A DNA stretch of 63,533 nt, the filler included, from Cercozoa sp. M6MM (taxonomy: Eukaryota > Protista > Endomyxa: Ascetosporea): assembly GCA_040357565.1 (NCBI GenBank). It is 18 parts of 18 records of this genome, joined end to end, with 100 filler letters (N's around TTAATTAATTAA, not from the genome) between each part and the next. Parts side by side here need not be neighbours in the genome. Positions count along the whole stretch, not along the records: positions 28,730 to 35,416 come from JBDODJ010000705.1; 17 more parts are not named here. One strand, 5' to 3'. The notes below the pieces were generated by a model. That model saw only the letters and a list, made by a program, of their open reading frames with translations, did no database searches and was not told where the DNA came from. The position numbers were made by a program, and so were the translations under genes. How positions within the stretch are numbered: the first letter of the stretch is position 1; every line of letters starts with the position of its first letter. Below, piece after piece: positions 1 through 63,533 of the stretch.

Positions 1-1211
1 GAGTCGAGGCCGTCGTGCGAGTATGGCAGGGTACATACCCCTACCCCTCCCCTATCCCCTGATACCCTTCCCTCCGGCCCGAGTAGTGCTTTTAATCCCG
101 ACGCCGGTGAAAGTGGCGGCGTTTGCGACGAGACACGTGGTGTTCTTCGCGCCGCTGCTGGCGCATTTTCTGTCGCTAGCGCGGCACTTTGACTACTCGC
201 GCGAGGTGCACCTGCGCCTGCTGTCGCACGTGCTGGGACTCTTCCACCAGCCGCAGTTGCGTGCCGTACTGGACCGCATCAGCGATGAGGCTGTCATGCC
301 GCACTCTGCTCCTGTACCCCTGCCCTACCCTTCTAGTCTTCTACTCTACCTTGCACCCTCTACCCTTGTGTCCCTGCAGACACTAATGGCGCAACTGGAG
401 GAAGTGAGTGCACCGGCTGCTTCCTTGCAGGTATGCTCTTGTAGTACTATGTCTATGTGTATTTGGATACTCTTGCTTATACACACACAGAGACTGGACG
501 AGAATGTCCTACTGAAACAAGCGGCGACTGATGTGGCAACCTGCATCGTCGCCTGTCAGGCACAGGTCACGCCGACGCCACGGTATGCCCTCCCCTCTGT
601 TGCTCCTACCCTCTACCCCATACCCTCTGACCTCCCTGCAGTAGCGAGGTCGGTAGCAGTACGTCCTTCTGGTCCGAGTGGTTCGGCGGCAAGCCTCGCA
701 CGCGCCGAGTGTCGGCCGTGGACCCTGTCCTGGTGCGCAGTGTGCTGACGCAGCTGCGCGAGTTGTTCTCGGCGACGCCGGACGCCGTCGAGGCCAGGAG
801 AGGCGCCGGCACGACGGGACGCGTGCAGTGTAGTCAGCGCGAACTCCTGCTGGACGATACGCGCGACACCGTGCGGCAGCGCCTGCGACGAGGCGAGGTG
901 CTCTGCGCTGACGAGGTTGTGCCTTACCTGGGCGACGTCTGGCAGCGACCGCTCCTTGACAGTGAGGTGCCCGTGTTGGTTTCACTCATGGCCCGTCTCT
1001 CCAAGTGGGTACCTACCTCTCTTACCCCCATATGTATAGATAATGTATTTTGTGGATGCAACTGGGCCGTGTCTGGTAGTTGCACGCACAGCAGCTCGTG
1101 CGCAGCGACGTCGGCGACGAGCGATTGCGCCGTCTGTGCCGCGTCGATTTCCTGTGCGCCGTGCTGCTCGTGCTGCTGCTGCTCTACCTCGTGCGACTTG
1201 CGTTCTTCTAA
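1..1211 (+). CDS. Sphingomyelin phosphodiesterase 4 (SMPD4/NET13)-like, 3' part, multi-exon
   Basis: Spliced GT-AG exons give FATRHVVFFAPLLAHFL..LFHQPQL, then VPYLGDVWQRPLLDSEVPVLVSLMARLSKW (cf. SMPD4 Y.GD...QPIRS.E...LVR) and a C-terminal TM segment FLCAVLLVLLLLYLVRLAFF ending TAA 1209-1211. Confidence 0.55.
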
Positions 1212-1794
1212 CGTAGCATTCTGCAGTTGCCGTTGGCTTCACGCGCACGCCGGCGCTGCGGTGGATGCCGATCCGATGTCGATCGCGAGCCCGTCCTGGT
1301 CGTTCGTTGGGGTAGTTCAGTTACAGTACGCGTTTCTCAGTACCGCACTGTTACTGCGGCACAATGGCCCAATCAGTACCGCCCCGTGAGAAGTGGTTCT
1401 AGAAGTAAGTTACTTCGAGAAAAAAGAAAAAAGGGGTGTTAGTAAATTGCCAATTTTTCTAGAAGTAGTTAAATTTCTAGAAGATTTTTCCTTCTTGATT
1501 GAGACACGGTCAAGACCTCCACGCGGACGGGTCAAGGCATGTCTGCTTGTCCACTTGCCGACATTGAGCAGGAGTTCTGTGACATTGTGCATGGATGTGT
1601 ACCTCAACAGAGCCAACTTTTGTCACAGAACTCCTGCTCAGTACACACACGCACACACACGCACACACACACACCCACAGTAAATGCTGCAGTCACAGTA
1701 CAACGTAGAGGGAGCTGACTGTCATTATTTAAATAATTTACCAGTAAAAACTATTGACCCAGTCGTCATTTATTCGTTGCGCGTCTATTCCGGA

Positions 1795-2461
1795 TTAAAT
1801 GCCATCGAAGCAAACCCGCATAAGACCGGTATCGAAACATCTTCCCTCCGAGCAGTCGGCATCGCACATGCACATCTCGCCAACGCCGGACATGGGATCT
1901 GTCGGTTCACAGACGTCAGCGAAGACGTCTTCGATGACATCAGTACTAGCGGCGTCAATGTACGTGCAGGTCAGTGTCGGTACACAGCTTCCACTTTCAC
2001 ACTCTCCGTTCCTGTGACGAAGAAACACCAAGTATGAGGGGCAAACCTGCCGAATGAGTCAAAGGACAAGCGTACTCTGTACACATAGAGTAACTGGGCA
2101 GCCGCGCAACACCACCGACAATGGTCGTCGTGCTTGTTTCCGTGGCAGAGCCGGTGCTTGTTTCCGTGGCAGAGCCGGTGCTGGTGGTTGTTGTTGTAGG
2201 AACCGTTCCGATTTTGCGGATCAACTTGTCCGTCTTTTCCCGCAGCTGCGCAGCTCCGACGGCTAGGTCGCGGAGTTGCCCTTCGACGGTCTTCTCTAGT
2301 TTTCCAACCTTCTTGGATAAGCCGCCCGTGTCACGCTGCAGTTTCTGGATTAAGGCGTCTGCGTTGATTTTACTGTGATCACTCGCATAGGTTGGAGCGT
2401 AGCTTCCGCACGACACCGTGACCAAGGTGGCCGTCGCAATCAGCAGTAGCTTTGAATTCAT
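1795..2461 (-). CDS. Secreted protein: signal peptide, coiled coil, Thr-rich stalk, Cys-rich C-terminus (intron 2012-2075)
   Basis: Removing a 64-nt GT-AG intron joins ORF 1997..2461 to ORF 1795..2031: MNSKLLLIATATLVTVSCG...TTTTTSTGSATETSTGSATET...SMCTENGECESGSC...GEMCMCDADCSEGRC. Confidence 0.75.
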
Positions 2462-3078
2462 GGTGTGGTACGGAGACAGGGGCTCTATCTGCGAACCAAC
2501 GGAAGGTGTGTAAAACGAACGATCAGTGCAGCTGAATGAGCATTAAAAGACCAAACCTTTGCCTGAGGACGGTACACGACAGAGCTCAATCTGGACAGGA
2601 GGAGACTCTTAATAGACGAAAGACAAACAGCTCGGCTCGATGGTCTGGTCCGAACACGTAAATCCGAAGGAACTGAACTGAAGATCTTTAACTTTGGTTA
2701 ATTTGGGCCACTAGTTAAACCATCGGTATGCACTTAAGGAACCTACGCACGCACTTAAGGAAACGCACCGCGGGGGAAGGGGGCTCTGACGGATCAGTTA
2801 AGACGAGTGCCAGCTGCCGTGCCCTGTAGCACACGTGCAGCAGATATGCGATGCTACGTGAGATCGGATAGTAGACTAGTTAATGTACAACTTGAAAAAA
2901 GTAAAGTGTCCGCGCGTCGACGGACATCAATAAAGCAAGCGAAACGAACGGCAGCGGCGCGAAGCGTACGGAAAGTCGCACCGGGTCGAGTCGAGTCGAG
3001 CGCACTCGGCGTGTTATAATCATGACGGGACGTGACAGTCGGAAGAGGCAGAAGCTCGGTCTCGTAGCCAGCAGGTAA

Positions 3079-3366
3079 CTAGGAGCCAGGCGACTCCTCC
3101 TCGGCCACGTCGCTCAGTGCACCGTCGTCGGACGAGTCGCGGTTAGCGACGTCGACAACGGCGTCGTTGTCGTCGTGCATCTCGATTTCCGTTGGGTTTT
3201 GACCTGTGTTGAGTTAAACATAACACGGACAAGCACAGAGTCCAAGTCTGAGGCACCGTAGGTGTCGCGACGCTGGAACACCGAGGCCTGCGCATCCGAG
3301 ACGGCGTGCGCGTACAGCGTGCGCTGCAGTCGCTCTTCCTTGTGCTCGTTGTCGTCAGCCGTGGCG
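3079..3366 (-). CDS. 3' end of an uncharacterised acidic protein (2 exons)
   Basis: Spliced frame ATADDNEHKEERLQ...EMHDDNDAVVD..EEESPGS* with GC-rich codons. Confidence 0.4.
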
Positions 3367-3466
3367 NNNNNNNNNNNNNNNNNNNNNNNNNNNNNNNNNN
3401 NNNNNNNNNNTTAATTAATTAANNNNNNNNNNNNNNNNNNNNNNNNNNNNNNNNNNNNNNNNNNNN
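3367..3466. other. Artificial contig linker N44-TTAATTAATTAA-N44 (six-frame stop), first of 17
   Basis: Same 100-nt linker starts at 3367, 12017, 15053, 17629, 19549, 20807, 24372, 26893, 28630, 35417, 39921, 42259, 48469, 52692, 54105, 60285, 61890. Plain N100/N10 runs are scaffold gaps. Confidence 0.98.
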
Positions 3467-3616
3467 GACTGCGGTGGTGGATACGGTGGCTACGGCCGTC
3501 GGTACGGGCACGGGCACGGCTACGGTCACCATGGCCGATACGGTAGCAGCAGTGGCAGCTACGGTCATCATGGTCACGGATACGGTCACGGTCACGGATA
3601 CGGCCGTCGCTACTAA
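3467..3616 (+). CDS. C-terminus of a Gly/Tyr/His-rich protein
   Basis: Open frame from the contig edge: DCGGGYGGYGRRYGHGHGYGHHGRYGSSSGSYGHHGHGYGHGHGYGRRY*; the ORF track shows a different frame. Confidence 0.7.
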   Translation, partial: DCGGGYGGYGRRYGHGHGYGHHGRYGSSSGSYGHHGHGYGHGHGYGRRY

Positions 3617-4313
3617 CTGTAGCCTTTCCGAGTTCGTTATTTTAGCTTGCCCGACTGTATCGACAACCTGTAACTGTACTAGGCTAGCGTATCAATTTCG
3701 GTCACTGCTTCGACAGTACCTGTAAAATCTCAAGTACGGGAACTATCCGGGGCTGCACTCCTGCATGACATCGCTGCTGTAATTAATTAATTAGTTTTAG
3801 TAACGTAAATTAATTAAAACTGAGCGCGTGGCCGTCGCTCCTCTACGTGCTACTGTCTTAAAGTTCACATTGAGTAGCGGCGCCGACTTAGACCATTGTA
3901 AACTGAATCATGAAAGGCGGGCCAGTGAAGCTGCAGCAAGACACTGTAAGTTACCGAACCTTGAACATGCTTCACGCCTCCACAGCAAAATTTTGCTGTG
4001 GAGTAGCAACACAGTTAGATGTCTTGCTAACTTTAATTTGCGGGAAATGATGCTGTATGGGTGTCACACTCCCTGGAGTCCATTTGAACCGCGGCGGCGC
4101 CGAAGGGGGCGGGGGGGGGGGCCCAAATCTCGCCGCGACTTACTTTTTCTTGCGACCTGGACTCTCGCGACCTACTTTCGGGTGCGATCTTGACCCTACC
4201 GACTTTAAAAGAAATATCCGGCACAATTAGCCTAGGGACGTTTGGTTACAGGGGCGTTTTTAGTATTCTTTGGCTAAGTTTGGCTTGCGATCTGCTTTTT
4301 AACCACGAACAAG

Positions 4314-4376
4314 TCGCGACCTACTTTGAAACTTGCGACCTCGCGACCTACTTTGAAACTTGCGACCTCGCGACCT
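4314..4376. repeat. 27-bp tandem repeat x2.3 (TCGCGACCTACTTTGAAACTTGCGACC) with dispersed core copies across 4134-4440
   Basis: Exact units 4314-4340 and 4341-4367 plus a partial third. Confidence 0.85.
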
Positions 4377-4597
4377 TAGACAAGTGGCTCAAAAACTGTC
4401 ACTCAATCTCGCTAATTTTTGTTCCTTCGACTTGTGACTTGGAAAATACTGCGCTTCGCTTGAATGCTGCAAAATGACGCCAATCTTGCTCGCACCGAGT
4501 TGACTGCGTAAAGAGTCAACGAGCGCTTGATGTGTCATCTCACTTTCCATTGAAACGTTCCAAAAGTTTACTGCACATTCAGCATGGCATATGGTAC

Positions 4598-7250
4598 CTA
4601 CCTTTTGGAAATCGATTGAAAAGGTAAATTTAAATTTAATTGATCACCTGGACACTTGCTGAACTTTTCTGCCCGCTCCGGCGATTGCGAAAGAGTGTCT
4701 TCCTTCCACGTGAGAGCGTCGAGCTGACTATCCGTGAGTTCGCCAAGAGTGAGCATCGATGGCTGGTGGTTGAATGTTGCACCAGATGTTTCAAGTGCTT
4801 GAACGATTTCGTCTTCGTCGTGTTTGTTGAAGGACCGAAGTCCAAGCAGGAAAGCGACGTGTTCTTCTTTCTCGCTTCGAGATTGTGACTGAGAAGTGTC
4901 AGCAACAGCATTACTGGTTTTCGGTTTGGCGGTGGCACCTAGACTTGTTTTGTCATCAGGTTGCGTCATAGGTGCCGTTGCAGCTGGCTCACTCGGCCAA
5001 GATCGAGATGTCTCCTGGTTAACACTGGACAGAGGATATGAAGTGTGGTGTTCTTTCATCTTGCGTGCACGACGACGTCCTGCGTAACCACGGTAGATGC
5101 GTTGGATGTGAAGCGCACTTCCTTCCTGCTTCTTTCTTTCTTCGCAAGCAGTTGCATCAGCACGTGTTTTCTCGCCTTCTCGGTGCTTCCGAGTTTTGTA
5201 TTCACGGTAGACACTTTGAATTGTTCGAGCGCTTTCCTCTTCCTTTAGGTGTTGAGCACGACGCCGCCCCGCGTAACCTCGATAGATGCGCTGAATGCGA
5301 CGTGCACTTCGCTCTTGCACGTTTCTTTCTTCGACATCCGTGTCGCGCGTTTTTGTGAGCTGAGCTTCTGCACGTTTTCGTGCTTTGTGACCGCGGTAGA
5401 CGCGCTGGATTTTTCGTGCGCTTTCCTCTTCTTTCAGGTGCCGAGCACGACGACGTCCTGCATGACCACGGTAAATTCGCTGAATGTTCTGCGCGCTCTG
5501 TTCAGCATCACGTTCTTGCTTCAGCGCTTTAACACGTCGGCGAGTCGCATGTCCTCGGTACAACTTTTGAACTTTGACTGCGCTAATCTCTTCCCTTCGT
5601 CGTTGTTTTTCTTCGTGCTGTCGCGAACGCAACACATCAAGGCTAGCTGGAGTGCGTGTTTTCGGTCCGGCTGCAAACGATGACTTTGCATTTGCGACGG
5701 CTTCAAGTGTTTTTATCTCTTTTTGTGTGTCCCTGTCGCTCTGTGAAAGCTTGGCGATGAGAAATTCGTATTTCTTAATCATGTTTTCTTGTTTTGAGAC
5801 CAGCTCAAAATTCAATTCTTCCGTCGCGACAAGCCTTAGCGTATTACAAATGTAAATGATGATCACATCTCTTAATAACATTACCCCCCCCCCCCACCAC
5901 CACTACTGCCTCAAAGCTTTATGCGGAAACTATACCGCAGTTCCATTTCTTGATTACGATTCTGAAGTTCTTTTGCGCACTCCTGCATTTTTTGCAGTTC
6001 GCTAAATATGGTATCCCGCTCTGCCAGGAGTTCTTCGACTTCGCCTCGCAGATCTCGAGCTAGGCGACTCCACCTCAACAAATGTTTGGCCCTGCATCCG
6101 TTCAGTTTACCTTTTAGTAAGTTCAGTTTCAAGAAAAATTGGTGTTGGTACAGCTGCCGATTTCGATTTTGAGCGAGCCGCAGGTTCGCGATAAGCTCTT
6201 GTTTCTGTGCACTATTTCGTCGTGCACTTTCAAACGGTGACTTGGGCCTCCGTGAAGTTTTCTGAGACCGTGTCGTCGCTTTTAGCTTGCTCTCAAGTTG
6301 CTGAACTCTTTATGATGCAAAACAGACAGGATTAAATTACAAGAGCGAGAGGTGGTGACTTACTTTGCCATCAATTTGTTTTTCAATTGCCGTTCTCTTT
6401 GTAACAACTTCCAAAAGTCGTCAGTGTCACTGAGTTCACCTTCAGACTCGACATGCGCCCGGATTAACTGATCAATTTGCATCTCTACGCACAAATCTAC
6501 AGTAAGAGCGAATGGCACAAATGAGGTTCAGTTCACCCGCAATTCGCGCTTGCGTCATAGATTTTTTAAACTCCCTGCGCAGTTCTTCGACACCCATGCT
6601 CTCAATGTCAAGTGGCGATACTTCGCCGAGTTTCAGGAGCGTCTGTTCGCTAGCAGATCTCGAGGAAACAAAACTCCCGGTCCTTTTCTCACCGAGCAAG
6701 CTCGGTCGAACAGCTGACATACTGTAAATTTACAGTAATACGCTCGTATTCTCAACTGCTTGTAAGTTCTGTTGGTCTTTGATAGCACAACTTTACTGTA
6801 GGAACAGTTCGACCGGTGTCCGCGTGGAGTTCGTCGACCGTGACCTGAAGTTTAGTGAATTAACTGAACTAAATTTAGAAGTAAACTCAAAACTCATTCG
6901 CATGATTTCCAACCTAAAAAAACTGTTGTGCGATTCGGTAAAACACTTCCTGCATTCGAGCTACAGAGTGGCGTTGTTTTCAACTTGAATTCGGCCCAGT
7001 GAGTACTGGGTGACCTACAGTGTAGTTTATCCAGAATTACATGACTGAACCAAACGGAAGAGCACTCAGGCAGCGAGTACCTCGAGGCTTTCCTGCGCAC
7101 AGTATCACAGTAAATCTACTGGCCTCAGTTTGTTTATTCAGCAGGATAAAAGATTATAACTACGACTGGTGAACTAACCATGCTGTCGGACAGCAAACGC
7201 GCGTCCTTTCGTGATCGTTGGCCGTGACGTCGGTGTCTCGTGGTGTTGCT
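4598..7250 (-). CDS. Coiled-coil protein with six IQ calmodulin-binding motifs (multi-exon, ends approximate)
   Basis: IQxxxRGxxxR motifs: VQKLYRGHATR, IQRIYRGHAGR, IQRVYRGHKAR, IQRIYRGYAGR (x2), IQSVYREYKTR; upstream coiled-coil exons at 5911-6720. Confidence 0.75.
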
Positions 7251-7496
7251 GACATTAACAGTATCGGTAATTTACAGTACGAAGTTGCATGAGACATTTT
7301 CAAAGTAAGTTTAACTTTAACGCTGCTGTAAACTTACCCTGACTTTGCCGCCTCGCAGCAGATGCGAAACTGACCGTTGTAGAATACTCGTATGATATTC
7401 AAGCACAGCACTTCTGGGGTCTTTACCAATACAAGCATTTCAAGTCGCGCATGTGTGCTCTGTGCCGTCAACGAGGCTCCCTGGGGACGTGCAAAC

Positions 7497-9022
7497 CAGT
7501 CAGTTCGAGAATTTCTTAAAGATGGACAAGCACGCAGATTTTACAATCGACACGACAGCGCAGACGAGAGCGAGTGCCATGCACACCAAAAAGATTCGTT
7601 TCACGATAGGATCGTGGTCAAGGTCCGCGGTGATTCCGAATCTGCACACCAGTGTGTTGCTTCTTTTGGTCCTGAAGGGGGGGGGGGTGGTTTACCTCGA
7701 ATCACTCAGCATCATCGCAAACGGAAATGCGACACACACCGTCTGCCCAAAACAGTGAAACCTGAGTCAACGCACCATACTCCACTGCGTCATTGCCGAA
7801 CAAAGGAACTCACACAAACAACGACAAGAGCTTGAGCACAAAAACTCGCGACTCGCAATGGCCACCGTCGCGACATTGACTGCACGTTGTGAATGCCGAC
7901 TGTATCGATACATCGGTGTAGGAGACTAAACACACGTGCAGTACCACGAGCGCAGCTCCGAGACTGCAAAAGATTGAAAGGGCACCGACCAATCCGCTAC
8001 AAGTTGGACCCATATGAAACTGAACAATATAGTAACTGCGGGGACAGACCAATTGCAACCAACTGAATAATCGGACTCGTAATTGTATACTGTAGCTGCA
8101 AGTGAGTCGAAAGAACGTTGTACCCCAAAAGTGCGCAAACCGCATCCCATGTGACAGGTCGGGCAATGCGCGCGTCCGCCCACAAAACGAACAAGTCCAC
8201 GGACAGTCTGAGATAACAACAGTCAAAAAACGGAACACCTACTTGGCGACAATACCCCAAGCCAAAGAACAACACGAGCACTGCGTAAACCCGTGCCTGC
8301 ACAGATCGTCAGTCGTCCAAACGACAGTATTCACATAAACAGCCACTAGGAGGTCACTGACCGCTCTCAGCGACACCTGTATTTTCACGGCGGGCATTCT
8401 GCACTCCCGGCCGAACACGGGTTGTGAAACGCCTGTTCCGACTCCCCGACTAAGTACCGGAGAGTATAGGCACTTCACGTGTCCGCTTTTACAGCTCAAC
8501 GAGCTTAGTTGTGATCAAACCGATCGCAAATGTCCGACGCGGTACATCGAGTTGTTGCAGGTTGTGGCGTGGGTCACGCCACCACCGACAGCTCACCGTA
8601 CACGTGTCGACTGCCGACCCGCACCAACTGCAATCGCAATCGAATCAAATCCATTATACCACCGTTGGCATGCACCGCTGTTGGCGTACAAGGATTTGCT
8701 GCCGGGGGTCAGGATCCGGAGGGGGTTGGCCATGAGCCATCCTCGAAAATCTGGGAAAGTGCCCCCAGATTTCCTGGCAGTTGAGGATGGCCATGTCTTC
8801 GGCGTCGATGCCCAGCTCTCGGCTGAGCTGGACATTCTCTTGAACTTGCTCGAGCTTGGCCTCGCGGGCTTCAATGTTGAGGGAGTGTTGGTCTCGCAGG
8901 TGAGACCAACATTTCCAGCTCTCCCACACAAAGAAGGTCAGAAGCAATAGCCAGGTCACCGCGTGGACGATGCGGCTTCCTGTGAGGCGAGGTGTCACGC
9001 GCATCGTCGAGTGGTTGCCCAT
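7497..9022 (-). CDS. Uncharacterised multi-pass membrane protein (multi-exon)
   Basis: Hydrophobic segments AVTWLLLLTFFVW and IFLVCMALALVCAVVSIV joinable through plausible GT-AG introns; no family recognised. Confidence 0.35.
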
Positions 9023-9171
9023 CTGTCAGTGTCAATGTCACGGCAGATGTCACGGGGAGTGAAGTCTTGATCAACGTAGTATCCTTCAGGTGTTTATCAC
9101 GCGGCCCGATTAGTAATCACAAGAGTGACTTCAAACAAAAACAACCACTCTAACTTTCTGTTGTCATTTCT

Positions 9172-9219
9172 TATTACGAATACTATTCGTAATACTATTC
9201 GTAATAGTATTACGAATAG
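9172..9219. repeat. Palindromic array of four 11-mers (TATTCGTAATA; orientations R,F,F,R; 12-nt period)
   Basis: Units at 9172-9182, 9184-9194, 9196-9206, 9208-9218. Confidence 0.9.
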
Positions 9220-9517
9220 GGCGTTTCATTTTGTCCCGGCGCTCCGGGCGCCGTGACGGATTTCGAAGATCGTGCTTGATGACGTTTCAAGGTCGGTTAA
9301 CACCGCCGTATGCGATGTGTGCCATGACGCTAAGTCGGCTACGCTACGATCGAAGTTACGATACGTTGTATCGGGGTGTATTTCTATCACGGCCGGGCCG
9401 GGAAATCATCCCAGATGACGTGAATTCGATTTAAGTTTGTCAACGCAAAGCGTACACGCATGTACTACGGTACAGTACCGTACGCCGCGCGGGCACAGTT
9501 CGCGATAGCTAGTGTAG

Positions 9518-11093
9518 CTAGAGAATGACGACAGTGGCCAACGTGGTGAGTGCGCGGATAGACAGGCGCACGAGCCACGGGTAGTCAAAGTAGAGCTTCC
9601 AACCGGCAGCTGCCCAGCCGTAGACGGTGTAGCCAAACTTGCCCCACTCGTACAGCGCCTCCACAGCGGACCTGTCGCGCATCTCGTGCATGCAGTTTCC
9701 GAGCATATCAGCAAGCTGTTGGTCATCCAACTTGGCTGCCGCCTGGATACACAAACGCACGTAAATTTACAGCAGAGAGAAGTCAACAGGAGATTACGGG
9801 GTGCGAGAAGACACAGGCGGCCACAAACTCCGCCACACAGGCCTTCACGTCGTCACTGCAAAACACACGCACGTGATATTCGAAGCAACGACAGGTGGTC
9901 ACGCTCGCACTGAACCCACCTCTGTACGGTGACCCAGGAATCCTCTATTCTTTCGGCGCGGAATTCGGCGGCGGCCAGAGACGACAGGTCCTGGAATCAA
10001 CGAACACAAAAATATTCACACAAACACGAAAGCACAAGATTTAATACCTCTACTGGAACAGTTTCATCATTGGCATCAAAATCTCGTGGCACCAGTGTCC
10101 ACCAATCGATCTTTTCGACATCAACGACACCCACCTGTCCGGGTACCCGACTGTCCAACTGCACAGATACACGCACCTCATTTTCACACCTCATCTTTCA
10201 AATACGTATGGAATAATACCAACAAGGTCTCTTCTTCTCCCTCCACTTCGCTTCCCGTGGTGACTGGTTTTCGTCCCACTCCTGAAGTGCAAATTAACCC
10301 TTTCATGTGCGCATTCAAAGACTACAAATGCTGGGAAAATACTGAATTCCGACAGGTGACTGAGAAAATCGCGGTCTGACAACAAACGCTCCAATGCAGC
10401 GAACACTTCCGGCGGAGGCGGCAGGCTCTTTCCTGAGACAATGTCAGACGCTCACTCACAGTTGATTGGTCGAACACTTTTATTTACCATCTGGCCCATC
10501 GCGTTTCGTGAACAGTCCGCGTTGTGCAAAATCCTGCAGGGTCTGCTCCCAGACAAAGGCAAGATTCAGAACAAAAACGACAGTCACGCTCAGTCTTACC
10601 TTGTGTAAAATCTCGTTCTCGCACTGGTGCGCAAGCGACACCTGCAGCTCCTTCTCGTCGTACTGAGTCCCTTGCCGCGTCGTGTCAACTTCGAATGCCG
10701 CGTCCTGCTCTTGCGATTTGCATTCGTCAGGAGCGATTGCACCCAACTCAGTTTCAGTCACTGTTTCGCTCATTTCGCTCATTTCGCCGCTTTCAATCAG
10801 CCCCGAAGCGACAGGAAAGTGCAACGGAGAAATGAAACCGCACGAAATCTTCACTTGAGTCTAATCAGACTCTGGAGCTGCCCAACGCTATACGTACACT
10901 CCAATCAAGTGCTTAATTCCCAGGATTGCGTCGCCAAGCCCGTGTGAATCGAGAAAACTGCCATCTCAACTTCATTTCCTTTCGTAGCCAGAGCTATTTT
11001 CCGAGCAAACTGGGATCGAGCGTGCTGGCACGATGTACTTGTACTGTACGCCGTTGTGTGCGCATTGTTGCCTGAAACAGACCGATTTTGCAT
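9518..11093 (-). CDS. Uncharacterised protein (multi-exon)
   Basis: Protein-like exons ENEVRVSVQLD..IDWWTLVP and AAKLDDQQLADMLG..EALYEWGKFGYTVYGWA..TLATVVIL*. Confidence 0.45.
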
Positions 11094-11300
11094 TGGAGAT
11101 ATGCTAGGCTCGTGTTCAAGTTGATATAGTTGTACAAAAGTTACTGCTCAAAAACCGTGGCTTTCTTGAAGACAACGTTTTTTTTTTTTTGCGTCGATGC
11201 CAGCGTTTCTGTGTTGCATCTGTCGACTCCCACCCGTGTCGCACGGTGCGTGAGAAGGTTACTTTTCCCGACAGTGCAACTTAATTCGTGTGCGGAATCG

Positions 11301-12016
11301 ATGCGAAGCCGTGTGATGCCGGCGAACAAGAACGAAGAATGCGAGCTCGCCAACACAATTGCCAGCAGCTTTGATGGCGAAACCAGCTTCGGTGAAACTA
11401 ACATCGAGATAGCCAGCGTATCGAGACCGCAGGACAATTGCAAGTCGTCGCCAGTGTCGATCGTGTCCTCGGACGACCACGACGACAGTTTCTGGGATCG
11501 CGATGCGCACGACGCCATGGCGTAGGATCGCACACACCTAAAGATACCAGCACACAGACAAACGTCTAGTATGTTATGCAACAGACACAAGGTGGAGCGA
11601 CAGGTGACGCCGCACCCAGACATTGTGCTGGAGTACGTGTACGACGACGCGCTCATCTTCAAGCCGTGTACGTCAATACCCTCTGGGCATACATCGCATC
11701 GTGTTTGATGATAGTGTGCTCGCAGGGTGGGTGCTCATGCCGACGTCGAAAGTGCGCCGCGTATGGGACACTATCGTGTTTGGTGCGTTGTCTACATTGG
11801 GCTAGTTTGACAAGGGTTTGCACATGTACCATAAAAAATACACAAGTTGGGTCTGCACTCTGCAGCTCTCCTGGTGTGGACTGTGGCAGTGGTGCCCGTG
11901 CGCTTCGCTTTCTACGCTGAGGAAACCTACAACTGGTGGGTTCAGATACGATACTCTCTCTGGCACTTCTTTGTAGGATGTGTGTATGTGTGTGTTGTGT
12001 GTGTGTGTGTGTGTGT
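11301..12016 (+). CDS. Cyclic-nucleotide-gated / EAG-type cation channel, 5' part
   Basis: Spliced GWVLMPTSKVRRVWDTIVFG-LLVWTVAVVPVRFAF matches the P.S..R..WD...P.R.AF S1 signature of CNBD channels. Confidence 0.65.
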
Positions 12017-12116
12017 NNNNNNNNNNNNNNNNNNNNNNNNNNNNNNNNNNNNNNNNNNNNTTAATTAATTAANNNNNNNNNNNNNNNNNNNNNNNNNNNN
12101 NNNNNNNNNNNNNNNN

Positions 12117-13564
12117 CGCCCGGTGAGTGGCTTGGACGGTTCTTCCTCCTCGACCGACAGCGCTGCTTCCTCCTTGTTCTCTTCCTCCTTGGCCTCCTTG
12201 CTATCTTCCTCCTTGGCCTCCTTGTTCTCTTCCTCCTTGGCCTCCTTGTTCTCTGCCTCCTCGTCTGCCTCCTCGTCTGCCTCTTCGTCACTGTCCGCGC
12301 GGATGCGCTGTCGCAGCGACTGCTCGTGCTTCTCACGTTCCATCTCCTGACGCACTTGCTCCTGGATGCGCAGTCTGCCCGTTAAGGGGGTAATCGGAGG
12401 GGTCAAGAGGGGGNNNNNNNNNNNNNNNNNNNNNNNNNNNNNNNNNNNNNNNNNNNNNNNNNNNNNNNNNNNNNNNNNNNNNNNNNNNNNNNNNNNNNNN
12501 NNNNNNNNNNNNNAAGAGGGGGGTCAAGAGGGGCGACGGGGTCAGCGTACAAGTCATCATAGTCGCCGCAGCGCCCGATCTTGACCGTCTCGACCGGCGC
12601 GTCCGTCTCCGTGGTCGGCAGTACCTCCATGCGGCCTGGAATAAAAGTCGCAGGAGTAGGGGTCTGGCAGGGGGAGGGGGAGAAAGAGGGGATGTCAGGG
12701 TCGTACGCAGCAGCTTCATGCCCTTGCAGACGCGGCCGAACACGACGTGTTTGTCGTCGAGGTGCGGCGCCGCTGCGAAGGTCACAAAGAACTGCGACGA
12801 GTTCGTGTCCGGCCCGCGGTTCGCCATACTCAGCAAGCCAGGTCTGGGCCAGGCAGGATACGGAGGGTAAAGAGACGTCAATGGGGTGGATGAGGTCTGA
12901 CTTTAACACAGCAATACCCCGAGTGCCGAATGCGAAAGTTCTCATCCTTGAAGGTGGCACCTGCACAGATGGGAAGCTTCACACTCTCTAATCCGAGCGA
13001 CCATACAGATACAGACTGAGCCGGCCTACCATAGATGGACTCGCCACCGTGGCCGTTGCCGAACTGAATGTCGCCGCTTTGCAGCATGAAGCCTTTGATC
13101 AGTCGGTGCACCTGCACACCAAAATACCGCAGTCAGTTAGTCGGTATATCATCCCATGTCGTATGCGTTATAGTGCTACCGGAGTGCCGCGGTAGTGCAG
13201 TGCTTTTTGTGTCACCTACGTAGTGCAGACCAAGTGAAGGAAAGCAAAAGAGACACGAACTCAAAAACGAACCTTGCCAATGCCTCGCTCGCCCGTGCAG
13301 AGTGCCCTGCGAACACAATCTGTCGAACAACCGACACACAGACACGGACACAAAGCTACCGGAAGTTGTCGGCTGTGCGAGGCACCACATCCGAAAAGAG
13401 CTCGCACACGAGACGACCGGCTGGCTGGTCGTTGATCTCAATGTCCAGGAAGACCCTGGACAATGAAAACACCATGAAACAAAAGAAGAACGCCGACCCA
13501 GAAAACACCAGTCTCCTGCACGCTACCTGGGCCGTTTGACCGGTGTCTTGTCGTTATCTGACAT
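12117..13564 (-). CDS. Cyclophilin-type PPIase with acidic C-terminal extension (3' truncated)
   Basis: [40 protein letters not shown]; [24 protein letters not shown]; [34 protein letters not shown]. Confidence 0.93.
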
Positions 13565-13917
13565 CTCTCACACACAGAGGTAGACCTAGTGACACCCACA
13601 GTCACCAGTGACACCCACAGGCTCAAAACCAAGATCCACCGGCGCTCCGGCAGAGTGACAATTTTTAAGGGCGCGTTTTTTTGAGTGACTAACAATACTA
13701 TACAGTACAAGGAGCTCCACAACGACTCTGGCGAAGTAAAACGTCACCTGTAGTCGCAAGAGCAGCTGGCAGTGACTCTTGGGCTCATACAAGTGCTCGG
13801 TAGGGCACGTGCATGTCGAAGAACAAATGATACCCAATCTTTCACCCTTTTCTGTTGTTTCAGCAGAAAAACGCCTCCGCGCGGACGTGTGAGACACTTG
13901 ACTGAGACAAACTGTCT

Positions 13918-15010
13918 ATGCGGCAGATAGCCGCGGCAGTGACTCGCACCTGCAGTGACAAAGCGACCTACGAACTCCTGCGGCAGGTGCGTCACTTGTG
14001 TTTTTAAATTTGAATCCTCGCACTCAGTTTCATTTGTGGCGACGTTTATTTCGACTATAGGCCGTGCAGCAGGTGTTGAATGTGCTTCCAGAGCCGTCTA
14101 AGCATGCAGGTAGCTTTTCTTGCCTGCGTGGCTCACCGTGTGCATGTGTTTGTCGTCCAGACAAAGTGCCATCGTACGCGGAGGAACTGCGTCGAGTAGG
14201 CACGTCGCTGTGCTGCACGATCGACGACTTGCTGTCGAAAGAAGAAGAAAAAGAAGCAGAGGCAGAAGGAGAAACGCGGCAGGAAGCAGTTGGAGACAGC
14301 ACCTACAACGACGACGACGACGACAAGAAGGAGTCGAACCTCGACACCGACGTCTGTGCCGACCTCGATGCCGTCGGTGACGGTGTGGCTGCGCGCGAGC
14401 TGTCCACGTGGTATGGTGCCCTGCGTCCGCGCGCACCGGCGCACGTGCCCATCACCGATGTGGTGCTCATGCAACGCGGCGATGAACTGCCGCCCAACGA
14501 CGCCAACGGCGCCTGGCACAAGGTAGACTTGTTATATACCTGTATACTATATATATATATATATATATATATGTATACACCTATTGTACATATAGGTGGC
14601 ACGCACCGTGGGTGGTCGCAACGGCGACTTGAACCGCGGCGCAGGTGGTGACTACGTTTACATTGCCTTCCGCCGGTATGACAAGTCTCTCTGGGTCACT
14701 TGGGCGACTCCACATTGCCCGCATTGTTGTAGAGGCAACGACAGACCGCCAATCACGGGCATCTCGCTCGTGTACACGCGCACTTTAACCCCCTGTTTAC
14801 CCCCCTGTTTACCCCCCTGTTTACCCCCTGTTTACCCCCTGTTTACCCCCTGTTTACCCTGTTACCCACCTGACATAAGCCATGTGTGAACACGAAACAG
14901 CATGCATGGACTGGGCGACAAGCGACCCCAGGGCAGTGCGCTGCTGCTCAAGACAGTTTCGGGCGCCGTCGCCGATGTCAATGCCGGCACCAAAGGTGGC
15001 TCCTTCTTAC
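13918..15010 (+). CDS. MABP (MVB12-associated beta-prism) domain protein, partial
   Basis: PITDVVL..GDELP..W.KV..TVGGRNGDLNRGAGGDYVYIAFRR..RPPITGISLV..KTVSGAVADVNAG: repeated PITD / DLN.G motifs. Confidence 0.75.
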
Positions 15011-15013
15011 CCT

Positions 15014-15052
<39 letters not shown>

Positions 15053-15152
15053 NNNNNNNNNNNNNNNNNNNNNNNNNNNNNNNNNNNNNNNNNNNNTTAA
15101 TTAATTAANNNNNNNNNNNNNNNNNNNNNNNNNNNNNNNNNNNNNNNNNNNN

Positions 15153-15648
15153 GAGCACTGCACGTAGGGCAGAGCGGCGTGGAAACCCTGCACACCGGGG
15201 AGGGGGTAAGGGGGCTGGGTGGGGTAAGAACCAAACTACCTCACGCCAAACGCCAATGAATCGACCGTGCTGCACCATACTACAAACAACACAGTCTTAA
15301 AAAACGCAGCCTTAATCATCATTGTTAAGGCTGCGTCCTACATGGCCGAGAAGCCCTGCGGAACGACAACGTAACTCGAGCAGCACGAGCGCTGCGGCTT
15401 CATCACCAGCGGAATCTCGCGGTAGCTGTAACAGGGGGTTAACAGGGGTAAACAGGGGGCAACGGGGGGGGGGGGTAAAAAGGGGGGCAAAGCACCCGTC
15501 CAGCGCGATGTTGTCGCTGCCAGACACCACGGCGGCCTCGGCGAAGGAGCCAATGTGACGAGTCACCAGACGCTGCCCACACCAACATTCAAATACAACT
15601 CATGCCCGCGCGGACACTCAAGGCTACCGTAGGAATGTCAGCGGCCAT
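15153..15648 (-). CDS. SPFH/Band-7 (stomatin-like) protein, 5' part
   Basis: Spliced MAADIPT-RLVTRHIG..YVVVPQGFSAIMVQHGRFIGVWRE-GFHAALPYV. Confidence 0.65.
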
Positions 15649-16174
15649 ATCGTGTGTGCTTTTGCTTCAGGAAACCTGCAAAACAAAAGAACGTCAGTGG
15701 CGAGTGACCATGACCCCAAAAACAAAACTATCTTGCTCAGCTGGGCGCGAGATCAAAAGTCAGACAAACCACTGCGGTAATACAGCTTCGGGAAAGCGAA
15801 CTTGACACCTCTTGGTCGTTCCTGCGGCACGCCTGACGCTGGCTCGAGCCTGCTCTCGTTCGGCCTTTCGGATCCGAGCAGACCGAAATTTTCCGTCCAA
15901 AGTCAGTCCAAATCGACTGATAAAGTCAGCTCAAGAAAAAGCGCAGCCTTGAAGAAAAGTAATCAACAACAAGCCACGTGCATCTTAATCATCAAACGTT
16001 CCCCTTGTCGGGTGACGTTACGTTAGATGCTGTTAGGCCTATTTTTGGGTCTGCTAGTACAGGTAGATGAGACTGATCTGTGACCCGTTGAAAATACTGA
16101 TCACTCGTCCTTGTGTACACTGCTGAAGTCATCAACTGACACCCCAGTGTGTGTTTGTGTGATTATGGACACGA

Positions 16175-17560
16175 TGATGGCATGTTGCACAGAGCACGCA
16201 GGTGCAGAGCGAGACTGTCTGCGCCTTGCCGTCGAACGTTGTTCCCTATACGGATCGATACGAAGGTGTGTATGCCGGGGGGAGGGGGTTAAATCATATA
16301 TATCCGTGTAGGTCTGGACCTTGATGCACGCATCGACCTGTCGGCGCTGCCGATGGACGCGCCCGACGACACTGCTTCGTCGCCGTTGCGCACCGTGCGA
16401 CACCTGTCGACTGACGATCTTTCTCTGCTGTACCTCTGCCCTGGGGTGTGGGGTACGGGTGGGGGGAGGGGGAGGTTAATGGGGGGTAGAAAAGAATATA
16501 AGGCAGCCAAGACACGGGCTGCGATGTGATCGAAGAGAAAGACGCCGACGTGATCGCCTTGTCGCCCAGTGAGACACATGCGCGTTTCTTGTCGACACTC
16601 ACGCGTGTCTCGGGCGCTGTGGTATGGGGNNNNNNNNNNNNNNNNNNNNNNNNNNNNNNNNNNNNNNNNNNNNNNNNNNNNNNNNNNNNNNNNNNNNNNN
16701 NNNNNNNNNNNNNNNNNNNNNNNNNNNNNGGGTGCACGTGGACGTGTCGGCGGCGTCGCGCGTGTCAGTGCCGCGACTGGCGCGAACAGCGCTGGTGGTG
16801 CAGGGCGCCGTGACCGAGGTGCGCGCAGCCGCGCGGAAGGTGCGCATCCGCGCGGACGTGGCCGAGCTGTCACTGAGCCACGTGGTCAGTCTGACGGTGG
16901 ACGCGGAGGCTGTACTGTCGGGACACGTGGCACTGTCGCCGACCCTGCGGCAGCTGCTGTGGCGGCCACGTGGTCCGCCCAGTGCGACGGTGTGTGCTGC
17001 ACTGACCGCTGGAGTGACCACTCGAGTGACCACTGGGGTGACCACCCAAGTGACCACTGAACCGTCTTCACTCCAGTCGCTGCACGTGCCACATGCCAGT
17101 CACTGCGCTGTCGCTGCCTGGCTTGCGGCGGCTTCGGTTTGTCTTTCCCTTTCCTTCCGCTTTCTTCCCCTTTCCTTCCCCTTTCCTTCCCCTTTCCTTC
17201 CCCTTTCCTTCCCCTTTCCTTCCCCTTTCCTTCCTTTCCTTCCCCTTTCCTTCCCCTTTCCTTCCCCTTTCCTTTATCCCCTCTCTCCAGGGCGAGAAGT
17301 CGCAAGTGGTGCTGTCGGTGGAGGAAGGCGAACTCGACCTGACTCAGGTAGAGACCACGTGTGACCCAAAGTGACCACGTGGGTGACCCGGAGTGACCAC
17401 GTGGGTGACCCGGAGTGACCACGTGGGTGACTGGGCAGAGTGAGTACACGCACATCGATCGGCTGCACGTGCCGCTGCAGTCGCTGCGCAATGACGTGTT
17501 GGAGTCCGTGTCGCAGCTCGTCTTCCGCGCGGACGCTGGCTCGCTTGACCCGGACGGTTT
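16175..17560 (+). CDS. Uncharacterised protein with repeat-filled introns, partial
   Basis: GC-rich exons between GT-AG introns carrying GTGACCAC and CCCCTTTCCTT repeats. Confidence 0.45.
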
Positions 17561-17728
17561 CGCTGCTTTAAATCCTTGACCCTCCACCTCCCTTTACTTT
17601 CTTTTACCCCTATTTACCCCCCCCCCCCNNNNNNNNNNNNNNNNNNNNNNNNNNNNNNNNNNNNNNNNNNNNTTAATTAATTAANNNNNNNNNNNNNNNN
17701 NNNNNNNNNNNNNNNNNNNNNNNNNNNN

Positions 17729-17986
17729 GTGCGTAGGTACTGTACCTGCACACAACTTGCGCACGCTTTCGTGTTTGGAGGCGGCGAGTAGCTCAAAGTG
17801 CTACAGCGCAACTGCGGGTACAGCGACGGGAGCAAGTGAGCAAGGGAGCCAAAGACAATTTGTTACGAGCTGTGTGGCCAGCGGCACGTTCTGCTGCCAG
17901 AGCTGAGTGATCGCCTGCTCTGCCGCGCGGCGTGGCGCGTCCTGTGGCAACTGAAATGTCAGCAGCGCCTGCTCGAGCTGCTCCAT
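17729..17986 (-). CDS. Importin-beta family (importin-5-like) N-terminus
   Basis: MEQLEQALLTFQLPQDAPRRAAEQAITQLWQQ..LLAASKHESVRKLCA resembles the IBN_N HEAT start. Confidence 0.5.
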
Positions 17987-18348
17987 TGCGACACGCACCC
18001 ACGATCCCTGTCTAAATGAGGCAGAAGAGTTTTTCGCACGCCAACGCGCTTATATCTGCACTGTGTGCCACACGAGTTTACACACACCTGCCAGGATACG
18101 CCTCGACGCCGGGAGGTTGGCGAGAAATTATGGAATCATACACTCCAACCGGCTCATATGAGCCGAAGTGTGAGTGAAACGGTTCAGCGCCTCCGCATTG
18201 AGTGTCCCGGTGTGAGACACGTGTCAGTTGTGTATTTGTGGTACAGCATACGCTGGATAATGTGGTTAATCGATTTGGTGTGAAGGGTTTGTTCTTTGAA
18301 TGTTTGATTCTTGACAGAGCCAAGCGACACAGGCCGCTCGGGGGGGAA

Positions 18349-19500
18349 ATGGGCATCCAGGAGCAGATCAAGGAGATCGAGGCCGAGATGGCCCGAACGC
18401 AGAAGAACAAGGCGACGGAGGGCCACCTGGGTCGCCTGAAGGCCAAGCTGGCCAAGCTGCGCACGGAGCTGCTGGCGCCGGCCAAGACTTCGGGCGGCAA
18501 GGGCGAAGGTTTCGGTGCGTTTCTCGTGCTTTGATTTCGCACACTCACTGACTTGACTCACTTGACTCACTTGAATGACTTGACTTGACTCACTTGAGTG
18601 TGTTGGGTGACTCAGATGTCACCAAGGCGGGTCACGCGCGTGTCGCTCTGGTCGGCTTTCCGTCGGTCGGCAAGTCCTCATTGGTACCCGCGACCTGCCC
18701 CATTTGTACCTGTCCATTTGTACCTGTCCCATTTGTACCTGTTTATTTGTACCTGTGCGTGTACAGTTGGCCGAACTGACGGGCACGGAGTCGGAAGCAG
18801 CGGCCTACGAGTTCACCACGCTCACGTGCATCCCGGGCGTCATCAACTACAACGACGCCAAGATTCAGCTGCTCGACCTGCCCGGTATCGTCGAGGGCGC
18901 CGCTCAGGGCAAGGGTCGCGGCCGACAGGTGCTGCTACCCCTTGATTCCCCTATCCCTACCCCTACCCCTTAACCCCTCCCCCTTAAACCCCTCCCCCCT
19001 CCCGTGTAGGTGATTGGTACGGCGCGATCGGCCGACTTGATTCTAATGATGCTCGATGCGGTATCTTGTAGTGGTTACATGGGGGTGATCAAGAGGTGGT
19101 AAATCAAAGGATGATACTGTGTTGCTCTAGGCCAAGGGCGATGTGCATCGACAGTTGTTGACGCACGAACTGGACCAGGTAGACCTTTCCTACCTACCTG
19201 CCTACCTACCCACATACCCACCTACCTACCTGCCTACCTACCTGCCTGCCTGCCCAACCTGTCTGTGTTGTAGTGCGGCATCAGGCTCAACCAGCAACCG
19301 CCGAACATTGAGTATTCCTTGCGCAAGCTGGGCGGGTACCTCTCCTTACTCCTTTATCCCTCACCTTAGCTCCTTTACCCACTACCCTGTACCCGTACTC
19401 CCTTTCCCCCCCCCCCCCATTGACACAGTGTCAAGTTCAAGTCGACCGTGCCGCTCACGAAAACCGACGAGCGAACAGTGCGCGGCATTCTGCATGATCG
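18349..19500 (+). CDS. DRG2: Developmentally regulated GTP-binding protein 2 (OBG family), 7 exons seen, 3' truncated
   Basis: [94 protein letters not shown]. Confidence 0.92.
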
Positions 19501-19648
19501 GTACTCCTATCCCCTTTCTCCTTTAGCCCCTTTACCCCCCCCCCCCCCNNNNNNNNNNNNNNNNNNNNNNNNNNNNNNNNNNNNNNNNNNNNTTAATTAA
19601 TTAANNNNNNNNNNNNNNNNNNNNNNNNNNNNNNNNNNNNNNNNNNNN

Positions 19649-20007
19649 TTCGTGTCGAAGCAGTAAAGGCACTCTGATCGCTGTATTGCTAGCGGTACCA
19701 GTCTCGGTGGTGAAGAACAGGTTGCGACCGCGCGCCTCGCGCACGACGTCGACCAGACCGGGCTCGTACACGGGCAGGTCAGCACAGTCCTCGCTGTTCC
19801 AGCGCTGGATCTGTCGCGGGTTGATGTCGCACGTGATCACCTAGACACACATAACGCGGCAAGATCACTTGATGAGCAGCAATCTGACGGGGGGGGGGGG
19901 TGTGCTCCTACCTTGATGTTGGGGCAATGCTTGGCCAGCACGGCCATCGTAGGGCCACCCACATAGCCGGCGCCAATGCACGCGATCACGCACTCAAACT
20001 CACCCAT
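19649..20007 (-). CDS. UGDH: UDP-glucose 6-dehydrogenase, 5' part
   Basis: IACIGAGYVGGPTMAVLAKHCP..DINPRQIQRWNS..LPVYEPGL..ARGRNLFFTT. Confidence 0.93.
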
Positions 20008-20400
20008 GTCACGAGCTGTCAGCGTGTACCAAAACAAGAATCCGGCCAGAAAATGAGGGAGAAAACAACAGCAAAGCGATCAGAACTTGCATGGGATTGC
20101 GACAAACAATAGCACAGAAAAGCCAAATGTACCCACAACCTGCTGCTTCAGCGGTGTCAGCTTGGTTGCCCAATTTGGCGAAGCCCAGGTTCTTTTTTTT
20201 TTGAACCTGGCGCTCCGCAGACGTGACCAAGGTAGAAGGGCGGTTCTGGTGCAAGTTGGTACAAGTACAGAAACAACAAGTTTGTTTATATCTACCTGTG
20301 TAGTGTACGCACTCTTTAGACAAGGCGTGTGTTTGCTTGCAATTTTGCATTAACTTGCGTTTTTTTGTCTTGCAGAACAAATACAACGACATCAGACCAA

Positions 20401-20548
20401 ATGCCGGGAGAGTGTGTCTACAAGCTGGTGCTTCTGCGTCATGAGTCGGAGTGGAACAAAGCGAACAAGTTCACTGGCTGGACCGATGTCGGTCTGTCGG
20501 AGGTGGGCGTTGAGGAGGCGCATGCTGCCGCCGAGATGCTGAAGGAGG
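20401..20548 (+). pseudogene. Cofactor-dependent phosphoglycerate mutase first exon only, RHG motif missing Gly
   Basis: [34 protein letters not shown]; following sequence is not PGAM-like. Confidence 0.6.
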
Positions 20549-20758
20549 TAGAGTCGTTTTTATTGCCCAGACCAAGGAATGTGGCTGGTGCGACTGCCCA
20601 ATGATGCGCCTGTTGGTACCAACACGAGTACTCCTGTCTATTGTCTGAACTAGTATCTCTTGTATTGACTCTAGGCGACCTAAGTTGGATCAACATCAAC
20701 ACCAGAAAGATGGAGGTGACTGCCGGTTGTGGCACTACAGTTTCGCAGGTGCGGACTT

Positions 20759-20806
<48 letters not shown>

Positions 20807-20906
20807 NNNNNNNNNNNNNNNNNNNNNNNNNNNNNNNNNNNNNNNNNNNNTTAATTAATTAANNNNNNNNNNNNNNNNNNNNNNNNNNNNNNNNNNNNNN
20901 NNNNNN

Positions 20907-20954
<48 letters not shown>

Positions 20955-20989
20955 AATACAAACGCCAAACAGTAGATAAAACGAGAGAG

Positions 20990-22458
20990 CCTACAGCTTG
21001 CTGGAGACACCGACGGGCCAGTTCGCTGTTTCGTTCCGCTTTTAAGCCAGAGTTTCGCGCGAGTCGGTTTTCAATATTGATTAAAGTAGCTACTGCCTCG
21101 GCAGCAGCAGTGCAACAACTCTCAATCCCCTAAAAACAAAAACATAAAAACTGTGACTTTCCCCACATCCAACAACTGCAAGGCGACTCACCTTTGGGTG
21201 ATACAGAACCTGGCTGGCAAGAGAGTCCCAAAGCAACGGCAAACTCTGTTTAATTTCGTCAACAACATCACTTCTGCAAACAGTGCGCAGTCACACAAAT
21301 ACGAAAAATGCAAGAAAATAAATTTAACACACCGTCCCAGTGCATTAAATGTCTCTCCGATGACACCAAGAAACGTGCCGATGTGTAGCGTGGTTTTGCT
21401 GTGCCGCGTTTCGCAGCTCGACAGTGCAGTAGCAGCATCGTGAAAGGTCTCGAAATCATCAAGTTGCACTGCGACTCGAGCGAGTTGGGCGATCGTATTC
21501 ACGTGTGCCCGCTTCGTGTGCATTGATGCACGCGCACTGTCGCAACAATCCGCATACAAGAGTTTCAGTTCTTGCTTCTGCTCCTCGCTCGGTTCCTTGC
21601 AGAGTGCGACTGAAATCTTCACCAACTGGGCAATACAATGAAAGTGACAAAAAGAAAGAAAAAAACATGAGAAGCAAGAAAGCACCCTTTGGAACAAACT
21701 GCGTCCTTTGGCTTTTGGAAGCTTGTCGCTGAAGCAGGAAGCCGCCGTTTCGACTGCGTCGAACAAAGCAACAATGTGCGGCGACTCGTCTTGGAACACT
21801 GCGGCATCGGGTTGCTTTCGATGCAGGAAGTTCAGAGCGTTGCCGATCTACGGTGCCAAAGAGAGTCTCAAAGCACTGAGAAATAAGCAAAAAGAAATCT
21901 ATCACCTGCATCGACATGATTCGTTGTGATTGTTGCGGCAGCCTCGAGTGCAGTTGTCTAGGATAAAAATGATATGCGTGCATGAACAAAGCAGGTGAGG
22001 AGTTGGTTGGACATACTGAAGCATTGGCCACAAGACGTACAGTGTCTGCAAGTGAATTTCCTTGTCTCGTGCTTCCAGCATCAGTAGAAAGTGTCGCTTC
22101 TGTATCAATACATAGATATACATATATATACCGGACGTCTTTCTAAAGATGTCAAATTACCACTCTGAACAGACAGAGTTTCATGTATTCCGCCGTCGCA
22201 GTTGCAGTTTCAGCAGTCGGCGTTTCTCGCAGCAATCGCTCGTCGGTTCGCGTCAGCTGCAGAAGTGCCAGACACAACTGAGCGCTCCTGGCTTCCGTTG
22301 CCTACAGCAGACATCAATAACGGGCAGGAGCAACATCTAGCTAGTCCATATTGACAAACAAAACCTTGACTGGAGTAAACATGCATTTCTCGAGACACTG
22401 CCACAACAGTGACGCTGTGTTTTCCACGTGCAGCACCGTCGCACTGTCTAGCGACTCC

Positions 22459-22507
<49 letters not shown>

Positions 22508-22607
22508 NNNNNNNNNNNNNNNNNNNNNNNNNNNNNNNNNNNNNNNNNNNNNNNNNNNNNNNNNNNNNNNNNNNNNNNNNNNNNNNNNNNNNNNNNNNNN
22601 NNNNNNN

Positions 22608-22706
<99 letters not shown>

Positions 22707-23005
22707 ATCACAGTCCTCTCAACACCTGCACACAAACTTACTTTGACTCCACAAAGGCAAGAAGTGCCGTGGCGAGCTGTTCAAATTTCTCAACTTCGAC
22801 CAAAGCGTCCGAAGCACTGTGCCGTAACTCCAAAGCTGCGATCAAAGATGATTAACACAGAAGGACAAACAAAATTAGTACCCTCAAATAACGCCGGCCA
22901 GTCGCACACAGGAAAGACGGGCTGCCTCCTGCTGTCACTGCTTGCGTTTCGTTTGAGCACGTTGCTTATTCTCAAAAACTGAAAACAGTCAATGTTCGCG
23001 CGCAT
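20990..23005 (-). CDS. Uncharacterised helical protein (multi-exon)
   Basis: Series of exons with short GT-AG introns (FQDESPHIVALFDAVE.., LVKISVALCKEPSEEQ..); no family recognised. Confidence 0.45.
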
Positions 23006-23504
23006 GTACTGTTTAAACGAGCTCTACCTCGTCATTGAGGTCGATATTGACAGAAGACACAAACGCGCGCTGAAGCGACGCCTTTCGGGAGTTACACTGT
23101 ACTCTAAATACCCTTTTCATCGTTAGACTCCTGTCAGTACTTCTATCTTCTAAGGAGTACACTCTCTGCAGGAGCGCTGGAGAGCTTTTAAAAATGAGCT
23201 GCCTCAGCTTCCGTCACCTTTACAGCTCCCTGACAGGTAAAAGGTTAAAAAAGCACGAATAGAACAAGTTAATATCCCATGATATCTGGAAAAAAGCCTC
23301 AAGGGCAGTCAGGTCAGCGAGATACGGTCGCCCAGGGGATCGAGACTCTCCGGCAATCCAGAAGATACTGATCTGATCGAATTGTTTCCCATCACCGGCT
23401 CGTGGCTGCTACCTCACGCTCCTGCTCCGCCCCCTCGCTTCTGCTCTTGCGCCGAGCACTCCGACTGCTGGTTTTCTTTCCAAATCTTTCGAGCAAGTAC
23501 ACAA

Positions 23505-24066
23505 ATGAAGTTTCTGTCGACGACGCTTATCGTTGCCGTGGCGGCCTCGGCCACGTGGCCTGTGGTGGCGCAAGACGAGTTCCCGGGTGATCGGGTCCGC
23601 GATGATGACTCTAGTCTTTCATCCTGTGGTTTTCACTCGATGACTTTCCCACCCAGCACGACGCTGGACCAGATCGGCAGCGCCGTCGAAAGCTGTGTCG
23701 TGAGCTCAGCCTCACCCGCCGCCGGACGCTGCAACGCCGCCGTGAGCGAAAAGAGCGGGCAGCTGAAGCTGACGTGCTACCCTGGTGCATGCGAGTTGCC
23801 GACGTGGGCTGTCACGGCGGGAAGTGAGTGGAAGTGGGCCGTCTGCAGTGGCGGCAGCGGATCCAACGGCGCTTCGTGCAGCTACGTGCCCGACTCGGTG
23901 CCGCACATCTCGATGTCTGCTGCGTCCGCGCAAGTTTACGGTACAGCTGGTATGCACGTCAAGTGCCGTGCTTGGTGTGCTTCCAACTTCGATCCGGCTG
24001 TCGGTGAGCAACGCACAATCTTCGGCCTCACGAATCGCGTTCGTTTCCACTTTCGCCACTGCATTT

Positions 24067-24119
<53 letters not shown>

Positions 24120-24371
24120 GTGGCGATTATATATATATCGCGTTAATTCAGAACGACCGCCCGGGCGATGACATGGAGTGCTACTGTATGACGCAGAATG
24201 AGTGGAACCAAGCTGCGTCGCACGGCTACTTATGCAACGATTCCTGTCGCAACCTTCCCCACAGCTCGCCGTGTATGTTTTCCGCGTGTCAACTATGTAG
24301 TATCCCCCTGGACTGGACTAATACGTATACTCTATGCTGCTCAGGTTTCGACACTACCACGACACTCTGCG
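23505..24371 (+). CDS. Secreted Cys-rich protein with a WSC-like domain, 3' truncated
   Basis: Signal peptide MKFLSTTLIVAVAASA; MHVKCRAWCAS..IFGLTN..DMECYC..LCNDSC follows WSC cysteine spacing. Confidence 0.6.
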
Positions 24372-24471
24372 NNNNNNNNNNNNNNNNNNNNNNNNNNNNN
24401 NNNNNNNNNNNNNNNTTAATTAATTAANNNNNNNNNNNNNNNNNNNNNNNNNNNNNNNNNNNNNNNNNNNN

Positions 24472-25158
24472 GGGGGGTAAAAGTTGGGTACCTTGGCCAT
24501 CGACACCGACAGCACGAACATGAGCGGCAGGATACTCACCTGTCCACACGACACATCAGACACACACCCTCAAGTATCAGTCGCCGCCTTAACCAGTGTG
24601 GCTACTTAGGGTGGCTACAGTACCCACTGAGACTTGGGCGACATCGGAAACGTACTCAGAATCGCCACGATCAAAAAATACACGTTGGCTGCCTTGCGGA
24701 ACTGCAGCACGGCAGGGGGGTTGGGTAAACNNNNNNNNNNNNNNNNNNNNNNNNNNNNNNNNNNNNNNNNNNNNNNNNNNNNNNNNNNNNNNNNNNNNNN
24801 NNNNNNNNNNNNNNNNNNNNNNNNNNNNNNAAACATGCGAACAAAGAGGGGGTAAGGGAGTAAAAACACACCTGGTCCAGCAGACACAGCGGCAAGAAAC
24901 GCAGCAGGCCGTACTTGGTGGTCGAGATGTAGTTGCGCATGAAGACCTGGTCGCCCACATCGGCCCGCGCGTCGGCGCCGCCGCTCCAGCGCAACCAGCG
25001 ACCGCTCTGTCAAACAAGACACAGCAGGCATATACCCTCGCAAAGTGCATGACACACACGCACAACACAAAAGCAAAACAGCGACCGATCACTCCAACAG
25101 CAATCATTTTTGGGAGTTAATTTTATGCTCGACACACAGGGCCCTCGTCGGTCGCCAT
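24472..25158 (-). CDS. P4-type ATPase (phospholipid flippase), 5' part
   Basis: NYISTTKYGLLRFLPLCLLDQFRKAANVYFLIVAILS..SP..SILPLMFVLSVSMAK. Confidence 0.9.
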
Positions 25159-25399
25159 GTCCGACTCACTATGTTCAAAACAATAGCAGCACTCCGTTGA
25201 ACTCAACGCAGCGTCGTCTACTCGTTTGTAGAGAGCCTGTTGTTCCTGACCGGTTGATTTTCTTAAGGCTGCGTCGTCAGCCAACTCGTCTGTGCTGTGA
25301 GCTGCTGCGGGACAGTGACCAGCCAAACTACTGCCGGCCCGTTCTTGACGCTGAGGGTGGCCAGTGACCTGTATGATGCGAGACTGTGTTGGTTCAGTG

Positions 25400-26885
25400 A
25401 CTAAACATGGAGTCAAAAGTGGCGCGGCGGCACGATTAGTGCGGGCAGTGACTGGCCAGAGGTGCGACTGCTGGCAGGAGCAGCAGCAGCACTGTGCAGC
25501 AGCTCGTAGGCCCAGCGTGTGGCACTCGTGATCACTCTGGCCTGTTAGGGTGTTCGGGGGTTAAGGGGAGTAAAGTGGGCCTAGTAAAGTGAGGGGTAAA
25601 GGGGGGTAAAGGAGCCAACTCACAACGGCGATCGACGTCGGTCGACGCAGCGGCAACAACTGCGTGCTCTTCACTCGCGCCTGGGGTAAGAGGGGGGTAA
25701 AGAGGAGGGTAAAGGGGGGTAAAAGGGGGGGGTAAAACCCACCGTGGAGTACAGTCGCATCTCGTCGATGAGCAAGGTGCGCGGCGGCAGCGAATGCACC
25801 GGCCAGTCGGCGTGCGGCTCCAGTATCTCCATCCTGGGTGGGGGGGGGGGGGGAAAATAGGGGGGCAAGGGGGAGGTAAAACCGCACCACTGTGCATGCA
25901 GTTGCGCAGCGACGTTTCTTGTCGCTCTCGCTGTCGTTTCTCTAGGCCGCGACGTTTCTCCCACTGGCGTTTCTCCCACTGGCGGCGTTTCTCCAGTTCC
26001 CGTTGTTGTTGTTGCTGCCGCCGTAGCATGTGCCTGCAGCAGCGCCGTCTGCCACAGCGCCGTCGCCGCCGTGCCGAGTTCACTCGTGGCCGGCAGTTGC
26101 TGTAGCCAGTGTAGCCACTCTGTACACACACACATGGACACTTGTACGGTACAGTGGTCCGTACGTCTGGACTGAAAGTACTGGTACCACAGGCTGGGAC
26201 ACGAGTCGCCACGACCGACGAGAAACGCGCCGGTGAGGCACTCGACACCACTGGCAGTGGGTGTCTGTCCCCGGGGGGGGGGTAAAGGGGTTCGGGTAGG
26301 GAGGTAGGGAGGTAAGGGTAGGGAGGTAAGGATAGGGAGGTAGGTAGGTAAGGGTAAGGTGGTAGGGGGGTAAGCGGGGGGGTAAGATACTCCAAGGCCG
26401 CAGCCACACGCGCCACGGCGCGAGTCAGCGTTCGCTGCCACCGCAGCAACTGCGCATCTTCTACGTCGGCCTGGGGGAGGTAAACAGGGGGGTAAACAGG
26501 GGGGTAAACAAGGGGGTAAACGGGGGGGGCACACAGGGGGGGTAAACAGGGGGGGGTAAGAGGCAGGGGGCACATGCGACAGAGAGCGATCGGCGCGATC
26601 GATCAGTCGGAGCAAGAAGCCGCGTGCGTCGCCGTGGAGGACCGACCAGTCGAGGCAGGTGTCCGCGCGGACAGTCTCAGGGTCAGTGTCGGTGTCGGTG
26701 TCAGTGTCGGTGACGGTGTCAGTGCCCAGCATGCGCAGAGCGACGGTGAGTGCCAGTGGCACACGTGTCACCTCAGTCGGCGACGGTGACAGCAGCGACT
26801 GCAGCACGTCCTGCAACCGCCGGTCCGCCGACAGCGCCGCCTCCGCCTGCGCGCTGCCCTCGCGCCACTTCGCTCTGCTCCTGGG
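25400..26885 (-). CDS. Uncharacterised protein, 3' part, C-rich repeat introns
   Basis: GC-rich exons (LQDVLQSLL.., ECLTGAFLVG.., WLHWLQQLP..) separated by introns. Confidence 0.45.
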
Positions 26886-26992
26886 GGGGGAANNNNNNNN
26901 NNNNNNNNNNNNNNNNNNNNNNNNNNNNNNNNNNNNTTAATTAATTAANNNNNNNNNNNNNNNNNNNNNNNNNNNNNNNNNNNNNNNNNNNN

Positions 26993-27035
<43 letters not shown>

Positions 27036-27594
27036 ACACGCGCGCGCGCACCTCTCGTTTGCCGTAGGCCCGCCGCATGAAGCACGACCTCGACAGCATC
27101 GCCGAAGATAAGATCTCGCTCGCTCGAGAACGACTCCACATTCCGCGGGAGGGGAGCGACTGCCAGGTCATGGTCATTGGTCACCACAAAATCCGAAACT
27201 TCAGAGAAATAACTACAAGCTCCATGGTCGAACTCATCACTTCTTGCAGTTGCAACTTCCCACATTGCTCCTCTACAATTGTAACATTCTCCTACAATTG
27301 TACTCCAGGGCAGAGGAGGGAAGGGGTTTGTTTGGAACATTTATTGAGACGCTGAGTCCAACATGGAATATTAGTCCACGTGGACATTTGATCTTTGGAT
27401 ATATTTAAGGTCTCGTTTTCTGGACGTATTTTTGAGGCGTTTTCCTTGTAGTGCTGTTTCTAGAAAATTAACTATGTAGCTAGTGGGGAGGGTGCGAATA
27501 CAATCATCATCGCATCGTTATGATCGCGGTTTGGCGCGGCTCGGTGAGACATGTTGTCGGTCACAATACGTCGCGATCGAGTGTGTCACGTCGG

Positions 27595-28243
27595 TCATAA
27601 CCGATTGTCTTTGTGCTCATCGTCGATTGCGGTGTAGTTGTTGTCGGGCTCGACGGAGTTGAGGTCGTCCGAGTCGTCTTCTTCCTGCTCGTGCGCAGCG
27701 TTGAGGTGTGCACTGTAGGCCTCCACGGGCAGTCGACAGGGCCGCGTGTTCTGCCACCGTATGAGCAGCGATTGTTATTGATAGCACACGACAGCAGAAG
27801 CTTGTAGACTCACCTGAACGACACGCTTGACGACACCGTCGCCGATGTAGATGATGCGATCGGCGTAAGTCTCCAGATCGGGATTGTGGGTGACCATGAG
27901 CATCGTGGTCCCTTCAGATACATGGAGACATAGGGATATTAACTAGACACAGGGAAAGATGCAAGACTACCACTCTCGGCGTTGATGGATGCAAGCAGAT
28001 CCATCACCTCCACAGTGTTTCGCACATCGAGATCACCTCTGTTATGAAAGACACAATGATGCTAAGAAGACGGGACACAGGGGGACCAAGCGTACGTTGG
28101 CTCATCGAGCAGGAGTAGTTCGGGATTGTTGGCCAGCGCACGCGCAATGGCCACGCGCTGTTGTTCGCCTACAGGGAAGAAGGTAGTACAGAGAGAGAGA
28201 GAGAGAGAGAGGAGGGAGAGAGAGAGAGAGAGAGAGAGAGGAG

Positions 28244-28341
<98 letters not shown>

Positions 28342-28351
28342 NNNNNNNNNN

Positions 28352-28403
<52 letters not shown>

Positions 28404-28536
28404 CTACCGCCGCTAAGCTCGGACGGTAGGTGTCCTAACCGGTCGCCAAGACCCACCTGGCCAAGCAGCATGACAGCACGCTGTCTGGCCTCCTTCTGCG
28501 AGACACTGGCCGCCATCAGCATGGGCAGCTCCACTG
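27595..28536 (-). CDS. Stand-alone ABC ATPase of LolD/FtsE/MacB (MJ0796) type, Dictyostelium AbcH-like; 5' truncated, 4 introns within span
   Basis: [71 protein letters not shown]. Confidence 0.9.
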
Positions 28537-28581
28537 CACAACAGATCCAGCACGGCAAATCACTCAGCTCTCAGGCAGACC

Positions 28582-28629
<48 letters not shown>

Positions 28630-28791
28630 NNNNNNNNNNNNNNNNNNNNNNNNNNNNNNNNNNNNNNNNNNNNTTAATTAATTAANNNNNNNNNNNNNNN
28701 NNNNNNNNNNNNNNNNNNNNNNNNNNNNNATATATATATATATATATCATCTGTGTCTTATTTGGGGTTGTAGGTGTTTGAGTTTCTCCGT

Positions 28792-30339
28792 GATCACTAT
28801 GTTGGTGATGGCCGTTTCCGGTTCGAGGTAGACGATGTTCGATGAAGTACACTCCGTTCGAATATGGCAATGTGATCCGTAGTACTCCGCGAACTTTCTT
28901 CGTTGGGCGTTGACTCCGCCCGGTTCTGAGGTACGTGTCCGTGCATGTATATGTCTGTGTGCACGGGTGTGCATGTGTACCATGTGCAACAGGACAAACG
29001 CGACCTGCTGATTCAGCTGCGTAGTCGAGATACCAACCAACTCGTCGGCCTAATCACTGGTGTACCTGGCACCATTGTCGTTGGCGATCCCGTCGCGTAA
29101 GTTTGCTTTCGTTTGTAGGCATACACCACTGTACGCTGGTTTGTTTACGCACTCACGTTGACTCTTGTGCTTTCAGCGAGGACGCGGGGAGCACGCGACG
29201 CACCATGGTCACAATCGACTTCTTGTGCGTGCACGCTGAATATCGGTGCTGTGTTCCTATGTCTCTGTTGCCGCTATGTCACACCCCTATTGGACAGAAA
29301 TCGAAGTCTCGCACCGCTGCTGATCCAGGAAGTGACGCGGCGCACACGTCGTTATGACATCCACCAGGCCGTCTACACTGCCGGTACGTCCGCCATTGCA
29401 CAACCTCCCATCCGATCTGTCTCTGCCTTTAATGCATGAACAGGCGTGCTGCTGCCGACACCAGTGTCGGAGGCGCAGTACTACCACCGCATCCTCAATG
29501 TCAAGAAGGCGATTCGCACGGGCTTCTCGTTTTTGCCTTTCGGTCGATCACTGCGTGTACCATCTGTCATGCACTTTAAGGGGTATCCGGACAGTGCAGT
29601 GCAAGTCATCGTTGTGATGTTGTAGGATGAGATCCGCGACAAGAAGCCAGCACCGTTGCCGCAACTGCCTCGCTTCCAGCCGCTGCAACGGCGGCACGTG
29701 GCCTCTGCGTAACTTGTCCTACTTCCCATCTTGGTTCTTTCACCTCCTTCTGCACACCAGGTGCCAACTACTAAACGAGGACCTGTCGCGCACGACGCGT
29801 CTCTGGCAGCACTTCGACGAGGCTGAGTTTGCGCACATGTTCCTTCCCAGACAGGGTACGCTCCCGCTCCCCCGATGCTTTCTTGCCAGCTGGAAGGGTG
29901 TTTGCATCAGGTGTTGTACACTCCTATGTCATCACGGACGAGAGCGATGACAGCGTGGTTACCGACTTTGCTTCGTACTACGTGGTGCCCAACCAGGTTC
30001 TCGACGAGGACGAGGTACCTAACTTAGCATAGATAGACACACACACACACGCACACGCACACGTATTTGACTATACAGCAAGTGGATGCGGTATTGAACA
30101 CGGCGTTCCTGTACTACACGGCGGCATCGACTGTGCCGCTGTCGGCTCTCGTGGACGATCTGCTCAGCGAGGCGTACGACGCAGGCATCGACGTGTGCAA
30201 CTGCCTCACCGTCGGCAAGAACCGCGACATAATGCGCCAGTGCAAGTTTGGCCCTGGCACCGGCTTCCTCAAGTACTACATCTACAACTGGAAGACGCGA
30301 TCTCTGCACGACGATCAGGTCGGCCTGCTGCTGCTCTAG
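28792..30339 (+). CDS. NMT: N-myristoyltransferase (divergent), 5' truncated, multi-exon
   Basis: FRFEYSANFLRWALTPPG, IDFLCVHAEYR..LAPLLIQEVTRR, QAVYTAG..LPTP..YYHR.LN, KFGPGTGFLKYYIYNW..VGLLLL*. Confidence 0.9.
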
Positions 30340-30505
30340 CCATGCCGATGAATCTTTACTGCACTTCTTTGAGCTGTATTTAGTACTCATTTAGTTAGAG
30401 AAGTGGCTGGTCAGTTTCCCTGCGGTCCGGGGTGCTTCAGAACGGTGCTTCAGAACATGACAACGAACAGAGGTTAACTATATGGCTGTAAATTATGGTT
30501 GTGGT

Positions 30506-30521
30506 GGTGTATTTATACACC
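30506..30521 (-). promoter_or_regulatory. Variant histone mRNA 3' stem-loop (H2A)
   Basis: Minus strand GGTGTA-TAAA-TACACC followed by ACCAC, 66 nt after the H2A stop; identical in H2B. Confidence 0.85.
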
Positions 30522-30587
30522 GGAAGGGAGGTGGATGGATCCCTTGATTGGTTTGCTGGGAGCGTATTTTGCGAGCTGGCAAGATAC

Positions 30588-31028
30588 TTAGGCGCGCTTG
30601 CTCTTCTTGCTCTTCTTCTCCTTAGGCAGGAGCGAGGCGTGGATGTTGGGCAGCACACCGCCCTGCGCGATCGTCACCTGGCCGAGCAGCTGGTTGAACT
30701 CCTCGTCGTTGCGCACGGCGAGCTGAATGTGACGCGGGATGATGCGCTGGCGCTTGTTGTCGCGAGCGGCGTTGCCGGCAAGCTCCAGAAGCTCAGCGCA
30801 CAGGTACTCGAGAACCGCGGCGCAGTACACCGGGGCGCCAGAGCCGATGCGGGCAGCGTAGCGACCCTCGCGGAGGAAACGGTGCAGACGGCCCACCGGG
30901 AACGTCAGACCAGCGCGCGACGAACGCGTCTGCTGCTTGGCGCCCTTGGCGCTACCCTGCAGAATACCATGCCTTCAAAGCCCAGGCACAAAAAGTAAAC
31001 GCCTTGGTACCTTGCCTTTGCCAGCCAT
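30588..31028 (-). CDS. H2A: Histone H2A (intron 30957-31010)
   Basis: MAGKGK|[78 protein letters not shown]. Confidence 0.97.
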
Positions 31029-31134
31029 GATTGCTTGTCTTGGTTACTTTGTCAAACCTTTCGAACTTTGCGAAATGCAGAAGTGGTTGAGGTGGAACCT
31101 CGCACTCGCAATCTGGGTGGCTCAAATCGGCCGG

Positions 31135-31481
31135 AAAGTTGCCGAGTGTGCCACCATTTTGCCAAAAAACTCTCACAAACTCTCTTACGGGCTCTATTAC
31201 ATGCATATAGACATAAAGGGCATGATAAATTAACATCGACACCTTTTTAAACCTTAAAAACGCTTGCAGCGAGAAAAACCCCAAAAATATCTCGCGCCCA
31301 AATCTGCCAAAAAAGTTGCCAGGGAATAAATACTTGATTTTTCTTTTTGTAGTGCGTAAACCGCCAATTGTGCCACTTTGAACTGATGTAAAGTAGCATT
31401 AGAAGTTATTTAGCGAGCGTCACGCTCCAAAACGCACAAATGAGAGTTTTCTGGCAAAATGGTGGCACACTCGGCAACTTT
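31135..31481. promoter_or_regulatory. Bidirectional H2A/H2B promoter with a 41-bp inverted repeat (31135-31175 / 31441-31481)
   Basis: AAAGTTGCCGAGTGTGCCACCATTTTGCCA(A/G)AAAACTCTCA, 40/41 identical, each copy about 90-105 nt upstream of an ATG. Confidence 0.8.
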
Positions 31482-31572
31482 TGGGCCCTGAGGAGTGGGC
31501 CTTTGTTGGGCCGAAAAGTCGGGTGACCCCACCCCAAGAGTTTGTTCTTCCAAGACACAAGACAAGTTAAAG

Positions 31573-31932
31573 ATGCCCGCCAAGAAGACCCCAGCCAAGA
31601 AGGTCCCCGCTGCCGCCGCTGCCGAGCACGCTGGCGCTCGCCGCAAGCCGACGCAGTCGTACAACATCTACATCTACAAGGTGCTCAAGCAGGTGCATCC
31701 GGACGTTGGCATCTCCAAGCGCGCCATGTCGATCATGAACTCGTTCATCAACGACACGTTCGAGCGTCTCGCTCTTGAGGCCTCGCGCCTGGCGCAGTAC
31801 AACAAGAAGTCGACGCTCACGTCGCGAGAGATCCAGACGGCCGCGCGCCTGCTGCTCCCGGGTGAGCTTGCCAAGCACGCCATCTCCGAGGGCACCAAGG
31901 CCGTGACCAAGTACACGTCGAGCCGCTCGTAA
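31573..31932 (+). CDS. H2B: Histone H2B
   Basis: [79 protein letters not shown]. Confidence 0.98.
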
Positions 31933-32004
31933 GCGCCATCAAAAAGCGATTGCTCGAATAAAAAGCAAGCAGCAACTTCAAAACAGAATCCAAGCGTTTC
32001 TTCC

Positions 32005-32020
32005 GGTGTATAAATACACC
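32005..32020 (+). promoter_or_regulatory. Variant histone mRNA 3' stem-loop (H2B)
   Basis: GGTGTA-TAAA-TACACC followed by ACCCA, 72 nt after the H2B stop. Confidence 0.85.
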
Positions 32021-32245
32021 ACCCAACTCCTTTTCCAAAATATCGTTTCCAAAATTCGCTGGACGCAGCTGGTATTGTGTCGTCCGCTAAACTCGCTGTT
32101 GCTTTGCGACCAACGACGTATGAAGCTCGACGAAGCTCGACTCTTGTATGCCGACGGGATCGAAATAAACTGAACTTACCACTACGTTGCGTTTGTTGCA
32201 CAGATAAATATGATAAAGTGGTGACAGGGTATCAGATTTTTCGCC

Positions 32246-35200
32246 TTAGTGGCGGCGCGTGCGCGTGCGGGGATTGGCAATGTAGCGACGCGTATGAGCA
32301 CGCCACTCCTGCAGCAGAGGTTCACGAACGTGCACTGCACGGCCGTGAGGGCTCTCCACTCTGCAATGCAAGGGAACGTACATATGTTTACTATGTACAC
32401 CCGAGAGAGAGAGAGCAGAAAGACAAAGCGTACTGTAGTTCAATCGGTCCAGCAGCAACGACGCCGACAAAGCCGAGGCCAGGAAGCGCAATTTCACAGG
32501 CAACGTCGGTCCATCCCTTGCCTGTAAGGGAGGGGATATACCGATCGGGGGTGCGCCAGGACATAAAAGGCTAAAAGGCAGGTCAGTGCACAGCAGGACA
32601 GGTACCCTCGATCTGCATGATGCCGTCCGAGGAGACCGGGTGCTCCAGCAGGCCAGAAACATGCTGCACAGGCGACACGTTAAATTCCTCGAGTCGCTCG
32701 GGACTGTAGGGCGGGAAGATGTGTCCATGACGACCCACACCTACAGAGGGAGGGAGGGAGTAAAGGTCGGAGGGCTGGGGGAAGGAAACGGTAGTCTACC
32801 ATGCTTGAGTGTGTACTCGAGTCGGTCCTGCAGCGACAAGTGCACGCCGACGTTGCGTGAGACCCACGAAGTCAGGAAGCACGGATCGCCAGACACCTGG
32901 CGGATACGGTAAAAGCCGCCGAGGCACAGCACCTGCAGACATCAGTCAGTCAGTCACGATGGAGGGATAGGTAGAAGGTAGAGATTAGTCGGTACCTCAC
33001 GACCAGGCTCGACCTTGTAACTCACTGGCAGCACGCGGTCCTTGGGCATCACGTCGCGCAACTCGTCGCTTCGCAGGTGCGACAAAAGGTTACGCTCCTG
33101 CACCAGACCCGGCGTGTCCACCAGCGAGCGTTGCGGCCACACCGGGTGCGGGAACGGAATCACGCCTACGGGGGGGGGGGGGGAAAACAGGGGGCGAACG
33201 GCGGGGGAGGGGTGTACCCTGCGTGGTGCCAGGCAGCCGCGAAGCCGTCGGCAGGCGCTGTCGCACGTTCTCAAGGAGTCCCTTCTCGATAAGTGCTGAG
33301 ATGAGACTGCTCTTGCCCGTATTGGCGGCACCGCACACCACAGCATCTCGATGGCTACACTTACAGACACATACAGAACATAAACATACAGTACACACAC
33401 AGGAGAGTAAGGGTGCGGAAGGGGATACCGCAGGTCATGCTCCTTCATGAGACGCGTCAGGAGCCGGCCCACAGCGTTCTGCTTCTTGGCCGACATGGGC
33501 ACCACGGCGGCCACATCGAGGCCTACACGATTAGGAAGGGGAATCGGATGGAATAGAATGGTATGGCATGCGGCAGAGGAGGACGAGGGTACCACTGAGT
33601 TCGCACTGCTCGCGCGCCCACTGCTGCACGCGCGGCCACGACACGCGTCGCGGCAGCAGGTCCATCTTGTTCAGCGCCAGGATCACACGATGCGCGCGAC
33701 CCTGCTGCTTCTCTTCCTGCACATACGCAAGTTAAGGGCACGGGGTTAAAAGGGCACAGAGTGCAAAGCTACAAAGCTACCTCAAGCAGTTGCGGTAGCT
33801 CCTCCAGCTGCGTGCCCTCGAAGTCAAAGGCGTCGACCACCACGATGAGCACCTTGGCAGACGCTTCGTTCGACTCGTTAGGTCGTTGCGAACTGTGCAA
33901 TTCATAGGCATATACGCAGATAGAATATATATATGTCTGTATTACCGAAGTGCATCACGCAGAACGTTGCGGAACTGCTGAATATCGGCCTCTGCACGAA
34001 CAGGGAATAAATTGAGGTGGGAGGTTAACGGAAGACAACGCAGCACCAGTAGGCGACACGGCAATGCCCGCCTTCTCGGCCACGTTCTGCACCAACATAT
34101 CAAGTGGATAAAGTGTACTTATGAGCGAAAGGGTAGACTACCTGCCCATCACGGAAGAGCGTCATGCAGCGGTGGCACGTCACTTGCGCACGTGCCTTCA
34201 GCTTCCGTTCCTGCTGCTGTTCGGCAGCGCGGCTCCACTGCGCACGAGCTGCCTCGGCCACCTATGCAATGGGGGGGGGGGTAAACGTACATACACATAC
34301 ACAGAGTAAGCGTACCGCAGGGTGCTGCAGGTCGATGTCCTGCCAGTGCCAGTCCTTCTTGTTGTCAGCGCCGTGCACCTCCTGGTGAGCCTCCACCACG
34401 GCTGCCCAAGGAGTGAAGGGAGTAAGAGGGGGCGGGGTTTAAGACAGAAGTCATACCAGCACTGGGTCGCTCGGTGAGCTTTCGTGTCTCGTAAACGTCC
34501 CGATTGTCGATGGGACCACGTACACGTTCAAGTGCCTACATACCTCTCCATCCTAGTGAACACTCATCGGTACAGCTGGGCATACCTGTCGCAGACGACG
34601 CTCCCACCCGGCCGAGGTTTCGTCAAAGTCATCGACGCCGTCGGCATCCACTTCGAGCTCGTCCTCGAACTGTAGCATATAGGACAGGCTTACCCCCCCC
34701 CCCCAGTGAAGTTGTGCGGGACTACCTCTTCGGTAGATGGCGTGAAACGCGAGTCGCGACCGACCTGTTCGAGTTTGTTCCACTGTGAGTCGGGAATGAC
34801 GACCTCGTCCTCTTCGTCGTCATCGTCATCATCTTCGACTGCAAGATGGACAGGGTAGCGGACAAGGTAATGGACAGGGAAGTGGACAAGGCAGTGGACA
34901 AGGTAGTGGACAAGGTAGTGTATCCTCAAGGTAATGGGACAGTTGTACCTACACCAGCGAGTTGCTCGACTGAGAGGCCAGTTACTTGCGACATCAGCAG
35001 CGGCACCACCTGAGATAGACAAATGGTAGACATATGGTAGGAGAAGGTAGGTAGACGGCAGGAAGGTAGAGGTGACAGAGAGCAAGGAGGCACCTCGGCA
35101 CGACACAGCGCCATCTGACGCTCGAACTTCTTGTGGTCCGACACGTAACCCTGCCAAGGACATGTAAATAGGAGGTAAAGAGGGTTAAAACGGTATAAGG

Positions 35201-35416
35201 CGTACATGCTTGGCGGTCGAGTCGCCTCGGACACGCGGCAACACTGCCTTGGCGTCGATCCAGCCTCGCTATACACACATGTGCATTAACATACGGAGAC
35301 ATACGGACACACACAACTTCAGTTGTGTACCTGATCGGGACGCTTCCACTGCAGCGCAGCACCGCAGCCAGCACAGTGCGTCGGGAGCAACTTGACCACT
35401 TCCTCCTGTACATATA
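32246..35416 (-). CDS. NOA1/YqeH circularly permuted GTPase, 5' truncated
   Basis: Zn-finger CAGCG...CHRC; VVDAFDF; G4 NKMDLL; G1 GAANTGKSS; G2 PGTT; G3 DTPG in the permuted order; ends VREPLL..RRH*. Confidence 0.88.
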
Positions 35417-35516
35417 NNNNNNNNNNNNNNNNNNNNNNNNNNNNNNNNNNNNNNNNNNNNTTAATTAATTAANNNNNNNNNNNNNNNNNNNNNNNNNNNN
35501 NNNNNNNNNNNNNNNN

Positions 35517-35593
<77 letters not shown>

Positions 35594-36308
35594 GATTGCT
35601 TAAGAAGGCAACCTGTATAATTAAAGTACAGAAGAGCCGTAAGCAGTGCCTGCTCGTACGATTCGTGGGCTCACTTCAATGCCTGTGTCGGTCCGCTTCA
35701 TGGCCTGGCACGGTTTATCGAACGTACCCCCAGTAAAACAGGAAGAAGATAGACGATACCGGAATCGCGACCGACGAATTGAGAAAGATGGCACCAGAGT
35801 CGCCTTGCGAAGCCTTCACAATCGCATCGGTTTGACCGGCGCTGGCCTCGGCACGCGAAAGGTTGATTAGCGGCATCTGTCCTAGCAATGCCGTCATCAG
35901 AGTCGCCACAAGCACAACGACAAAGATGCTGCATGTGCCTGCGTATAAAAAGAAACAACAACAATCCCCGTCCTGGCGAGAAAACGTGCGAGCGAAGGAA
36001 GTAATCCACCGAGACAGAATTCGCATCGACGCTGACGAGCTTCCGATCTCTATTACCAAAGACACGGACATAGACAACTTGGAGTCACGACAGTACCATA
36101 CTTGTACCGAAAGCGAAAGGAACAGGCGCAGTTCACCCTGCCACCCACGCGAAAACCTTGGCTGTGCTCTTTCTTCGTCGTCAGAGCTCACAATGCTCTG
36201 CTGGGGTGCGACTAGAACCTTCGCGCCGTTTCCGTCATCGCTGCTTGCACTCTGGTCACCAATCTGATCTACTACATGCTGCAGCTCGAGCTCTACCGGG
36301 TGTTCCAT
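35517..36308 (-). CDS. FtsX/MacB-like ABC permease (protist DUF214 type), 5' part
   Basis: Spliced ELRLFLSLS-RSEARQRRCEFCL-GTCSIFVVVLVATLMTALLGQMPLINLSRAEASAGQTDAIV..IFLNSS matches the TM1/ectodomain start as I recall it from ciliate and amoebozoan FtsX permeases. Confidence 0.6.
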
Positions 36309-36574
36309 CACCCTAGAACAATAATGTCATAAATCAAGCGCTTAGTATGCGCCAAAATGCTGCGCTCGTCGAACGTGCTGTGGACTGCAAGAATTTCGGC
36401 GCTCCGCAAGTTCTGCCTTCGAACACACTTCTTCTTTGGAATCACTTGGTGCGTCACCTGCCTATTCACAAGATGTATGCGCTGGTGCGCTGCGGCTGAT
36501 ATTGCGCGATTTTTTGCGTTTGCCGCGATTTCGTGTTTTCTGGTGATGTATGTTGTTGTGCCGTAGACACAACC

Positions 36575-37638
36575 ATGTCCGAGCCTCTGATCTACGCCGG
36601 TGAGCTTGAGGGCCACGATGGTGCCGTGACGTGCATCGCCACCTCGCTCGAGCACTCTGAGCTTCTGCTCACGGGCTCGCGAGACAAGTCGATCATCGTG
36701 TGGAAGCTCACGAACGACGACAGCGGCGAGATGGGCTACATGCAGGTGCAACGTTATATGACTTCCCATGCTGTGGGTTTAGTTTTTTTTTTACATTGTT
36801 GAATTCTCGTGTGTAGCGCCGCCTTACGGGCCACTCGCACTTCGTGTCGGACGTCGCTATCTCGTCGGACGGTTCGTACGCCCTGTCGGCCTCGTGGGAC
36901 GCCACGCTCCGTCTTTGGGAGATAGAGTCGGGTGCCACGCGCGCTCGCTTCGTCGGTCACGAGAAGGACGTGCTGTCGGTGGCTTTCTCGCCGGACAACC
37001 GCATGATCGTATCGGCCTCGCGCGACCGCACCATCAAGATCTGGAACACGATCGGTCAGCTGCACGCCGAGCTGCCGCGCGCCGACGGCCACAAGGACTG
37101 GGTGTCGTGCGTCCGCTTCTCGCCGCAGCGCGTCGATGAGGAGGGCAACGTGTTGCCGCCCGTGGTCGTGTCGGCCGGCTGGGACAAGCAGGTCAAGTTC
37201 TGGGACGTCCAGAACACGTCGCTCGTGCAGAACCTCGAGGAGAAGCACACGTCGTTCATCTCGTCGGTCTCGATGGCCCCGGATGGCTCGCTCTGCGCCA
37301 CGGGTGGCAAGGACGGCCTCATCCAGCTGTGGGACATCTCGGAGCAGACGCACTGCGCCACGCTCGAGTGCAACGGCTCGATCAACGCGCTCGCCTTCAA
37401 CCCGCGCGAGTTCTGGCTCTGCGCCGCCGTTGAGGGCCAGATCCAGGTCTGGAACCTCCGCGAGCGTCAGTGCATCGCCAAGATCGACATTGACGAGAAC
37501 CTCGCCAAGAAGGCCGGCAAGCTGCCCATCGAGTGCGTGTCGCTCGCCTGGTCTGGCGACGGCAAGACGCTCTACTCGGGCTACCAGGACGGCCGTGTCC
37601 GCATCTGGACCACCGCCAACAACGGCATCGAGGCCTAA
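36575..37638 (+). CDS. RACK1: RACK1 (40S ribosomal WD40 protein); intron 36746-36816
   Basis: LEGHDGAVTCIAT..SRDKSIIVW..RRLTGHSHFVSDVAISSDGSYALSASWDATLRLW..FVGHEKDVLSVAFSPDNRMIVSASRDRTIKIWNTIG..GHKDWVSCVRFSP. Confidence 0.95.
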
Positions 37639-38107
37639 GTTGGCACACAGGTTGTCGTTTGTTAAGCGGCTCACGTGATTCCTTACGGTTTGCCCTCTGG
37701 GCCTTAAGTCAACTAAACTCAGTTTGGCCACCACGGCGAGGCCCCGCCCATAGAAATGTTCATCCGGATTATGTTGCAGTTATCGTGGTATCGGATGTCA
37801 TGATGCCTACTGCTCAGTGCTAATGGCGGATGACGGCTCCTCGCTGTTTGACGGATGTAATCACGGCATCCAATGTCAAGGAAGAAGAAATTCAGTAGCA
37901 CGCTTCAAGCAAGTGGGTTGTTCGCGCTTGGGGTTGCAACAGACCCGCTTGCGATCACCTTGTTTTTGTTCCAACGACCGGCACTCGGACTACCGCATCA
38001 AACACTGTGTGGTCCACTGGGGTGATGTCTATGTATTCACGGGCCGGGTTTTTTATTTATTGCTAGGTTGTGCTAGTTGGAGTTGCCCGTCCGACCCATA
38101 ACTGAAT

Positions 38108-38760
38108 TTAATCAACAGTTTTCTTTTCGCTGGTGACGTTTTGGACACTCTGCTGATCGGTCCTTTCTCTGGTGCCCGAGTCGCTGGAACGGGTCCGCTG
38201 GCGGCCCGGTGTGATGAGATGCCGATACAAAAGTGCGATGCACAAGAACGGCAACGCAGCCATGGTGCCGGCTGCCAGCGCAAGTGAGCCGCAGATGAGG
38301 CACGCGCAGGCACACGCGGCCAGAAAGACAAAGGCCACCGCGCCAAGCGCAAGCAGTGCCAGTGATAATAGCAGTAGCACGGAAAACAGCCAGGTGAGTA
38401 GCGCGGCACCGACGGAAGCGCCAACGAGCAAACCCACAGCTCGCACAGGCTACAGGCCGGACACACAGGCATGTCGAACAACCAAAGATCGAAGCATGGC
38501 CGTACGTTCTGATATGTGAGGCGCCAGAACTCGTTGGATTTCCCTTTCAGATACTGAAGCGAAGCGTAGTACGTCTCGCTACAGAACCGGCCGACATCGG
38601 ATCGAATCATCTGCATCGTCTTGTTGATGAGGTCGTCGGCACTGTCTGTGCAGGAATTGTGCTTTCAACTTATCGGATGTCATCCAGTAGCAAAGAAAAT
38701 GCCTTGAGCCGTGAATCGGGTGGCCTCATCTTCACTGACGGGTTCTTCAACCATAGGAAA
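38108..38760 (-). CDS. Small protein with a ~70-aa hydrophobic hairpin (promethin/oleosin-like)
   Basis: AVGLLVGASVGAALLTWLFSVLLLLSLALLALGAVAFVFLAACACACLICGSLALAAGTMAALPFLCIALLY between polar ends. Confidence 0.45.
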
Positions 38761-39022
38761 CTTCGGCACACGATGCAGCAGTGAAACAAATTGATGTGAG
38801 CAGAAAAGAGAGGTACGGCATGATTTCCCATTTCCAACAGCTACTCCTCCTTTTCTTTAAACTAACTCCACAATGTATGGGCACGCCTTGGCGCAGTTCT
38901 ACGAGCCGTTAAAATGAGTATTATTGTTGAGCTCAAAAGATTAAAAAACCCGTTTAGGTTACAGAGCACCATAAGTGCGCCGGTGAGTGTTTGGTGTGTG
39001 CCACTTCCCGGAGAAGGCATAA

Positions 39023-39920
39023 ATGGCACCAGTTCCGATTGACGATTCCGGAGCTCGTGCGGTTCAGGAGACCGTCACTTTTGATAAGTTGTTTGTCGGC
39101 GCGTGCGACATTGCGGCGTAGGCACTGTTCTCTGACAGTCCAAGCTTGTGCTGTTTAAGTGTACTTGGTGCAGTGATGCAAGTGACGAAGCTCTCGTTGA
39201 GTTTTTTGAAATTGCGCGTACCGCTGACTTCGTACTCTCTGTCATAGCTTCTTGCATGCGCAACAATGATATTTTTCTGTGCGAGTCCAGATCAAGGAGA
39301 AGGAGGCGCAGCGCGTATGTCTGCAGTTTCCGGACGAATTATTGTTTTGCGCCGCTCGTGTGACACATTTGCTGGAGGCTCTGCTCCCGTATCCCGAATG
39401 TTACTGCGTAGGTAGAGGTATACATGTATGTTTTGTGGACAGCGAGGCGCAGATCAGCGTGCTGGGCGACACTTCGCACGGCGCCTGTTGTGCTGGTACT
39501 CCATGTGTTGTGCTGGTACTCCATGGCGTCTTGTACGTGTAGCAATAAAGTGCGCTGCATCCCGGATGTGTGTAGATGAAGTGGCTGCCGAGCATGCCGA
39601 CGCGCAGGTGCTGATCCACTACGGCAATGCGTGCCTCTCGCCAACACGACGTCTGCCAACGCTTTATGTTTTTGGTCGGTAGCACAGCACACTTTGGCTT
39701 TTTGTTTCTGTTTAATGCGTTGTGTGCGCAGGAAGAAGGTACCGGAAACCACGACCTGCGATTCACTCAGCGCACTGATCGGCGATACCTTTGCCGAGTC
39801 AAGGTACACACTTTCCCAGTGGAGTGGGTATGCACATTAGATTTCTCTCTCGATTGTGCAGTGAGAGAGTGATGGTGCTGCACGACTTGGCACTCTCCTA
39901 CGTGGCCAGTGGCGTGTCGG
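39023..39920 (+). CDS. DPH2: Diphthamide biosynthesis protein 2, 5' part
   Basis: [58 protein letters not shown]. Confidence 0.88.
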
Positions 39921-40020
39921 NNNNNNNNNNNNNNNNNNNNNNNNNNNNNNNNNNNNNNNNNNNNTTAATTAATTAANNNNNNNNNNNNNNNNNNNNNNNN
40001 NNNNNNNNNNNNNNNNNNNN

Positions 40021-40063
<43 letters not shown>

Positions 40064-41144
40064 TTGCCCCCCCCCTCCGGGGGGGGGGGGGGTGTGTGAA
40101 GGTAGAGGGTAGTGGTGAGGAGGTAAAGGTAGAAGGTTATGGTAAAGGTAGGGGTAGGGAGGAAAGGGGCTTAGGCCATCACACCTGCGTCGGCACGGCC
40201 GAGGGCGTCACCGAGCGGCGCGACGGCAGCTCCTGGATGCTCTTGCGGCGCGGCGGCGGCGGCAGCTCCACCGGCGTCACGTTCACCTGCAGCACCGTCG
40301 CCGGCGCGTTCACTGCGCACACGGGCACCCTTACCCCCCTAACCTTACACCTTCTTTACCCCCACCCCAGTGAGAGTGTACGTGAGGAGGACGACGGCAT
40401 CGATACGAGACTGCGCGGACGTCGGTGACCGCTGCGCTTCCTGTCGTGTCCCTGACCTGCACACACGTGGGTCACATGGATGAGTCACACCGTCAGTCAC
40501 GTGGCTCAGTGCGTGGCTCACTCAATGGCCGGGTGGACACGTGACAAGAGGTACCAGTGGCAGCGCTGCTGCTGCGTTCGTCGTCGTGCGGCTGCGACTC
40601 GTCGTTCCTCACAACGGCCGCCGCGTCCGTCGAGTCGAGGCTCTCGGAGCGCGCCAGGTTCGACAGCTGTGCCAGCTGCGACGCCGTCAGGTGCGCGCTC
40701 GACTGGCCTGCGGGGGGGGGCCGGGTAAGGGTAAGGGGTAGGGCAAAGGGCAAGGCAAAGGGTAGGGGCAAGGGGGTAAGGCAATACCAGTATGCTGCGT
40801 GTCATGCGTCTCTTCGGCACTGTCGCTTGTCGAACTGCTACGGGGGGGGGGGAAGAAAAGGGTAGGGGACGGGGTGGGGGGAACTACCCAGTGCCCGAGT
40901 GCTGCCTTGAGAGCTGCTGCGTGCCCGTGCGCGGCGACATTCGCGACGTCGGCGACACGTTGCCTGTGCATGTGTGCACGTGTCACATTGATCTCCCCAG
41001 TCAAATTATCCTCAGTCAGATGATCTTCCCAGTCAGATTCAGCCACTCCAGTCAGGTTGGACAAAAGGTACCATCCGAGGCAGATGAGAGCCACGAGCCG
41101 CCCACGTTGCGAAAGCGCGGCTGCTATGGGGCGGNNNNNNNNNN

Positions 41145-41187
<43 letters not shown>

Positions 41188-42258
41188 TTGCCCCCCCCCT
41201 CCGGGGGGGGGGGGGGTGTGTGAAGGTAGAGGGTAGTGGTGAGGAGGTAAAGGTAGAAGGTTATGGTAAAGGTAGGGGTAGGGAGGAAAGGGGCTTAGGC
41301 CATCACACCTGCGTCGGCACGGCCGAGGGCGTCACCGAGCGGCGCGACGGCAGCTCCTGGATGCTCTTGCGGCGCGGCGGCGGCGGCAGCTCCACCGGCG
41401 TCACGTTCACCTGCAGCACCGTCGCCGGCGCGTTCACTGCGCACACGGGCACCCTTACCCCCCTAACCTTACACCTTCTTTACCCCCACCCCAGTGAGAG
41501 TGTACGTGAGGAGGACGACGGCATCGATACGAGACTGCGCGGACGTCGGTGACCGCTGCGCTTCCTGTCGTGTCCCTGACCTGCACACACGTGGGTCACA
41601 TGGATGAGTCACACCGTCAGTCACGTGGCTCAGTGCGTGGCTCACTCAATGGCCGGGTGGACACGTGACAAGAGGTACCAGTGGCAGCGCTGCTGCTGCG
41701 TTCGTCGTCGTGCGGCTGCGACTCGTCGTTCCTCACAACGGCCGCCGCGTCCGTCGAGTCGAGGCTCTCGGAGCGCGCCAGGTTCGACAGCTGTGCCAGC
41801 TGCGACGCCGTCAGGTGCGCGCTCGACTGGCCTGCGGGGGGGGGCCGGGTAAGGGTAAGGGGTAGGGCAAAGGGCAAGGCAAAGGGTAGGGGCAAGGGGG
41901 TAAGGCAATACCAGTATGCTGCGTGTCATGCGTCTCTTCGGCACTGTCGCTTGTCGAACTGCTACGGGGGGGGGGGAAGAAAAGGGTAGGGGACGGGGTG
42001 GGGGGAACTACCCAGTGCCCGAGTGCTGCCTTGAGAGCTGCTGCGTGCCCGTGCGCGGCGACATTCGCGACGTCGGCGACACGTTGCCTGTGCATGTGTG
42101 CACGTGTCACATTGATCTCCCCAGTCAAATTATCCTCAGTCAGATGATCTTCCCAGTCAGATTCAGCCACTCCAGTCAGGTTGGACAAAAGGTACCATCC
42201 GAGGCAGATGAGAGCCACGAGCCGCCCACGTTGCGAAAGCGCGGCTGCTATGGGGCGG
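40021..42258. repeat. Exact 1114-bp duplication across a 10-N gap (probable scaffolding artefact) containing a minus-strand gene fragment
   Basis: 40021-41134 matches 41145-42258; all ORFs repeat with offset 1124. Confidence 0.9.
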
Positions 42259-42358
42259 NNNNNNNNNNNNNNNNNNNNNNNNNNNNNNNNNNNNNNNNNN
42301 NNTTAATTAATTAANNNNNNNNNNNNNNNNNNNNNNNNNNNNNNNNNNNNNNNNNNNN

Positions 42359-44990
42359 GGGGGGGGGGTAGGAGGGTAAAGCGCGGCCTACACGTGGCGA
42401 TGGTGGCCGCACCGAACGAGTGTCCATGCAGTGCGACTCGATCCAAGTCGAGTCGACCCTTCAGCAGTCGGTGCGACTTTTGCCACGTCTGCCAGGGGTA
42501 GGGGGTAAAGGGGGTGGGGTGGGAATGAAACGCCTACCCGCAGCTCACGTAGCACAGCGTCCAATTCGCGCACACTGCGAATTGCACAGAGCAGATTAAC
42601 TCAAGTGTGTCCAAACGGACCGGGAGGATAGGTACAAATGGACACAAGAGTACCGAACATTAAGCTGCGCGCGGCGGAAGGCGCGGTAGTCGGACTGGTG
42701 CCACACCAGTGGCCGCGACTGGTGTCGCAGCGCACGGCCGTCGTGCAGTCGCGTGAAGGCGCCGCTGCCGTCGCAGTGGTCCACCGCCACCACCACGAAG
42801 CCTACTCGGGGAAGGGGTAAGGAGGCGGGGGAGGGGGCGAGGAGGGGTACCATTGCTCGCCAGTCGCCGAGCATGCGCAGTGGCTCCGTCGAAATTTCCT
42901 CTCTCCCAGGGGGGGGGGTAAGGAGTGGGATGAAGGCTAAACAGACATACCAGTCCATGCAGCATGATCACAACGGGGTGCTTTGTCTTCAAATCCAGTG
43001 TGCCACTGGGAGGGGTAAAGAGGAGAGGTTAAGAGGGGGATAAAGCGGTAAAAAGGCGAAAAAGGAAGAGGCGGGTTAAGTGCAACACACCTCGACCGCG
43101 ACGCTGTTGTGGAGCGACACAAACGCGGCACACTCAATGTTTCGCCCGTCTCGATTCGCACTCTGTCGTCCTCGCTGTGTTCCGACTCCTGGGGGGGGGG
43201 GGGGGGAGAAGGGGGAGGGGGGGGGGGGGGGGGAGGGGGGGGGGGGGGGGGGGGTTGGGTAAGAGGTAGGGGTACGGGGTAGGGTAGGGGTAGGGGTACG
43301 GTGTCGGGTAGGGGTAGGGATAGGGTAGAGGTACGGTGTAGGGTAGGGGTAGAGGTACGGTGTAGGGATAGGGGTAGAGGTACGGTGTAGGGTAGGGGTA
43401 GAGGTACGGTGTAGGGTAAGGGGTACGGGGTGGGGTAGGGTAGGGTAAGGGGCATACCTCGGCACCGTGCAGCCGACGCGCCAGCTCGACCTGTCGCGAC
43501 GTGACGAAGCGCGCCTCGCGCACGCAGCCGGACGGCGCGAGTGTCCAGTGCGACGTGCCGAGCGACAGTAGCCAGTCGGGCAGCATGCCATGTCCGACAC
43601 CGCGGGTAGCCTCGACACCATCGTGCCACAGTGGCGCCACTCCCTGTTCCTGTCCTCCTCCCTTGTGTCCTCCTAGCTTGTGTCCTAGCTTGTGTCCTCC
43701 TACCTGCTGTCCGTCCTGCTGTGCCTGTCCCTGTGGTTGCTCTCCCTCCGGCAACGAGGCTGGGTAGAACACCTTGACGCGCACACTGTGCGGCATGTGC
43801 TTCCTGTCACTGTCACTCGTTTCCGACCTGCCCGACAGCGAGTGCAGTGCGCCGAAACTGGCGGCCACTTCTTCGGCCAGCTCGCCTTTCTGCACGGCGC
43901 GCTCGGCGCGCTCGCCGTGCTCGTGGAGAGCCACCGGAGATACCTGCGGGGGGGGGGGCCCCGGGGGGGGGGGGCGGTACCGGGGGGTAGGTATAACACG
44001 AGCGTACCTTGACACGTGTTAATGTGACGCCAATTCGGCGGAAGGGACCACGCACCACCAGATGCTGGGGGAGAGTAAGAGTCGGGGTAAGGGTAGGAGT
44101 AAGGAAGGGGTAGAGATGGAGGGGTAGGGGTAAGCGTAGGGGTAGTAGGGTAGGGGTACGGGAGGGGTAGGGGTAAGGGAGGGGTAGAGGTAAGGGAGGG
44201 GTAGGGGTAAGAGTAGTGGTAGGGGTAAGAGTAGTGGTAGGGGTAAGAGTAGGGAAAGGGGTAAGAGTAGGGGTAAGGGTAAGAGTAGGGGTAGGGTAAG
44301 GGCAGGAGTAAAGCGGAAAGCAGAGAGAGTACCAAAGCCGGCACAGGCAGCAGCAGCAGCAGCAGCAGACCAATCAGAGTGAGCTGCCACTGCAGCGTCC
44401 ACAGCGACGGCCAGGCTGCCAGCAGCGCCACGTGCTGCCACTCCGTCAGTCCGGCCAGTGTCACGTGCACTAGAAGCACCAAATACACTGGAACGCCATT
44501 CCAACGGAGACCTACACCAGAGGGAGGTATTTCATGGGTCATACAAGGCAAGTATCGCAGGAAGGCCCGTGTACGGCCTGTGTACCCTCAAGCACAGCAT
44601 GTGCGACGAGTGCCAACGCAGCACACAGGCCCAGCAACGTGTCCACCTGTCGCAACACCCAGTCACCTACAATGTCGATGTGCTGCAGCACACGTGCATG
44701 CAGCGACGCCGAAATTAGCGCCCCTGACACCCACAAGTACACACGTGTGCATATTGATAGGCCCCACAAAACAGGGAGACTCTGGGCTACCGCACGCAAT
44801 GCCGACAAGGATCCGCTCAAGGCTCCTCCTGTCCAGCGATACACCGTGGTCTTGCCCTCCTCCGACAAACATACCGCAGAGAGAAGAAAAAAATGATACA
44901 TTGGCACGGCCAAATAAATAAACAAACACAGCCGCCAACCCTTGGCGCACACAGTGCGTGTGCGTACTTCAGCACTATGCAGTCAAATGT
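42359..44990 (-). CDS. PAF-acetylhydrolase family alpha/beta hydrolase with N-terminal TM segments; 3' truncated, start approximate
   Basis: VKVFYPA; HPVVIMLHGL; LASN-GFVVVAVDHCDGSG; FRRAQLNVR; LDLDRVALHGHSFGAAT (GxSxG). Confidence 0.85.
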
Positions 44991-45300
44991 TAAGCGAATG
45001 GATCAACCTGGCTCAAAGTGGCCGATGACTTGGGATCAACCGAGGTGAATGATCGTCTGTTCTCGAGTGAAGCGCTGCATCAAGGACGGGGACACCAGGG
45101 GTACCCGACCCGTGGGTTTAAACTGAAAAGAGACACGCCGATGGACTGAATCCCAGATCCCAGTCAGTGCACCCTCGTTTGGCTTTCTTAGCTGGATGTT
45201 CAGCTCGAGTGACCTCCGCGCGGATCCTGGAAACTGGTACGCAGAGTTTAGAGGTTTTGACCCCATTTTCCGTTAGCTGGGTCCCCTGTCACAAAGAGCG

Positions 45301-47735
45301 ATGCAAGAGTGCCTGTTAGAGATTGAGCGTCTTTCTGCTCAAGTAGATACACCATCAAAGCCCTACGTTTCGAAGGTGCAAAACAACTTTGTCGCAAATT
45401 TTATCTTTTTACCATCTGTGCCAGTACTTCAATGTGGTTTTCATTTGAACATCACAGTACAGAGCCCGGAAGCTTGTTAAAGAACTACTCGACAGGTGTC
45501 AAAATGATGAAAGTATCGACCCCCGTCTGGGTTTAAATTGGTATGTATCATTGTTTCCAATGCGTGCCCAGCTGTAGCGAACTGTGTACTCTGCAGTGAG
45601 CAACTGAGAGGCCTTTTGCTGCAACTGCTCGGCCGAAACCTGTGTGACACACTTCAGTACGCAGAGGGAATTTTGAAACTGGAGCAAGCGTGTGAGCTTC
45701 TCCGAAAACACCCCGAGTCTCTTCCCATCGAGCTGATGCACGCGTGCAACTACATCTCGTATGCGTGGACGGAGCGCGGGTCAATTGAGAAAGCTCGCGA
45801 GTCCATCGAAGAGTCTCTCGCATTGTACGAGCGCGCAAAGCTGCAAGATTTCCCAATTATTCGCCGGCGACACCTTGAAGAACTGCATTGCCAGGCACTT
45901 TTTTACAAAGCGCAACTTTTGAGTGCCACGGATGCTCACGCGAGCGCTCGCTGCTGCCTGCAGACCCTTGCGCTGCAGATGCAACTAGCATGGGGTTCCG
46001 ATGACGTTCTTCGTGCGTATTCGATGAGCGCGGCAGGTTCCGAGCCAACGCTTCGAGTCATTGGCACGAAGAAAACCGAAGGTGAAGAGCTGAGCGACAG
46101 CGAGAACGACGACGTCTTAAAAGAAGATGTTGACAGAGGAGCAGCCAAAAATCGTGTTGACGATCCTAGCGACGAGTCGGAGGACATTGGGAAAGGAGAC
46201 ACAGCGAACTTGGCTGGACGAGAGGCCCTCACGTCTGCAAGTGCGACACTGGAGCCATTTGAGGCAGTTCCTGAACTGGACCTTTCCAGTTTCAACTTGG
46301 TTGAATGGTGCACGAACGCCATTCAATTGTCACAGTACATGGCCAATGAAGGCAATTTCAGGCAAGGTACTGGGAAGCTAAATCACATTGTTTATGCCGA
46401 AACCTCTCCGTTTACGTTCTTCTGCGCACTCGGGCAGGCTTGCACATGCTCCGCGTTGCCGATGCTGTCTGGAAGACAGCGCGCAGACGGCTCGCGTTGG
46501 ATGCCAACTCATCTCCTGAAGGCCAAGTGGCTGACACATACAAACAACAGCTTGAGGAACTTCGCGCAGACATTGCGCTTGCGACAGGAACGCTTCTTTT
46601 GGACAGACTCAAGACCGAAGATGATTTCGATGACCTACAGGGACACGAATTCGACAGATTGCCCGTTCCAGAGTCAGCTTTTCCTCATGTTTCGCCTGAT
46701 CCTGGTGTTCTTCGAGCGCCTGCTTCTCTGCAAGACGCGAAGCAGCTTTTTGTACGCCTCATCCACCTCACTCCGTTCACCTCACTTGCAGGTTTCAAAG
46801 ATACGTAACGTGGTGTAACAGGTTGAAATCCTACGGAACCTGACGATTGCAAAGCAATACTACATGATCGACGAGCACACGCGACAACACCTCGAAATCC
46901 TGTTCCTCGTGTGTCAGAGCTACGACCAAGTCGCGCGTTTTGAAACCAACGCCGCACGGCAAATGGCGCTGCTTAAGAAGAAAATTCAGACGTTGGAGCC
47001 AGTCTTGAAAGCATCTCCTGACCATTACTCGCACGAAGTGCGAAATGCGCTCTTTCAAAGCGCACAGGCGGTAAGGCCGCTTTATATTATCTTTTACAGA
47101 GCAGCTCCTGCTTTATTGATGTTTCTATATTTAGAAAAAGAAGGTTGGTACATTGCTACGAAGCGACCCCATGTCTAGAGCCGAATGTCAAGACATGTAA
47201 ATCTTACTAAACTTACTTTTCCCGGTCGGTGGTCCGGTTGATTCGTAATATACGTACTGACCCCGGTGTATGTTTCTAAACTTCTAGGATGAAGCAAGCT
47301 GCTCATGATTTCAGCAAGGTGAGATATCCATCCTGTTGCTAGTAGAGTGGTGTTCTTCGATAACGGAATGAGTTAACTGTGCTGTATTCTCACGCTCAGT
47401 TCCTCTCAAGAACTGATCACGGCAATGTCCTTGTGGCGAGTGACGTCGTTGCTGTCAGTTCACTTTTGCTTGAGACACCCATGCCGTCGACCAAGCGCTG
47501 CTGTTTTCTATGTTTCCGCTACTTGCAGGCCCTCATTGAAAAGGCGACATGCTATTTGGACAGCAGTGTGCCGCACGATCTACAAGAAAGCATCAAGACT
47601 CTCAAGGAGGTGACAACCTACTGCGAATCGATGGCAAAGAAACACGAAGCGCCTGATTTTACCAAGGAGCGCAAATTTGCGAGTGAAATGCTTGAGCTAG
47701 TGAACAAGCGTCTGCGACTGCTCTCCAAAGACTGA
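45301..47735 (+). CDS. KIFBP: KIF-binding protein (KBP/KIAA1279 family)
   Basis: PSKPYVSK-YRAR; ALFYKAQ; CLQTLALQ; EWCTNAIQLSQY; AKQYYMIDEHTRQHLEI; FETNAARQ..LEP. Confidence 0.8.
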
Positions 47736-47987
47736 GTGTTCCTGTTCGCAGTCAGTTTTCGTCTTCTTGCGACGGGTCCGTGATCGCGAAAATCAATCGA
47801 TGGCAATGCAAAACGAGAATCGGCTGCTACAGTATACACTGCGCGCCCGGTGTAGGCCCTCAGGTCTGAGAGGGCTATCGTACTAAATTGTTTTGATTCA
47901 GTTCCAACCGGTAACAGCCAAGAAGCTGCTCAACATAAGTTGTAAACTTATTGCAGCAAGTGCCAGCTAATAAATTTTAAAGCTCCG

Positions 47988-48468
47988 TCAGTGGTTCATC
48001 GACGAATGCGAGGAAGTGGAACTCACGAAACTAAGTTTTATTAAACTTCGCACTCCAGCAGCAAGTCTTCCAGAAGCTGTTCCGCGCTGAGAAGCAAACG
48101 CCCACAGGCAACGGAAATGGTGGTCGGGGGACACTGTGGCACCGAGGTGCATTTGTAAGTTGTACCTAGAAAGAGCGGCCTGCAACTGCTCGTGCGCCTC
48201 GCTTGCCTCAGCTGTGTGCAGCATTGCCATGTTGAGGTTGTTCTGGGCCTTGGCCAGCTCGTAGATCATGGCGACTCCCGTCTCTGAGCACAAGGCAAAA
48301 CAAGCATTTGAAGGCTATCGCTGCAAAGAGTGGAAGCACTGAGTGCACTGAGGAGGGAGGGCAGGTGAACGCACTCTGTGCAAGTTTCTTGGCACGCTTC
48401 GCAAAGCGAGATGCCTTCTTATTCCACTCAAAGTGGCGCGAACTTGGGTACTTGACCTACAGTTTTTG
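47988..48468 (-). CDS. 3' fragment of a TPR-like protein
   Basis: ELAKAQNNLNMAMLHTAEASEAHEQLQAAL helical pattern only. Confidence 0.3.
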
Positions 48469-48778
48469 NNNNNNNNNNNNNNNNNNNNNNNNNNNNNNNN
48501 NNNNNNNNNNNNTTAATTAATTAANNNNNNNNNNNNNNNNNNNNNNNNNNNNNNNNNNNNNNNNNNNNCACACACACACACACACACACACACATATAAC
48601 ATACACACACATATAACATACACACAACACATGTACACACACGCACACACAACACACAACACACACACACACAACACACACACACGCAACACACACACAA
48701 TGTTCCTTTTCGTAGACGGACGTGACGAAATGGTCGCAAACACGAGGCTACACTCGACTTCCTTCCGATCCTGGCAGC

Positions 48779-52691
<3,913 letters not shown>

Positions 52692-52791
52692 NNNNNNNNN
52701 NNNNNNNNNNNNNNNNNNNNNNNNNNNNNNNNNNNTTAATTAATTAANNNNNNNNNNNNNNNNNNNNNNNNNNNNNNNNNNNNNNNNNNNN

Positions 52792-52838
<47 letters not shown>

Positions 52839-52841
52839 CAG

Positions 52842-53190
52842 TACCACCCTCCGAGTCCTCGTGCCAGTGAGGAGGGTACCCTTCCTCGCTTGTGTGTGTG
52901 TGTTTGGTTTGTATACTTAAGTGCCCGTGTCTGTACCAACACATCCAGAGTCCGACGATGACAGGCGCACCTGCCGCGTGTGTCTGTGCGAGTATGAGGA
53001 AGGCGACATGCTCAAGACGCTTCCGTGCTTCCATGGGTATTCGTGTCATTCGTACGCGCTGTGTTTTGACCGCAATTTTATTGCTCTGTTTGTGGGAAAC
53101 GCAGCTTTCACAGCGAGTGCATCGACCCGTGGCTGCGGAACAACCCGTCGTGTCCCGTCTGCAAGTACGCATTTTCTTTGCCACTTTAAA
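52842..53190 (+). CDS. RING-H2 E3 ligase, 3' end
   Basis: CRVCLCEYEEGDMLKTLPCFH-xFHSECIDPWLRNNPSCPVCK. Confidence 0.9.
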
Positions 53191-53661
53191 ACAGACAGTC
53201 GTTTTCACTGATGGCACGGGCGCTTAGGCACGTCATCATGGACAACCGGCTGCCACCCGAGGTTGCCGCTGCAATGAGCGGCGTCAATGTCAATGACTAG
53301 CGTAGTTTCTGTCGTGTCGTGTCGTGCTGGCATGTCAGTGACCAGTACTTGGCCGTGGAGAAACCGGCCGGTCCCCTGTGACAGGCTGCACATCAATACA
53401 TTTTACTTTACGGAGGTTTACCCACATTCCTGCTGCGGTCTGCGCTGGTCTACTGCGTTTCCGAGAAGGTTCCTCTGCCAAGCTTGGTGGTTTCGAAGCC
53501 GATATTTGTCAACCAGCTAGTGGCACTGCCTCACAGGACAGGATCCACGATTCAGGCAGTGAAGGTCACAGATAACACGTGCCTTCGGTGAGTTACGCCT
53601 GCATGCTCTTGTGACCCGACCCACCCCGGGCTGGTGGAGGGGAACTAAACATAGTTGGTTT

Positions 53662-53777
53662 CCTAGAAGACTCAGCTATCTAACTGAGTTTCGCCTGAAG
53701 TCAAATTTTAAAAGTAAAGCATCCTCTTAATCGGCTCCTCAGTTTTTTTTTTGCTTCAGCCTGGCGGTGACTCTAGG
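53662..53777 (-). ncRNA. Candidate type I hammerhead ribozyme
   Basis: CUGAGGA (53742-53736), stem II GCC/GGC, GAAA (53692-53689), stem III CUCAG/CUGAG, GUC site; proximal stem I weak. Confidence 0.5.
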
Positions 53778-53996
53778 ACTCGGACGAGTTCGAGCCCGAG
53801 GACGGTCGTTCGCTGCGACCCGAGTTGCCGGTAGATTGCGAGTAGGACAGCGACGCCTTGCGATGGTTCCTTCGCGAGCGACGTCGCGTGCGTCGGCGCC
53901 GGGGATTCGTGCGACTGTGCCGCTGATTTCGGATTCGTCCACCGCCGTGGATTTCGTCCTCTTGGTCCGTGCTCGAGGTCTCGCTGCTTTCGCCTG
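53773..53996 (-). CDS. Last exon of a Ser/Arg-rich protein
   Basis: ESSETSSTDQEDE..RRRRTRRRSRRNHRK..SNSSES* after a (GT)n intron ending GCAG. Confidence 0.5.
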
Positions 53997-54046
53997 CACA
54001 CGCGCATGCATGATGTACATGTGCAGTCGAACTTTGAGTGTGCATG

Positions 54047-54104
<58 letters not shown>

Positions 54105-54378
54105 NNNNNNNNNNNNNNNNNNNNNNNNNNNNNNNNNNNNNNNNNNNNTTAATTAATTAANNNNNNNNNNNNNNNNNNNNNNNNNNNNNNNNNNNNNNNN
54201 NNNNGGGGGGTAGGGGCTGCAGGTTTGGTCGGGTAATGTGCATCACTCGCTTTTATTTTGGTACGAAGATGCTTATCGGAGCGTTTCGCAGGTTGCTGCA
54301 ACTGGGAACTCGCAACATACGTTCGGTGCTCTTCTAAACCAATCGGGTCAGCAGCAACTACAGTACTGTACGTCACAC

Positions 54379-55214
54379 ATGTCTGAACCAGACGTAATCT
54401 ACACACAACTCGGGCCACAAGCGATTCAAGGTGCTTCTCCACCTTCAACCAGCCCTGAGAATCATTGAATGAAACTACCAACGACCGTGATGAACAGAGC
54501 TTCGTGATATTTTTTCGCTTGTCGACACTGGTACTGAGTTGAACTACTTCGGGCGTTTGGCTTCAACTGTCAATGCTTTGAGTGAACAGATGGAGGAGGA
54601 CAGATAGACCAAGTAAACTTACAAATTTAAATTCTACGACACCGAGTTTGGATATCGAACGCCATTTACTTCGTGGGTGCCGCAGAGTGAACTTGCCGAG
54701 TTGATGAAGATGCTTGGCATCCGCATCACTCAGGAGGAGCTCGAGAAAATGATCTTCGAGATTGATGGTATGCTTCAGTAGGTTCGCCGATGCTGCTGTC
54801 TCTCAAATTGTACGCTTTGCCTGCCTGCAGAGGACAGCGATGGACAAATCAGCTTCGAAGAGTTTGGTATCACTTTTCCTCCTGCTTCGGGTTCAATGTA
54901 CATTCCGTGTAGTTGCAATCATGTCGCGAAGAGTCAAGCAGACGTACACGGCGAAAGACCTGGACCGCGCGTACGACACGATCGCGAGTTGTGCACCTCA
55001 ACTCATGCCAGAGCGAACCTTGAAACCGGAGGAAGTACCCTCACGGTCTGTCGGCGACAAGGTCTCTCCTGCCGTCGTACGAACCTTCCTTGAAAGGTAC
55101 TGCGCAGACGCGTCGTTGCTCGAGAAGGGACTCGATGCCCTCGAAAGCATGCAGACGCTGCAGGACGGGACCTTTGACAAGAAGGGCTTCATTTCGCAAG
55201 TAATGGGGGAATAA
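54379..55214 (+). CDS. EF-hand protein, outer-arm dynein light chain LC4-like
   Basis: ELRDIFSLVDTDGGGQIDQSELAELMKMLG..EIDEDSDGQISFEEFVAIMSRRVKQTYT; MSRRV..Y resembles Chlamydomonas LC4 more than calmodulin. Confidence 0.7.
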
Positions 55215-55441
55215 CGAGACTGAAAAACTGCATCGTTGCCAACATTGACAGTGGCATCACGGTGCCGGAAGGTTTCTCTCAGCAAGTGTTCTAACGTAGG
55301 CTGTCAACTTTGCGGATGTTCCCAAGGACTGACTTGGGGTACCCCAACTGTATATTTAGACGATGCCTCCCTAGTACCGTACGCTCAAAGACGAGTATAC
55401 AACTAACGCGAACTAAACCAAACGTGATTAAGCGAGGCCGG

Positions 55442-56055
55442 TCACTCGGGCTGGTCCGACTCGGGTCTGTGGAGGTCTCCCCTCTCCGAGTCGCCGTCAG
55501 CAACGTCAGTCTCGGAGTGCTCAGGCGTGCCGTTGTTGCTGTTCCGCTTTTGATCGTTCTTCTTCTTCTTGCGGCCGTGGTGGCGCGGGAGCGAGGAGAC
55601 CGCGGGCGCGTTGGCGGCCTCGGCGAGTTCTCGCATGCGCTGCGCCTCCGCCTCGGGCGAGTGCCAGGGCACACCTGGCTCGTAGCCGCCGTCGTCCTTG
55701 ACGCCCGCGTAGCGCAGCGACGCCAGGTGACCGGCGTTCAGCATCGCCGTCTGGTGCGAGTCTTGCGCCTTCAACTCCGCCTGGTCTGCACAGGCAGGGT
55801 ACAGCAGAGTTGTCAGGCAAGACAATACACTCACAACAGGCAGGCAAGACACGCACCGGGCTGACTCTTCTTGTCGCCGAACAGGTACTTGGCAATCAGC
55901 AGACCACAGACAACCGGCGCCACCCAGTCGTTGAACAGTTTCTGCCACTCGGACGTTGGCTTCTTGGACGTCTCCCTGCTGGTCTGCGTCTGCGTCTGCG
56001 TCGACATCTGGCGCGTCCGCGCACCCAGCGCCCTCGCGAACTTTCGACCGTACAT
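55442..56055 (-). CDS. Small single-TM protein, possibly mitochondrial (2 exons)
   Basis: Arg-rich, acid-free N-terminus MYGRKFARALGARTRQMST and TM WVAPVVCGLLIAKYLF. Confidence 0.5.
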
Positions 56056-56235
56056 ACGCACCGTCTGTCTCGCACTGACACAAAATAGAGTAGTTGCACG
56101 CGCTCAGCACTGCTGGATCGCCTCGGAATGAAACAAGTTCATTTTTTGATGGCTACACCTTGAGTGCACTACGTCTCCAAACGTGCGCTTTGAGAGTCAC
56201 GAGACGCTTCTTTGAAGTGGAATTGTTTAGTAAAT

Positions 56236-57245
56236 ATGCCTGGTGCTTCTAAGCGGAGACATAAACCAAGTGATGGGCGAGTACGAGCAGAGCGGGTGGA
56301 TAAAAAGGTACCACATCAGCCAGGTGTTGTTGTTGTGCCACGCAGCGTTTGTGTGTGTGTGCAGATCCCAAGCGGTACCGTGTTGCCCAACGGTCGGATC
56401 GTGTATCATGGCGAAGCATTCGAGCGAGAAACGGATGCCTACCGCATCGGACAGAGGCAAAAAATGATCGATCTCGGCAAGAACACGGTACAGACACTCC
56501 CTCCCTCCGTAGCACTGTTCGTTTTGCGTAACTCTGGTGTGCGCAGGTAGGTTACGAGAACTATAAACGAGTGGTGCCACTCCGCAGACGTCAGGTGCGG
56601 CGGCAGTTCGGGTAGGCGAGTCCACGTGTGTCGACACGTGAGAGGCATGTCATTCCTATCGGTGTAGCGACCACCCAGTCACTCCGATCCCCGAGTGCAG
56701 CATGAGCAAGCGACGCTGGAGTGGCTTCGTACCTTTTTGCACACTATGTCTGTCTGTGCATGTGTGTGTGTTTATGTGTATGTTTGTGTGTTTATGTGTA
56801 TGTTTGTGTATGTGTGTTTGTGTATGTGTGTTTAGTTTATGTGTTTATGTGTGTCTGTGTGTCCTCTCAGGTGAGTGCATGGCGACGGGCACTCCACCAG
56901 TACGACGACGCCTCGGCACCACTGCGCAGGCCAAAGCAGCAGCCAAAGAAGCAACAAAGTGGCAGCACTAGTGCCTCTGTCGACAGTCGCAGCAACGATG
57001 TCTCCCGCGACACTGCCACTGTGGAGCCTCGCAGCACCGAACGCGACTCGTGGACTGCCGTCGCCGATGTCGTCTTCGACAGTCGCGACCGATTTATGAG
57101 TACCTTCAACTCTACCTATGTGTGCTTGTTGTGACACCCTAACCCTCCTGCAGGGATACAAGACCTGGCATCGGTGCACCCGTCGATGCAGGCGGCACTC
57201 AATGATCCTGACTTGAGTGAACTTCTGCGCCAAGCATCTGATTAA
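56236..57245 (+). CDS. SLBP: Histone stem-loop binding protein (introns 56308-56364, 56488-56546, 56612-56667, 56729-56870, plus one 3' intron)
   Basis: Spliced RBD: ETDAYRIGQRQKMIDLGKNTVGYENYKRVVP..DHPVTPIPECSMSKRRWSGFVSAWRRALHQYD. Confidence 0.9.
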
Positions 57246-57590
57246 TGCAAGCCGCTTGGCCTCTGATTTTAATAATTTGCGCTCAGTACTCAAACTACAG
57301 TGGTACAATAACTTTACAAGAACGCAACTGGCTGCGTACACACCGACTCGGCCGGGCGGGAATATTCCTTGGTATGCACTCGTTAAAAGAACAGTAAATT
57401 CGGTACTTCACATGCTTAATAAATGCAAATTAGTAATTACACGCGCTGGCACATATTATAACTCCCATAAACCCACCAGACACGCAAGTAAAAAAGTGGC
57501 TCCCCCCGGAGCGACGGCGCCGCGGAAGATAAAACAAACTCCCCAAATCGCCAAATCACTTTTGTTTACAGCATCGAGACAGCTAGCAAA

Positions 57591-59270
57591 ATGGTACATA
57601 GGGTCCTATAAGCACTTTGCGTGGCCTAGTTCCACTTGTTGGCAATTTTGGCGTTTGGCCTGATTTGTTGTGTGGCCCGGGCGTGGCTGGCCCTCAGCTA
57701 CCTCACACTGTTCACCAACAGTGTGTGCTGAGTGTGGCATTCCGCTTGGTCTCACAACGACTTGTGTGTCGGTTTCTGTCCCGTGGCCAAAACAAAAAAC
57801 TTTTTTTATTTCGTTCCTTTTGACGACTCGACTGATGTTTGCTGTGCTGTTTGGCAGGGCAAGGAGAAGATCCACTGCAACCTCGTCGTTATCGGCCACG
57901 TCGACGCCGGCAAGTCGACCTCGACGGGTCACCTCATCTACAAGTGCGGTGGCATCGACAAGCGTGTGATCGAGAAGTTCGAGAAGGAGGCCGCTGAGCT
58001 CGGCAAGGGTTCGTTCAAGTACGCCTGGGTGCTCGACAAGCTGAAGTCGGAGCGCGAGCGTGGTATCACGATCGACATCGCCCTGTGGAAGTTCGAGACC
58101 GAGAAGTTCTACTTCACGATCATCGACGCCCCGGGCCACCGTGACTTCATCAAGAACATGATCACGGGCACGTCGCAGGCTGATGTCGCCATCCTCATGA
58201 TCGCCTCGCCGGTCGGTGAGTTCGAGGCTGGCTACGCCAAGAACGGCCAGACGCGTGAGCACGCTCTGCTCGCCTTCACGCTCGGTGTGAAGCAGATGAT
58301 TGTCTGCATCAACAAGATGGACGACAAGACCTCGAACTACTCGGAGTCGCGCTACAACGAGATCAAGGCCGAGCTGTCGAAGTTCCTGCAGAAGGTCGGC
58401 TACAAGGTCAAGAAGGTCCCGTTCATCCCGATCTCGGGTTTCAACGGCGACAACATGCTTGAGCGCTCGACGAACATGCCGTGGTACAAGGTATCGCGCA
58501 CTGTCTTTATTCTCAAGTGCATATGTACTAATGCCTGTATTAAAACATCATATATGTTGGTGTGTCATCTATGTTGGTGTGTCTGGTAGGGCCCGACTCT
58601 GCTTGAGGCTCTGAACGCCATCACGCCGCCGACGCGCCCGACGGACAAGCCGCTCCGCCTGCCGCTCCAGGACGTGTACAAGATCTCGGGTATCGGCACT
58701 GTCCCGGTCGGCCGTGTCGAGACGGGCATCATCAAGCCGAACATGTCGGTGCTGTTCGCGCCGGCCGGTGTTGTGACGGACGTCAAGTCGGTCGAGATGC
58801 ACCACGAGCAGGTCGACCAGGCCCTGCCGGGTGACAACGTTGGCTTCAACGTCAAGAACGTGTCGGTCAAGGACGTCAAGCGTGGCTTCGTCTGCTCTGA
58901 CGCCAAGAACGACCCGGCCAAGCAGGCCGAGAGCTTCACGGCGCAGGTCATCATCCTGAACCACCCGGGTCAGATCCAGGCTGGCTACACGCCGGTGCTT
59001 GACTGCCACACGGCTCACATCGCCTGCCGCTTCGACAAGCTGCTCGAGAAGCTCAACAAGCGTACGGGCCAGAAGGTCGAGGACAACCCGCAGTTCGTCA
59101 AGACGGGCGACGCCGCCATCGCCCAGATCGTGCCGTCGAAGCCGATGTGCGTCGAGTCGTTCATGGAGTACTCGCCGCTCGGCCGCTTCGCTGTGCGTGA
59201 CATGCGCCAGACGGTTGCTGTCGGTGTCATCAAGACGGTCCAGAAGAAGGAGTACGGCAAGCGCAAGTAA
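57591..59270 (+). CDS. EF1A: Elongation factor 1-alpha (exon 1 = ATG only; introns 57594-57857, 58491-58589)
   Basis: [55 protein letters not shown]; WYKGPTLL shows no opisthokont insertion. Confidence 0.99.
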
Positions 59271-59599
59271 GTCTCTCGCTGGCGACCAGCTAACTATTAC
59301 GTCTCGATGCCGCAGCTTTGTTGTTAATTGCCCAACTGCAACGCTGTGACAAAAATCTAAAATCCTTTGGGGATCATAGTACTGTTAACAGCTAACAACC
59401 TACTTCGTTGAGTGGCGAGCATTTCTAAACTGCGACTAGAATTGAACAAGGCCCTCTTTGTTTGTCATCGAACAAGCCTCTGTCACCACGGTTTATTGAG
59501 AGGGCTGCGGTAACATTTTTGGTACGAGATCCGAGGAGGGGATCTGGCCAGTTACAGCAACCTTGAGACACCCTGGCATCTCTTGCACGATTCAGCAAG

Positions 59600-60235
59600 G
59601 TTCGTTTGGACAAGAACGTCTTTGATTCTTCCAATCCGGTCACATTCTTTGAGTTCGCTCTCAACGAAAAAGGACTTTGACCGCTATCGTTTCACAAAAA
59701 CTGGATTCATTCAAGTTTCATCCGACTTCCGACATGGAAGATCAGATTTCTGCCCTCGCAGAAATTCAAGAAGATGGCAGATTTCACCGCAGATGCTCGA
59801 GTGGACGAAGCGCGAAGCGAAATTTCGCAGTTTGCGACAAAAGTTCAAGAGCGTTTCACTCAAGTCGAACGAGCTTTAACTCCACCGCCGCTCCAACGCA
59901 ATGCTGAAACGATGGAAGCAGTTCGTCATCTCCAAGTGAAGCTCGAACGTCTAGAAGAGCGATTGAAACGTCCTCTTCTTGATTCTAGTCGGCCATGTCT
60001 GCGAGAAAGTACTCGAAGCAATTTGTATGTCGCTCCGACTGCGTTGGATCTCGGACAAGGACTTCTTTGTCTTGCAACCCAGTCACCTTCTTTGAGTTTG
60101 CCCTGAATGAAAAGGTACTTGTCTTAATCTATGGCTTCTCTCTCGCTTCTCAAAAGTTGGATTCGTTCAAATTCAATCCGACTTCTGACTTGGAAGAACA
60201 GATATCGGCTCTCAAGGAACTGAAACGCCAGCACC
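59600..60235 (+). pseudogene. Two tandem, frameshifted copies of an unknown coding module
   Basis: NPVTFFEFALNEK..SQKLDSFKF(H/N)PTSD(M/L)E(D/E)QISAL twice, with mostly synonymous differences. Confidence 0.6.
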
Positions 60236-60384
60236 TTTTGCTTTTATTTTGTATGTCTGTCTGTATGCATGTGTGTGTGTGTGTNNNNNNNNNNNNNNNN
60301 NNNNNNNNNNNNNNNNNNNNNNNNNNNNTTAATTAATTAANNNNNNNNNNNNNNNNNNNNNNNNNNNNNNNNNNNNNNNNNNNN

Positions 60385-60607
60385 TCCTAGGCCGCCCTCA
60401 CAACACAACAGCCCAGAAGGTACTCGGCAAACACGGCAGGCAGGTGCTCACTCAGACGCAGAATTTCCTGAGCAAACACACTCACTCAACGTTCACACGT
60501 GTACCTGCCTGAGGCAGTACCGTGATGATCGAGCTGCCACGAGCGACGAGTCGGAGCAGCGTCTGGCCGCACACGTTGTCGCTCGCCAAGAAGTCCAGCG
60601 AGTTCAT
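60385..60607 (-). CDS. WASHC5: Strumpellin (WASH complex subunit 5), 5' end
   Basis: [42 protein letters not shown]. Confidence 0.88.
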
Positions 60608-60969
60608 GATCCCTGAGCCTCAGACTACGCGTACGCGCGCTCTAAACCACCCAAAGGCAATGAAAATACTGCACACACACGGGCACGTGTCTCTACGCAG
60701 CGTGACACCTCCAATCGCACTCTGCCTCAAGCTGCACAATGATTTTCACCACGTTTAAACGCTTTTCACTCTCTATATCAGACTTTAAAACGTGTTTGAG
60801 TGCCTATAACGACACATGTACACCTTCAAAAGAGAGATGTCGCTGGTCTGGATCTTTCCGGAGTGCCGACGCGCAAGAAGTACACGAATTATAAAGGAAA
60901 ACCTTGTTAGCGTCTACGCAGAAGGTAGCGGGAATTAGCGGTGCCCCAGTGTTAGTTTACTGCGTCAGC

Positions 60970-61840
60970 ATGGCCGCACACACGCTCACGGGTCGCGTTC
61001 TGTTGGGCGGCACTCGCATCACACCCGAGGTATTTGAGAGCTTATTGGACACGTGTATCCTTCGTTTATTCGCATATGTGTCCTTATTTGTGTTCAACTT
61101 GACTTTAGGTTGTCTTGGGCGTTTGTGCGCCGGCCGATGTGTCCGCTCAGCGCGGTATTAGCCCCCTGTACATCTTGTGTTGTATCCTCAGGCATTTAAT
61201 ACAAACATACACAGGCGCCATGCGTGTCGAATTCGACGCTGCTGCGCGTGCGGCGCGCACGAAGGTTCCGCTCTTTTTTAAGTGTTTAATTTCCTGTTTG
61301 CTGGCTGGTTGCAGTCGAGGTAATTGTGTGTTGTAGCTGCTGGGTCGCGACGCCAAGTGCGACGACATCTTTGAGCAGCCGGCAGTGTCGGTATGAGACA
61401 TGTTGTGTCACCCACCCGTGCGACTCGTGTGTGTCTGAAATCTGGTCTATGTGTGCAGGCAGAGGGTCAGAAACTCGACCTGGCTGAGAAGCGTGCCGCC
61501 GCTTTTGGTATATATAGATACTAGGTATGTACATATATGTATGTATATGTATATAATATGTGTGTGTATTATCTGTTATATGGATTTATGTATGCGCATG
61601 TAAGTGTTGGTATTTGGCAGGCTTGTTGCTGTTCGCCCTGCAGCCGCGTCAGTGGTCGCCGGTACTTGTGTCCCAGTATACATGCGATAGATTGATCGAT
61701 ATGTAAGTCTGCATATTGGCACAGATTCGCGACGCTACGGTCGACGCGCTGGCCGAGTTGCTGAACGCGCAGCAGGCGCTGTGCCAACTCGAGGCGTCGC
61801 TGGCGCAGTGCACGCTGCACGTGCTGTCCCTGCTGGTATT
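60970..61840 (+). CDS. Aromatic amino-acid lyase (HAL)-like N-terminal domain protein, partial
   Basis: LLGGTRITPEVV..RVEFDAAAR..EKRAAAF..IRDATVDALAELLN; weak resemblance only. Confidence 0.35.
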
Positions 61841-62879
61841 TACCCCCTGCTCCTCCCACCTTCCCCCGCCCTCTTATCCCCCCCCCCCCNNNNNNNNNNN
61901 NNNNNNNNNNNNNNNNNNNNNNNNNNNNNNNNNTTAATTAATTAANNNNNNNNNNNNNNNNNNNNNNNNNNNNNNNNNNNNNNNNNNNNTCCGCGTGGAG
62001 GTCATAATCTATGTCTCAAACAAGTTTGAGACTGGGAAGAAGTTTAAGAGTGTTTTGGCTTGGTACCTTGCTCTGAGACCTAACTACTGACTCAGTGGAT
62101 TGCTGTTGCTGTAGATCTTGCCTGGACAGAGTTCGCTTCAGCCTGGTCAGTTAGCTCATTGGCTGGTTTCCATTCCACTCACTTCGTCGTGTGTTCACAG
62201 GCGGAGTTTTTTCTTTCTTCAACGCACTGTTACGACCAAGGACGTCTTCCTTCGGTCGAGATCCAGTGGGATCACTTCGAGACCCAGTAGGGTCTCTCCT
62301 TTCCCTTACTGATTGGGCCATTGAGCCGCAGTAGCAATACAATATACAGCAGATACAGACGAAGCTGCAGCGCGAGAAGCTGCAGCTCGAATTTGAGCTT
62401 CGTCGCTTTCGTGAGTTGCCACTCTACCGTCGTATGCTCATGGTCAGTTTTTCGCGCACCCGTGACTCTGCTTTGAAAAGAGTCACAGACCACCCTGGGC
62501 AGAGACATCTTTACCGCTGTCGAAGATATTCTGCATGTGAAAAAAAAATTCGAACTGTCGCCTTCCATCCTCAATGCAAGGAGTGACTGAACGATGCTGG
62601 CTGGCTGTTGTTGAGGTGCGTGTGTGTGTGTCGAGCAGAAAAATACAGGAGTTTGGTCCGATCGTTCGGATATAGTCCATCCCCCTCCAGTCAGGATGTA
62701 TGAGTGTTGATTTACCTGTTTTTAGTTCAGTGGAGTTTAACAGGAAACGAATTAGTATGTAGCCCCCTTGCACCAGTCTAGGGTGGGTCCGGTAACATGT
62801 CGTGTCTGGCGCAATAAACCCCCATTGTGTGCGGTAACAAAAGCATGCTGACCGGGCTCCGGCCTATACAGTACTTAGG

Positions 62880-63391
62880 CTACAGCCAGCTCTGCCAGCC
62901 GTAGAAGAGCGAGGCCAGGTTGCGCTCGTCCGTGGCCTGTCGCACGACGTGTCTCACCTGTGCGCAGCAGCAGTAGACAGACAGGGGGAGCGTAGATACG
63001 GTGGAACGTAGGACAGGTCTACCTGCTCCTCGACCGACAGCGGCGTGGCGAAGGCCTCCTCGTGTCCCATGAGTGTGCGACGCACCTCGAAAATCGCCTG
63101 CTGCGCGCTGTGATCGGCGTCCAGATCGGCGCCCGACATGGAGCTGCTGAGCGACGACACTGTGCACACGGGGGTAGGGTAGAGCAGGGTAGGGTAGAAT
63201 ATGTTAGGGTAAGGTAGGGTAGGGTAGGATAGGGTAGTATAGGTACCAGTCGAAGAGGACGTGGTGCGACGACGCTTGGCAGCGGGCTCAGAGAGACGCG
63301 AGGCCGAAGAGGCGCGGTGCAGGTAGGCGTCGACCTTGTCGGGCGTGATGCTCCAGTTGGCCAGTGGGTCGTGCACGAACCTGCCCTCGCA
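62880..63391 (-). CDS. ATM: PIKK kinase C-terminus with FATC domain, ATM/Tel1-like
   Basis: FVHDPLANWSITP..AQQAIFEVRRTLMGHEE..LSVEEQVRHVVRQATDERNLASLFYGWQSWL*. Confidence 0.8.
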
Positions 63392-63533
63392 CATCATGCA
63401 GATATAGATATACACCCATACAGGTACACACAGGGACACCTAGGATACATACATACATACATACATACAAACATACATACAGACATACATACATACATAC
63501 ATACATACATACATACATACATACATACATACA

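Follow-up and report, generated by a model that had tools for sequence, protein, structure and literature searches.

The 3' stem-loop of animal histone mRNAs (Rfam family RF00032, Histone3) is bound by SLBP and by 3'hExo, and the mRNA is cut by a complex of U7 snRNP and CPSF73. In animals, the stem-loop lies 25-60 nt from the stop codon and forms the core of a conserved unit of 26 nt, organized as 5+16+5 (bioRxiv 10.64898/2026.10.14.759114). [quoted passage not shown] According to PMC10388802, which cites Tan et al. 2013 on this point, Arg181 forms two hydrogen bonds with the G of stem position 2, and no other contact between SLBP and its RNA is base-specific; the minimal ligand bound with high affinity by human SLBP includes two 5' adenines and one 3' flanking A (PMC10388802).

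Outside animals, divergent histone stem-loops have already been claimed for protists by Davila Lopez and Samuelsson in 2008, as that work is described by the papers that cite it, and claimed again, with Rhizaria named, in bioRxiv 10.64898/2026.10.14.759114. The latter states that Rhizaria retain SLBP and that all their core histone genes keep stem-loops close to the stop codon, and reports stem-loops in 214 of 310 protist species. Its detection rule tolerates one mismatch and accepts any hairpin within 300 nt that has a 6-bp stem and a 4-nt loop (a 6/4 hairpin in what follows). When this rule is simulated, at least one match is obtained in 74% of random 300-nt stretches. Since this rate is close to 214 out of 310, the stem-loop calls of the preprint for protists are near noise, offer weak support, and are given little weight below. 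Signals of another kind are also on record: in Physarum, a stem-loop and a poly(A) signal occur together on histone mRNAs (PMC8600027), mixed stem-loop/poly(A) states have been proposed for early fungi (bioRxiv 10.64898/2026.10.14.759114), and the poly(A) signals of several algal groups are short words, namely UAAA and GUAA in red algae, UAA in diatoms and UGUAA in green algae (PMC11529991).

The locus studied here belongs to Cercozoa sp. M6MM, a marine amoeba isolated from fish gills that the papers on its genome place in Apofilosa (Rhizaria), and that has been renamed Lemnamoeba sinaloensis. The window, that is, the whole stretch of DNA that was analysed, has 63,533 nucleotides and joins 18 parts of this genome; positions are counted along it. 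All the features discussed below lie in the 6.7-kb piece that occupies positions 28730-35416 (record JBDODJ010000705.1), whose G+C content is 55%. This piece carries an H2A and an H2B gene in divergent, head-to-head arrangement.

The H2B gene (31573..31932, plus strand) has 119 codons and a stop codon, without intron. It matches the Pfam family Histone with E=6e-20, and its homologues are H2B proteins whose conservation is too high to single out an organism. The H2A gene, on the minus strand, is read as two exons: exon 1 (31011..31028) encodes MAGKGK, the N-terminus common to three annotated M6MM H2A proteins; an intron of 54 nt (30957..31010), of the form GTACC...TGCAG, is read from the sequence; and exon 2, stop codon included (30588..30956), matches the Pfam families Histone_H2A_C and Histone. 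The predicted splice product, MAGKGK joined to GS..., agrees with the N-termini of these annotated proteins. In a homology search that used exon 2 alone as query, the best named match is a Cercozoa sp. M6MM protein, with 95% identity and the same C-terminal tail; two further M6MM H2A proteins follow, at 87% identity in the search table and 80-81% across the full alignment. Prokaryote genome contigs, searched with H2A for stray eukaryotic contigs, gave no match. The two genes are arranged as a divergent pair and have zero introns for H2B and one for H2A, few compared with the 10-13 per gene of this genome; they thus look like canonical replication-type histones.

Between the two genes lies an inverted repeat, with a left arm of 47 nt on the H2A side (31129..31175) that is 94% complementary to a right arm on the H2B side (31441..31487). 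As this promoter repeat shows, the locus is one in which control elements come in pairs oriented with the genes. Both histone genes end facing a convergent neighbour. On the H2A side, it is an N-myristoyltransferase gene, NMT, present with its last exon (30079..30336, plus strand; NMT_C, E=1.6e-20), for which an Atlas search names the family and gives no finer identity. On the right of H2B, on the minus strand, it is a multi-exon gene that probably encodes a GTPase (MMR_HSR1, E=3e-4, a weak match just under the Pfam cut-off). The neighbouring genes have many introns of 50-90 nt, and intergenic gaps in the piece measure 150-250 nt.

The main finding is a block of 24 nt, CTTCCGGTGTATAAATACACCACC, that follows both histone genes, each time in the sense orientation of the gene. 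It is composed of a 5-nt flank CUUCC, a 16-nt hairpin with stem GGUGUA/UACACC and loop UAAA, and the 3 nt ACC. The H2B copy is at 32000..32023 on the plus strand; the H2A copy, its exact reverse complement, is at 30503..30526 on the minus strand. The hairpins themselves occupy 32005..32020 (plus strand) and 30506..30521 (minus strand), and their stems start 72 nt after the stop codon of H2B and 66 nt after that of H2A. The block had been pointed out in an initial annotation of this DNA, with the same two distances and with the remark that the 3' UTRs are otherwise dissimilar. Reading of the sequence, the repeat finder (which scores the two arms as 100% complementary) and a pattern search agree on the 24 identical positions, and the gene models yield the same distances. 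As for dissimilarity, alignment of the two 3' regions limits identity to the block and to the word CAAC, which comes directly after the block in H2B and at an offset of 1 nt in H2A; beyond these, the regions have in common just short collinear words of 5-6 nt, at chance level. The words shared upstream of the hairpins (GCTCG, CAGCAA, ATCCA) were considered and set aside, their number being at chance level for regions of 70 nt.

How surprising is such a block? Two regions of 300 nt are expected to share a 24-mer by chance about 2.7e-10 times. Consequently, its presence after two non-homologous genes indicates that all its bases, in the loop and the flanks as well as in the stem, are under selection, and, since every base is identical on two gene classes, it suggests a single factor that reads sequence; the evidence from sharing covers the two genes of this one locus. 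The 16-nt core has exactly two copies in the 6.7-kb piece, one on the sense strand of each gene. A third copy with at most two mismatches is absent from the piece, and the core found a match in 0 of 100 shuffles. The promoter contains CCAGGGAATAAATAC, whose likeness to the hairpin (80% over 15 nt) was rejected as chance. In metagenome contigs, a search for an exact 19-mer gives 5 matches, which is about the number expected by chance, in unrelated contexts and with no histone gene nearby; the M6MM species appears to be absent from the collection that was scanned. The 16-mer, as DNA, as RNA or as reverse complement, was not found in the literature searched, and the M6MM genome papers and their supplements do not mention histone 3' ends or SLBP.

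As RNA, the element forms a perfect Watson-Crick stem of 6 bp closed by a loop of 4 nt, with an energy of -7.1 kcal/mol. This 6/4 hairpin is both the minimum free energy and the centroid structure of the two copies, in contexts of 46 nt and of 138 nt. Chance alone would put about 3.5 perfect 6/4 hairpins on the two strands of 6.7 kb, and three unrelated ones are present in the piece. It is the sharing of one identical block, together with its place and direction, that gives the element its significance, and not the energy of the fold.

Compared with the animal stem-loop, the element has much in common. Both lie on the sense strand past histone stop codons and are identical on different histone classes. 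[quoted passage not shown] The 3' flank ACC(C)A of animals is found here as ACCCA after H2B and ACCAC after H2A. Even the footprints are comparable: 5+16+3 nt here, plus the offset CAAC, and 26 nt in animals. From the minimal SLBP ligand, the M6MM hairpins keep the G of position 2 and one 3' flanking A. The claim that the geometry, the GG/CC base and the ACC(C)A flank are conserved thus holds, both in the sequence and in the folding.

The differences, of which the initial annotation had also listed the loop, the top pair and the 5' flank, are seen in both copies. [quoted passage not shown] At 66-72 nt, the distance from stop to stem slightly exceeds the 25-60 nt given for animals, and, unlike its animal counterparts, the M6MM H2A gene contains an intron. 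The suspicion that standard models may miss the element proves justified: the Rfam model Histone3 gives no match at E<=10, whether it is run on the whole 6.7-kb piece or on slices of 76 nt that surround each copy. What Rfam returns at this threshold is noise, such as mir-297 on a GT/CA repeat, or UPD-PK2 on the strand opposite to the hairpin, with 12.9 bits. A search for a purine-rich downstream element found no purine-rich run, and no shared block, in the regions downstream of the two copies, which share just words resembling CCA(A/U)AAU. U7 snRNA has no Rfam match within the 6.7-kb piece.

Since some of the defining features of RF00032 were tested and failed, we do not class the M6MM element as a member of this family, and regard it as a variant with, most likely, the same mode of action. 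It had also been proposed that the recognition code is rewritten. The third loop position, the closing pair, stem position 4 and the 5' flank do differ from the animal element, but the proposal is overstated: the G at stem position 2, the only base for which a specific SLBP contact is reported, is retained.

The stem-loops described in protists, early fungi and algae also resemble the element in several respects. Like them, the M6MM element is a 6/4 hairpin placed after core histone genes in a lineage other than animals; its sequence is away from the animal consensus while the G-C pair of position 2 is kept; and it is found with an intron-bearing histone gene and possibly coexists with poly(A) signals. 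It differs from the representatives of the four groups of the preprint in its loop, since they are described as keeping U3 and M6MM does not keep it. The evidence is also of a different nature: it is the identity between two genes, and not the outcome of a scan for hairpins, as in the survey.

Our preferred explanation, to which we assign a probability of roughly 0.65, is that the 24-nt element is this lineage's own divergent version of the SLBP-type stem-loop at the 3' end of histone mRNAs. The existence of the element, its identity, orientation, position and fold, and its failure with a model trained on animals are direct observations. Several of them support the stem-loop: the same 24-mer appears twice in sense orientation, 66 and 72 nt after a stop codon, with the 6/4 fold, a footprint like that of animals, the G-C pair of stem position 2, one 3' flanking A, U at loop position 1 and the ACC(C)A flank, and the genes resemble replication-type histones. 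The rhizarian host speaks for it too, as the preprint reports SLBP and stem-loops in Rhizaria. Against it count the missing Rfam match, the A at loop position 3, the CUUCC flank, the A-U top pair and the purine at stem position 4, as well as the want of an evident purine-rich downstream element and distances of 66-72 nt that go beyond the animal range of 25-60 nt.

If this explanation is correct, transcription of both histone genes would run through the hairpin, and both pre-mRNAs would fold it. An SLBP orthologue would then bind the hairpin through its shape, 6 bp and 4 nt, and through the G of stem position 2, and an endonuclease would cut the RNA a few nucleotides past the stem, within ACC(C)A or just after it. 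The mRNAs of H2A and H2B would thus end in one common structure, which would make their joint control possible: processing, translation and decay could be handled together and tied to DNA replication. In this scheme, the binding of SLBP, the cleavage past the hairpin, the absence of a poly(A) tail and the coupling to the cell cycle are what we infer from the element. One may go a step further, and imagine that SLBP and its hairpin co-evolved away from loop U3 and the A-rich 5' flank, or that the UAAA loop doubles as a poly(A) signal, which would make the element a hybrid; this extension is tentative, and we consider it rather improbable.

Polyadenylation deserves attention in its own right: it is possible since H2B has the hexamer AAUAAA 25 nt after its stop codon, and since the loop and closing bases of the hairpin spell UAUAAA in both copies. 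A structured poly(A) signal, or a hybrid of stem-loop and poly(A) signal, would show the loop UAAA, within UAUAAA or UGUAUAAA, to the cleavage and polyadenylation machinery, and the histone mRNAs would be cleaved and polyadenylated about 10-30 nt downstream, with or without SLBP. That a hexamer resembling a poly(A) signal sits in both hairpins speaks for such an arrangement, and so does the fact that no purine-rich downstream element is seen. There are parallels elsewhere, in the mRNAs of Physarum that have signals of both kinds (PMC8600027), in the mixed states that the preprint proposes for early fungi, and in the UAAA or GUAA of red algae and the UAA of diatoms (PMC11529991). The M6MM element resembles the signals of algae and stramenopiles by its loop UAAA and by the UGUAUAAA contained in its hairpin; however, theirs are words of 3-5 nt that have no conserved hairpin and are not specific to histones. 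A signal of 4-6 nt leaves unexplained both the strict identity over 24 nt and the perfect palindrome of 6 bp. Moreover, half of the hexamer UAUAAA would be base-paired, and the AAUAAA upstream of the hairpin in H2B is a separate signal that has no equivalent upstream of the hairpin in H2A. We therefore judge a poly(A) signal of this sort unlikely. The departures from the animal element could also be taken at face value: a hairpin that fails on loop U3, on the A-rich 5' flank and on the Rfam model might be a histone-specific RNA structure recognized by a factor other than SLBP, acting on stability, translation or localisation, with the 3' end made elsewhere by an ordinary pathway. But an unrelated hairpin would hardly combine the geometry, the GG base, the U at loop position 1, the ACC(C)A flank and the position after the stop codon, and an SLBP is reported for Rhizaria (bioRxiv 10.64898/2026.10.14.759114); the odds of such a factor seem to us decidedly low.

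Two further explanations dispense with an RNA function. Viewed as DNA, the core is a near-perfect palindrome that contains TATAAATA, and its two copies lie where convergent genes are separated by short gaps, NMT from H2A on one side, H2B from the probable GTPase on the other. One could thus think of a site for a transcription factor dimer, of a TATA-like element (TATAAATA), or of a terminator or insulator that separates each histone gene from the gene converging on it; the paired inverted repeat of the promoter demonstrates that symmetric DNA elements occur at this locus. However, the parts that are not symmetric are also preserved: read along either transcript, the loop is TAAA instead of TTTA and the flanks are CTTCC and ACC, while a symmetric DNA site would not need identical asymmetric parts. 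The match to the geometry of the RNA element, 6+4+6, is exact, and a promoter would be without target, since no gene in the piece begins downstream of either copy. A DNA-level site is, in our opinion, very improbable. Finally, two copies are also what a short tract of gene conversion or duplication between the two 3' regions would leave behind, as a remnant without function. That such an accident should yield a 24-nt tract that forms a perfect hairpin with features of the histone stem-loop, at the same distance from two stop codons and in dissimilar surroundings, is so unlikely that we give this origin almost no credence.

The diverged stem-loop of SLBP type thus being the preferred explanation, what would it teach? 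The element is real and well-defined, and it is not a new kind of system or mechanism. It is an apparent exception to two features regarded as near-universal, loop U3 and the A-rich 5' flank. If confirmed, it would be a histone 3' hairpin that is under strict selection on two histone classes, that lacks these two marks by which SLBP targets are defined, and that escapes the standard covariance model. It would help to separate what SLBP really needs, a shape and a G at position 2, from what is a habit of the animal lineage. It would also suggest a better criterion for surveys outside animals, namely a motif shared between histone classes instead of any 6/4 hairpin. Should the hybrid turn out to be true, M6MM would offer a living intermediate between histone mRNAs that end in a stem-loop and those that are polyadenylated. 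The host amoeba can be cultured, and both a transcriptome and a small, complete genome at chromosome level are available for it, so that binding assays and the mapping of 3' ends are straightforward.

The piece also has the general character of its source. The genome papers describe a G+C content of 53%, 10-13 introns per gene, genes set very close together, and draft contigs with simple repeats at both ends. The G+C content of the piece, its intron density and its repeat-ended edge agree with these descriptions; the repeat at the left edge is (AT)n.

The divergent histone genes H2A (minus strand) and H2B (plus strand) share a promoter that contains an inverted repeat of 47 nt, with arms at positions 31129-31175 and 31441-31487 that are 94% complementary. 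The start codon of the corresponding gene lies about 90-145 nt downstream of each arm, and each arm contains the words GTTGCC and TTTGCCA. A third, partial copy of the arm is found near positions 31300-31320, and a CCAAT-like word, GCCAATTGTGCCAC, occupies positions 31363-31376. The two arms, the partial copy and the CCAAT-like word are probably histone-specific promoter modules.

Both flanking genes are convergent on the histone pair. On the H2A side, the last exon of an N-myristoyltransferase (NMT) gene is found on the plus strand at 30079-30336 (NMT_C, E=1.6e-20); on the H2B side, a many-exon gene with a weak match to a GTPase domain (MMR_HSR1) extends on the minus strand from about 32250 to 35400. 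Only about 165-225 nt separate the stop codon of each neighbour from the nearest histone hairpin. In the interval from the NMT stop (30339) to the H2A hairpin, a 13-mer, GGTGCTTCAGAAC, is duplicated perfectly in tandem at 30431-30456.

Read on the opposite strand, at 30506-30521 (+) and 32005-32020 (-), the hairpin has the loop UUUA, with U at loop positions 1 and 3, and lies some 165-225 nt 3' of the stops of the convergent genes. The presence of this antisense form near the neighbours is probably incidental. Read-through transcripts of the neighbouring genes would also fold it.

Outside animals, a recent survey of histone stem-loops (bioRxiv 10.64898/2026.10.14.759114) accepts any hairpin with a 6-bp stem and a 4-nt loop that lies within 300 nt and has no more than one mismatch, and reports stem-loops in 214 of 310 protist species. 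In our simulation, 74% of random 300-nt stretches contained at least one match to this rule; the protist count may thus be near background.

Introns in H2A and the neighbouring genes are 50-90 nt long (for example, 30018-30078 and 33146-33200): H2A has a single intron of 54 nt (30957-31010), after codon 6, and H2B has none. Many introns at the locus start with GTAC(C/G/A), and their interiors are C-rich or consist of CA/GT repeats. Intronic CA/GT microsatellites and homopolymer runs of G or C are found at 30035-30065, 33160-33175, 34270-34282 and 34693-34705, and an (AT)n run marks the left edge of the piece carrying the histone pair (28730-28747). This repeat content agrees with the published description of the M6MM (Lemnamoeba) genome, which reports an unusual load of simple-sequence repeats.
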